Positions 1 through 64,000 of a DNA stretch of 64,000 nt are shown here, piece after piece (position 1 is the first letter of the stretch; each line of letters begins with the position of its first letter). The stretch lies in NCBI GenBank assembly GCA_048013815.1, contig CM106585.1:7316001-7380000 (forward strand), given 5' to 3'. The stretch comes from Setoptus koraiensis. Lineage: Eukaryota > Animalia > Arthropoda. The position numbers and the translations under genes are program-made. The notes beneath the pieces are model-generated. The model saw only the letters and a list, made by a program, of their open reading frames with translations, searched no databases and had not been told where the DNA came from.

Positions 1-3000
1 GTGTATAACGTGATTGTCGCCAGTGCATGTATATTATTATGTAATTGTGCGAATGTGTCGCGCCGCCGGCAAATGTTACATTAAGATGAAGATTATTCAA
101 TCTCGATCGCACTAATACGCTCTAGTAAGCACGCATGTTTTAGCTGTGTAGGCCAAAAGTAAACTCGCTCGGAATAATAATATAAAAAACATAATTATAA
201 GATTAGCTGTGGCGCCCAGATGTCGTGTGCGATGACCCTTCGCTTGGCTGATCATCTATCGTTCCATTTGCGATACATTTATAATGGCATGTGTCTCATG
301 TGCTGCATCTCACAGGAACAACACGCCGGAGAAAAAAGAAAGCAGCTTGATAAAGCTGGCTAAAACGCCCCGCTCTGTCTGTTTATTTTGCCAATTTTTA
401 TTGTCAATCGCCAATGGAAAGTTGCAATTTTCGGAGGCCCGCCATTCAGCTAGCCACTGCCCAGATGTGTCTGTCTATCCAACCTCTTGTCTATAATTAA
501 GCGTTGGGGCCCATTTTTTGCGCTGGGGCCGCCTGCCTAATGAATGATGTTTGGCACTGTTTACTTTTGGCCGTTTGATGTGCACACCAGCAAACAGCGA
601 ATTCTGGCCAAAAAACAAAGCACTCACAAACCATTGTCAGCCACACAAACCAAAAACCAATTCGAGAATACTTTTCCAGAATATTCGCTCGTGGTGGCTC
701 GCCTTTGAGGGGCGATTCGGGGGGCCATTTGAGGGGCCGTTCGAGGCCCGCCGACTGTCGCGGCCCGAAAGAACCGCTCGCCGAAATATCCGGCCACCAA
801 ACGACGATGCACACGATGCGCCATCCCGTGGGCGATTTGCAATTTGCGGGGGCGCCCAGAGCGAACAAACATTGACAAATTGCCAGTTTAAACCAACAAC
901 AACAACAACAAAATATTATCTGTTTGAATAAATTGTGTGTGTGTGTGCTGAAATTTGGGGCCCGACGGCGCCAAATATGGCGCCGGTGTGGCACGATTGG
1001 ATAATTGTTGTCGCCATTGTTGTTGTTGCTGTTTGTGTCCGTTGTTTCTGGGTAGCGCGGCCTTTCGGGCCCAAACTTTGGGGTGCCAAAAGGCTGATAA
1101 ATGATGATTGTTTAAAGAGTTGCATCACAATGTCTGGATGGAGCTGGCGAGCTGCGTGCGCATACCAGTTGTTTGCTCATTTGTTGTTGCTGCCTCCAAA
1201 CATCTGGCTCCATATTTGGGGGGCCCGGCGCGCCAACAATATCGCGGCCATAACAAATTGCCAAATGTGCCTCGTGCGACTTGGGCCCCACTACATACTA
1301 CTGCACACAAATACGTTTGCTGCCTGCTATGATATACGTATAAATGTTACGATATGCATGCCCTATCATAACATAAATGTTCATGCGAGCACAATGCCAG
1401 CTATACGAGCCAATGTGAATGCAAACAATAATAATATTCACCATTATTAGCGTTCATTAGGACCGTTAGCTGGCGCCGGCGACCCCTCCGATTCCAATAT
1501 CCACATGTGCAGCGTCCAATGTGCGTTGGGGCCCACAACTTATGGGGCCCCGCGACACATTGGATATGTTGGGTGGGCCTGGCAAAGGCGCCCATCTCAA
1601 TGGCTGGCGCGTCGTTGGCTTGCACAGAGGAACAGTCTGGACAGATTACGGCGACGTTATTTCATTTCATCCGCGGCTGAATTTCAGTTTAAATTTCAGT
1701 TTCAAGATTGCATGCTCGCGATCGCATTTTCGCTAATGGGCCAAGCGAACAATATAGATAATAAGACGCACGGCCAGCAACAGAGAAATGTGGCTGGCTG
1801 GTTTGTTTGTTTGTTTGTCTCAGCCACGACATCATCGTTATCGTATGTTGACCGGGCGGAAATGGGCCCCAACAAACGAGCAAGTTTTCGGCGCCAGATA
1901 ATTCTGGCTGCGGGCTCATTGGAGATTGGGGCGATTGATGATCGCGCACGACGATCAGATATGATGTGGCCGGTTGCTGTTGTTATTGCGTTATATTGCG
2001 TTTGGCCAGCTTGATGATACAGACTCTGTATTAAAGAGGCCGGCGATGCGAATCAGTGTATAATTGATTGTAAAATTGTTGCAACGCTTGCCGTTGTTCG
2101 ACTGTGATTCGACACATGATATACGTTATTATAACATGATACAAGTTATACACACATGATTCAGTGCACTTACAGCCGGACACTATAGAGTCCAAACCAT
2201 AGACTATGTATAGTGAGGTAAGGGTATAGTGCGGGGGAGTGACACAAGCCGCACGCAAGTTAGCATACTGGTGATGTGTGTGTGCCCAAAACAAGCCATA
2301 CGTGCTATACAAAACAAGAACCGGAAGTGCTGGCAAGCGCTCGCCAGCCTCATCCGGATAATGGATGGGTATTAACTGGGCCGGCGGTGGCGCTGATGAT
2401 GAGACCAGAAAGTGAAATTGATTTGTTGCCATTAGGTAATATAAACAACACAATGGCTCGCAGAGCGGAGGCGCAAACATATATAACGGCCAAATATAAC
2501 GGGTTAGCGGCGTTATATGCCTTATATAACGGGTTGTTATATCCAGTTGTTATGTCCAGTTTATATATCTTTATATTTGGCAAGTTTAGTTGCAAGTGGC
2601 CGTTAGACAGCGAGCAGCCAACGGCCAGAGCAAGTGCACGGCGCTTTGTAATAAAACTTTGTTGGCCAACAATGACTTTCGGCTACATTAATACACAGTC
2701 TCATATTACGTCGCGCTGGGCCCCACTGGCCATCGCTGGCATGCTGCGATAGTTTGTATCCGACTGGCTATGCAAGCGCTGGCTCATTTTTGAGCGCGCA
2801 TCCATTCTATTTTTATGGCCCCTTCTCGCTGTGCCAATGCTGTCTGTGCAATTTCTTGTGGCGCCGCTCGCCAACGGGGCCCCAACTGCAAACAACTGTT
2901 TGAGTTTACAACTGGCGCTGGTGGTGTCTGTGCCATTGCAACTATCTCATGACAATGTTTGAGAATGAAAACCTGCAATAAACACATTCAATTTATTGCC

Positions 3001-6000
3001 AGCTAAAAATACTGACCCACTCGGGCCACACACGACCGGCAGTACGTGAAATGGCAGAGAATGGCAGAGAATGGCAAAGAATGGCGAAGAATGGGCCCAA
3101 TTGGGGGCGCAAAGCCGGGCCCCATTAAACTGGCGGCCGGCCGGCGAGTGTGCGTTAAGTATCGATACATTGTTGCACAATCGGACACTAAATTACGGCT
3201 ACTTATTGGGCGCAGTGATATCACCGTGATACCAGTCAGTATTTTTAGGTGCGCTCCACGGGTTCATCAGTTGCCGCTGCTGACCAGAGCAAATGGACCG
3301 AGCAGCGCCAGTGTCAACAATTGCCCATTTCTAATTACGCGCTCGAGTCCCGTTTGGCTGGCTGGCATATTCACCGGTGAATATGCCAGCCAAACGCAGG
3401 GCATGGCTCGTTTGGCAAGCGCTGTCTGTTGGCTGGCCAAAAGCAAAAAGCAAAAAGGGCCCCCAACCCATTTGCTCGGCAGCCAGTCGAGAGCCAGTGT
3501 AACTCGACTCAAACAGCGCTCAACCAGTTTGAGAATAATATCCGCACAGTCGGGTATGTGATCACGTATAACGGCGCTTGGTGTGGCGCCAATTTGTTGG
3601 CCTCGATGTAACGGCAACTATCGGCTCGGCTCGGCTCGGCTCGAGTCACAACTCATTTTGTTTTGCCACTGGCGCGGCCATAATGCTTCGCTAACTAATG
3701 TTTAGAATATGCGGCCCGGCGGATATTCTATTTGGTTCGGGGGGAGCGGGGGGGGGCGAGCGAACAGTTGGTGTCTATGAACTGGAAACTAACTAAACTG
3801 GTAGCGAGCAGTTAGGGGCGCGCCAGCAAACGAGCGCCAGCAAGAAAAAAACAACAACAGTAGCGCCAAATAATAAGCCAACAGTCAGTGAAGCGTTAGC
3901 ATTAAGTTAGCTGGTCCTGTCATGAAGAAATACGCTCATAATTTCCATTTTTTCCTCTACTTTTCACTGCCGGGCCCCATCGCGCGCCCCTCACTTCTCA
4001 TCGATTCTTTTTCCAACATTTCGCCCTCTTTTGGCGAACAGCAACAACCGAGCATTCGCAGAGAGTCTCTCCAAATGCTGGCTGGCTGGCTCGCTGGCTG
4101 GCTGGCTCGCTTGCAGCCAGCATCTCGCCCCAAACAAAACTATCAGCCAGCCAACAAAACTGGCTTCTAACTGGCGGTGCACATTACTGGCTCCTAATAT
4201 AGGGTGCTTATGCGATTATAGCGCCGTAATGAGTTGGACCCGATGTATTCGCATCGCATCGTTTCAGCTCAGCTCAGCTCAGCTCAGCCCAGCTCGGCTC
4301 GCCTGCCTTCGATTTGCTCCGATCCGATCCGGTCCGCTTCAGTTCGGCGCCCCATTCCGGCGCCGCCGCTGCCGCCATTGCTGCTACGTTCGGCAAGACC
4401 CAGCCTCGCCAGCATCCATTCCGTGCCTGTTCGCATCGGCTGGCCCCTCGCCCCAAAAAGCATGGCCGGCCGGGCCCCACTTGATCTCCGTTTCGTGCCT
4501 CCAAAAACTGGCAACCAACTGGCTCTCTAATGTTGCGCAAGCATCTAATATTGCTTGATTGCGCTCGCAGCGAGTATTGATGTTGCATCATTTGAAAAGT
4601 TGAGTCAAGTTAATAAAAAAAAACCCCCAAGCCAGTCGAGATTAATTAGAGCCAATGGCATGTATATACCAAGATATATATCAAGAAGTTGCCACTGCAA
4701 GGCACAAGTGACAAGCCCAGTGGCGACGAGTTATAAGCGTTGCAAGCTGCCAGTTGGGCGAATCGACTGACTCCTGATGCGAAACTGCACTCGACAATCA
4801 TCGATCGCGGGATCGTTTAATCGCTTATAAATAATATATGCCCACATATGGTTTGAAACCTAAAACGCTGCTGCCAGCGACAAATGTCCCAATGTGAGTG
4901 CCAATATGTGAGTGTAGTCACATGCAGACAGAAATTCTGCCACCATCAGCCCGAAAGTTTTCCCAAACACGTTCCCAAAGCGAGTGATGCAATTCAGCGA
5001 TCGACAATCCAGGTGAGCGACGAAAAGTCAGCTTGCGAACGGACGCCCCCCTGTGAATTCATGTTCAATCTGGTATCCGATTCGTGGGTCCTCAACGCCA
5101 AATGAACTCCGAATTTCGCAGTCCGAAACGCTTTTCGGATATCCACCCAGCGCGTGATCATTATTCAACCCACAAATTGTGTGCGCCTCGAACGAATCCA
5201 CCAGTATCCACGTATCTATGGATGGATATGGGATTGAGCGAGTGTCAGGCGCTGCAAATATCGTGTGTCATTATCGTCAATATTTCGATGGTTGTCACGA
5301 ATTTCAGTCAAAACAATTCATCGCACAAACTAAATTCTAAACTGAATGCCTTCTTTGCTAGATGAGGCCATGAATTAGTGAGAGATTGTGCAAAAATAAC
5401 CAAAAACATCTAACTAACTCAAATAACTTTCTTCTTCTGTCGCTCAACTCGGGAAGGTGCCTCTTCCGAAGATTTGCCGATCGCAGATAACACGGTCGCC
5501 AAAGTTGCGTGAAAAGGGGCCATTCTAGAAAAAGGCGAATCCGGCGGCCGAGAGGCGACTCGTGAAATGGATGAAAGCTGTTTCTTGCGAGCATATGCGC
5601 CAGTAGCGAATATTCACATTTCTAATTGAGTGGCATGGTTGCCGAACGAATGGTGCAGCCATTGAAAAGAAGCAAACAAAAGCGAACGCTATTCACTGAT
5701 AGCTATTCTATCATATCGCATACAGTCATGATAGATAGAGCGATATGAGCTCCTTGGATCGAGCCGCTATTTAATGAGCAAGCGAGGCGATGATGTCGAC
5801 AACAAATACTCGACTCGAGAATATTTGCCCCTTGCTCCAGCTAACAATGAGCGAGAAAAAAAGCGAGCTGCCATCAAAAATGAGGCTGGGGGCCAGCTAA
5901 CGGGAAATGGGCGCACTTTCGTCAAAATGGCGGCCTAGTGAGTGCTCAAGGCTCCAGCTGAGAGTATATTTTGCGCCCCCGAACCAGGTGCGAGCTCTCG

Positions 6001-9000
6001 AGCGTCATATGATTATGATCAGTATTTGGCAGTATTTGTGTGCTGGCGAGGCACATGTGTCGCATCATTATTTTCGCTGATATGATGAGCTAGTTCCTGT
6101 GCTTTTATTTATCTTTTAGCTTCATTTCAGCAGGTTCAACAGCTTCGTCGAACACCTTTAAACAGATCGATCTCAGTCTCGGCTTGAGCAAGCCGGAGAT
6201 TTTGTCACTAGAAGAAGCCAGTGACGTCACGTAGTGTCACGCAAGTGTGTATAAGTGTCGCTATTAGTGACTAGCAATTACCAGTTGCTGGCACCACATC
6301 GAACGCCCTCTATATTGAATGTGTGTGCGCTGCAAAACACTACAAGCAGCACGGGGGCCCGCGTTTTGTTTGGATAATCCAGTTGGCAGGCAGTTTATTT
6401 TTTGATTTTTGCCTTTATAATAGCACTTATATCTTATATAGCCAGCCAGCTCTTTCGGTTGCACCTAAAACACGCACGGGCCTTTGAAGAGATCCTCGAG
6501 AGGATTATGACAACGAAGGGCTTTACGCTCTACGGATGTTTTCACTATTTGCTTCATCTTGTTCCTTGGCTTTATTTTATCCGAGCCGCTCTGGCCCGGG
6601 CACGTTGTTTTTGTTGTCGTTGTCGTTGTTGTCGTTGCTGTTACATTTGCATAACGACAAGACAGCCTGCTAATAACAGACAATTTGCACGGGCGCCATT
6701 ATCATCTGTGCTCAGTTGCTCAAGATAAAATTTAAAATTTATAACCACTTATAAGTTTTATAAGCTGAGCACGACACATTGTACAACAGCGCCAATCTTT
6801 TTATTATATATTCAGACACACGAGAGGCCACAAGCTTATTATTATGGCTTACAGGTATCTGTTATATCCGCCACTGGGCGGCCCAGGAGTCCCCCCCCCC
6901 ACACACACACACTCACACGGATAATCAGGCACACTGAGATTAGTGGGCTTTGCAAACAAAACAAGCAAGCAATTATCTTGAGTGCCTCGTTCAAGCCGAC
7001 AGCAGTTTATATAGCCAGCGAGAGTTAGTTTATTTTTGGTTTAAATTCCACGCTATATCCCTGGCACTTCTGGTGTTCAGGTGTCACTCGCCGGCCCTGT
7101 GACGGGTAGCTGGTCACCAGGGGGAACTGGCCTGACACACTCAAGTTAGACAGGCCAATCTCTGCTCTTCATTGTGCTGGCTTTGGGGGCCTCAAATTGA
7201 ATAGATTTGAATACACTTGCACTCGAGTTGCATAATCTCTATTCGGAGTTTGGCTCGTTGTCGCCATACTGCGCTGTTCTATTGCTGGCTGGCTGGCTGG
7301 TTAACCGGCCAACTGGCTGCCAAAAACAGTCATTTCGAAGCGACGCCAATTATTGGGTCGGCACCACTGGGGCCTAATTGCTAATTGGCACAAACATGAT
7401 TGAGTCTCTTGATCGAGAACGTGAGGTCAGTCTTGTGCCGGCTAATGAGTTGCTGCAAGCGCCCTTTAGATGGATAGCCGCTGTATGGCATGCCAATCCG
7501 TTTATCAATCAACGCGGCTACGTGATCTGCGACCCTAATTGACTAATTGAATTCATAATTAATTAATTAATCAGTTAATAAATTAATAAATTTGCTTGAC
7601 AATTGGCGCGTTCACTTGCGCTCCTCTTGTCAGGCCAATTTCAAAGGGGCCAGCAAACTGTGCTGATTTTCTGCTTGCATTTCCCAAGGTTTTTTGAATA
7701 GTGATTCTATTCAACAGTCTACACTCTGGAGGAATTTGCAACTGTGTCAATTGTACGAATGAAATAACGAATCAATACGACTTGGCGAATCTCAGTGTGT
7801 GAATCGCATGGAAAGACCATTCAATCATGCTTAATGTCGCTTGTTGCTCAGTCAAATTTGCATCGACACCCTTACCGCTAGTTGGCCGGCCTGCGAGAAA
7901 CAGAATGGGCCCAGAACTATGGAACAGAATAGTTATTATTATCGTTGTGGCGTTGAAGTTCAATTCTAGGCTAGAATTTCTAGCTAGATATGTGTCGAAA
8001 AAGACAAGTGAATCTGGGGTTTTTTCCTGCTTTCGAAGAAACTAGAATTGCATGCGATCTGACTTGATCGGGCTCGATCCACTTTCACGGACGTACTAAT
8101 ACCGTGATCTAACAATGATTACGCAAGATCTCTAAAACTGACCCATTCATTAAGAGTAAATGTTGCTTCGATTGTCGGATATCTTTGTTCAAAGTCACTG
8201 AGCTGATATCGAATAGATAATGCTGATGCTGAAAGTGTTTAATCAGACCGAAACGGGGTCTATCTCTGCACGATTGGCTCAGATGCAAGCTGTCGGAGGA
8301 GCCTCACAATTGGTGAGTCACAACACAAGCAGGTTCTGTGAGGCGACGGTGCTGGCCCCAATTACTGGCTGGTGTTATTGGCTGGTAGGCGATGATAATT
8401 GCCGACCAGACAGACTGTTTGTTTAGCTGAGTTGCAAAATTAGCATGAACCACGCTGGCCAGTCGATCAATCAATTGTGGCGATGCCGGCATGCAGTGCC
8501 GCCAACGAGATACCCACATATCCGACAAGCGCACCAACAAATGCAAAACAAATGAAAAATGCGCAATTCCGACAAACAACGGCGCCCCCACAAACACACA
8601 ATCGCCTAGATCGAGCAGCGAAATTTAGCAGCCAATGTAATTTCGCTCACGATGTCATATGCGGGCCCCATGTTTTGTTTAAGCGGCCACATTGGTGGGG
8701 CCACGATAACTGCATCCCGATAACTGTGGCGAGCTAACTGTTGTTTGCAGACCGTTACGTGGCCGATTGTCCGGCCAAGCGGGTGTGTACGGCGCGGCCC
8801 GCATCTGCAAGACGTGGTCAGCAAGCGAAACGCGGCCAGCCAGATATTATGCAAATATTTGTGCCCCGTTGGCGCCTCATTCGGGCCCACTGTGCGGGCA
8901 TGAGTATGAGGGTGTCCACTTTGTTTGCAATCAGTATTCGTTGTGCGGCGTTTATTTCAGTCTCGTTCGCATTTTGTGTCTCGCCCGACAGATATCACTT

Positions 9001-10735
9001 GTTCCAGGCCATACCCTTGATGCATGCCCGCTCCATGTCCGTTCAATCCGCTCGGGTCCGCTCGGGTCCGCCCGGGTCCCGAATGGACATAGATAGAGAT
9101 ATCAGCGAGCCAACACAATGATGTCGCCGGCCAGCGCAGCGCAGCATCAATATTAGATAATGTCGACGCGATGCGGATATCATATAGACCGACGATTGAG
9201 CCGATTGGAATCATTATCACCTGAGCACAAGCATGATTAACTGGCTGAGGAATGGGCTCAATCAGCTGGGCCTCAACCAGGCTTCTATAAGCCGTTTGAA
9301 AACACGAGCAGCCATTTGTTGTGGCACAATTTGTGCCCACTTACAAGCGCGCCCAAACAACGTACGCGTCGGTATCGGTCATTTGTTTGGTTGGCAAGTT
9401 TGCGTTTGCAAAGTGTCGAAACAAACAAACTGTATTTATTTATTGTTTACACGCGCTCACAACAAATGGGGGCCCCAATGGTTGGCTTACGGGTCTAACT
9501 GTTGGAGTCTTGTTAGACTCTAACAGTTAGAGTGCGCTGCAAGGACAAAGAACAGATAAGAGAGAACAATGAAGGGTTAGTTTTGTTTGCGGACATTACG
9601 CCCGCCCGTACCTATATCCTTTATCACGGAACACAACAGGACAGGACAGGTCTGGCTGCTGCTCAATGGGGCCGCAAGTTTTAAAGCACGGGGCCCCACT
9701 CTGCGCTCAACACACAGATAAATCATGTTCTGGTGCCGGTGGCGAGCCGCCGCCTGCTGCCAGCGCCAGTCGAATTGATCCGCCAGCAAAGCATCGGCGT
9801 GAGTGGAGGGGCCCCATACAGCGTTTGTGTGTGTGTGTGTGTTGGGGCCCCTTCACCATACACTATTCACTATATCTCGGTGACTGTGTGTGTGTGTGTG
9901 TGTGTGTGAATGTAGGCCATTGCTAGCTTACTGCTGGCGCTGCTCTCTTTAAATATCTCAACTGTCGATAACTCGATTTAACGTTCAAATCATGGCCACT
10001 GCTGCTGCCAACTGAGGCCAGCGTTCATGGCATTCATGGCTTGCACAACTCAATGGGCCCCCGCGCAGTGCACACAACCCAGCCAGTTGATAATAATGGA
10101 CGAAATGAGACGAACAAAAGGGGACCAATTCAACCATTGGCGCCGCACTCTCGTCTTGATGGCCTCACTGGCGGGCCCATGATTTGGCCAGCGGGCCCAC
10201 AATTCGGCGAGCGGGCCCCATGATTTGCGCGCCAGCGGATCGCACGGGCCCAGCCGCCCGCCCGCCCGCCCGCTCGCCCGCCAGCCAGCCAGTTTATAGA
10301 GATGCCGCTTGTTTGTGTGCCATGTGTATGTGCGTCTCTATGCAGCGTGCACCAGCGCGTTGGGGCCTCAGCGAGCGCCCCGACGAAGGCGCACCGTTTT
10401 CAGCAAAGCCAATAGCGGCAAATAGAGATCGATTTAGGCTGGGTGGGGGGGGGGCGCTTGAAATTTAACAGATTCAACATAAGATTGCCATTACGTCATG
10501 GCCAGTTTGCTGGCTTTGTGCGGCGGGCCCCAGTTGGCCCGTCGCCATTGCGCACCAGCAATCGCATACGCACACTAACACACAAACAATAGACAATTGC
10601 GAGTTGCGATAGCGACTTGTATCATATCTGACTGACTCTTTATCTTAACTTATCGCGCGAGCGTTGAGCCAGATGATGGGCCGCGCACTTGTTATCGTGC
10701 TGCCCGCTCGTGCCAATTGATCGCTTCGAGATACC

Positions 10736-10861
10736 AGCGCCGTCCCGAGTAGCGCCGTCCCGAGTAGCGCCGTCCCGAGTAGCGCCGTCCCGAGTAGCGC
10801 CTTCCCGAGTAGCGCCGTCCCGAGTAGCGCCGTCCCGAGTATCGCCGGCCCGAGTAGCGCC
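10736..10861. repeat. 15-bp minisatellite (AGCGCCGTCCCGAGT) x8
   Basis: Eight tandem units read directly; two carry substitutions. Confidence 0.95.
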
Positions 10862-13800
10862 GACCAGTTCGAAGCAGCGCCGGCCAGCTCGAACAAGCGC
10901 CAGCCAGTCCCAAACTGAGAAGTGCCAGTTGGCTGGCTGGCCGCGAGCGGCGCTGCGAGCTGCCGGCCACATCATTGGGGCCGGCGGTGGGGCCCAGCGC
11001 CAGTGTCGGCAGAGCAAGTGAGTGCCAGGCGGTGGCCAGTTGTGTGGCCAGAGAGAGAGAGTTCAAGTGGGCATGATGATGATTGTTGTCGCGCGCGCGC
11101 CTCAAACAACAACAACAACAACCAGTGCGCAGCCTCTACACTGCACGGGGCTCCTCCGGCTGGACGAGTCGTCTCGTCGTGGCTGTTATTAATGTTTGTT
11201 CTTTGGTTCCCCCAGCCGAAGAGCCCGCCGTCCCCCCGCAGCCCAGTTGGCCATTACGCAACGGCAACATTACGCAACGGCAACATTACGCAACAGCAAC
11301 GTTAACGCACGTTACGCAACACGGCAGCGGCGGCAGCGGCAGCACCAGGCAGCCCGATTGTGCGGCGAGACGCGCGCCGCTGGCAGCGACACTAGTGCGC
11401 ACTCGCCAGCCGCACCGATAGCGCCGTAGCGCGTACCGAGCCTCCGCTAGACTCTAGCGGCTAGACTCTAGCGGCTAGAGTCGCTACAGCGGCCATCGGG
11501 GGCCGGGCCGCGGCGCGCGGCGCGCCGGGCACCACATGTGCGCGATTTCTTCTGGCTGGCTGGCGTGGAGACGGGCGGGCGCCGAGTGCGGCCCGAGCCG
11601 CAACCTGAACCGCCGGCTAGCGGGTGCGCGCCTCGTCGCTGGCACGAGCGCAACTCGCGGCGCGGCTGGCCGCCACTCCGACGAGCTTAATTGTGCTCAC
11701 TTGCGCGCGCTGTCTCCTCTTTTCTGGCTCTAACTCGTGCCAACCGTCGACAGTGTCGACTCGTGCACCGCCAAGGCAACAACAACAACAACCAGCCACC
11801 CACACACACACACACACACACACTAGCCGACATCATCAGGGCACCAACAACAACGACGACAGCAGCGCCAACAACGGCGCCAACAACAGCCACAACAACA
11901 GCAGCAGCCTCTAGGGTCGTTGGCGACTTTTTTGCACCGTCGAGCCAAGTGCGGCCAAGTCCGGCAACCACCGCCGACAGCATTAACAGCGGCCGCGCTC
12001 AGTTTGCCAGTGGCGCTAGTTGATATCATCGGACCGAGCTCGGGCAGCATCAGTGCGGGCCGGCGCCGCGTTATCGTCATTATTGCTATTATCGCCTCTA
12101 TCGGGCAACACACTACACACATAACAGTGGACAGTCGACAGTATAAACTGCACACGGTCAACAGTATAAACTACAGCAATATAAACTACATACGGTCAAC
12201 ACTATAAACTGCGGCATTATCCGGCATTACCCGCGCGGACTATAGCGACCGCCGAGTGAGCGTCAAGCGCCAACCGACAGACGGCGCTCGGTTATCTTTG
12301 ATATATCGCCAGCTGGTTGTGCCGTTGGCCAGCTCGCAGTGTCAGCGCCCGCGGATTGTTTCTCGTCGTTAAATGAGCACGCACGCACTTATTTACACTT
12401 ATTGTTGGCCGGCCCGACTGAGCTGTGTCAGAGATTGAGGGACCCACACAAATAGCATCATACGATCCGGGCGGGCACAACCAATTGCCAGTGTCACATT
12501 GTCAGTCAGCCAGCGACTCAACAACAACGACAACAACAACGACAACAACAACGACAACAGCGACACCAACAACGACAACGACAAAAATAGATTGACCCGC
12601 ACATGATCGGGGCCCCAAATAGTTTATCGCGACACACCGACGACAGATAGCGACGACAGATAGCGACACCGACACTTGCGACACAAGCCAAGCAAGCAAT
12701 CAAATGTGGCAAATGCCAAGTGTAAAGTTATGTGCATAGTGTAAAATTACATAATAGTTTACAATCGCACGCTCAAAAACAAATTTTCCCTCACCTTACA
12801 CGCGAGCTGCACGTGTTGTTGCGTAACACAACGAGCACACAACGTAGTTAAACTATCAGTATAATCAGTCAATTGAAGCAATCAATCAACTCGCCTACGT
12901 CAAGCGCTTGCCAATAGTCGCGCTAATTGCGCAACCAACTCAACTTAATTAGGCCTCGAATGCTAGCGTTCTAATACGTGTAATTTGTTCGTTGGAATGA
13001 ACCAAAACAGATCGAAATCGGTCAATTCGAAGGCGACAGCGACGCGCATATAAGCGCATATGCACCTCCGTTCCAGGTGAGTGATCCACTAACCGTGATT
13101 TAATTAGTTTCACTGTCGCCATACGTCGTCATATCGTCATATTTAGTTTTAGCATTTGCATATTGGCATTTCAATATCATCACAAATTCTGCGTATCGAT
13201 AAACCGTTTTTTTGGTGAGGCGCCAGTTTTGACCATTGTCAATTGCGCCAGCACCAGCTCTGCCTGTGGCTGGCAAACTGTGACGACGGGCTGACGAGTG
13301 AGCCAAGTGAGGCCCTGTAACAGACAGACAGACAGCCAGCCAGCCAGAGCTGCCACGTGACAGCCGGCAAGAGGGACTTGCCGCAAGGGGGCCCGACATA
13401 ACGGGACAACGGATAATTTATGTACAGCCGGCAGTCACAAGATAAGAGGTGTGCGTGATGAATATTTTATCTTTGTATTTAATGTAGATATATGAGCACA
13501 CAAGTGAATTATTGCAATCACTTCTATTATTATTGTAATAGTAATGATAATAATTTTCATTGAATATTGTCACACACACACACACGCACTCGCATCTCAG
13601 CTGGCGTGTGTGTGGGATTGAATGGGGCCCCATCATGGGGGCGACCAACTGTATAACGTGGCGCGTCGCCAGTTTTGCAGTGGGCGACATATAGTGACGA
13701 AAGTGAATTATAGACGAATCATATATCATTTTGGTGACTAGCGAGCGAGCGACGAGGAATGAAAAAGAAGAGAAAGATGCAAATCGCTGCTTGTTGTTTC

Positions 13801-14925
13801 TGTCGATGGCTTCTTTTTCTTATTTTATCATTCTCTTGTTCTCTTATTCGTGTTCTTCCTATTCTTTTGATGAATTGAAAACTCGTCTCCCGCTTGCGCG
13901 TTAAAACACCATTCCGTCTGGCGTCTTTGTTCATGCGCGGGCGCACAAATCACGAGTGCGTGTGTATGTGGGCCGAAAGAGGGCGCGAGGCCTTTTCACG
14001 TGCAAAAATCGCAAGCATCTATTAGAGATTTCGCAGCGTTTCGAAGATTTCGTGGCATTTCGGAAATTCAGTAGCATTTCGGCAAAATAGGAGGGGAGAA
14101 ACATTTTCGCCGTGTCTCGCAAGTGTTTTGCACGGGAGAGCGCTGGCTAAGATCTGGCAAAGATGCGCGACATATTCAGCCGTGTTGCTCTAAACGGCGG
14201 CCGGCCAGCGAGCGAAAATAACAAAATAAATATTTTCTCTGTCCCTCTGTCTCTATCTCTCTCATTCATCAGGCCGATATTCGCAAGTTGTTGCAAACAC
14301 TTGTCTTAATGTTTTCTTAATAAGCGCGCCAAGCCTGGCAACCAGCGACAGCTGACAGGCGTCAGCCGACAAGCGACAAACAAGCTAGAGGGCACGCGAC
14401 AAATGAAACTGGCGACTTATGCCAACCGGGGGCCCCACAGTCACACAGTGAGATATGGCACAGTGAGATATGTCGGCACAGTCGGATATCGCACAGTCGG
14501 ATATCGCACACGTCCTTGTCTGGTCGGCAGTGGCAAGTGGCCGCTCGCGAGTCGCGAGTCGCTAGGTGCCCGCTTAATGGTAGCCCGGCCATAATCTGAT
14601 CTGTGTGCGTGTCACTAGATGGCTCGAGGCAACTGCACGCAAATGCAAATATAATCCACACAAACACACTGACACTCTTATGTAATATCTATTTGGATAT
14701 GGCCTCAATGGGATATTACATGCAACACAATTTAATGGGATTGCTCGGCTACTGCACTTACCTAGCCGCCGACGCCGCTGCTGTGTGTTTATTTTTAGAG
14801 ATAGACACAGCGACACACATTCATTGTGTATCTATGGATATGTATTTATATTTATTTATTATTCTTTTCTTCTTATTCCGTTTTATCCTATTTATTCTTA
14901 TTTGTCCGCCAGTTGCGAGTTTTTT

Positions 14926-14927
<2 letters not shown>

Positions 14928-14972
<45 letters not shown>
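14928..14972. repeat. (GT)n microsatellite
   Basis: Uninterrupted GT dinucleotide run. Confidence 0.95.
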
Positions 14973-14973
<1 letters not shown>

Positions 14974-17900
14974 CAGTAGCGATAGTCAAGAGTCATCATT
15001 TATACAACCAACAACGACAACTATGCATGACGGCCAATCGGCCAGCAACACAAAAATACACATTAATGGCTGGCTGCCGATCTCCGGCTCGCATTGTGTA
15101 CAGATATTATATAATATATAATATACATTATATATTATATGTTAGATAATGTACAATCATGTGTGTATTCGACACGAGCCAAACCATTGACACTTATAAC
15201 AATTCTTACATTGGAACCCGTGAACTAAATTGGGGCGCACGCTATCTCGCTCTGTGCTTGTCGATGCCGTGCTCGCGCCGGCTCCCCAACAGTGACTCTC
15301 ACACCTACACACTGTCTGTCGATTGTTGTCAGAGATGCCGGGCGCCGCCGCCACCGGGCCCGGCACGCCTACGCCCGGTCAAACCAATAGACTCTATTGA
15401 ATAGAGGCGCCAGCAACAGCGACAACAACGCCACCATTAGCGACAAAAACAAAAACAACGCCAACATAACAAAAACAAATGAGCCGCTTGGCCTCTTTTC
15501 TTGGCCTCTAGAATCTTGGGTCTAGATAGAAAAAGCGAGCGAGAGGCGAGCGAACAGAGCCAATTGCACGATTGGAAAATCTCTCACAATGGCCCAAATG
15601 GGCGATCGAGGGGCCGAGTTAACTGTTAACGGCTACTCGGCCAGTCTGCCAGTCAGCAAGTGATATCCGTAACGTTACTTCTATTCGGGGGCCCGATCTC
15701 TATTGGCGATGCAAGTCAAGGGGCCCCACGGGAACAGGCGTGCCTCACGCCAGACAGGCCAGCGAAGGCCGGCCCGGCCAATGAGACTGCGAGCCAATGA
15801 CCACAAACGCAGCATCAAGCGAGCAATACAAACAACGCGCGCAGATATGTCCCTCTATATACAGCGACAGAATGGCGGGCAATGGCGAGGAATCGAGCAG
15901 AATTGGTTAGAATTGGGGCCCCAAACAAGAGCGCTTCGACAGTCGACAGTCGACATGCGACTGGGCTCTTTTCCATAATTCAATTCCATTAAGTGTATTC
16001 GTGTGTGTATGTCAACAAAGCCGGCCGAGGAACCGCGCGCCAAGATATGATAAAACAAGCCGGATTTGCAATATATTCGCTCGCTTGTATCCACTGTCGC
16101 TGCACTGCTGCGCAAAATCGCCACCAACTCGCTAGCTGGCGATCGAAATCCAAATCTCGTCCAATTGGCACCAATTGGCACTGGTCGCAACTGGCGACCA
16201 GTGCGCCAACTGTCAGAGGGCGCCGTTCGCTGAGCGTTCTTTAATGCCCCCCACTTATATGATATAAGTTTTATCGCCAACAAGCGGCTATATCTCACTG
16301 CAACACCGCGCAGATACACCGCGTGTAATATTATTTGCACTTGTCCGCTAGCGACTTGTCGGCCGGCCCGGCCGTTATAAGTCACTTGCAAGTTATTACT
16401 TATAACTCGATCTGAGCGTTCGCCTTCATGAGGGCGCACCGCTTTCGAGTGGTTCGTTTTATCCGGATATTGGCCTCAATTGGCCTGGTTGCGCTGGCGG
16501 CCGCAACAATCACGTGTGTCGCGCGCAATAAATAGTTTCTGGCGATTGGCTGGCAACTTAGATTGGTGCAATTGGCTGCAAAAAAGCTGGTCTGCCTGCC
16601 TACTAGGCCATGCTAATCGCTGCAATGGTTAATTGGAGCCGGGCGAGGGGGCCCCCGAGAGCTGACAGCGCCTCGCCGGCGGCTCTGTCACGGGCCGAGG
16701 GTCGCGCCGACAAGTGAGAGACGTCGAGTTATTTTTTGTTGCCTTTTATATTATTCTAATAAAAGCGTCGTCGTGATTATGGGCCCAATGGGTGCCCATC
16801 TGTGTCTTGGCCGGATGCGCGCATCGGATTGGCTGTGCCTGTAAGAGTGCGAAAAACTATTTATACACACCGAAAACTAGCACCGACCATTAACACCATT
16901 TGCACCATTTATGTCGTTTAGCCGGCGGCCACGCCGGAGCATTCATTGGATTTGCACGCACGACGGGCCCCGATGCTGATGAAAGCAAATAAAATAATAA
17001 CCATCGGGCCCGCGATTGCGGCCCGCGCGCGTACAGGCGCGGGTGCCCCCCTTGGGCCGGCGCGCGCCACCAGGACCAAGGACCAACCGACCAACGTGCA
17101 AATCAGTGGCCGGTTGGCTGGCGGCGCACAATTTGCGCGCCACGAACGGGCCCGGACGGGCGCAGGCGGGCCGCGAGAGGCGCCCGAGTGTCTTATTGAC
17201 TTACTGGCGCTATCTGGTGCGGCTAGGCGCTGACGGCGCTGACAGTTGTATTTAAACTAAGCAGCGCAAAACACTTGCTGTCGTCTTATTCATCTCTCGG
17301 CCCCCTTCTTTTGACATTTCTTCGCCAATTTCTATCTCTCGCCACTGTGCCCGTTTTTCGCGACTCGGCGCCTCTTGCCACTGTCCGCTTTGAGACACTG
17401 TGTCCGCTTTGAGGGACTGTCTCCGTCCCGGCGACTCGGCCAGCTAACGTGCGCCAACTAGCGGCGCCACTGGCACCACGTGCCGACTTGGCAATCCGAC
17501 CAATCCAGCCGGCTAGCGCAAATGCCATTCATGTCACGCGCGCATCCGATGGCCCCATCCGGATAAAATCGTGTATGTCGCGCCATAATTCTGTGCGTGC
17601 GTGTGTGTCGGCCAGCCATGGTCTGATAATTTCTTATTTCTTCTCATATCTTTACAAAGACGCTAGCTCGCTATATATAGACGTTATTTTTATTTATTCT
17701 TTCGCTGGTTGGGTGTTACTGTTATTTTGCGTCCGTTGCCGTTGTTGTTGTCGCTGTTGTCGCCGTTGTCGCTGTTGTCGCTGCTGTCGCTGCTGTCCAA
17801 TTGGCAACTCGGGCGGCATCGCCACTCGCATTTGCACTTACAACGCGCGCCAAGACGAGCCACACGTTTTATCGCCTCGACACCATCTCGGCGCCACCGG

Positions 17901-20900
17901 CTTCATGACACACGCTGCTCGTGGGGCCCCTGTCGCTCGTACTGTGCCACTCACACTGTGCCACTCACACTGTGCGACTCATACTACGGGCCTCATACTC
18001 ATGCTACGCGACTCATAGTACGAGACCCACAGTGTGAGGCCCACAGTGCGAGACTCGTAGTAAGAGGCCTGATAGTGAGTGTGAGACACATCGCATGACT
18101 AGTGTGAGTAGTGGCCGGCGAGACAGAGACAGAGATATGAGACAAGAGGCCGCTGCAAATTCAATTTGGCCAACTAAACGAGCGCCGACCCGACGTCACG
18201 TTACGCAACAACTGCCCACTCATGTATATCGATGCAACTGTTTCTTCTATCGTCACCTCTCATTGTGTTTGCGTTCTTTACGTTCTTTGCGTTCTTCGCG
18301 TTCTTCGCGTTCTTCGCGTTCGTGTTCATGTGTACCAGCCACAATTCACTGTTAAGCAAACAAACAAACTAACTAATTCAATAATCTCGGCCCCATTTTT
18401 GACCGTCCTCTGCGCTGTGCGTGGCCCCGTTCGCCGCTACTCCAGTTGGCACACTCCATGCTCGTAATATATCATATATTTTTTTCTTTCATTTGTTTCT
18501 TTCGGTTGCTTCGGTAGCGGTCAGTGGGCCCCGTCGCCTAATTGAACTGAACACACAACAAATCGTGACGAGCCAGCCAAGACAATGCAATTAATTAACA
18601 CCACTATCAGGTGCCAAGCTGGCACCATGCTATTGCACTTGCAGTAATATGACCGTTGTACTAATGTGACGCAATACATGTTGCATTGGCACGGACAAGT
18701 CAACTTGATATCGGTGGTCAGTTTGAATCCATTGGCGTTGACCTGCTCAGCCCTCAGACTGACAAATTGTGAGATAATATTCAGTGTCTTGCCACTTGTT
18801 TTGCCAAGTTATGATACTTTTGAAAACTTTTCTCGCCGTTCAAGAGCGCTAGATGTTGACCGTTCGATAATCATCAATACGCACGCTGTAATATAAAATA
18901 TCGTATTAAATAATGACATTATATCGTTAGTCGTAGCTGTTTATTGCGACAATGTCCGAGTAATTGTGTACAAACGATGCCACATCGCTGATCAGCGTCC
19001 AGCGATGAAACAGAAAAATAAATAACTGCAGCAGCACAAAAAAGCGGCTGGATTACTGGCACTCCATTTGAGCATCTCCATTTTGGGGCCCACAGGCATC
19101 GGAAACACAGAGCAAACAGCCCGAGCAAGCAATTTGGGCATTGGCGAGCAACGGCGGTCGGCATCACATTATCAATGTTTGTTTTGCAAAGTTAATTTAA
19201 ATAACGGCCAACACGGCGTTTATCTCATTGGTGGTCGCCATTGTGCCGCCATGGTGCCAGTTATTTCAGTGTTATGTAACTATTTGTTGTGTCAGTGCTA
19301 GAACAGCAACAGCAACAACAACAACAACGACAGCCACCAAATCAACGACAACCAGCCCATTCACCTGTCCGTGGCTGGCTCAGACTGGCCATTGTTGACA
19401 AGGGACACTTGCTGGTGTTGCCCGTGCGCTGTTACAACATTATTATGCAACCTATTTCGTGCTCATAAGGGCTCGCGCAACCAGCTTGCACGTGACGTTG
19501 TCGTGCAACCTGTCAGCTGACCACTCGGCTGGCCAGTAGCCAGGGGCAGTGTGACTGGTGAGTCACCACTGACTCGGTGGGCGCTATTCGCTCATCGCCG
19601 GCAGTCAGTGTTCGAGATGGCCAATAGCTGTCTGTCTGTCAGCGGTAGCGATAGATTGTTGTTTTCGTGTGTCGTCGTCGACGCAACAACACAAACAAAA
19701 TGAAACGCTGCAATTGTTTACGCAATCTGCAATTTGCATAAACACAACACACGACGCTCTAGCTTTTTTGCGTTCAGCCTCCACCTACTTTTGTTAGTCA
19801 GACGTGATATAAACAATAAGCGAGCCATACCGTCACGTACTGGCTAACCGAACGGCTGATTGGAGGGCAAACAGAGCGAGCCATTTTTTCTGTCTCATCG
19901 ACGATGTTCGTGGGTGTTGTTTGTCGGTGGGCAAAGGGGCTTTTTGTGCAAATTGCACGCCGAGACTGGCCGAAAATGCGACTGGCACTGCACGAGTCGG
20001 CCCCATTGTTACGCCGGCCGTATTACAAGCGTATTGTTGTTGACCCAACAACAATGTAATTATTGATAGACTGTCTGAATGGCAACATGCCAATATCTGG
20101 CTCAACTCTAATTATGTCTGACAAGTGCAAGCACACGACATCTCGTTATGTTGGCAACTTGTAGGTTGCACCAACTGGCGGCTATCTCGTCAGAGTGGCG
20201 CCGGTAATGCAGTCGAGCCCATTGTTTTGCAGCCAATGATTGGTTGGTGCGGCGCCGGCCGATACGTGGCCCAGTAATTGGGCCGATCATCACAAATTGA
20301 AAGAGCGGCCTCGTTTTTTTAATATCAATTTGCGCCACCCCCCCCCCTTGGCCTTCATGCAAACAACTGTGGCACTTATTATCTGGCTCGTTCGCTATTG
20401 TAGCGCCACAATTGAGTTGCGGGGGCCGCACGCTTGCAGCGAAGGCCGGTAAGGGATTAGTTTAGCCATGAAATTGGGGCCACGAGTTTGGGTCCGCGTG
20501 TTTGGGCCCGCGTGTTTGGGGCCGCAAGTTTGAGGCGACGAGTTTGGGGCCATGAGAGGGCCATGCGAGAGGAACAAAAAATCAAATGATTGATTATTGA
20601 TGCCGACGACGCAATGATGATTCACTGCTGCCGTGAGATGTAGCCATTGGCTGTCAGCCGGTGGCCGTATGAGGCGCGCGTCGCACACCGAGAGGCCGCC
20701 CAAGAGAATAGACAATCTAATCATGAGCAGCTTATTTTTTGCACTTTTAGCGCCATCTATCTAATCAGCCTAATTGGCCCGGGGCCCCAGTTCAGGCGAG
20801 CTGGGCACTTGTGTGTGTGTGTGGCTGTGGCAAGGCTCTTGTAACACACAACAGTGGCAGTGTGGTGCCATATTGTTTGTTTGGGGCGCTTCTGTGCCGC

Positions 20901-21029
20901 TTCAGCAGCTGTTAATAGCGAGAAGTGGAGCAACTGCCAGCAATGCGACTGCACTGAACATTAAGCTGCACTCGATTGTAACAAAACGAACACGCCAGAA
21001 GTGGTGGTCATTTGTAATGGTTAATTGCG

Positions 21030-21030
21030 C

Positions 21031-21110
<80 letters not shown>
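21030..21110. repeat. (CAA)27 microsatellite
   Basis: Perfect 81-nt CAA run. Confidence 0.95.
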
Positions 21111-21112
<2 letters not shown>

Positions 21113-23753
21113 GCACTTGCCAGATGTTTGAGAGGCTACGCAAAATGAGCCACCGAGAGAAACGCAAACAGAGGAATGATGCAGCGACCAGGGCGACACG
21201 CGGGCCAAATTTAGAGAATCGTGATTGATGGTCACTGATAATAGTATCATATCATTGCCGTTGTAACAAAAACAGCTTGCTTGTTGCACTGCAACAATGC
21301 CACTCGAATAGAAACAACAACAACAACAACGAACCAACAACAGCAACGCTAACAAGCTCTTGCGGTGCGATTATGCTGAGGCCCTGGCAAAGTTAGTCGC
21401 CGCTAGGATGTTAGTTGTGCGCCCTCATTCGCTTACCGTGCGCCGTTATGGGGCCTCTGCCGCGGCGAGCAAATACAATAATACTAATAATACTAATAAT
21501 ACCGAGCAGCAATAACAATAATTGCCACTCTTTCGCTCGCTACTTCTCCGGCTCGCCGTTTCGCTGGCTCGCTACTTCTCCGCATGGCTCAATGGATGGC
21601 TAATTTAAGCAATCTAGCCAATCCAATTGAGCGCTGGCTGGCCTTGTTTACGGGCCATTATAAAGTGTGCTTATAAACGTTGCCACCATCGGGCCCCATA
21701 ACGGTGACGTACGTAAGCCGGCGTGTGTGTGTGTCATGCGAAATGCGTCTGTTTGCCTGATGATCGATGGATCGCCATTGTATTTATATATGGGCCTCAC
21801 ACGAGCTTACAAAAATCACACTATTACATAAATTATATATAGACATGCAGGATCTAATTATATCGAGTGTGTTGTGGGCGCTAATTGCCCAAAACAACCG
21901 GCAACCACCGAAGCAACAACCGCATTTGGCGCATCTGCAAGCCGCAAAGGTGTTGCAAATTGGCCGCCAGCTTAGTGCACACTCCCACACACTCACACGG
22001 GCGATCTAATGAGGGCGAAATCAAAATCTGAACAACTGAGCAAGAAACCAGAGGACGCGTTCGTTCACGCGTCACCGGACACAAACTTTGCTCGGCTCGA
22101 AAACACTTGCTGCTGGCATAAGTTGCTGTTAACTCGCCACTATCAAGTGCAGCCAGCAAATCATTAAAAGCGGCTCAGCTCGCCATCATTAGCCGCTGTG
22201 CACAGCGATGATGATGGTTTTCTTCATTATATTTGCATACTTTATCCGCGCACCGGCCTGTTTGTGCCCTACAAAGACACTGTTTGTGCCTTGCGCGGCC
22301 ACAGGCCGTCTGGTGGTCAAGTCGGCCAACGATACAATTTGTTGCTGGCAGTGATACTTGTGGTAATATAAGACACAAGTCTGGATATTAGATTGCCTAT
22401 TACATAATTATTACTATATTATTGTTATTGTTATTCTGTGCCCAAGCGCAGCGCCAGTAATAATAATAGTTGCCAGCAATGCGACGCGACCGGCTCCCCA
22501 ACAGCGGCTCCCCAACAGCGGCTCGCAATAGTATATAATATAGTAATATAGTATAATATTACTATTATATAATTGCAATATTATTATTATATAATTGTAA
22601 TATTACTATTATATGATAGTAATGTCGCGCAAGTATCGGATATCGCGCGCGCGCGCCCCCAATAGCGCCCGCCATAGAACGGGGCGGATAATTTGCGGCG
22701 CCTCTGTCAGTGGGAGTTGTGTTGCACTTGGCGTGGTTGCTGAAACGATTGCACGGGCGATGCAAAACAGCGCCAGGCTGGCCCGTGTGCGTGGAGCAAG
22801 CAGAGCGCAGGTTGCGGTTTGGGGCCTCGTGGCGGCCATTGTGGGGCCCGCGAACGTAGAATGTGGCCCAATAACAGCGTAGAATGTGGCACAATAACAG
22901 TGTAGAGGAGACTCTCTGGTCAGTTATGCCGGCCAGAGACAAACAACAAAAAGAATGAGAGCGAGATAAGTCGCTCGCCGACTCGCCGACTGGCCAGCAG
23001 CGAATAACGGCAAATCATGTAAAGCGAGCGCCTAGCCGGATACCAACTGGTGAACCAAGCGGCGCGCCAACGAATTAGGCTGGCTGCCATTTTACCCTTG
23101 GGCCCAGGCGAACAATGCCCCACTGGCGGGCCCCAGCTTAGCCCCGTCCGATGGGGCCAGCTTAGCGTTCGGTCAGTTCAGTTGTGTGTGTGTGTGTGTG
23201 TGTGTGTGCTGCTGGTGAGAGGAAAAATGATTGTTCCGATTCTCTGCCAATAGTAATGATCTTGGCGCCGAAATCTTGTGCCTCTCAACTGGCACTGAGC
23301 TGGCAACTCTTGTCGTGGCGATTGGGAAATTCCTCCGATAGCAACCTGCTACTCACAGGCTCACTAGCTCACAGGCTGCCGAGGCTCAGTCGGGGCCCCC
23401 GTGGTCGGTGGCTCGGTGCGAATGGCAGCGCAAATCGCACACATAGCAGCACAACTGGCGGCCAATGTGTAAATCATTTTGGTCGGCCAGTCAGCTTTGT
23501 CTTCTTATCGAGGCTTTTCTTTGCTCGGCATCGGGCCCCACTTTGGCCGGCCCCGCTTGCGACGCGCACAAGCGGGCCAAGCTTAGCGCTTCAGCAGGCC
23601 ACCAGCCACTGGCCAGCGACCAACGGGTAGCCGGCCAAGCGAATAGCGGGCCAATGCAAGCACGTTGCACTGCAACGGTTCGAGCGAGCCAGAGATGATA
23701 ATTGCCTTTGCTGTCGTTTATCTTCTTTTCTGGCTCACTTGCACTAGTTAGCG

Positions 23754-23758
<5 letters not shown>

Positions 23759-23816
<58 letters not shown>
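23759..23816. repeat. (TG)n microsatellite
   Basis: Perfect TG run followed by a degenerate tail. Confidence 0.95.
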
Positions 23817-23821
<5 letters not shown>

Positions 23822-26319
23822 GCGTGTGTACGAGTGTGTGTGATCGCTTTCAGGTCGGCTGGCTCAAGTCGAGCTGGCAAATGGAGCTGGCCAGTGATTG
23901 CAGCCGACGGAACTCGGCGAGGCCCGACGGGGCCAGCAGCAGCAGCGAAGATTGTTAATCTCTCATATCTTTACTTACGCTCGTGGCCCCCCGATCCTCG
24001 GTAAGACTGCGCGCTGAAAATCCGCCCAACGAGCTGGCGGAAGGGCCAGCTTTGGGCCTCGCTGGGCTCGAGCGCCGAGCGGACTTGCGGGCGCACAAAG
24101 GCCCCTTTTAATCTTGTTGTTGTCGGCCACTCGAGCCAGTTGTTGGCCAATTAACCATTTCACCAGATTTCACCATTTCACCATTTTGCCGTTTCGCCGT
24201 TTCGCCATTTCGCCATTTCACTGCGGCCAGCCGGACACGCCGACGGATCTCGCGAGAGCGACGGTCTCGCTGACCAGCTTGCGCTCGGCAACAATTGAAC
24301 CAGCCACTGCGGCCCCACCGAACCAACAGCCAGCGAGGGCCCATAAGCCGCCTCGGCCATATGACTCATATGAAATGAGGCGCTGCTTTCGAGAGGGGCT
24401 CCAATCACTGGCCACTAGCTCGTTATTGGCCGATATTGTAACTCTCAACACTAACGCCGGCTTGACGATCTCGCTTCGGGGCGCTTCGCCCCATCTGGCC
24501 GAATGATTGGAATTGAGATTGGGAGAAAAACGGCGCCGGCTATTATAAAATTTGTGTGCTCAGGCGCTTTCATCAAGCCAACTAAGTGGTGGCGCCCGTT
24601 CCCTTGTGTGACACACGAGTTGTATGTAGAGACGTGCGTACAAACTCGTGTCTGACACTTTTATTTCGCCAAACAATTCTTTCTCTATTGTCACTAAAGC
24701 CTCTGGGCGCTTCACTGTGCCCAATTGGGCGACTGGGGCGCCTCTCATGGCCACCGGCGAGTGTATTGTGGGCTCGCTCACAGTTTGTGATGAGAGTTGG
24801 GCGTTTTTTTGGCTTTTGGCAAAATAGCGAAGCAACAGCGCAAACTGATGCGCAATTTGGGGCCCGTCTATTAGTTTTTAATCTTTGCCAGCAGCCAGTT
24901 AGTGGCGAAAGTGGTAACTGTAGCAAATTGATTCGTTGCAAAGGGGCAAAGGCTCTGTTGAGGAGCGCGCCTGGCGTCGTTACTGACGCGGGCAGGTAAT
25001 CCGGTGCCAGTATATATACGCCGGCTGGTTGATAGACACGCCACACAATAGAGCCAATTAATCTGGAATTTAGAGACTCTCAGTCTGAGAGTCTCAGATG
25101 TGGCCAAAGGAAGCCAAAGGGAGCCAAAGGGAGCCAAACAGAGCCGAACACGGGGGCCGATGGGCCCCAAATAAAGTCGATGCGACTGTGGCGACACTGG
25201 CACAACGATGGCAGCGACAGCAACGACAACAACTGCGACACAGCAACGAGCCAAGACAATTGCAAATCGCATAAGTGGCCCCAATCACTTGTGAGTCACA
25301 AGTTGTGACAATTGTGCGGCCGACGGGCTCAAGTGGGGGCGCCATCACGCACACCAGCGAGTGTCAAGCAACGATGTTGGTGTTGGCGAGGCCGTTTGAT
25401 TTGCATAGTCGCTGTTGGGGGTGTCGTTGTGGCCGTTTGTGGGGCCAGGTTACCTTGCGATAGCTTGACATGTATTTAATCTCATTAGGGCCAGTAAACA
25501 TTGTAGACTGTGTTTCTCGTATTTGGCTCGCTGCGGCTCACTGATACCGATTTGTGTGTGAGCTGTGTCATTATGTCATAAGTCAGTCAGTTTGTTAGCC
25601 GCGTTTAGCTCGTTTTGCATGTTACTCGACGCTCGAGTGTTTAATGGCACAACAACAACAACAACAACAACAGCAACGGCCACAGCGTCGGCAACTGACA
25701 CGGCCTAAAAGGGGGCCACCATCATTACCGATTCACCGACACATTCCAACGACAGCAACAACAGCGCCAGCAGCAACAACAGCCGCAACAACCACAACAA
25801 CCACAGCAACGGCAACTGGCAATTGTTGGCCAGTTTGCGCTGTTGTGTCCAAGTGCAACTAATGCCGGCGCAAAACCTGAGTAACGACGCACAATGTTGC
25901 TAATAGCCCCCACAGGCCTCAGCGGCCTGGCCAGCGTCTGGCCAGAGTTTAATGGCGAGCCAGCCAGGCCAAGAATGGTCACAGATTGGGGCTGCCCGCT
26001 TGTTTGTTGGGGCCCCAATCTGAGACAACCCGAGACAACACAACATAATAGTGGCGCGCTAATGTTGCAGCGACACTGTGCGGCATGTTGTTCGCAGCGC
26101 CAGATTGAACTTTATTGGGGTGCCGCCATCGTTTGGGGGCCCCAATGGCGGTCGTATGGCGGGCCATGGCGGTCGCTTATGGTGGCGGCAGGGCATTGTA
26201 ACACAACATTATAGAATGCAAATTTGCGTGTTGTTGCGAGTGCTGTCAGCGGTGGCCAGTGATTAATTGAGTGAACATTGCCCGACACTTTGCACCGAGG
26301 CAACCCTTTTTCAGCCAAT

Positions 26320-26350
<31 letters not shown>

Positions 26351-29300
26351 GTCCGTATATCTCTCTGCGTACATCTCTGTGCGCCACATATACGCACAGG
26401 GATATACGCAGCGAGAGAGGCCCGCCTTGGGAGCCCTATCATCGTCCGTTGGCGCTGGTGGTATTCGCATGAGTAGCAGGCTGTTATATTTATATGTTAT
26501 GGATTTATCTGCGGCCGGCGCGTGTATAACCGACAGTTTACATGCCGCGCCGGAGTTGCACACTGAGGCGTGGGGCCCCACTGGCCCCACTGGCTCTATA
26601 TGCCCTGCACATGCCATGCATCTATGCTATCTAGGTGCTATGCAGGCAGTGCGAGCCTCTCTATTCATGTGGGCCCATTTACATGCTTTAGATAATAATG
26701 TCGCTGCTTTTAGCAAGGCGCGGAGTGCGTGCGTTCGGCCAACAACCGGTTATGAGTTAGCCCGAGTTGTCACTCTGTCAGAGCACACTGTCATAGCATT
26801 ACAACAGGAAGACAGAGACTGTTTTGTGTTGTTTATGTCCTTCCTGTTGGTAACGGCCAAAATCTCTCTCTCTCTCTCTGCCTAGGCGTGTTTGTTGGTA
26901 TTGCCGTTAGCCGACTTTGGCAGCACTCGGAATGGCGCCCCAAAACTCGTACTCGGCACTTGTAACTCCGTTTCGACTCGTGCCACTGATATAATAAACA
27001 ATATATATATATGATATTTTTGTTGCTGCAAGTCGTGCAAGCGCGCCCGCCAAAGCATCTCACACAAACAATAATGATGATTATTGACGGTTATGCAACA
27101 GCGGCCAGCTAGCGGCAAACAAATGCAACTAGTTATTAGGCATTTAGGTTATTATTGTGTATCAGGCGCTTGATTCTTAGCAGCATAAACTAACAATATA
27201 CCACTGTATATACAATGTACTGTGTGTTGGTTATATAACTGTTACTGTGCTCGTGTCAGTAGTGACCGTGCCAACGTGCAGAGTGAGATATCAACATACA
27301 TATCAAATGCTGCTTGCAAATGGCAAACGGCAAACAGCAAACAGCAAACTGGCCCCTTCATTTTGCTGCCGCCAGCAAAATAGGCGCCAAGGAGATAGAT
27401 TTTGCGCAACGTGCACAAGTCAACAACAATGTTACGTTACGTAATGTGCCATATTCCCGTTAGATAATGCACATTGCGTAATGTTTGTGTGTGAGTGTGT
27501 GCTGCACAACAGCAACAACTACGGCACCAACAACAACAACAACGGCAACAACAACAACAACAACAGCGACTGACTCCATTTATTCAAATGCAATCAGACC
27601 GACCAGCCAGCCAGCGACTAAGCGAGCCAGCGAGCTACACTAAATCGAATTGATGGCTTCTCTTTACGCCTAGATGAATCTGACTTGTTCGCCGCACGCA
27701 CAGGCCAGCCAGCCGGCCGAGCCTCGCAGTTGCTGATGCCGGCCCCCGCTCACTGCACGGCCAGTCAGAGAAACGACGCGCCAGAGGAACGACGCGCCAG
27801 TAGAAACAAGGGCGCAAGAAAGAACGTTCGAGCAAAGTCAGGGCAACGGATGAACGAGCGACAGAAAGAAGCGACCGACGTCACACGCTCGCCAGAGAAC
27901 GCGGCCAAGAATAACGGGCGCACACATAACGGGCACAGCCGAGAATATAATAAGAATAAGAACGACAATGAATGCTGCTCTCTCTATGGATTACTCCATC
28001 AATTTGTATGATAATCAACTTTGATCTAGCCACCGCCATCAGCGCGCCCCATTCGAAGCCCGCCACTGCTGGCGCCACTGCTGCTGCCACTGCACAACAG
28101 CCAACACAAGAGAACGCTCACCTCTAATGACCTCAGTTGGGGCCCGCATTAGCTTCGCGCCTTCTTTTGCGCGCCAAAGCAAAGCAGTCTTGGCCAAAGC
28201 CAGTGGGCCTCGCACGGGCCCCGCAGTGAGCTGGAGTGGCGCCGTCTAGCCGACGATCCGTGTAACTGATTACACACAAGCGAATCACAAACGCGCCCGT
28301 GGCACCTTTAAGTGGCCAATGTGCCATCGTATAAGCTATTGTATCAATTAAACACCAGTCTATTTTTTGGCTTATCTTTTTCACTCGCTCTCTGCTAGTT
28401 TCGTGTTCGTGGCCAGTGGATGCCCTTTCTAATGTTTCAACTGGAATTAGAGAAGTAGTCTAGAAAGTTATCGCGACCCCAGAGTCTGCGCTCCAGAGTC
28501 TGCAGTTACGTTGACCATTGGCGAGTAGATTATCCGCTCAACGTCAAAATCAGTCCAAATGCACACCGAGCACATTGTTAACAATGCTTCCTTGACAATA
28601 TAAAACTATCATTGTCATATATAAATATATCACAATAGATTAGCGATGGCTGGGCGCTTATTGTCAGATTATTTCGTTGCGAACTGGATTTGCACCAAAT
28701 TTTTCGGCCAAAACCCTCAAAAGCCGAAGCGAAAATTCAGCGAAAAGCCAGCTGAAAATAAATGCCTGTAAGAAGCTTCGAATGAGAATCTTAAGTAACA
28801 ATCGACTTGCTCATTCCTATAGAAGCCATTCGCCCACTTGGCCCCGGCGATGACATTTGACTGTAATGATGAGACTCTAATCATTAGAGAACGCCAACGG
28901 GTGGGTGCAAATGAGCTTTTGGCTGTCTGTCGAATTGAAAATTGCAGCGACACAAGCACAATAACTCAATATAATAACTATACCTAATGTAATAATAATA
29001 TAAAATAATAATCTGCACACAATGTCGCGCAAATATATAACAACATATTGGTGCCACTCTATTACGATTGGTGCCGGTTCATCAGAATAGCCAGGCTGCA
29101 ACCAATCACGATATTGGAGAATCATATTAAAGTTCAGCTCACGAAGCTAGTTTGCGTGAATATCCCACTATTGTCTTGTTACAGGAATTGGTGTGGCGCG
29201 TGAACACTTGAAACGCTAGTCACAAATCCATATGAGACTACATCTTGATAAGGTTTACGCGTGAATATTAGTTAACGTTTCGTTTGGATCGTTGTTGTGT

Positions 29301-29444
29301 TGTGGCCATTTCAGCCTTTTCAAGTACGACTTGCATAAGGAATAGATTGAAAAATTGGGCACCAATTCGATTTATTTGTTGTTGTTTGGCCAATTGCGAC
29401 AGTACAACAGTCCAGTGAGAAAGGAACAGGCACAAGAGGGCGAC

Positions 29445-29536
29445 ACTTGCATGATCCAAGTTGGATCATGCAAGTTGGATCATGCAAGTTGGATCATGCA
29501 AGTTGGATCATGCAAGTTGGATCATGCAAGTTGGAT
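29445..29536. repeat. 14-bp minisatellite (CAAGTTGGATCATG) x~5.7 preceded by one inverted unit
   Basis: Tandem units at 29457-29536. ACTTGCATGATCCAA (29445-29459) is the exact reverse complement of 29461-29475. Confidence 0.9.
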
Positions 29537-32500
29537 GGCCCAAAATGCCATTAGATATGAGTTGGCTGGCCTCTCATGCTGTAGAGTGATGATTTTGTGG
29601 TGCACACACGAGCCCTCCGACTGGCTAATCCGTTCTTATCCGGCCAGTTCCGCCTGGTGCCCGTTAATGGTCACAGTGTGCGCGTACATGCCTTCGAAAT
29701 GCATCCCTGACAATATATATTGTGAGCCAATACAACTGAGAGAGGCTTGCAATGTGGCCCGGTGTCACGGTATTGGGGGCGAGCGAGCCAATATAGGCCG
29801 GCCCCGGATTGCTCTGTCAGGATATGTTAGCAGCGATAGAGCAAAACAAAGACAGAATGATGATTAAATGGGCACTTGATTGAATCTCAGCAAGAGAGCA
29901 GATATTTTTCTCTTTGGCTCGCCTTGTGTTGCGTGGCCGTTATTGTTGTTGTTGTTGTTTGGGCCAACAGCAGCCATCATCATATCTGTCCACTGACAAG
30001 CGGACAGTGTTGTCTCGACACTGTTGTCGCGCAAGCAATGGTAAAAACATAGACACACAAGAATTATCAATCATTCATACCTTCCGCTTTCTTTCTCATT
30101 TTTGTTGCCCTTCCTTTACTCCACAACTTTACTCTTCAACCCATTGTTCAAGTTACCTGTACACACACACACGCGCGCAAGACCAATAACGACAGCCTAC
30201 TGTTATTATATCTATTGTGCAGTGTCGTTGAGCACAATTTGTAGCCTTATGCCATTTGCTTGCTGATGTTGTCGTTGCTTAACATGGAGCGAGATGATGG
30301 GGCGACCAAAGAAAAGGAATAGATTGCGCAATGGACAACGAAGCCTGTTTGTAATTGCTGGCGACGGCGCCAAAATCAATTCCTCTGTCCCGTTGCAACA
30401 CTGACTTACGTGCGTATAACAGTTATAGTGTCAGCGGTGAACAACATCACCGGGCCACCAAAAACTATTACCATCATACCTTTGGGGCCAAGACGCATTG
30501 TTGCTGTTGCTGTTGTCGTTGTCGTTGTTTTCGCTGGCATTGTGTGACAGTTTAGAGTCTTGACAGAAGCGCACGTGCGCCGTTTTTGGGGTCAGTGGCG
30601 CATACGAGTTGCATCTACACAAACACAAACATACGTAATTGTAGAGACAACAAAGCCCCTTGACAGGCATGTCTCGAGCATGCAAGTCGTTGCAATCAGA
30701 TAGGCCTAGGTGCTCTCATCAATGGCTTAATCATCGCCCATTTAGAGGCGCACATAGCGGCGCACATAGCGGCGCTCATAGCGGCGCTCATAGCGGCGCA
30801 CATAACGGTGCACATAACGGTGCATAAGAGGGCGCCATTAGGGGCTCCAGTTATAATAACGAGAGCCGAGCTGACGGGACTTTGCAATCATCAATTTGCG
30901 TAGGTCGGGCTCATTATTGTTGGGCATGCTCAATGAGCATGTGAGCTCATCTATCAGCAATCACATGCGAGGCGCTCCATCGATGACAAGTGTTCAATTA
31001 TCCGCTGTGCCGGGCCCAATAATGTCCAGTCACAGGGGCTGTGTGTTAGTCGGCGGCGATCATTGTGAGCCAACTGGTCGTGAACAAACGGCGCCACCTC
31101 AATAGATACGGCCCATACATTGGGGCCAACTTATACTTATTATTATTGCGACTCACCATTACGACAAGCAGTTTGTGAAAAGAAGAGCTCGTTACCATGA
31201 CACCAGCTGTATGAGCAGCACGAGTAACAATGGTTGTGTGACACACGTGATAGATTGTGTTCATCTTTCAAATATCTGTGGCTCGCTGAGCCGAGCCGAG
31301 CCGAGCCCCGTTGTAAGCCGCTGCCAGCCGGCCTCACGTAACCTATCGAACGCGTATAAAATCAGACTGTGTGATGTGCGCAAGTGAAACAAGGACTGGC
31401 TGCCACCACTTTGGGGGCTTGTCGAAGAATTGCTCTCTAATAACAATGAGATGAATCTCAATGAAAGTCAGCCGAGCAGCCTGAAACAAAGCGCGCTCCA
31501 AACAACAATTGCAACAACAACCCTGGCCCCGAGGAGGCGGCCCGCTCACACTTCTTTCCGCTGCCATTGTGCTCGGCCATTGTAGAGTGTGTCAATGTGA
31601 ATGGGCCCGACAAGGGGGCCAAATGAACGACGAGACGAGCACAGATGCAATGAAACAAATAGGCCGATGTGTGTGTGCGTATGATGGATGAGTAGCGAGA
31701 ATAGAAACAGGCGGCCAGATTCCGGTGCTGCCATACAACGGGACTGGGGACCGAGCCAAGCCGAACTGAGCCGAGTCGAGCCGAACGGGGGTATGGGGTA
31801 TTTTATCGACGCAATGAGGCGCTCCATTTCCCCCGGGAAGAGTGTCCAACTCTTTCAACTGTTTGCATCGGCGCTTTGCTAGCCGCTGTTGCAAACTTAC
31901 TTTTCGCTTTGCGTTTAGCCCGCCACTCTATCAAGCCCGCAACCACCAGCGGTAACAACAACCGCGCCAGCAACGACAACAACAACAGCAAGCGACGGCA
32001 ACAAGCAGCCACAACAGGCGCCCGCAACCAGCCAAGCGACATTGGCGAGCTAGAGGTGACTGTGGTGGCACGAGATTATAACGTTATCGTATTATCGTGT
32101 CACTTTGTTGACTGCTGCCGACCATCCGAAACTGCTAAATAACTACCGATACTCATAATACAACGACAGCGACAGCGACAACAACAACCACAACAACAAC
32201 AACAGCAATAACGACAACGACAACAGTGCATATATGCCAGTTATTTTAGTCGGACACATGGCCGCAGATATAGATAGATAGATAGATAGATAAATAGAGA
32301 GTTGGATGTTATGTCGTAATATCGTCATGATGTACATAATGTCATAATCATACTTAATCATTCAATTCTCTCTCCCTCTCTCCCTCTTATACTTTGTGTG
32401 CTGCTGTATTCTGCGGTATTATCCGCTGTGCGTCATGTTGTATTGTTGCAACTGCACCCATACATGAACCGATCGATGGACACGGCGGATATTGTGCGTA

Positions 32501-34299
32501 TTGTGGCGCCATTAATCGGATATTACTCGCTCAAACAACTGAACTCGTCTTGTTGTGGCGCGTTTCCCTCAACCGTGCAACACAACAACACAACAACACA
32601 ACGCAACCACCGACAACTAAACGAATATCCACCGATTGAACCGATTGACAACCGGCAACCGACCATCGGCAACCACCCACCGATAACCACGACAAATCAA
32701 ATGACAAATGATTGAAAGTGCAGCGCGCAATATTACAAATCATTTTACCAGCCAACTAGCCATTGAGCCATTGAGCCATTTAGCCATTTAGCCATTTAGC
32801 CAGTAAACATGCACTTGGCCGCCAAGTGAGCCAACAATTGGAGCGAACAATTGAGCCTCAACGCGGCAAACAATAGAAAACAATAGCCAGCCAGCCCAAT
32901 AGCCAGCCAGCCCAACAGCCAGCGGAATAGGCAAGCGAGCAAGCGGCAGACAGATAAATAGTCGCGGTGGCGGTCAGTTGGCCCAAAACAGTGCAGTCTC
33001 AATTGTGCGCTGTCAGGAAGACTGCGGCCTAAAGAAAAACTTTACACTCGATTTACTCAACTACCGATAGGCATCATTCAATGTCTTGACTCGCGCCACT
33101 TCAGCCCAGCGCCAGCCACCACAGCCGCCAGCACAGTTAGCCAGCCAGCCAGAGAGGTGGCTCGGCCAGTCAGAGAGAGAGAGAGAGCAGATCAGCCAAA
33201 GCCAATCAGCTTGCAACCAAAGTGACAAGTTTAGTATAAAAAGGTTGTTGCTGGGACAGCCGCAGTTGGCGCGCCCCCTTCCCACTTCCGTCTCTTGATC
33301 TCTCACTGCAACTTTTGCTGGTTGTTGCATAACACATCACACTTTATACACCGGTCAACTTTTGCACTGTACATTAGACATTGGGCACCATATACATAAA
33401 TAACCACGACAAACAATCAACGACGAGAAGCGTTTCCTGTTAATTAAGCTGTGTCAACGCAACCAAACTAGCTGCCTATCACTGTCACTGTCACCGTTAG
33501 CGCTGCCATGCCAATCTATTTATCACTTACCTATTATCTAGACAGCTTTTGTGTATTGATGGGTATCCATTGAAGGGCAGTCGCAGTGGTAGTAGCAGCG
33601 AGCGCAACTGCAACAAACAACATTGGACACTTTATTCTATTTCTCGTAGCTCGTCGAGCTACAACCAATTCACATTGCGATATATCGCACACACGTACAC
33701 TGGTTGCAACATTGCACATTGCAAGAACGCCTCGTGCAACAACAACAACGGCCAAGCCAATATCAAATAGAGGCCCCATTTACATATTCACAATCTATAT
33801 AATTAGCACAAATCATATATAATCCCCATCGCGTTGGCCCCATTATTTATTTTGGCCAATATTCACCCTAATCTCATTTACTTTGTTCTATATATTGTAT
33901 AGAAGCGGCAGTGCACCAGTAGTGAAGCTACACATCAGCAAGCCGACATCAAGCGAGCAGAAAGCAATCAAATTTGTCCACTTACACTATTGGCGCTGCT
34001 ACACTGTTGTTGTGATTGTAAACTCATATGATTGCTCCCCACTCTGCATTACTAATCATATTGATCTCTGATTATCTAATTGCATCTAGTAGCGGATTAT
34101 ATACAATCACTTAACACACACGCACACACACACACACAACCAATTGACGAGTCATACTATTGAGTGATAAGCCCTCAAACAAGATCAGCGCCTAGCGACC
34201 CAATCTGCGTGTCGCCCGGCGGGACCTCTCAATACAGTTGACCGGCCGTCTATGTGCTGTATGTGTTGTATGTTTCCCATGCGCGACATTAGCGCAGCC

Positions 34300-35361
34300 A
34301 TGATGTCCAAAAAGGGCCTATTGAAATTTGTTAAATTTACTGTTATATTTAGTAACGCTTTTGGTTTTATATTAGCCATTTTCTTGGGCCTATTTGGTAT
34401 CGCCTATCCAGATAAGCATTTTCCGTTGAGTTACAAAGGCAGAGAGATGGCATTGTGTTCTGTTTTTTGTATGCTGTTCACCGCTTTTGGTTATTGCGGT
34501 GCCAGCAGGCATAGTAGAGTGTTGTTGATCATATATGGTTCCACTAATATATTAATTGTTGTAGTTGTTGTTATCACTTGGGTTCTATTTAAAGAGAACT
34601 CCATAGTGGGCAACAAAGAGATTGGTAGTATGTTTATAACGTCGCTAGGTACAACAATTGCCATTATGTGTCTATTTTCGCTGATATTGGCCTATCACAT
34701 AAAGACATTTAAGAGCCATGACCACAACGGTCTCAATTCGCACTCGCAGCAATTATTACAACAAACAACGGCATTCCTTTATCATCAACACCAACAACAA
34801 CAACAACAGCAGCAACAGCAACAACAACAACAGCAGCAGCAACAACAACAACAGCAACAACAACAACAACAACAGCAATTACTTAAACACCAACAACCAT
34901 CTCCACAACAGGTGCAACAACAGCAACAACAACAAATGAGTCAGCAGCATGCATTGATAGCAGTGCCTATAAACTCGGCGACGATGCCACCCCCGCAAAC
35001 GTCGCCTCCACAAGTGCCGCCCCAGACTCAACGCCAACAAGCAGTGATACCTCCGCCGCCTCCATCCGCTTATGGCTTGCCACCGCCGCCTTTGCCGCTG
35101 CAACAACAACAACTACAGTCGATTCCTCCGCCTCATCAGCATATGCCCAATCAAGCGCCTCAAGTGCAGCCTTCCAAACAGCAACAACGATCACACCATT
35201 CGCACCATCATCATCAACAACAGCAACAACAACATCATCACCATCATCACCATCAACAACAACAGGTAAATTCTTTAGGCAATAATGCAACCGGCACAAA
35301 TACGAGGAATCCAGCTTGTCCAGTACAATATTGTACATTCCAATGCGACAGAACAGTTTGA
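34300..35361 (+). CDS. Tetraspanin-like 4-TM protein lacking the large extracellular loop, with a long Q/P/H-rich C-terminal tail; single exon (ORF open from 34252)
   Basis: KFVKFTVIFSNAFGFILAIFLGLFGI resembles tetraspanin TM1. FTAFGYCGASRHSRVLLIIY matches the TM2-GCCGA-xxESxxLL-TM3 signature. There are four hydrophobic segments, then poly-Q, poly-P and poly-H tracts. Confidence 0.75.
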   Translation: MMSKKGLLKFVKFTVIFSNAFGFILAIFLGLFGIAYPDKHFPLSYKGREMALCSVFCMLFTAFGYCGASRHSRVLLIIYGSTNILIVVVVVITWVLFKENSIVGNKEIGSMFITSLGTTIAIMCLFSLILAYHIKTFKSHDHNGLNSHSQQLLQQTTAFLYHQHQQQQQQQQQQQQQQQQQQQQQQQQQQQQQLLKHQQPSPQQVQQQQQQQMSQQHALIAVPINSATMPPPQTSPPQVPPQTQRQQAVIPPPPPSAYGLPPPPLPLQQQQLQSIPPPHQHMPNQAPQVQPSKQQQRSHHSHHHHQQQQQQHHHHHHHQQQQVNSLGNNATGTNTRNPACPVQYCTFQCDRTV

Positions 35362-36026
35362 TATCACTTTCTCACTCTAACACACACACACACATAACAT
35401 ATATTTTATTGATATACACAAGTCTATATATATATAAATATATTTAGATATCCACAATATAGACAATTAAAGCAACTCTTGTATAGGTCGGAAATGAGCA
35501 GAGTCTATTATTTTATAATAATGTCATGCCACTATGCAAACACTCACACAATTGGCATAGCCATACAATCGGTAAAATTGTGGTAATGATGGAAGGGAGG
35601 ACAGGTCGGTGGTCCAAATAACAGGATATGATTTATAATAAGCTCATCATTCAATTTGGAGTCATGTAACCAAAACAATATCAACAATACTAGAACGATA
35701 TATGCACCTTTCATAATGAACATCTCATGACTCAAATCTATCGCAATCGTCGTCAAGCTCAGTCAAGCACAGATCCAGTGTTTTCGTAGAATTAATAATT
35801 GAACACCACCATCAATCAATAATAGGTATTAAAATGTAATCTATCTAGAGTCATGTTAATTAGAAATTTTAAGTTATGAAATATAGTATTGTAATTATGT
35901 AACTGAATATTTACAACCAGCTTTATATACATGTACATTTGTTTATTCGTGCATGGTCACAATAACCATCTCGCACATCTTTCGTACTTACATTGTTTTG
36001 CCACTAACTAATCAAAACTGTGATGA

Positions 36027-39000
36027 TCATCGCAACAACCTCTCCTCAAATGTTGCCATAAGGTCACTCTGTCTATTTAGATCAATCTGACCTGCTAGAT
36101 TTTCACGCCTACGACGCTCCATCTCTCTTAGTTGCTGGATAGAGTTTCCATTTGAGCTGTTACCACCAAGGCCTGAAGCAGAAGCTGGCGATTGCGAGCC
36201 TGAGTTTGGCGAGAGTACAGGAGAGCCTTCGACTCTACTAGTTAGGGATTCCAGAGCGGCATTTTCTTCGCGCTCTTTCTTTTTATCCATCTCGATACGT
36301 TCGCGCTCTTTATCTTCTTGCTCCTTCTGCCGCCTTCTAATCTCTTGTTGTTCCGACAATTGCCTTTGTTTCTCTTGCTTTTCTTTGGCTTGTTTTTTAA
36401 ATTGCTGAAAACTATTCTGAGCTGTGAGCTGGATATTAGTTGAAGAGGGTCCTGTTACGGCAGTTGGCGTAAGAGGTTGATTACTGAGGGCGTTGATTGA
36501 GGTCGCGGGGGGCTGCTGCTGTGTTGAGGCTGTCAATGATTTGACAAACATATTTGTTGACTCAGCGAGCGTAAGTGTCCCTTCATTGTTGGAATTGTTA
36601 TTACTATTGTTGTTGTTATTATTGTTGGGGTTACTGTTGCCGCTGTTGCTAGTAGTGTTGTTGGGATTGCTGTTGCTGGTGCTGTTGGTGTTGGTATTGA
36701 TGCCACTGTTGTTGTTATTCTTTTGCTCTGTTGGCTGCGATTCGGATTCAGAATCACTGCTGTCGGAAGAGCTACTTGAGCCGGAGCTAGAGCTACTGTC
36801 AGAATCACTTGAACTTGAGCTACTGGCACTTAGTCGATCGGCCCCAACCATATCCGCATGTGAATTCTCCGAATCTGTAAAATTGTAAGGATCTGTAGGT
36901 GAGTATTGATAGCATATATACAAATATTTTAGGCAAAGTGTAGTCTCCGAAGTCATCTTTAAGAAGCCAAAGCTATTTGTATCGATCCTACAACAATTAA
37001 CATCTTACTGATTCAGATGAAACTATTGAGTCACTTCAACAAGGATGCGGTAGACTATTGGGGGAAACTTACCTCTCTTCGAATTCTCTGATTTGCCTGC
37101 ATTCAGGTCAGTAACCTTCTTCTCAGGATCTCTCTGGACTTTGGATGATTGATCTTTAGAGGCCGCTTGCGCTACCTTATTTTTCACTGCTGCAATGTCC
37201 GAACAAAATCAGGATTCAGATAATTGTAAAGTAAAAAATTTATAGAAGTTGTGAATGCCCTCGTGTAGATACAACTAAAAATAATTAACAACCAAATGAA
37301 TCTCACGATAAATTTGGTGGTCAAGTATTGGAATTGTATATTCCATAATATATAAATAGAAATCTTACAATTTGGTATCCTTCCCCTTTTCTTTTTTAGA
37401 CACGATGCCACGTAGCTCTCTAGTTCTCTTAGAGTTGAGGGCTTCAGGGTCTCGAAGTCTATTTCAATCTCATCGGGGTCAGAATCACGTAGAGAAGGTT
37501 CCCTACTCTGGATGATATGCACAACTTTACCAAGTTTGTCGCCTGGTTTATGGGAATGAAAGTAAAGATATGTCAGTTAAGATAAAAATTGAGAGTAGGT
37601 ATATCGTATTAGTGATATTCAAAATGTACATACCAGGCAACTTATTGATGTCGAAACTCAATTGCCGCTTCTCATCATAAGTCATAGGTCTCGCATTATC
37701 CTCTTCTTCTGAATCAAATGCTGTCGTTGGTGGTCGGTTGCTACTATTTTTATTAGATTTGCTATTAGTTCGCTGCCTTTTGACGGGCTGACCAGATTTC
37801 CCACTTACAGACCTCTTTTGGCCAGCATTTCTGAGCTTTCCTTTTCCACCGCCTCCAGGTCCATCATCTATAGTGATAACTCCGGAACCAGAAAGAACTG
37901 AAGCAGTATTAGATAAGCCGCCTTGACCCAGTTGAGAATGAGGCATAAATTGAGCAGTAGTTTCTCCTATGGTCCTCCTTGTTTCTCGAAGACTGTCGCG
38001 AAGACTAGATTTACCCTTCCTCCTTCCTCGTTTTTTAGTTGATCTATTCCTGATTGAATTGAGAATTACTTCGATGTCTTCTTGTGCCTTTTTCAAAGTA
38101 CTATGCAATCTTACAAGATTAGCCACGTGTGCTTCACTGTCACTTTCGGATTCTTCTCCTGATGAACTTTCCGAAGCGCTTGATTCATCTGAGCCTTCTG
38201 ATTCGTCACTTTTATCAGAGCCTTCTGGCATCTTAGCATACTTAAGTTCAAAGAATTCCTGAAGCTTCCTAGCACATTTATTGACATCGTGTTCAGTAGG
38301 GTTGTATTTGTAACTATTTGAGAACATCAACCTAACGTCTGCGGCGAATTGTTCGGGCTTTTTATATTCGCGATTGTCCATCTTTTGTTTAATAGTACCT
38401 AAGTCCATCGGATGTTTTATCACTTGATGGTAGTCTTTCAATCCAAAAAACTCAGCATCTACTGGATTGAGGAAGGGCCATGCGTATTCGAACATTTTCT
38501 TAGAAAGTAACTCCTTCAAAATACTGGAGCAAAATTTCATACGCTCGGACATGCGGCCCTTTCTAGGTTTTGATTGTATTGGCTGAGTTTCAGGTAGATC
38601 CTTAGAAGGCTTCTTGATGGGACGGCCGCTTTCGCGTCTTGTAGACATTTTAGAGGGTCTCTGCTTGGATTGTTCGTGGGGTAGTGGTTGAGGTGCAGAA
38701 TGATGATGGTTATGATGTTGTTGATTGGGAGCAATGACACTAGCCGTTGATGATCTTAGATGCGCTTTGCTCAGTGTTGATGGATCGGGGGATAATTGAG
38801 ATGGAGGGGCTAAATTTAGTGAATTGTCTAGATTTTCGCTATGATTGCTGAGATGGCTTTGCAAATGGGGCGGCGGCACGGCTGGCACAATGTTGCTATT
38901 ACTATCAGAACTTGTATTGGCAGATGATTTAACTGGACCAATCACTGATCCAGCCGGAGTATCAGGTAGAATAGTAGGTTTTATGTTGTTGGCTAAGCCC

Positions 39001-40115
39001 GGTGTTGTGGTGCTATTACTCATAGTATTTGTTGTTTGATTATCTGGAGGGTAATGGGTCATTGATTGATTGGACGTCGATAAAGCAGGTGACATTGGAT
39101 CTTGACTCAATGAGATATCAGAATTTATCGACATTGCATTCGTTGAAGAAGATCTATTTTTAATCATGGCCGCATTAGGTGGAATTTTGCCGCGTTTTCC
39201 TTTCTTTTTACCTTTAGATAATTTAGGTGGTGGCATTTCTATTTCAATCTCTTCTAATGGCATATCCTCTAATTTAGCGAGAAAGGTCTGTTCAACGGAT
39301 CTCGACATCATGACAACATCCTCAGTTGGCTTATTATATAAATAACAATTGGCGAATATAGTTTTGAAATCATCAATACATTCTGCAGCATCATAATACC
39401 AAAAGTTCTCTAACCTTTTTCTGATGGTTGCAAAATCCATGGGACGTTTAATAATAGTGTGATAATCAGGTAGAGCTAATGCTTTAGTATCCACGGGCTG
39501 TGAGAGGGGCCAAGAATATTGGTGATTACATGCGGCTTTAAGAGCAACCTTGAGCAAATATTGTAATTGATTTGTATTACGGTGTGGCTTGCCTTCAGGC
39601 GGCACCGTGGGCGGCCAAACCTTGCCATTTTGCGGCTCTGGCGATGCATATTCGTAACGGGGCCTATCTAATACAGCATCGTCCAAATATTTGTGACAAA
39701 AGATACTCTTGTATTCTAGCTTCGGATTTGGTGGGGGCATTGGATTTGCTGCTGTGGCGGCTGCTGCTGGAACTGACTGCAGTTGATTATTAATATTATT
39801 ATTATTATTGTTGTTGTTATTATTATTATTTATGTTATTAATATTAGCAGTATTTGTATTAATAGGTGTTGTTGTTGTATTGTTGTTGTTTCCTTTAATC
39901 TGGGAGGATGGTGCAATAGTTGAATGGTGAGGATGAGGTGAAGAATTGTGTAAAATATTATTACAATTCGTGGCGGCCGATGATGAAGAATTATTAGTAG
40001 TAGGTGCTGTTGCTGATGATGATAATGCGCTCGATTGTTGGCTACTACTACTATTACCACTATTATTGGTAACTGGCGTTTGATGGGAATTAATTATATG
40101 ATTCATTGTTATCAT
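36027..40115 (-). CDS. fs(1)h: BET bromodomain protein (fs(1)h / BRD2-3-4 orthologue); exons 40115-37634, 37542-37369, 37189-37073, 36874-36027
   Basis: BD1 ([35 protein letters not shown]), BD2 ([26 protein letters not shown]), ET domain ([62 protein letters not shown]) and C-terminal motif ([24 protein letters not shown]). Three GT-AG introns keep the frame. Alternative in-frame acceptors are possible (NAGNAG at exon 3; 36892 for exon 4). Confidence 0.96.
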
Positions 40116-40572
40116 GGTCTAATGTAATATTTAGAGGTAATAATAGCGAGGAAGAAATAATAATAGTATTTCGGCCACATTACTAAATACGTGGTTATGA
40201 GACGCCCGTTTTGTGATGTTAATAATAATAATAAGAATAAGAATAATAATGATATAATATATAATAATATAATAATAATAATGTAAAATAATAATAATTT
40301 GATAATAATTATCGTTGGCTACTTTCTCTGCCTTTGCCTTTGCCTCTGCTTTGGCCTGTGCCTGTGCCTCTCTCCGACTATTCCTCTCTCTCACCCTTCA
40401 ATATTATATCTATATATCCAGTAGTATCAGTATTAGCAATAGTAGTAGTATACGTTTGTTTGTGCATCTCTCCTCACACTCACACACATTTTGTGCACTT
40501 CTGTGCACAACCAGAACACATAGTGGGATCATCAACTCGAATTTTGGCGGCATTCATCTGGTGTAAACGTGC

Positions 40573-40582
40573 GCGCATGCGC
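40573..40582. promoter_or_regulatory. NRF1/Erect-wing-type palindrome GCGCATGCGC upstream of the BET gene
   Basis: Exact palindrome matching the NRF1 consensus, about 460 bp 5' of the BET start codon. Function is untested. Confidence 0.35.
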
Positions 40583-42087
40583 TCTAGGTGCACATGTTGC
40601 CGTTGAATCTAATGAGCACACGCCCGCCTCTGCCTCGGCCATGCTAAGCAACTCATGCAACAAAATTTCACATTTCAATTAGTGTGGCTGTGAGCGCACA
40701 AAGCGCACAAATACATCAGATGCACAAGTCAACGCATATGCTGTTGTGCGTCTTGTACGTCGTGTGAGGTGGCGCTCTGATGCGATTGCTGCGGTGCGCT
40801 GCTTTTTATGAACACGCTGGATTCCCAAATCGCACCATTAACATTGCAATGCTTGACGGAGAGTAGGGCTGCGGTTAGTGCTCAACAATCAAAGCTGTAG
40901 TATTCACATAAGAGTATCTTCAAATCTAGGTCTGCGCAGCGACATGATCCTAGTGGCGTGTCCGAGACTGTTACTAAACAGTGGCGCCCCTACCGGAGAC
41001 TACTACAAGTACATACGCGCTTGCACAGAACTGTAACTGCACATCTGTTACAAGATGCAGCTCCGCACAGCACATGCTCTCTGCTGGCAAGAGCTGGTGT
41101 TAAAGTACTGTGTCAGCCACTGTTACCGCTTGTATAGGGTGGAGCAAGCAACTGAGCCATTTTCTACTGTTTATGCTACGCTGCCTTCCACAGTGCATTT
41201 TCTGCACACACACACTGCGCGCTGCTTGGAAGTGCCCAATGTGCACCGATGTTTCAAGAAATATCCAACAGAGGCGCTGCTCACACTTTGTTCAACGAAG
41301 AATGCACTGCAGCGCCGCCCTCGCGGACCTTTTTAAACTAATATAGGTGCATCAGAAAAACCCGTGCTTACTCAAATCGCACAGTTCCTGCGTAAGCAAG
41401 ACTTTGAGCGTGTTTAGCTCCACGGTACAACACAAGCACACAATACTACTTTGCACTCTCTGTGCTTGTGCGCTGCACAGGAGCTTTTGGACTATGCTGG
41501 CTTGCTTGCTCCACCCTATAGCTCGCACCTCTCCTAAAATAAAATCCGGAAGGCGGCGCTGACAGCTTTCCATAATCAGTGTGAGCGAAAGGCAGCCACT
41601 TGTGAAAAGTAATCACCTGCGGGATTGCGAACCGGCAAGCAGGCAACGCGCCTCCCTGCGACGAAACGCTGTCAAGTTTGTATGAAACTTTGTGCTTCTA
41701 TACTTATTCTGTTCGCGCTTTCCGATTCATAATTGCAAAGTTCATTTTTGCACCGTGAGGACTGCGAGGGGGGTATATGTATGCACACATATGTTCCAAG
41801 TGTCACGTTGTTTATTTCGATTCACAGGTCAGTTGAGCACCCATTCTAGGAGATGAACGATCGTGATTTTTAACGTGAGATGGCACATCGACGGTTCACA
41901 GCGAATCTGCTCCCCGCTCCCCATGGGGAGCCTCCCCCTCCCCACCGGGGGCAAATGCTCCCCGAGCCTGCTCCCAGCTCCCGCCGGGTAGCGGGGAGGC
42001 TCCCCCGATGACTAGCGGCACCGACGGGTCGGTGACAATTCTTAGAATGACTATTCTTCGAACGACAATTCTTCGAATGGACATATC

Positions 42088-43354
42088 GGTTGTTCTAGCG
42101 ATTAGGTCCCCAATCGGATCTTGATGAAACTTCGGTTGTTCCATCGAACAGTGACCCACCCCGATTTGGGTATTTTGGGTATTTTTGGGTAGGGTATCGT
42201 ACCCTGATACCCGAACGGGTATTCCGGAAGTGCGGAAATTCTTCGTTCCCGAGATACCCGAGGTACCGCATTGTGGGTATTTCAAGGTATTTGAGGGTTT
42301 AGTGAGGGTATTATTGGCCATACCTACCCGCACGAACATCCGGTAGGGTATTCGCTCCTCCATACCGAAGGCAGATCATACTTAGAGGCCACAGGAATAG
42401 AATAAAAGCGGTAAAACTAAAGAGGCGTAACGAATGAGCGCGGCGCGGATCGAATCTGCGCCCGCAGTTATTCAGACCACCCACCGAGTCCTAGCGCGTG
42501 CACTATCGTTGAAAAAAGAATGAAGGGATTCATACCCACTTTTTATTACTAATTTACTTCGCTACTCAACCTTCCATCTATACTGGCCCTCTTTCGATCT
42601 TTACCGACTCGGCCTTCGGCCTCGCAAGCTTGCCTCGCTTCGGGTTGAGGGCTTCGCCCTCAACCCTCGCTCGAACCGACAACCCCGGCCTTCGGCCGAG
42701 TAATTGTCACACACCCGAACACCAGAAATAATGAAAATGCGTGCCCGTCGTACGATGTTCGATAAGACTACAATCACGTAGACCGGAAGTGGTTCATAGA
42801 ATTGAAGTTTATGATCTGGGGGGCTGGATGCTCTATGAAGCTAAATTCAACTGAACTACTAAGACATCGTTGAGATCTATACAATCATGCGAAAATTTTT
42901 GGTCTGAGGCCCTTCTGAGGCCCAAAAAATGCATTTTTCCATATATCCGGAAGTAAGAATTTCCGCACCTCCGGACCACTTTATTTGTTCTTTGGGGCCC
43001 CGGAGGGGCCCCTGTGTTAGGTTTGAAGAAAATCGGAGTGGGTCACTGTTCGATGGAACACCCGAAACTTCCGGTCCATCTAGACATAATTAAGACGGAA
43101 AAAGTGGTCCGGAAGCCAGGAAACTTCCGGTTCCGGTTTCACACAAAGTTGTAGCTAGAGCTCTGAAACTTCCAGGATGACGCTCTAGAAGACGCTCAAA
43201 ACGATGACGTAGTTTTCAGCTCTGTCCGACTTCCGGTTTCTTAGATGAAGCGATATTTTAACAATTAGAAGACCGGAAGTTGCGAAATTCATGCTTCGCA
43301 GCGCTCAAGGATGAGTCTGCGATTGTTCCGAGAACTCGGCCTGCGGCCTCGTAT
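42088..43354 (-). mobile_element. Partial inverted copy of MITE family A (A0), interrupted by element B1
   Basis: Starts GGTTGTTCTAGCGATTAGGTCCCCAATCGGATCTTGATGAAACTTC, the reverse complement of the A1/A2 right end. 43072-43354 aligns with the reverse complement of A1 ~45245-45540. Confidence 0.85.
42134..43063. mobile_element. Non-autonomous TIR element, family B (B1), 930 bp, 8-bp TSD GAAACTTC
   Basis: TIRs GGTTGTTCCATCGAACAGTGACCCAC / GTGGGTCACTGTTCGATGGAACACCC. GAAACTTC lies at both 42126-42133 and 43064-43071. A homologous copy is at 53542-54487. Confidence 0.9.
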
Positions 43355-43967
43355 CGCAACTGTAATGAATGACCTCAAAAATGTTTGCGCCTTCTTAAAT
43401 GCCTTCAAGAATCCCGCTATCTTAGACACTTCTAAAGATCAATATTTGGTGAGAAAGATGAATGAGAGATTGGATGTTCGTAACAGGCTCATGGAAGATA
43501 TAGAGAGCAAGAAGTACAAGTTTGTTGGTCGGCAAGACTATAAATCAGTTGACAACTTTTCATCGTTGACCAGAGAGGACATAATTGATATCACTCTCGG
43601 TTGTTATCAATTAAATAATGCAGGCCATTATCTTCAAGATATTCTAGATAGGGACAGTGTCAATCTTCTCAAGATTTGTAATGTGAATAGAAGAGAGTCG
43701 GTGTTGAGAATGAAATTCTTTTCTTCCATGTCAAAAGCAAAATATCACTATGCATACGTCCACTTCACCCGTGAGTCTCAAGGAGCTGAGGCAATCTTAG
43801 GTTATTATTGTGACTGTCAGTCCGGAGCAAGAACGGTTGGCACTTGCAGCATCATCAAAAAGGATAGGTGGGAACATGTTCAGAAATCGACGACTTTACA
43901 CGACATAATTCATCCTAAAGGACCTCTTCCATATGAAGGCTCGAAAATCAAATGTGTTTTAGATTAA
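43311..43967 (+). pseudogene. C-terminal fragment of a DDE_Tnp_4-type (Harbinger/ISL2EU-like) transposase with a truncated SWIM-type zinc finger
   Basis: NVCAFLNAFKNP, FSSLTREDIIDITLGCYQLNNAGHY and LGYYCDCQSGARTVGTC match the recalled pattern of these transposases (..ELTxGxYQxKQAxSY..YCxCKSGARTVGCCAH). The catalytic core and final His are missing. Homology spans about 43355-43850. Confidence 0.7.
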
Positions 43968-44270
43968 TTTTTTAGCGCTTAATTTTAATTAAGCGCTAAT
44001 GATGTAGTGATGTTGGATCCTAAATGGAGGAGGCAATCCACACACAAGCCTACAATTTTGAGTCACGCCCCCTCCTTAGCACACAGTAAGCTACAGCTTG
44101 ATTGAGACTCAAGCCACTCCACCTCCCTAACACACAGTAAGCTAAACACTAATTTGAGACTTAAGTCATTCCACCCTTTTAGCACACAAAAATGAACAAC
44201 GAATATTATAATCCAAGAATTCCCAGACAAGTTGTGGATTGATTTGCTATCATTTAACCGACCCTTGAAT

Positions 44271-44593
44271 ATGAGTGAAATCAGTGTCATGTCGAAGACA
44301 ATTCAATTTGCAAACGATGTACGTTTATACATCTGTCATAGATGCAAAAGAGGGTTTGCTAGGTATGACAACTTGCTGAGACATAGGAAAACTCATTCAG
44401 GTAATGGAAATTCTCATTTTTATAAATTCGAAGAATTTATTATGTATAATTTAATTCAGTAAAATTTCTTTCCATTGTAGAAAACCAGAGAAAATTTCCA
44501 TGTCCAACTTGCAAATCGATTTTCAATAGGAAGGACAATTTGACTATACACATTAAAATGTATTCATGTGGTACCAGAAATTTGATGAGATAA
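44271..44593 (+). CDS. Small two-finger C2H2 zinc-finger protein; exons 44271-44400 and 44481-44593
   Basis: YICHRCKRGFARYDNLLRHRKTH, an 80-nt GT..TTGTAG intron, then in-frame ENQRKFPCPTCKSIFNRKDNLTIHIKMYSC and a stop. The start codon is uncertain. Confidence 0.7.
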
Positions 44594-44709
44594 TCGGAAT
44601 GGAATTCTAAACTTAGGAGAAGAGTTGGCTGAAAGTATGATGGTGGGGACGAAGACTAACATTCAGTAAAGATGGACATGCACAGATGTAAAGATAGATA
44701 TGAAAATTC

Positions 44710-45578
44710 GGGTGTTCTTGCGATTGAGTCCCCACTCAGATTTCGATGAAACTTCACACATGGGCCCCGTAGGGGCCCAATATCATGGAATGAGTAGACC
44801 GGAAGCCAGGAAACTTCCGGTTCCGGAGTTACCAAAAGATTGAGATAGAGCTTTGAAAATTCATAATCGGATAGATGACGCCTAGCGGAGCACGATGAAA
44901 TCAAAATTAATCTTCTGCCACTTCCGGTTACCTAGATATAGCTGTTTAACGCAAAAAAGGGTGTGGCCGGGCCCTGTGCGGTCGCGATGAGCGGACCCAT
45001 CCTGTGCCTCGTGCGCGCAACACCCTGTATCCATGTCTGTTTCGGTCATTTTAACCCTGAATATCAACGAATTAGTTGGTTCGTTCACTCTTCCCGCCTG
45101 CAGCTGTGTTTGGATTGCAGTCATGTGAGCGGAGGGTGGAGGGCGCAGCCCGATACCCGAAGCGCTCATCAACCCTACCCGAAGGGTTCCCGTCGCACGC
45201 AGTCGTCGCGGGTGCGACGACGGAGATGTGACGGCCTCCAGAATACGAGGCCGCAGGCCGAGTTCTCAGACACACCGCATGTGCATCCCCGAGCGCAGCG
45301 AAGCAATAATTTGGTCACCTCCGGTCTTCTAACCCTAGTAATATCTCTTTATCTCGAAAACCGGAAGTCGCACAGAGCTGAAAATTATGTCATCGTGTTC
45401 ATCGTAGCTTGAAACGTCTCTGTAGTGAATTTCAGAGCTCTAGCTTTAACTTTATGTAAAACCGGAACCGGAAGTTTCCTGGCTTCCGGACCACTTTTTT
45501 CGTCTTAGTTAGGTCAGAATAGACCTATACCGGAAGTTTCATCAAGATCCGGTTGGGGACCTAATCGCTAGAACAACC
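44710..45578. mobile_element. MITE family A copy A1 (869 bp)
   Basis: Near-identical to 50820-51688. About 48-bp imperfect TIRs GGGTGTTCTTGCGATT..CCCCA / TGGGGACCTAATCGCTAGAACAACC. No intact TSD. Confidence 0.92.
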
Positions 45579-45644
45579 AAATTTAGAGACTCGGATCTCC
45601 ATAGAGATAACATGTGTAAAGTTTAGATACTTCAACACGGGAAT

Positions 45645-46823
45645 TTAGATATAGATGGTTTTGATTTTCCTCCAGTCAATATTCTTGCAGGCATTGAGTC
45701 CTGGTATCTGTTCACTAGTTTTGACAACAGCGGTTCGTAGTAGATACGCTCTCTCTAATAGTAGAAAAGTAGAGTTCCAGCGGACTTCTATATCTTGAAC
45801 TAACTGATAGGGTTTTGTAGGATTGAATCCGAGCTCATCCGCGGTTTTGGTTGTATTGTTCGCTTTTATTAGCTCCAGTTGGACGTGCTCGAACTTCTCT
45901 TTGCGCTTGGTCGAACTAGTTATTGCATCGACGAAAGATTTGACCAACGAGACCTCACTTTTAACCTCCTTCAACGCTGATTTCACGGCTAAATTGATGA
46001 CGTGTGCTGCACAACGCATGTGGACGAAATCGAATTTGTTATTGGATCCGAGAGTAAGAACGTGTCCCTTCAATTGGTCTATAGCGGAAATGTTGTTGGA
46101 GGCGTTATCTGTTGTGATTGCAGCAATCTTTGGTGCAATTTCAAAGTTGGTTAGCAGTCCCTGTAGATATGATCGCAGATCTTGCGTCTCGTGAGGATAT
46201 GGCAGATGCTTGAAGTCCAAAACAAATTGTTTGCAGACGAAATTCGGATCGATGTAATGAGCAGTGACACCTGCATAGCCGCGAGAGTTTTTTCTAGCAG
46301 ACCAGATGTCGAATGTTAATGAGATAGAAATAGCTTCCGCCTTCAATTTGTCCTTAACTAGAAGCTCCAGTTTGGGAGTAGAGTCAAGTATGATGTTTGA
46401 CAAGGTCCTTCGCTCAATAATTGATGCATCTGGATTAAGCGCTTTGCAAAAAGATTTGAAATTGGGATCGTCAACCATCAAATACTCGTGTTGCCCTCCA
46501 ATTATAAATTTAACCAAACGATCAGTCACAACATCGTTGCTGAACGTGAATTTGGTTTCTTTCGATAGCTGTGAACCTCTGTGTTTTTTTACATGTTTTC
46601 TAAGGGTAACATGGCTTGACTTTAATGAATATTCCATGCCGCATTCTGGGAATGAACATTTTCGTTTTTGACCAGTAGTTATGAAGTGCAATCCAACCCA
46701 TGTTTTCATAGACTGTGAATTATCGTTCTGCTGAGCTACATTAGTATCCTGACTTGTTATATCTTGAACTGACTCCTGAGTGTTCTGGCTACCACCGTCA
46801 TCAGAAGACGAGACTGTGTCCAT
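45645..46823 (-). pseudogene. 3'-truncated hAT-family transposase with BED zinc finger
   Basis: BED finger (WVGLHF..CSFPEC..LRKHVKKH), first catalytic Asp (SLTFDIWS), HMRCAAHVINLAVK and QDIEVRWNSTFLLLERA. It stops before the catalytic Glu and dimerisation domain. Confidence 0.9.
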
Positions 46824-46833
46824 AGTTGTTGAT

Positions 46834-47362
46834 ATATGGCGATTGCTATGGAAAGTATCCTCTCGAGAAATGATTATAACTTGAGTAATATGTGGTCTAA
46901 TAAATCTAATTATATATGAATCTATTCCTTATTGACCAATGATTGATATAAAAATAACTTTGGTTGACTAATGAATCTAATTAACAAATGCGAATGTTGT
47001 AACTTTGTAGGATTTGGCTGAATTTCCTATGGCAATTTCTATGGAAAGTATCCTCTCGGGAAATGATTATAACTTGAGTAATATGTGGTCTAATAAATCT
47101 AATTATATATGAATCTGTTCCTTATTGACCAGGGATTGATATAAAAATAACTTTGGTTGACTAATGAATCTAATTAACAAATGCGAATGTTGTAACTTTG
47201 TAGGATTTGGCTGAATTTCCTATGGCAATTTCTATGGAAAGTATCCTCTCGGGAAATAATTATAACTTGAGTAATATGTGGTCTAATAAATCTAATTATA
47301 TATGAATCTGTTCCTTATTGACCAATGATTGATGTAATAATAACTTTGGTTGACTAATGGAT
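46834..47362. repeat. 193-bp tandem repeat, ~2.7 copies, just 5' of the hAT transposase start
   Basis: CTATGGAAAGTATCC recurs at 46846, 47039 and 47232 with near-identical units. Confidence 0.93.
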
Positions 47363-47496
47363 ACTAATACAAACATATAAACAAATTACTCGGTAATCGT
47401 AACCTTGATTTCATTAAGTGCAATCAAAGTAACGATTACGTTCGCGCGCGCGCGCGTGCGCGCGCCCGCGCGCGTGATTCAATTGCCGATCAGTGC

Positions 47497-47792
47497 ACTG
47501 AGTTAAGCTCAGCTCAGCTCAGCTCAGCTCAGCTCACGAGCTGAGCTGATTCTTTTTCAGCTCAGCTCACGGGCTGAGCTGATTCTTTTTCAGCTCAGCT
47601 CACGGGCTGAGCTGATTCGCTTCCAGCTCAGCTCACGAGCTGAGCTGATTCTTTTTCAGCTCAGCTCACAGGCTGAGCTGACTCACTTTTCAGCTCAGCT
47701 CACGAGCTGAGCTGATTCTTTTTCAGCTCAGCTCACAGGCTGAGCTGACTCACTTTTCAGCTCAGCTGAAATGAGCTCAGCTCAGCTCAGCT
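47497..47792. repeat. Subterminal array of ~7 palindromic 33-34-bp units (CAGCTCAGCTCAC-RRGCTGAGCTG-ATTCTTTTT)
   Basis: Units read directly next to the hAT terminus. Confidence 0.9.
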
Positions 47793-47957
47793 GCCAACCC
47801 TAGCTAGTAGTCATGTAACTAAGAGATCACAGTACAATGGAAGCTACTCAAGTTGGCAAGTAATACGCAGCACAATCACACATTGAAATAGCACACAACA
47901 CACGTTGTGCGCCATTGCGTCTTGGTCTATGTATTGAAATTATTTATTGTGGCAAAA

Positions 47958-48638
47958 CTAACCGATGAAAGTGCACCAATTTTTGCATGCAGGCAGCAGA
48001 CATGTACATCTAGCGCTCGAAATACTGATTTGATCAGTATTACTTGTCAAGCACTGTTTCACTCTGGAGGTCAAATTTGCCTGAGTCGCTCTAATGGTCA
48101 ATTGATCTCGGTATATGTTTTTGTGATGGTGGCTGCCATGGCATTGGCAGTTGTATGCTTGTTTCGACAGTATGCAGGCAGACGCCAATAACTGGCCATA
48201 ATGATGACGTGACCAGTTGTCGACGTGTGCTTCGTAGCAGAGGGAATCGGAAATCATGGCAAACATATCCAGTTGTTTCTCATACTTTTTAGTTTTGTCT
48301 ATAGCCGGGCATCCCACGTTGGGGTAGTTGTCCACGTAGCGCAGTTTGTTTTGGGGTACCACCGGCAAAATTTCCTCTGATGAGTCGCATGGGCAGGTAA
48401 TGTTGATTTTGGCAAGTGCGCATGATAGTGTCACTGCATATTGGCCCTCGTTTTTCATCCATGTGTCATAGTCCTTGGAATGGATCCAGAGGTTGCAGGC
48501 CTCCTCGTTTATACGTTTTTGTAGTTGTGCGATCTGCAGAGTAGCTTGTTCGGCTGAGCTTTGTAGCCTTAGTTCATGTCGATAGGACTCGGCACACATT
48601 GTAGCGAATAGGAGAAACGGAACATGTCCCAGGGTCAT
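47958..48638 (-). CDS. Putative secreted cysteine-rich protein (226 aa) with an internal duplicated module; family unknown
   Basis: Uninterrupted ORF with a hydrophobic N-terminus (VPFLLFATMCA) and a predicted coiled-coil segment. Two copies of W-x12-C-x-L-x-K-x4-C-x-C. Confidence 0.55.
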   Translation of the reverse strand: MTLGHVPFLLFATMCAESYRHELRLQSSAEQATLQIAQLQKRINEEACNLWIHSKDYDTWMKNEGQYAVTLSCALAKINITCPCDSSEEILPVVPQNKLRYVDNYPNVGCPAIDKTKKYEKQLDMFAMISDSLCYEAHVDNWSRHHYGQLLASACILSKQAYNCQCHGSHHHKNIYRDQLTIRATQANLTSRVKQCLTSNTDQISISSARCTCLLPACKNWCTFIG

Positions 48639-48679
48639 TAATGGGATTTGTGCTGGAGCACGAGGGCGTTCCGATCAAA

Positions 48680-48795
48680 CTCATCAAATTTTTGGTACCA
48701 CATCAATACATTTTAATGTTTTTAGTCAAATTGTCCTTCCTATTGAAATTCGATTTGCAAGATGGACATGGAAATTTTCTCTGGTTTTCTACAAT
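48680..48795 (-). pseudogene. Decayed copy of exon 2 of the 44271-44593 zinc-finger gene
   Basis: Reverse complement reads TTGTAG|AAAACCAGAGAAAATTTCCATGTCCATCTTGCAAATCG..., highly similar to 44475-44590. It has lost the His and gained a stop. Confidence 0.88.
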
Positions 48796-50257
48796 AGTAG
48801 CTATTGGGATAGGTTTGGGTGCTACGATTATTCACGTGAGTAGAACAAATCAGTGCTTCTTCTAACTAGAAAAAAATAGCACGGTGTAAGCTGTATTATG
48901 AGAAATTAACTAGATAAATTTAGAACACTCAAAGCTTACAATGTTGATTAGTTAAATTTGGCACACAGTATGCTATGCGCGAGAAACACTAACTAGACGC
49001 GATTAGCACGCTCAATGCTGAGTTGCTAGTTAAATGAATTTAGCACAGCAGAAGGCTAGCTGTATACAATTCGGATCTAGTGCACTGGAAGCTGGAGGCG
49101 TCAGAACTAGAAGATTGTAGTACAGTAGAAGCTATTCAGAATAAATACTGCTTCCCAGCGCTGTTAATGCTGTTGTAGTTAAAACTAGACGAGTGTAGCA
49201 CGCTCATGGGGCATCAGAACTAGAAGATTGTAGAACAGTCGAAGCTATTCAGAATGACTGCTGCTTCTCAGCAGTGTTGATGCTAATGTAGATAAAACTA
49301 GACAAGAGTAACACGCTCAATGCTGCGATGCTAACTAGATGAATTCGGCACAGAGGAAGCCAAGCGGCGTACAATTCGGACTTGGCGCACGGGAAGCTAG
49401 GAGCGTTGTAACTAGAAGATTACAGCACAGTAGAAACTACTCGATATGACTAGTAAGTCCTTCTAGTATTTATGATACGCTTAGTAGTGCTGGGCGTGAG
49501 TAGCACAGTGACGGTTAGACTGGGTGACAGAAGTTGCAACTGAATATGAATGATTACCACACAAAGAAGGTTGCGTGTGATCTAAACATTAGATGAATAT
49601 TATATCTCAGGATGAGATGTTTACCAGATGAATTGAGCGTAGCAGGAGAATGGATGCAAACAATCGTTATCATAAACACAGGAAGATGATTTGAAGATAA
49701 CTAGGATATTTAATAATTGGACATAGTGCAATAGTATGGACAGAGCCCAACGAGGAAAATAATTTGATGACGATGGGTAGGAAAGACAGAGCGAAGAATG
49801 GAAAGAGAAACAGGAACAATTTCAAATGGATGAGATGTTCTGTGCAAATTTTTACGAAAGTCTTACGGTGAGAACATGTTCAGAAAGTACAATATTCACA
49901 TGGACTGAGACATCCGGATATTTCCAATGCTGCGAAAACAAGCAAGTGCACATCGATGTCACTTGCACAGATTACAATCAGCATTGTATTGGTGCTCTGT
50001 GCAAATTTTTACAAACTTCTTACGGTGAGAACTTTTGCAGAAATTAAGCTCTTCGCCAAACGATAGACAATGATTGCACACAGCGTAACATCTCTTCCGT
50101 CATAGAAACATTCCATCACATACTCGCTTCTCTATTCCAACGTTACTAACCAAACAAGTAATACTGATCAAATCAGTATTTCGAGCGCTTAATTTTTCGT
50201 GTGGACAAGTATTGTTGAAGGATTCAAAGGAGTTTATGACAACCTGTTAACCACCGA

Positions 50258-50447
50258 ACTTCAAAATGTGACCATCGAACACTGACCACCGAACATCGAA
50301 CGAGCAGATGGAACTGTCATCAGAAATTCGAATTTTCAATTTCGAATTTCGAAGTTCGAATTTTCAATTTCGAATTTCGAAGTTCGAAATGTGACCATCG
50401 AACTTTGAATTGTAACCACCGAATTCCGAATTGTGACCATCGAACTC
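50258..50447 (+). repeat. TCGAA-rich minisatellite (~21-bp units, GTGACCATCGAAC core)
   Basis: Recurrent ACCATCGAAC and TTCGAA motifs; an inverted copy lies at 52325-52870. Confidence 0.8.
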
Positions 50448-50819
50448 TGTTCCCATAGGGTTAACATTGTTAACGTTCAGATACCTTGAATGGTTGAGCA
50501 GTTTCTGCTGTGCTGTAATCTCTTAGCTACAACGCATCTAGCTTCCCGTGCACTAAATCAGAATTGTAGACAGCTAGCCTTCTGCTGTGCTGAATTCATC
50601 TATTTTACATCTCAGTATTGAGCGTGCTACACTCGTCTAGTTTCAGCCACATCAGCATTGACAGTGCTGAGAAGCAGTAGTTATTCGGAATAGTATCTAC
50701 TGTTCTACAATCTTCTAGTTCTGACGCCTCCAGCTTCCAGTGCACTAGATCCGGATTGTATACAGCTAGCCTTCTGCTGTGCTAAATTCATCTAGTGAGC
50801 ATCTCAGCATTGAGCGTGC

Positions 50820-51688
50820 GGGTGTTCTTGCGATTAGGTCCCCACTCAGATTTCGATGAAACTTCACACATGGGTCCCGTAGGGGCCCCACATCATGGAA
50901 TGAGTAGACCGGAAGCCAGGAAACTTCCGGTTCCGGAGTTACCTAAAGATTGAGATAGAGCTTTGAAAATTCATAATCGGATAGATGACACCTAGCGGAG
51001 CACGATGAAATCAAAATTAATCTTCTGCCATTTCCGGTTACCTAGATATAGCTGTTTAACGCAAAAAAGGGTGTGGCCGGGCCCTGTGCGGTCGCGATGA
51101 GCGGACCCATCCTGTGCCTCGTGCGCGCAACACCCTGTATCCATGTCTGTTTCGGTCATATTAACCCTGAATATCAACGAATTAGTTGGTTCGTTCACTC
51201 TTCCCGCCTGCAGCTGTGTTTGGATTGCAGTCATGTGAGCGGAGGGTAGAGGGCGCAGCCCGATACCCGAAGCGCTCATCAACCCTACCCGAAGGGTTCC
51301 CGTCGCACGCAGTCGTCGCGGGAGCGACGACGGAGATGTGACGGCCTCCAGAATACGAGGCCGCAGGCCGAGTTCTCAGACACACCGCATGTGCATCCCT
51401 GAGCGCAGCGAAGCGATAATTTGGTCACTTCCGGTCTTCTAACCCTAGTAATATCTCTATATCTCGAAAACCGGAAGTCGCACAGAGCTGAAAATTATGT
51501 CATCGTGTTCAGCGTAGCTTGAAACGTCTCTGTAGTGAATTTCAGAGCTCTAGCTTTAACTTTATGTAAAACCGGAACCGGAAGTTTCCTGGCTTCCGGA
51601 CCACTTTTTTCGTCTTAGTTAGGTCAGAATAGACCTTTACCGGAAGTTTCATCAAGATCCGGTTGGGGACCTAATCGCTAGAAAAACC
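50820..51688. mobile_element. MITE family A copy A2 (869 bp), 8-bp TSD GAGCGTGC
   Basis: TSD at 50812-50819 and 51689-51696. The opposite foldback arm (48990-49022) preserves the empty site with a single GAGCGTGC. Confidence 0.95.
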
Positions 51689-51910
51689 GAGCGTGCTAAT
51701 CGCGTCTAGTTAGTTTCCGCGCGCATAGCATTCTGTGTGCTAAATTTAACTAATCAACATTGTAAGCTTTGAGTGTTCTAAATTTATCTAGTTTATTTCT
51801 CACAGTACAGCTTTCACCGTGCTATTTTTTCCTAGTTGAAAAAAGCACTGATTTATTCTACCCACGTGAATAAGCGCTCTTATACTGGTATAATCAGTAT
51901 AACTCGTTTC

Positions 51911-52027
51911 GGGCCTTATAGGGTGACCGAGAAACGACCAAATAACATTTATAAACTAACCTTGGTCGACAAATCGACGAGAAAGAAGGCGAACGTGGTC
52001 GCCCATTTCGATCGAATGAAGCCCTAT
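51911..52027 (+). pseudogene. Fragment of an LTR-retrotransposon (Gypsy-type) integrase C-terminal region
   Basis: GPYRVTEKRPNNIYKL...VAHFDRMKPY matches the GPY/F..Y.L..V.H..RLKPY motif. No other pol domains lie nearby. Confidence 0.65.
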
Positions 52028-52324
52028 AACGCCGCGGAGGCCGGGGCGAACGAACAGACGGCACACGTTAATGCTCTTAGAAGCCTAATGGCCTCATTAA
52101 TTAGCGCTTAATTTTAATTAAGTAGCTACTGGGGTAGTGATGATGGATACGTTTATTCACGTGACTATGTAATCCTATGGAGGTTTGACTTAGTCAAATT
52201 TGTGAGAATCCTGCTAGACATTACACATGTGTCCTATGTAGATTCGACTTGGTCTATTATCGCTTCACTCGAAAATATTTCGTATGCAATCATATGGAGA
52301 TTTGACTAGGTCACATTTGTGCGG

Positions 52325-53020
52325 AGTTCGGTGGTGACAAATCGAACTTCAAAATTGAAAATTCGAATTTCTAATAAGAATTTCATCTGCTCGTTCGATG
52401 TTCGATGGTCAGAGTTCGATGTTCGATGGTCACAAGTCGAACTTCGATATTCGAAATTGATGCACAATAACTAAGTTTGCGCCATTGACTAATTGGTGTG
52501 TCGAATTAAATTACTCATTGTGGCGAAACTGACCATTAGAATCTTACCAAATTCCGTACGCATGCAATCAACATGTGAATCATGCTGCGAAAGAAATTTG
52601 GAGTTCCAGGTGCTTGTACAGAGTTCGATGGTCACAATTCGAAGTTCGCTGGTAACAATTCGGAGTTCGCTGGTAACAATTCGAAGTTCGATGGTCACAT
52701 GACAGTTTCATCTGCTCGTTTGATGTTCGGTGGTCAGTGTTCGATGGTCACAGTTCAAAGTTCGGTGGTAACAATTTGAAGTTCGAAGATTGAAAATTCG
52801 AATTTCCGAAACCAGTTCCAGGTGCTCGTACAGAGTTCGATGGTCGCATTTCGAACTTCGAAATTCAAAATTGATGCACTATAGCAAAGTGTGCGATATT
52901 AACTCATTGGTGTGTCTAACTTAATTACTCATTGCGGCGAAACTGACTATTAGAATCTTACCAAATCCCACACGCAAGCAATCGACATGTGTATCATGCT
53001 GCGATGGAAATTTGGAGAAC
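52325..53020 (-). repeat. TCGAA-rich minisatellite blocks interleaved with a ~150-bp segment duplicated at ~415-bp spacing
   Basis: GTTCGATGGTCAC units. AATTGATGCAC..CTTACCAAAT..AATTTGGAG occurs at about 52455 and 52870. Confidence 0.8.
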
Positions 53021-53282
53021 TTGTATTTATTCTGTCATCTTTTCGGCTACTCTGATCGACAGGCATAGATGATTATCTCCGACATGTTGTCACATACTCG
53101 CATCAATATTCCAACGATACTCGTCTATCCAAAAAATTAAGCGCTCGAGGTACTGATAGAATCCGTATCACTTGTTACATGGAGCTTCTGCCGAGATCCC
53201 TAGTACATTGGCTGATGCATGCATTAAATCAGCGAAATGTACTAGCGGTTATGACACCACAAGTTAAGTCACCTAAGATGAC

Positions 53283-53420
53283 ACCACTAGCAGCAACCAC
53301 TAGCAGCAACCACTAGAAACAACCACTAGCAGCAACCACTAGCAACAACCAATAGCAACAACCACTGGCGACAACTAATAGCAGCCACCACACTAGCAGC
53401 AACTACACTAACAGCAAATA
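53283..53420. repeat. 13-bp degenerate tandem repeat (CCACTAGCAGCAA)
   Basis: Several near-perfect units followed by decayed units. Confidence 0.85.
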
Positions 53421-53541
53421 TCACAGCAGCCACTTCTTGTATCTTAATGTTGCGCGATTACACTGTAAGGCCTGTACACTCAACGATAGACGAAACGCGT
53501 TCGACGCCAAACATGCGGTCGACATGATATTAGCCAGATGC

Positions 53542-54487
53542 GGTTATAGTAGCGAACAGCGACCATGCCCAATTTGGGTATTTTGGGTATTTTTGGGTAG
53601 GGTATTGTACCCTGATACCCAAACAGGTATTCCGGAAGTGCGGAAATTCTTCGTTACCGAGATACCCGAGGTACCGCATACTGGGTATTTTAGGGTATTT
53701 GAAGGCATATTGAAGGTATAGTCGGCCGTACCCACCCGCTCGAACATCCGGTCAGATACTGAGGTCCTAACAACGGAGGTAGATCATTCCTAGAAGCCAC
53801 AGGAAACGAATAAAAGGGGTCAAACTGAAGAGGCGTGGCCAATGCGCGCGGAGTGAAACTGCGCCCGCAGATAGTGAGACCACCCACCGAGTCCTAGCAC
53901 TACTGAGGATAATGAAAGTTGAATAAAGGCTGAGCCCTAACTTTTTCGACGCTTTCGACCTCGCGGACCGCGCAGACCCAGAACTCCGCTCGTACTGACC
54001 CCTATTTCGATCTTTACCGACTCGGCCTTCGGCCTCGCGAGCTTGCCTCGCTTCGGGTTGAGGGCTTCGCCCTCAACCCTCGCTCGAACCGACAACCCCG
54101 GCCTTCGGCCGAGTAATTGTCACACACCCGAACACCATAAACAATGCGAATGCGTGATAAGCTGAGTGCGGCTCGTGAGACGTCAGATGTGACTCGAATT
54201 GCGTGACCGGAAGTTGGTCCAACAGTGAATGGTGGATATCTTCTGAGTGGATGATTATAGAGGTTGGATTGCAACTGCATGTTGAAGGTGACAACTGAAC
54301 CTATTCGAAAATACCAAAACTTTTAGTCTGAGACACTTCTGAGGCCCGGAAAATGCTTTTTCCCGTATCTCCGGAAGTAGAAATTTCCGCACTTCCGGAC
54401 CTTCAAAAATGTTCTTTGGGGCCGCTTCGCGGCCCTTGTGTGGAGTTTGAAGGAAATCGGGCTTGGTCGTTGTTCGCTACTACACCC
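53542..54487. mobile_element. Family B element copy B2 (~945 bp)
   Basis: TIRs GGTTATAGTAGCGAACAGCGACCATGCCC / GGGCTTGGTCGTTGTTCGCTACTACACCC. Colinear with B1, with a near-identical hairpin module at ~54006-54137. No TSD seen. Confidence 0.85.
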
Positions 54488-55223
54488 CTAGCCTTCTACT
54501 TTGCTAGATCCACCTAGTTTGCATTTCAGTCTTCTCTGTATCATTGTTTCCTAGTGATACTGCCTCCTAGCTGTTCCTCTGTTAAATTTAACAAACCAAC
54601 ATTTAAGCGTTCTATTGTACTAAATCTACCTAGTTTTCGTCTTTCTAGCTTCCCTAGTGCTAATTCCAGTTTGTAAACAGCTAGCATTCTCGGTTCTAAT
54701 TTTGACTAGTAAGCATCTAAGCTTCCACTGTATAATTGTTTTCCAATGACTCCGCCTCCTAGCTTTCACTGTACTAACAATCTAGGTAAATTTAGAACGA
54801 TGAAACCTACCAGATGCTTCCCGATGCCTTCCTTGTGCTAATTTCCCCTAGATAGAAAATTGCACTGATTTGTTCTACTCACGTGAATAAACGTATCCAT
54901 CATCACCACACGAATAGCTACGTAATTAAAATTAAGCGCTAAAAATACGAGCCCCGATTTCTTCGTCACTCGCCGTCTTGGTACATGATATTACGACACC
55001 ATGAACGCTGCCCGGGCCGAAAATATTGCAACGCCATTGCCACCGCCTGGGCCCTACGGTAGCGCAACAAGTAATATGGTGAGTTGCTATAAATTCAGCA
55101 GCACTTGGGGTCGCACCCCGTCATTCAACATCCAGTCGCCCAAGCAAACAGTTCGCATCCATTTAATTAAATTTTATCATCATTACAATCAACACAAGTA
55201 ATACTGATCAAATCAGTATTTCG

Positions 55224-55723
55224 NNNNNNNNNNNNNNNNNNNNNNNNNNNNNNNNNNNNNNNNNNNNNNNNNNNNNNNNNNNNNNNNNNNNNNNNNNNNN
55301 NNNNNNNNNNNNNNNNNNNNNNNNNNNNNNNNNNNNNNNNNNNNNNNNNNNNNNNNNNNNNNNNNNNNNNNNNNNNNNNNNNNNNNNNNNNNNNNNNNNN
55401 NNNNNNNNNNNNNNNNNNNNNNNNNNNNNNNNNNNNNNNNNNNNNNNNNNNNNNNNNNNNNNNNNNNNNNNNNNNNNNNNNNNNNNNNNNNNNNNNNNNN
55501 NNNNNNNNNNNNNNNNNNNNNNNNNNNNNNNNNNNNNNNNNNNNNNNNNNNNNNNNNNNNNNNNNNNNNNNNNNNNNNNNNNNNNNNNNNNNNNNNNNNN
55601 NNNNNNNNNNNNNNNNNNNNNNNNNNNNNNNNNNNNNNNNNNNNNNNNNNNNNNNNNNNNNNNNNNNNNNNNNNNNNNNNNNNNNNNNNNNNNNNNNNNN
55701 NNNNNNNNNNNNNNNNNNNNNNN
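55224..55723. other. Assembly gap (500 N)
   Basis: Run of N; the round size suggests a placeholder. Confidence 0.99.
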
Positions 55724-55780
55724 GTGACTAGCCACTTACTAACAAATCTCACCCTCTCTTCTTTATCATCACTGCTACAG

Positions 55781-55923
55781 GTACTGTGTTCATGCTCCGG
55801 CAGGGCGACATTAGTCTATTAGTGACCGTGGGCCGCATTCCAAAATTGAACATCACAGAGGAAATAATAGATCCAAAGTCAAACAAATTCCTATTCAAAA
55901 TGAATTCAGAGACCTCAGTCTGA
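55781..55923 (+). CDS. Vang: Last coding exon of Van Gogh/strabismus (planar cell polarity protein)
   Basis: After the acceptor CTACAG it reads GTVFMLRQGDISLLVTVGRIPKLNITEEIIDPKSNKFLFKMNSETSV*. This matches the conserved Vangl C-terminus (EEFVDPKSHKFVMRLQSETSV) with its ETSV PDZ-binding motif. Confidence 0.9.
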
Positions 55924-56226
55924 CCGGACTCTATCAATATCTAGGCTGTTTAATTTTTTGTTATCCAATTATTGTTATCCTAGACACGAATTAAAACCTA
56001 TCATACTCATTAGCTGACAAACTAAAGCTAAAAACTCAAGCCTCATGTACATAAACAGTTTGTGAGCATGCTCCAAGAAAGCCAAATAAACGCTTCAGCG
56101 AAAGAGAAAGAGAAAATCTTTCACCGTTATCTCACCTCGTCCTCCTGATTTCCGGCCAACGAATCTCGTTTGCTCACCCGTATAACTTCCATGCAATATT
56201 TATTGATGCGTAATTGTGGCAACCTA

Positions 56227-57270
56227 CTATCTCATGCCACCACTAACGTTAAACGTCTCGCCCGTTACGTAAGATGCTTCGTCGCTCAAGAGATAGGCAA
56301 CTATTCCGTCCAGTTCGTCTTCCTGTCCGAAGCGCTTCATCATCGTGGCATCTCCGATTTTTCCGAATCGAGGGTCATCTTTAAGAATTGAGCCAAATTT
56401 CGTCTCTAATGGCCCTGGAGCTATACAATTGACACGTATATTATCCTTGACACATTCCCTCGCTAGCACTCGGCTCAGAGTGATCAAGGCTGCTTTACTG
56501 CTTGCATAGGCTCCCAGATTTGCCAGGCCCAGATCCGCAGCCACGGTACTGATAAAAACAACTGAGCCCCCAGTGCCACTAGCCCCTTCCCTGTCGTTGT
56601 GCTCGCTGGTGTTCAATCGATCTTTGGCCCTTAGACCGGATTGTCTCAAATGAGGTAGTAGTAGTTGTACCAAGAAAACAACCGCCTTATAATTTGTATC
56701 AAAAATCTTGTCTATTTGCTTCTCTGTAATAGATTCTGTTGGACCTACATGCGGATTAACGGCCGCATTTGATACAAAACAATCAATTTGGCCATATTTC
56801 TGTATTGTGAAATCAACCAAATTTTTGCGATGTTCAGGATTGCCCACGTGACAAACTATTCCCGATACAGTGTTTTTTGCATTTATAGCTGATAATTGCG
56901 CTTGACAACTTTGCTCTATGTCTTTGACGGCTCGATCAACATTTTCCTGCTTTCTGCTACAAATAACGACGTTTGCACCCTCCAGATACAAGCGCTTCGC
57001 CATTGACCTGCCGACTCTGTGTGAGTGTGGAAAAGAACATTAGCGATTAGTTTGTATTATGAGGTGGCTGAATTAACTGCTGGTGCCCCAATACATAGCT
57101 ACTTACCCGTAGCTAGATGCTGTTACTATGGCGACTTTATCGTTAAATCTACGGGGCAAAGTTTTGATGGGACAAGTGTTGACGTTGCGACAAAATTTGC
57201 TGCCGCAATTGTACAGTTGCCCAAGCTGAGTATTCTTCAGAAGAGATTTTGCAATCGATGATGGAAGCAT
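56227..57270 (-). CDS. DHRS4: DHRS4-like short-chain dehydrogenase/reductase; exons 57270-57107 and 57016-56227
   Basis: KVAIVTASSYG|VGRSMAKRL is joined across a 90-nt GTAAGT..CACAG intron. Also VVICSRKQENVDRAV, CHVG, VSNAAVNP, the catalytic YASSK and NIRVNCIAPG. The start is uncertain (frame open to 57495). Confidence 0.88.
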
Positions 57271-59294
57271 CTTAGTGATCAACTCGATCTCTAGCAGTGA
57301 AAACTGTTTCCAGGTTGATATGAGATGCCCTTCTCTTTTCTTGTTCGTATAAGCTATAAAGGATTGTGAGAAAACCAAGATATTGTTTCCTGGGATAATC
57401 GAGATACGGATTCTCAAGGTCGACTCGGATTGAAATCGCATTTCAACTGAACTGCTAACAGTGACACTGACATATATCTTCATTGCATATGCCACCGTTT
57501 TGTCACAGCAGCGCGAAGGAGAGTAAAGGCGTTTTACACATTACATATTACATTACATGAGGTGATACAACAGACCGATAGATTATTTTGCAAGTTGAGC
57601 CTTTCTTGATACATGGGGTGGTCGCAAATAGAATCACATTTTTACTGAGCTTCCACGATGCATTTTTCAAGCAGGCGATTTCCACTTTCTGCGCAGTTTC
57701 TTATCGAAGACAACCGGAGACATCCCAAGACGCAACCACAAGTTGTTGCGCTCTGTCAAATGTATTGGCAAGACGATCGATTAGCAACCACCCCTTGACT
57801 AGACAGATTCCACTTCAACTCTTATCGGGATGCCCTTCTGGGTGAAACAAGGTCGGAGTGCACTGACACAACAAGAGGAAAGCGACAAACCATTTTGCAC
57901 GGTCCTACATGTATCTTGTACATTCTTATACAATGTTATACATTTTTATACAATGTATCATATGGAATCGCTTCTTTTCTTTATTTCTACATGCTTCTTT
58001 GACAGGTTAGTTATTAATTAACTATTGATTATTGGCATAATTAGTATCGGTAGCAGTTCACTCCATCACTTCAGGCAATCTTGTGGGTCGTGTCTGAGTC
58101 GTGCCGCAATTTGAATTTCGCATTCTCTTCTATCTGTTTGAGCGCTTAAATCCCCTTTCCCTAACAAGGTAATGAGGAGGATTGGACAGAGTGCCCAGAA
58201 AGAATTGAAGCAAAATAATTCAGGATACAAGGAAAAATAAAAGCGAGAAAGACCGTGCAAAATAGTTTGTCCTGCAGCGCATATTTGGTGCTCTGTCGAC
58301 AGGAGGTGTGAGGCAATGTGACACTTCCTCCTCTGTCAGTTTGAAGCGCCAACTTGTTGATTTTAACCCGTTTTCGCACAATTTTCCTTTTCAAATGATA
58401 TCATTGATTCGACTGATCTTATCATGAGTCTACCTCAAAGGGGTTATTGGTCGCAGTTTGAGTGAAAGCCATTATGGCGATTAATTGATGCATCATCATC
58501 AGTTGCAATGCTTTTTGCAAATATTTGAAACATACGTCACGCAACCAATATAGATTTGGCGACCAAAGTGTGTGGCTAGAATGAATATTGTCCAACACGT
58601 TTTTACAAAGAATGACTTTCTTGGATGGATATCAACCTGGATATCTAGCATATAGGGTGGCCCATAAAACATAGTGTGCTGCGCAATCGCACAGAGCGTC
58701 AGCGTATGTCGTGCCGAACAGCAGAGGAGTGCGGGTACGACGTGAATAAAAAGGTACCGCGAATGGGTAGCGGGACTTAGAATTTTACGATCTGATTGGA
58801 CGAATATCTTTAGCTGATACTAATTAAGGTACTGATACTAACGCGGTTACATGTACATGATTCTTGTGAACTAATCGGGTATTTTGTGTCCTCGTCTGCA
58901 TGGGATGATGTAGCAATATTTTCAACATCAATATATCGCATCATTGCATGAAATGGATGTAGGTAACGCACGTACTCACAAATAATATGTGACATATTAT
59001 ATGTGACATATAATGCGGATACTGGGTATGAGTGAGAATGGGCGTGGGCGGTCGGGTATCGGTCGCACAGGCATGACACGTGTGCTGCTTGTGCCAGCTC
59101 GGTTCCGTCCGTTAGAGCTAGCTTGGTGTGCCTGCTACTATTACAGTTTAACCGATGCTGTTCGTACTTGAGTATGAACTGTGCTCGCTAAGAATTATCC
59201 GTGCGAAATGGGCCCCTTGATCCTGCCACCTTAGGCAGGCTTGAGAAAGCTGCACGAAACAAATACGAGGTTTAATGGCCTAATTTAATCACAT

Positions 59295-59367
59295 GGGCAC
59301 GTGGCCTAATGGATAAGGCGTCTGACTTCGAATCAGAAGATTGCAGGTTCGAATCCTGCCGTGCTCG
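59295..59367 (+). tRNA. tRNA-Arg (anticodon TCG)
   Basis: 73-nt cloverleaf: acceptor stem GGGCACG/CGTGCTC, A box TGGCCTAATGG, anticodon arm CTGAC-TTCGAAT-CAG, B box GGTTCGAATCC, and a downstream T-run. Confidence 0.97.
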
Positions 59368-59680
59368 AATATTGCATTTATTTTTGCCAAAATTAATTAT
59401 CCTCACAATATCTAAACATTCATCTATTAGACTAATTTTGTAGCCAATTAAAGCCAATCCGGATGTTTTAACATGGATAGACTAGACGAAAAGCTTGAAA
59501 ATGAGAACGCTATATACACTTCTCGCGCGTCTAGCGGATTTTTACTGAACTTATTTATCCAATTCAATTTTGCCGCTGAAGAAACAAGTTAAAACATCAG
59601 AAACGTGATCGATATTTTGGCGTTCAGAATCATTCGCATCTGGATGTATTTTACCAAAACATTTATACTAATACTTCAAA

Positions 59681-60202
59681 ATGATAAAATTGTTCTCTAT
59701 TAAAAATCAAAAAAAGGATGAAGCAAGACCTGGCACGTCGAAGGCTTCTGCGGCACAATTAAGGGTTACAAAAGATATTAATGAGATGTCATTACCTAGG
59801 ACTTGTAAATTAGACTTTCCCGATCCCGATGATTTATTAAATTTTAAATTGATTATAATGCCAGATGAGGGCTACTATAAGACAGGGAGATTTACATTTA
59901 GTTTTAAAATATTGCCTACTTACCCACATGAGCCACCTAAAGTTAGATGCGAGACGCAAGTATATCACCCGAATATTGATAAAGAAGGAAATATATGTTT
60001 AAATATTCTAAGAGAAGATTGGAAGCCCGTATTAACTATTAACTCAATTGTATATGGATTGTTATATCTCTTTTTTGAGCCAAATCCAGAGGATCCACTA
60101 AATAAGGAAGCAGCGGAAACATTACAAAATAACAAAAGACTTTTTGAAGCTAGCGTTAAAAAATTCATTCAGACAAATAATGTGATGGGCAGTAATAAAT
60201 GA
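59681..60202 (+). CDS. UBE2M: NEDD8-conjugating enzyme Ubc12, intronless
   Basis: MIKLFSIK N-terminal docking peptide, [21 protein letters not shown], and the active site [32 protein letters not shown]. Confidence 0.96.
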
Positions 60203-60259
60203 TTTTTTATTATTATTGTGGCCCAAGGGGGCATTTCAACACTACTGCAACTGCTAACA

Positions 60260-60835
60260 CTATTGGCGACGCTTTCTCACAGTATTATTCAATGATTTGT
60301 GCAAATCGACAGCTAGATATATTTCCATTGCATGAACTTGTAATGCAACCACCAAAAAGATGTACCAATACAAAGCAACAGGATAATCTCGCCATCTCTC
60401 TGATGTCTTGCTAGCATCGCGTGTATGTAGAAAAGTCCTAAAGTCGGGCAACCAAACATAAGCACAATATAATAATGGCAACAAACCAAATAGTGTGATA
60501 CCAGCCATGAACACTTTCAAACCAGTTCTGCTGTTATATTTGATTGCTCTAAATGAAACAAAGGCATATAAGACACTACTAAGCCAGATCCACTCCCACG
60601 GGGTGGCTGGCGGTATATAAAGAGCTTCTAGGTCCTCCCAAAATATGTCTAACATATCCAAGATAGTCGATGTTAATTTCATTAACATGATACAGGCAAC
60701 AAATATGTGTATAATGGTGAGAAATTTAAGCCTCTTCTTCGATAGGGCAGTATTCTGGTAATGAGGAAGTATTCTCTGTCTATGGGCAAAATCGGTGCCA
60801 TCTGTTCCTTTGACCGCAGGTCCACGCGACGACAT
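60260..60835 (-). CDS. JAGN1: Jagunal ER membrane protein, intronless
   Basis: MSSRGPAVKGTDGTDFAHRQRILPHYQ..KKRLK N-terminus, the WEWIWLSS motif and four hydrophobic segments. Confidence 0.92.
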   Translation of the reverse strand: MSSRGPAVKGTDGTDFAHRQRILPHYQNTALSKKRLKFLTIIHIFVACIMLMKLTSTILDMLDIFWEDLEALYIPPATPWEWIWLSSVLYAFVSFRAIKYNSRTGLKVFMAGITLFGLLPLLYCAYVWLPDFRTFLHTRDASKTSERWRDYPVALYWYIFLVVALQVHAMEIYLAVDLHKSLNNTVRKRRQ

Positions 60836-61499
60836 TTTTTACTATTTACCCTTTCTTGTGTTGCTAATCCTAGTAATTTGTATCAATTGATAGGGTAGTA
60901 TGAGTAAAATTTTGATGGTGTCAAGTTCCGTTGGCTGGGTGTAATCTCTATTTCTAGATCAAGCCTATCCGAATTTTTTTATTCCAGCCCAATTTTCGTA
61001 GGTGTGCTTATTTGGCACTATTCGATGGCGCACAACTTACGATATGTGCAAGCAGTTTGTTTGCTGCAGTCCTGCGGATTCGACCTTCAATGTGGCTGAT
61101 CGATATAACTGCAGATAGCAGGGCGCATCGAAGCTCAAAAAAGCCCATTTATTTCTGAGCACTAGGCGCATGGATGCTTATGTGCATGTGCGCATAGAGA
61201 GCAAGCTATGGCATTTATTCCACTTCAGTTTCACCATTTGACCGACAGCGGCTGTGTTGTGTTTCGCTCGGCGCAAGCGCCAAATTCGAAGTAAAACAGA
61301 TGATTCATCTGGGATGGTGTGAGGAATTGAAAAAGGAGACTTGCAGTTCCGAGATGTTGGCTAGATATTTATCCTCACGTTGTATTGACTTGTCGTGAGT
61401 ACCACTATAAATTGACTGACTGATCGCGGACGATTCCACAGATTTTTTCTCCCTCGGTGGGTGTCACACAGGATATTAGTTTCACCACAATCACTTTGG

Positions 61500-62640
61500 A
61501 TATGGAATCTCTAGTTTGGACAACATATCCGATAACAACTTATAGCTCTTATAAGTAGTCTCATCACTTTTGCGTTAAGGACGAGAGGACCAAACAAAAT
61601 ATTATTTATTTGACGACGATGTAGACGAAAAAAGAAATCAAAATCTAGCCTCGGCGAGCAACAGTAGCGAAATTAGCCAGCGATGACAACAAAGGCATCA
61701 CTCGTTATACCGGATGGACTAAACTTGGTTTGCTTCATCAGACTTAGAATCAATTCCGACCAGGAAACTAATGGCAAAATCCATATTCACACTTGAAATC
61801 TAACGCTTTCATGAAGACCGAAATAACCTGTGATGGCTACCAATCTGTGTAACTTCAGCATCACAGATTGGTAGCCATCACAGATAATTTTGGTCGTGTA
61901 ATCTTGCTCCATGTCACTAATTGTATCGCTGTGCGGATATAGAAAGGACATAGGTATGTGCTAGGTGTGCTGGGTTGAAGTGCCAAGGGAAGTCAACGAA
62001 ACTATGTGCCCACGAGCTCTTTTTTTGGTGATTTATGCTCCATAAAGAGACCTCATAGAAATATGGTTCACGCAGCGAGGTCCTCGTATGAGGCATTCAA
62101 AGTGGCAAAAGATTGTCTTCTACAACAATTACAAGATCCAATCGAACAAAATTACTCTAACAGTTGTTTTCTACTCAATCCAAATGTTAACACTTAATTC
62201 GTTTTAATAGAAAACTATTGTTGGAGTAACTTTGTTCAAGAAACAGCATTTAGTCCTTGAGCGTATCTATAAACTGAGAAAAATCTTAGTGGCAACTATA
62301 TTACATGGAGGTGCGTCTCTAGTTAGCGAACTAGGGGCCAATGAACAGTTCCAACAATTCCGGATCTGAGGATATTTACGGAAACTTACCGGGACATAGA
62401 TTCATAGAGTGGGCCATCTTAGCATAAGGAAAAATCCACCATTTTCATGTAATAACGTTCCATGTCTGGCGAAGCCGATAACCACTCAATATATTCCATG
62501 TCGACAATAGTGTCTTGAGTGACCTTTGAGAATGCATCGTGAGCAAGGGAGGATGAAATTGAACAGGCTCCAGGATCAATACATTATGTGACACTATCGT
62601 CTCCAGATAGTTTACTGCCAGTCATCATCTATATGAATTG
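61500..62640 (-). pseudogene. Possible decayed membrane-protein pseudogene
   Basis: Short protein-like frames broken by stops. A repeated DTIxDME motif and hydrophobic runs are present; no family was recognised. Confidence 0.2.
61816..61895. ncRNA. Candidate pre-miRNA-like hairpin
   Basis: Perfect 22-bp stem (61828-61849 / 61862-61883), 12-nt loop and an imperfect ~12-bp basal stem. There is no expression evidence. Confidence 0.35.
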
Positions 62641-64000
62641 TTTCTAGGAATATTGTTCATTATGGTGTGAGAATCCCTTGGTGAATCACTGTCCCGGATA
62701 GATTTATTCATCTAATTAAAATCAAACACTCAAAAGATCCATTCAAGGCGTATGTAGGGAGATAAACCGTCGCAAAATGACCTTTCTGGCTCGTAAGACA
62801 TAAATGAGAAATAAATAACAAGATGGATAATTACACAACTTGCATAGTGTTAACCATTAACAGTCTCACTGACTATGACGATGTTTTCTCTTCAGTAATG
62901 TGTAGGGCACGTGGGTCGACACAGTATGCCGACAAGTTCTAGATTAGATTCCAGCAACAACAACAACTACCATTAATATTTGAATTGTTATATAAGCTGC
63001 ATGCCATGGTCATATTGTTTGGCTGGTTGTGCTAGTTGTTGTAATCAAATAAAATAAAAAATAATTTTAATAATGTAAAGTTGCGATATCTGTGCGTCAG
63101 CGTAGCAGTGATTGTTTGTGGCTGTTGTTGAATAATAGTAGCCACCACCAAGAGTGTGATAAATGGTCTAAATTTGTGCCAACATTCATTTCATTTTTAA
63201 TTGTTTGCATTGTTAATGTTTATATTTGCTCCCTTATATATCGCTTACATATCATCGCTTACTTGATTTCATCTTCTCTTTCAATGGAATCTTATATTTA
63301 ATATCTCATAGCATCACATCCTCTCCTATTTCCTCTTCTACTGGCCAAAATGTATGCACCAACTCATATTGCGCTCAAACTATGCCTATGCAGCTAAATT
63401 ATTATCATCATCATCTCAAATTTGCTACTAAAACTCTCCGAATCTCAAAATTAGTTATTCACTTGTTGGTCAGTCAGTTAGCCATTTAGCCATTTGGCCA
63501 GGCAGCCAGTTTGTGATGGCCTGATATAATATGATACAATAGCAGTACAACTAGGGTGCTGACAAGTGGCACTCACTAGGTATCTCACAGCACGACCAAG
63601 AAGACGGCAATACAAACGGCTCCGTTTCATTACACCGGTATGCTGCTGATACACTGACTCACTGATACCGATGATAATGATGTTTCGACCACTTTGGCCA
63701 TTGTTGTGGCTATCACAGTTGCCGGCAACAATATAAATGTGTTTTTCACAACTACAACCACAAATGGCTACAACTGCAACTATGACTATAACTTGTTTTC
63801 TCCGATCTCTGTTCTCTGTTAGCGATAGCAATAGCAACAGCAACTCTTCTCGAATGATCATGCAACACCATCATCATGGTCAATAAAAAATGAAGAATCC
63901 TGTCATTATCAACTCACCACAGTTAACTGCCAACAACAGCAATAAATCTATATTGCTTGGCATCGCCAACTATTGTGGTGAGTTGCTCTATGATGCCAAC

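Follow-up and report, generated by a model that had tools for sequence, protein, structure and literature searches.

Merlin-like miniature transposons with strand-biased C-GNA-G mini-hairpins and palindromes at a conserved distance from their tips

Miniature transposons in a 64-kb window of a mite genome (the whole stretch of DNA analysed) carry two kinds of foldable sequence: short hairpins whose C-G-closed loops read GNA, nearly all of them on the same strand, and palindromes centred at nearly the same distance from every tip. We suggest, at a probability of about two in five, that these are cis structures kept by transposing lineages and formed on one single strand. This strand would more likely be DNA than RNA, because C-GNA-G is exactly the rule of the DNA mini-hairpins, in which only GNA loops are extraordinarily stable, more so than their RNA counterparts (PMC13037366). 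The material consists of five copies, named A1, A2, A3, B1 and B2.

Three related families of miniature elements

The predicted hairpins are all held by three related families of non-autonomous DNA transposons, represented by A1/A2/A3, by B1 and by B2 (Table 1). A1 and A2 are 97.9% identical, and a paralogous empty site for A2 exists in the other arm of a host foldback, where GAGCGTGC is single (49006-49013). The older copy A3 is split by the insertion of B1, which sits within the A3 inverted end; GAAACTTC flanks B1 on both sides and is present as a single copy in intact A ends. The similarity between A3 and A1 ends just past the GGCC-TGC-GGCC hairpin. B1 and B2 are 11.4 kb apart in the same orientation, and are separate lineages rather than decayed copies, because their ends differ between the two elements yet match within each of them. 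No clean target duplication was found for A1 or B2.

All eight tips begin with GGGT or GGTT, with one end of each kind per element (GG...CC). The ends of B1 are identical over positions 4-26 and those of A are alignable over about 155-236 nt. Merlin elements are defined by an 8- or 9-bp target duplication and by inverted repeats of 24-462 bp beginning with 5'-GG (PMC8101967). Duplications of 8 bp are found at A2 (GAGCGTGC) and B1 (GAAACTTC), and the inverted ends begin with 5'-GG and lie in the 24-462 bp range. Based on these duplications, the GG...CC tips and the combination of one GGGT with one GGTT end, all five copies would be classified as Merlin-like, an assignment by structure alone since the window is without a transposase gene: a domain scan detected no DDE_Tnp_IS1595-type domain in nine long ORFs (173-855 aa) or in the 149-aa ORF of A1. 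The latter, the longest internal ORF of the elements, had no Pfam match, and no homologue was found for an ORF in the internal cassette. The copies also have the features of MITEs, being short (869-946 bp), non-coding and present five times in the window, with inverted ends and target duplication. The Merlin superfamily and its miniature derivatives, related to bacterial IS1016/IS1595, have the same 8-bp duplications, 5'-GG tips and range of inverted ends (PMC8101967), but neither a hairpin cassette nor fixed-distance palindromes were found described in the Merlin literature searched. The genes of the window (bromodomain/BET, Jagunal and UBC) are those of an animal genome context.

Mini-hairpins on one strand and palindromes near the tips

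The hairpins listed in the original prediction are all present at the positions given there: GGCC-TTC-GGCC (42611 and 54024), the 11-bp stem with a TTC loop (42642 and 54055), CGGCC-TTC-GGCCG (42686, and also 54099), and GGCC-GCA-GGCC, ACCC-GAA-GGGT and GCGAAGC at 45249, 45177 and 45298. GGGC-GCA-GCCC at 45141 is an extra one beyond that list. Many of these are, however, one locus by descent (42611/54024, 42642/54055, 42686/54099 and the A1/A2 pairs), and the list therefore reduces to about 6 independent GNA loci instead of about 12. In total, 15 instances in the A/B elements, from these ~6 loci, possess a 3-nt G-N-A loop with a 5'-C/3'-G closing pair.

C-GNA-G hairpins with a stem of at least 4 bp occur four times each in A1, B1 and B2, against 0.10-0.12 expected from 1000 dinucleotide shuffles, and for each element 0/1000 shuffles reached four. 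The window holds 24 C-GNA-G hairpins, 15 of them within the ~4 kb of A/B copies. Most of the nine others have A+T stems, and their number is near the figure of about 10 that chance would give by a rough calculation by hand from the loop and closing-pair counts of the window. Many palindromes in the elements are not of the GNA type. When the loop spectrum was compared with chance, as had been proposed, the loops proved far from random: GNA lies on the GGGT-to-AACC strand in 6/10 independent palindromes with a 3-nt loop (P about 1e-5). The GNA loci share this strand polarity in 6/6 cases (P 0.03), and N is the only loop position at which homologues have undergone substitution (3-4 changes, P 0.04-0.012): the subterminal hairpin has GTA or GAA, and two cassette sites common to the A and B families have GAA or GCA. 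Stems vary by locus (GGCC, GGGC, ACCC, GGGGCCCC and GC) while C-GNA-G is kept. The claim that GNA triloops are preserved through changes of stem and loop is supported across loci; the subterminal hairpin of A2 has decayed, and the 11-bp stem is broken in family A.

The subterminal hairpin H1 had been placed at a homologous position in three elements, and indeed lies at 52/53-69/70 from each element's own GGGT tip. It was also said to have a 3-nt GNA loop closed by C-G on one strand; this holds for A1 and B2, whereas B1 has it only on the strand opposite to all others in element polarity. Reverse-complemented, the B1 loop is exactly a GNA loop, and its GGA is best read as an inverted (flipped) loop. 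Between B1 and B2, one C-G pair of the H1 stem has become G-C, while the stem of the A2 homologue is decayed, with two broken pairs (TGGGTCCC/GGGGCCCC). Covariation of the H1 stem could not be upheld, as only 2 double changes occur in four sequences and 49/500 shuffles match this, which alone is not significant.

The B1 and B2 cassettes differ at 1/145 nt, and the identity drops within about 20 nt on either side. Selection on structure alone is not what predicts this near-identity, because linkers and the N positions of the loops are also identical; exchange of a block or gene conversion would explain it no less well than selection. In the diverged cassette of family A the 11-bp stem is not kept, three middle pairs being broken and uncompensated, and the A2 counterparts of the A1 cassette hairpins are located 6110 nt further on. 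Counted by eye, A1 and A2 diverge by about 2.6% in the cassette and 2.1% over the whole element. Inserted copies therefore seem to decay freely, as H1 of A2 is broken and the A cassette changes no slower than the element around it. In predicted nearest-neighbour DNA folds, the B cassette scores z -4.25 on the GNA strand versus -1.42 on the other, and as RNA -3.97 versus -2.68, while the A cassette has no such predicted asymmetry (z -2.1 versus -1.7). Such folds carry, as far as is known, no special term for the C-GNA-G motif, whose hairpin, once formed, is marked by a sheared G-A pair, a high melting temperature and resistance to nucleases.

Beyond the original prediction, we found a palindrome near every tip, with its centre 60.5-65 nt inwards; the sequences of these palindromes are unrelated. 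A stem of at least 6 bp lies at this distance in all four kinds of tip, for which chance gives 1.2% per end. Spacer length also varies (3 to 6 nt), both from one end of an element to the other and among families. A loose NRGGY pattern is common to the outer half-sites, and arrays of a CCGGARG motif adjoin the palindromes, 29/32 of the motifs in the window falling in A/B elements. In a modelled single-strand fold of A1, its two palindromes form opposite each other within the foldback stem.

Table 1. Positions of the elements and their foldable sequences in the window
Feature	Coordinates	Strand	Description
A1	44710..45578	+	869 bp, non-autonomous; + strand runs from GGGT tip to AACC tip; long imperfect inverted ends
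A2	50820..51688	+	second A copy; 8-bp target duplication GAGCGTGC at 50812-50819 and 51689-51696
A3	42088..43354	-	older and A-like, with 78% identity to A1; two pieces, at 42088-42133 and 43072-43354
B1	42134..43063	-	930 bp; GGGT tip at 43063; target duplication GAAACTTC at 42126-42133 and 43064-43071
B2	53542..54487	-	946 bp; sister lineage of B1; ends unlike those of B1, mutually matching
H1 of A1	44761..44779	+	TGGGCCCC-GTA-GGGGCCCA; 8-bp stem; positions 52-70 from GGGT tip
H1 homologue of A2	50871-50889		decayed stem
H1 of B1	42994..43012	-	GGGGCCCC-GGA-GGGGCCCC; 8-bp stem; loop TCC in element polarity
H1 of B2	54419..54435	-	GGGCCGC-TTC-GCGGCCC; 7-bp stem; GAA loop in element polarity
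A1 cassette	45126..45304	+	diverged homologue of B cassette; four hairpins: GGGC-GCA-GCCC (45141), ACCC-GAA-GGGT (45177), GGCC-GCA-GGCC (45249), GCGAAGC (45298)
A3 copy of GGCC-GCA-GGCC hairpin	43338..43348	-	reads TGC on + strand
B1 cassette	42591..42735	-	G-rich, 145 nt; GAA triloops at 42686-42698, 42642-42666 and 42611-42621 on GGGT-to-AACC strand
B2 cassette	54004..54148	-	hairpins at 54099-54111, 54055-54079 and 54024-54034
GGTT-end palindrome of A1	45510..45527	.	TAGGTC-N6-GACCTA; centre 60.5 nt from tip
A2 equivalent	51621-51636		5-bp stem
GGTT-end palindrome of B1	42191..42205	.	AGGGTA-TCG-TACCCT; centre 65 nt from tip
B2 equivalent	53599-53613		loop TTG

Possible role of the structures and competing explanations

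According to the reading that we prefer, the A, B1 and B2 elements would be three related Merlin-like lineages with polar ends (a GGGT tip and a GGTT tip), in which two features have been kept: a palindrome about 61-65 nt inside each tip, conserved in position but not in sequence, and a GC-rich internal cassette with C-G-closed GNA triloops all on the GGGT-to-AACC strand. The hairpins would form when this strand is single-stranded, and might act in cis in the propagation of the element by a mechanism that may be undescribed, for instance by pairing or bending the ends, by taking part in strand-specific replication or repair synthesis, or by priming. The loop spectrum, the polarity, the variation restricted to N and the divergent stems would fit the selection of a hairpin formed by one single strand, so that selection and not mutation bias may have been the keeper. 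The stems differ while C-GNA-G is kept, which a protein reading the duplex would not be expected to tolerate. Recognition by DNA structure, either as cruciform or as ssDNA, had been proposed; only the single-stranded state fits, and cruciform extrusion from duplex DNA is implausible with stems of 4-5 bp.

Instead of DNA, the folding molecule could have been RNA, with the cassette and H1 as folded UTR segments that stabilised the transcript of an autonomous element, helped to form its 3' end or had a regulatory role, and that the miniatures inherited after deletion of the gene. Strand polarity and the tolerance of G-T/G-U pairs are as compatible with RNA as with single-stranded DNA, and the B cassette also has a strand-biased RNA fold (z -3.97 versus -2.68). 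We consider this doubtful, as no Rfam family was matched at E up to 10 and all capped loops are the 3-nt GNA of DNA mini-hairpins, whereas stable RNA hairpins usually have GNRA or UNCG tetraloops. Moreover, the RNA versions of GNA mini-hairpins are less stable (PMC13037366). Alternatively, the palindromes may be bound as duplex by a dimeric domain of the transposase or by a host factor, and no hairpin ever forms. In favour of this, they lie at a fixed distance from each tip and beside the CCGGARG arrays, their outer half-sites have the loose NRGGY pattern in common, and piggyBac gives a precedent with identical 19-bp palindromes bound as duplex by two C-terminal domains (PMC11707139). It seems unlikely here, since the palindromes change in sequence and spacer from end to end and from family to family, the cassette stems of 2-5 bp are too short for dimer sites, and duplex binding would explain neither why GNA is biased to one strand nor why the loops vary at N only.

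It is also conceivable, but in our view distinctly improbable, that no selection was involved. Template switching would then have matched the arms and flipped the spacers, the GNA loops would descend from one duplicated ancestral hairpin, and the near-identical cassette would have spread from family to family by gene conversion or recombination. Homogenisation of arms and inversion of spacers by template switching need no selection (PMC8794818, PMC8604942), and this would account for the reverse-complemented loop of B1 and for a B cassette that is identical even in its linkers, with identity decaying within about 20 nt outside, in two elements only 11.4 kb apart and in the same orientation. 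Coral MITEs likewise have an internal region that is more conserved than the ends, left unexplained in the discussion of PMC2872659. However, template switching gives no preference to G at the first and A at the third loop position and does not fix one strand, the stems are wholly diverged between loci with C-GNA-G retained, and mutation alone is not expected to put unrelated palindromes at equal distances from all tips. That the short GC-rich palindromes simply cluster by chance, the repeat DNA being GC-rich and 4-bp stems common (the window has 420 palindromes with a 3-nt loop), is a practically negligible possibility in view of the shuffles, the loop spectrum and the conserved position.

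Relation to known systems

The usual view is that recognition of eukaryotic cut-and-paste transposons takes place on duplex DNA, through inverted ends and subterminal repeats, and we know of no single-stranded stage in Merlin or other eukaryotic DDE cut-and-paste transposons. If our preferred reading of structures formed on a single strand is true, the strand-polar mini-hairpins and position-only palindromes would indicate a requirement in cis that is read off a single strand in its folded form. To our knowledge, phage origins, N4 promoters and HUH transposons have such a requirement, whereas none has been described in animal DDE elements. A bolder proposal, which we think improbable, is that the Merlin-type transposons here have an obligatory strand-specific ssDNA stage (e.g. 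copy-out or repair-coupled synthesis), with the GNA cassette as an ssi-like or loading signal and the palindromes as an end-pairing four-way junction; the result would be a cis element read by structure on a single strand, the first of its kind in a eukaryotic DDE transposon. If gene conversion and template switching were responsible instead, the elements would be a warning that what looks like covariation or ultra-conservation in repeats may have a mutational cause.

Mini-hairpins of the form d(GCGNAGC) occur at ssDNA phage G4-type origins, at RSF1010 ssiA and at phage N4 virion RNA polymerase promoters, with the same C-GNA-G rule, the use of all four N and action on one strand (PMC13037366). 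Those systems are bacterial or phage-borne and have a known ssDNA stage and a primase or polymerase partner, whereas here the host is an animal and the carrier is DDE-type. The N4 promoter hairpins, which have a stem of 5-7 bp and a 3-nt loop and are recognised by N4 vRNAP on DNA that is single-stranded or extruded by supercoiling, are similar in shape only, as there is no such polymerase in this animal genome. IS200/IS605 and other HUH-type elements have strand-specific subterminal DNA hairpins that are recognised by TnpA; their ends are asymmetric, and they lack inverted ends and target duplications. The A/B elements resemble them in having strand-specific subterminal hairpins as possible recognition structures, but membership of the IS200/IS605 or Helitron type is ruled out because inverted ends and 8-bp target duplications are present.

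Coral CMITEs, which are related to piggyBac and belong to a different superfamily, likewise have an internal block that is common to families with differing ends and is suspected of aiding transposition; the discussion of PMC2872659 describes no hairpin or triloop content in them. The retention of single-strand structures, if true, would help to explain why some miniature elements conserve an internal block more strongly than their ends, a puzzle that the coral CMITEs had already posed. In piggyBac itself, palindromes of ~19 bp are likewise found at defined, end-specific distances from the tips (PMC11707139). The A/B palindromes are not of the piggyBac type, as they differ between ends and the duplication is 8 bp and not TTAA. 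The piggyBac palindromes are identical at both ends and read as duplex, whereas the A/B loops are strand-biased and their spacers variable.

The repeat island and its Merlin-like elements

The window carries a set of animal genes, namely a BET bromodomain gene, Jagunal, a ubiquitin-conjugating enzyme and a short-chain dehydrogenase, and its sole tRNA gene is a tRNA-Arg (TCG) at 59294-59368. The hairpin-bearing elements sit within a repeat island at about 42-55 kb. Self-comparison of the window together with reading of the ends gave five copies belonging to three related lineages (Table); in each element the tip is GGGT at one end and GGTT at the other. Their 8-bp duplications, 5'-GG tips and inverted-end length agree with the structural definition of Merlin (PMC8101967); a transposase gene was not found within the window, and the assignment is a structural one.

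Table. Positions in the window and properties of the transposon copies, the foldback-like element and the tip palindromes
Feature	Position	Description
A1	44710-45578	869 bp, long imperfect inverted ends; 97.9% identical to A2
A2	50820-51688	869 bp, long imperfect inverted ends; GAGCGTGC flanks both sides
A3	42088-42133 + 43072-43354	older A-like copy, interrupted by B1
B1	42134-43063	flanked by GAAACTTC; sits within inverted end of A3
B2	53542-54487	overall identity to B1 76%
Foldback-like element	48825-49206 with 50619-50819 + 51689-51876	arms ~91% complementary; right arm split by A2
A palindrome, GGGT end		TGGGCCCC-GTA-GGGGCCCA
A palindrome, GGTT end		TAGGTC-N6-GACCTA
B palindrome, GGGT end		GGGGCCCC-N3-GGGGCCCC
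B palindrome, GGTT end		AGGGTA-TYG-TACCCT

The sequence flanking A2 is present once, at 49006-49013, in the opposite arm of the foldback-like element, which provides a paralogous empty site. The octamer around B1 is likewise found once in intact A ends, at positions 39-46, and B1 with its duplication spans 42126-43071; hence one family has inserted into a terminal repeat belonging to a related one. A1 has no clean target duplication (left flank GAAAATTC at 44702-44709, right flank AAATTTAG at 45579-45586), and its left flank conforms to GA-N4-TC, the pattern seen at the targets of A2 and B1. Since the terminal sequences of B1 differ from those of B2 while both ends match within each element, the two represent separate lineages rather than a fresh and a decayed copy. 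Of the 32 CCGGARG motifs in the window, 29 are inside A/B elements; the motif probably represents a transposase-binding repeat.

The similarity between A3 and A1 ends directly after a GGCC-TGC-GGCC hairpin (43354). An ORF of 218 aa (43311-43967) begins nearby; it has a CxC...C motif that appears SWIM-like by eye, and it gave no Pfam match. This stretch may be captured sequence, with the rearrangement breakpoint at a hairpin.

Hairpin census, loops and stems

The original prediction described these elements as studded with mini-hairpins of the C-GNA-G type, in which a GNA loop of three nucleotides is closed by a C-G pair. All the hairpins it listed are present at the positions it gave, and one more was found at 45141. 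With stems of at least 4 bp, A1, B1 and B2 carry four each, against 0.10-0.12 in 1000 dinucleotide shuffles, none of which (0/1000) reached four per element. Fifteen of the 24 in the window fall inside the A/B copies, which together span roughly 4 kb; the remaining nine are mostly A+T-stemmed and lie near a rough, hand-estimated chance level. The list was nevertheless inflated by descent: the hairpins of the cassette, an internal GC-rich block, represent the same three loci in B1 and B2, and those of A1 and A2 are also the same loci. Moreover, family A holds diverged homologues of two hairpins from the B cassette, and about six independent GNA loci are left after descent is removed. The hairpin pattern is genuine and not random.

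In A1, B2 and both cassettes the GNA loops share one strand, the one running from GGGT tip to AACC tip. The exception is the subterminal loop of B1, which reads TCC on this strand, the precise reverse complement of GGA, and lies within a perfect palindrome, so that it looks flipped; template switching that inverts spacers is a known mutation (PMC8604942). GNA lies on the GGGT-to-AACC strand in six of the ten independent palindromes with 3-nt loops (P about 1e-5), and its polarity is 6/6 (P 0.03). Loop differences between homologues are confined to N, namely GTA vs GAA in H1, the subterminal hairpin near the GGGT tip, and, at two sites of the cassette, GAA vs GCA (P 0.04; P = 0.012 with the flipped B1 loop included), and the stems vary freely from locus to locus. 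Direct reading of the sequence shows two cassette hairpins bordered by 5'-GA/5'-GA, flanks that could form tandem sheared pairs.

Covariation of the stems had also been claimed. In A1, B1 and B2 alike, H1 lies at positions 52-70 counted from the GGGT tip, and comparison of A1, A2, B1 and B2 gives two double changes (the outermost pair goes from T-A to G-C, and the second pair from the loop goes from C-G to G-C), one wobble pair, and an outermost pair that is unpaired in A2 and B2. This pattern is suggestive, but 49 of 500 shuffles did as well and by itself it is not significant. Family A has not kept the 11-bp cassette stem, whose three middle pairs are broken there with no compensation.

Tip palindromes and the cassette

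A palindrome with a stem of at least 6 bp, centred 60.5-65 nt from the end, is found in all four tip kinds (Table). Only 1.2% of shuffled ends show such a palindrome in the same 9-nt range, and the occurrence of three sequence-unrelated tip palindromes is therefore not due to chance. Their fixed distance from the tips is a new observation. The GNA type is restricted to the GGGT end, and in the single-strand fold of A1 both tip palindromes lie opposite one another inside the long foldback stem. A second block conserved between B1 and B2 (42167-42291 vs 53575-53700, 94-96% identical) lies subterminally at the GGTT end; GGGTA repeats and palindromes abound in it, and its conservation exceeds that of the terminal 26 nt.

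The B cassette differs at only one of 145 nt between B1 (42591-42735) and B2 (54004-54148), while identity in the sequence flanking it on both sides is 50-80%. This identity includes the linkers and the N positions of the loops, which selection on structure only does not predict; the near-identity is explained equally well by inter-family block exchange or gene conversion. Coral CMITEs provide a precedent, as yet unexplained, for an internal region that is better conserved than the ends (PMC2872659). The GNA strand of the B cassette has 53 G vs 31 C, and as DNA its folding z is -4.25 vs -1.42 for the other strand; such strand asymmetry in folding was not seen for the A cassette.

Possible origins of the hairpin pattern

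None of chance, duplex protein sites or template switching alone easily accounts for the loop spectrum, the strand polarity and the confinement of variation to N. The element loops also conform to the rule established for DNA mini-hairpins of extraordinary stability, which admits GNA loops only, ranks stability as A > G > C > T and places the DNA versions above the RNA versions (PMC13037366). Together these features favour a single-stranded DNA fold, and our preferred reading of the sequence, to which we give a probability of about 0.42, is that the GGGT-to-AACC strand would fold while single-stranded and act in cis. We know of no description of a single-stranded stage for Merlin. The earlier structural reading is thereby partly upheld, in that the loops are non-random, polar and variable at N only, but not in its appeal to covariation, given the H1 result and the loss of the 11-bp stem in A. 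Cruciform extrusion as a general form was rejected for stems of 2-5 bp on well-established physical grounds.

An RNA fold inherited from the untranslated region of the autonomous element is less probable than the DNA fold; the B cassette folds more strongly as RNA on its GNA strand (z -3.97 vs -2.68 for the other), and Rfam gave no match for the elements at permissive thresholds. Duplex binding sites like those of piggyBac, whose palindromes are bound as duplex (PMC11707139), are somewhat more doubtful still, and the loop features named above fit them poorly. Slightly less probable again is a neutral by-product. Inserted copies decay as neutral DNA does, with H1 broken in A2 and a divergence, counted by eye, of about 2.6% in the A cassette vs 2.1% over the whole element; any selection would therefore act on the transposing lineage and not on the host locus.

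Several other readings of the cassette were discarded. A coding cassette was rejected, as the peptide is low-complexity and basic and, used as a probe for spurious ORFs in other copies, had no homologue. Nested insertion was rejected because both flanks can be aligned between B1 and B2 and identity tapers off across about 20 nt. A tRNA-like T arm at about 42440-42460 was dropped since ARAGORN finds no tRNA within the elements, and so was a pol III B box, the GGTTCGA match in the cassette being just 7 nt long and lacking an A box. Pattern scans gave 0 matches in viral sequences and 0 in bacterial and archaeal genomes. The only metagenome match, at positions 553-595 of a bacterial contig, is an unrelated terminator-like hairpin; it has the 11-bp stem of the cassette hairpin, but its loop is TGA and a T run comes next, and the shared stem is taken to be coincidence.

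Other repeats were also observed in the island. At 46835-47413 a 193-bp unit is present in three tandem copies, the second and third matching the first at 97% and 81% identity. It is followed at 47522-47754 by 33-nt tandem units that each form one hairpin with a 10-bp stem, CAGCTCAGCT-CACG-AGCTGAGCTG; these are not of the GNA type, and Rfam gives only weak, sub-threshold miRNA-like matches. A 127-nt piece (44474-44599) recurs inverted 4 kb away (48669-48795) with 93% identity, and the region around it (~44260-44600) resembles, by eye, a fragment of a C2H2 zinc-finger gene.
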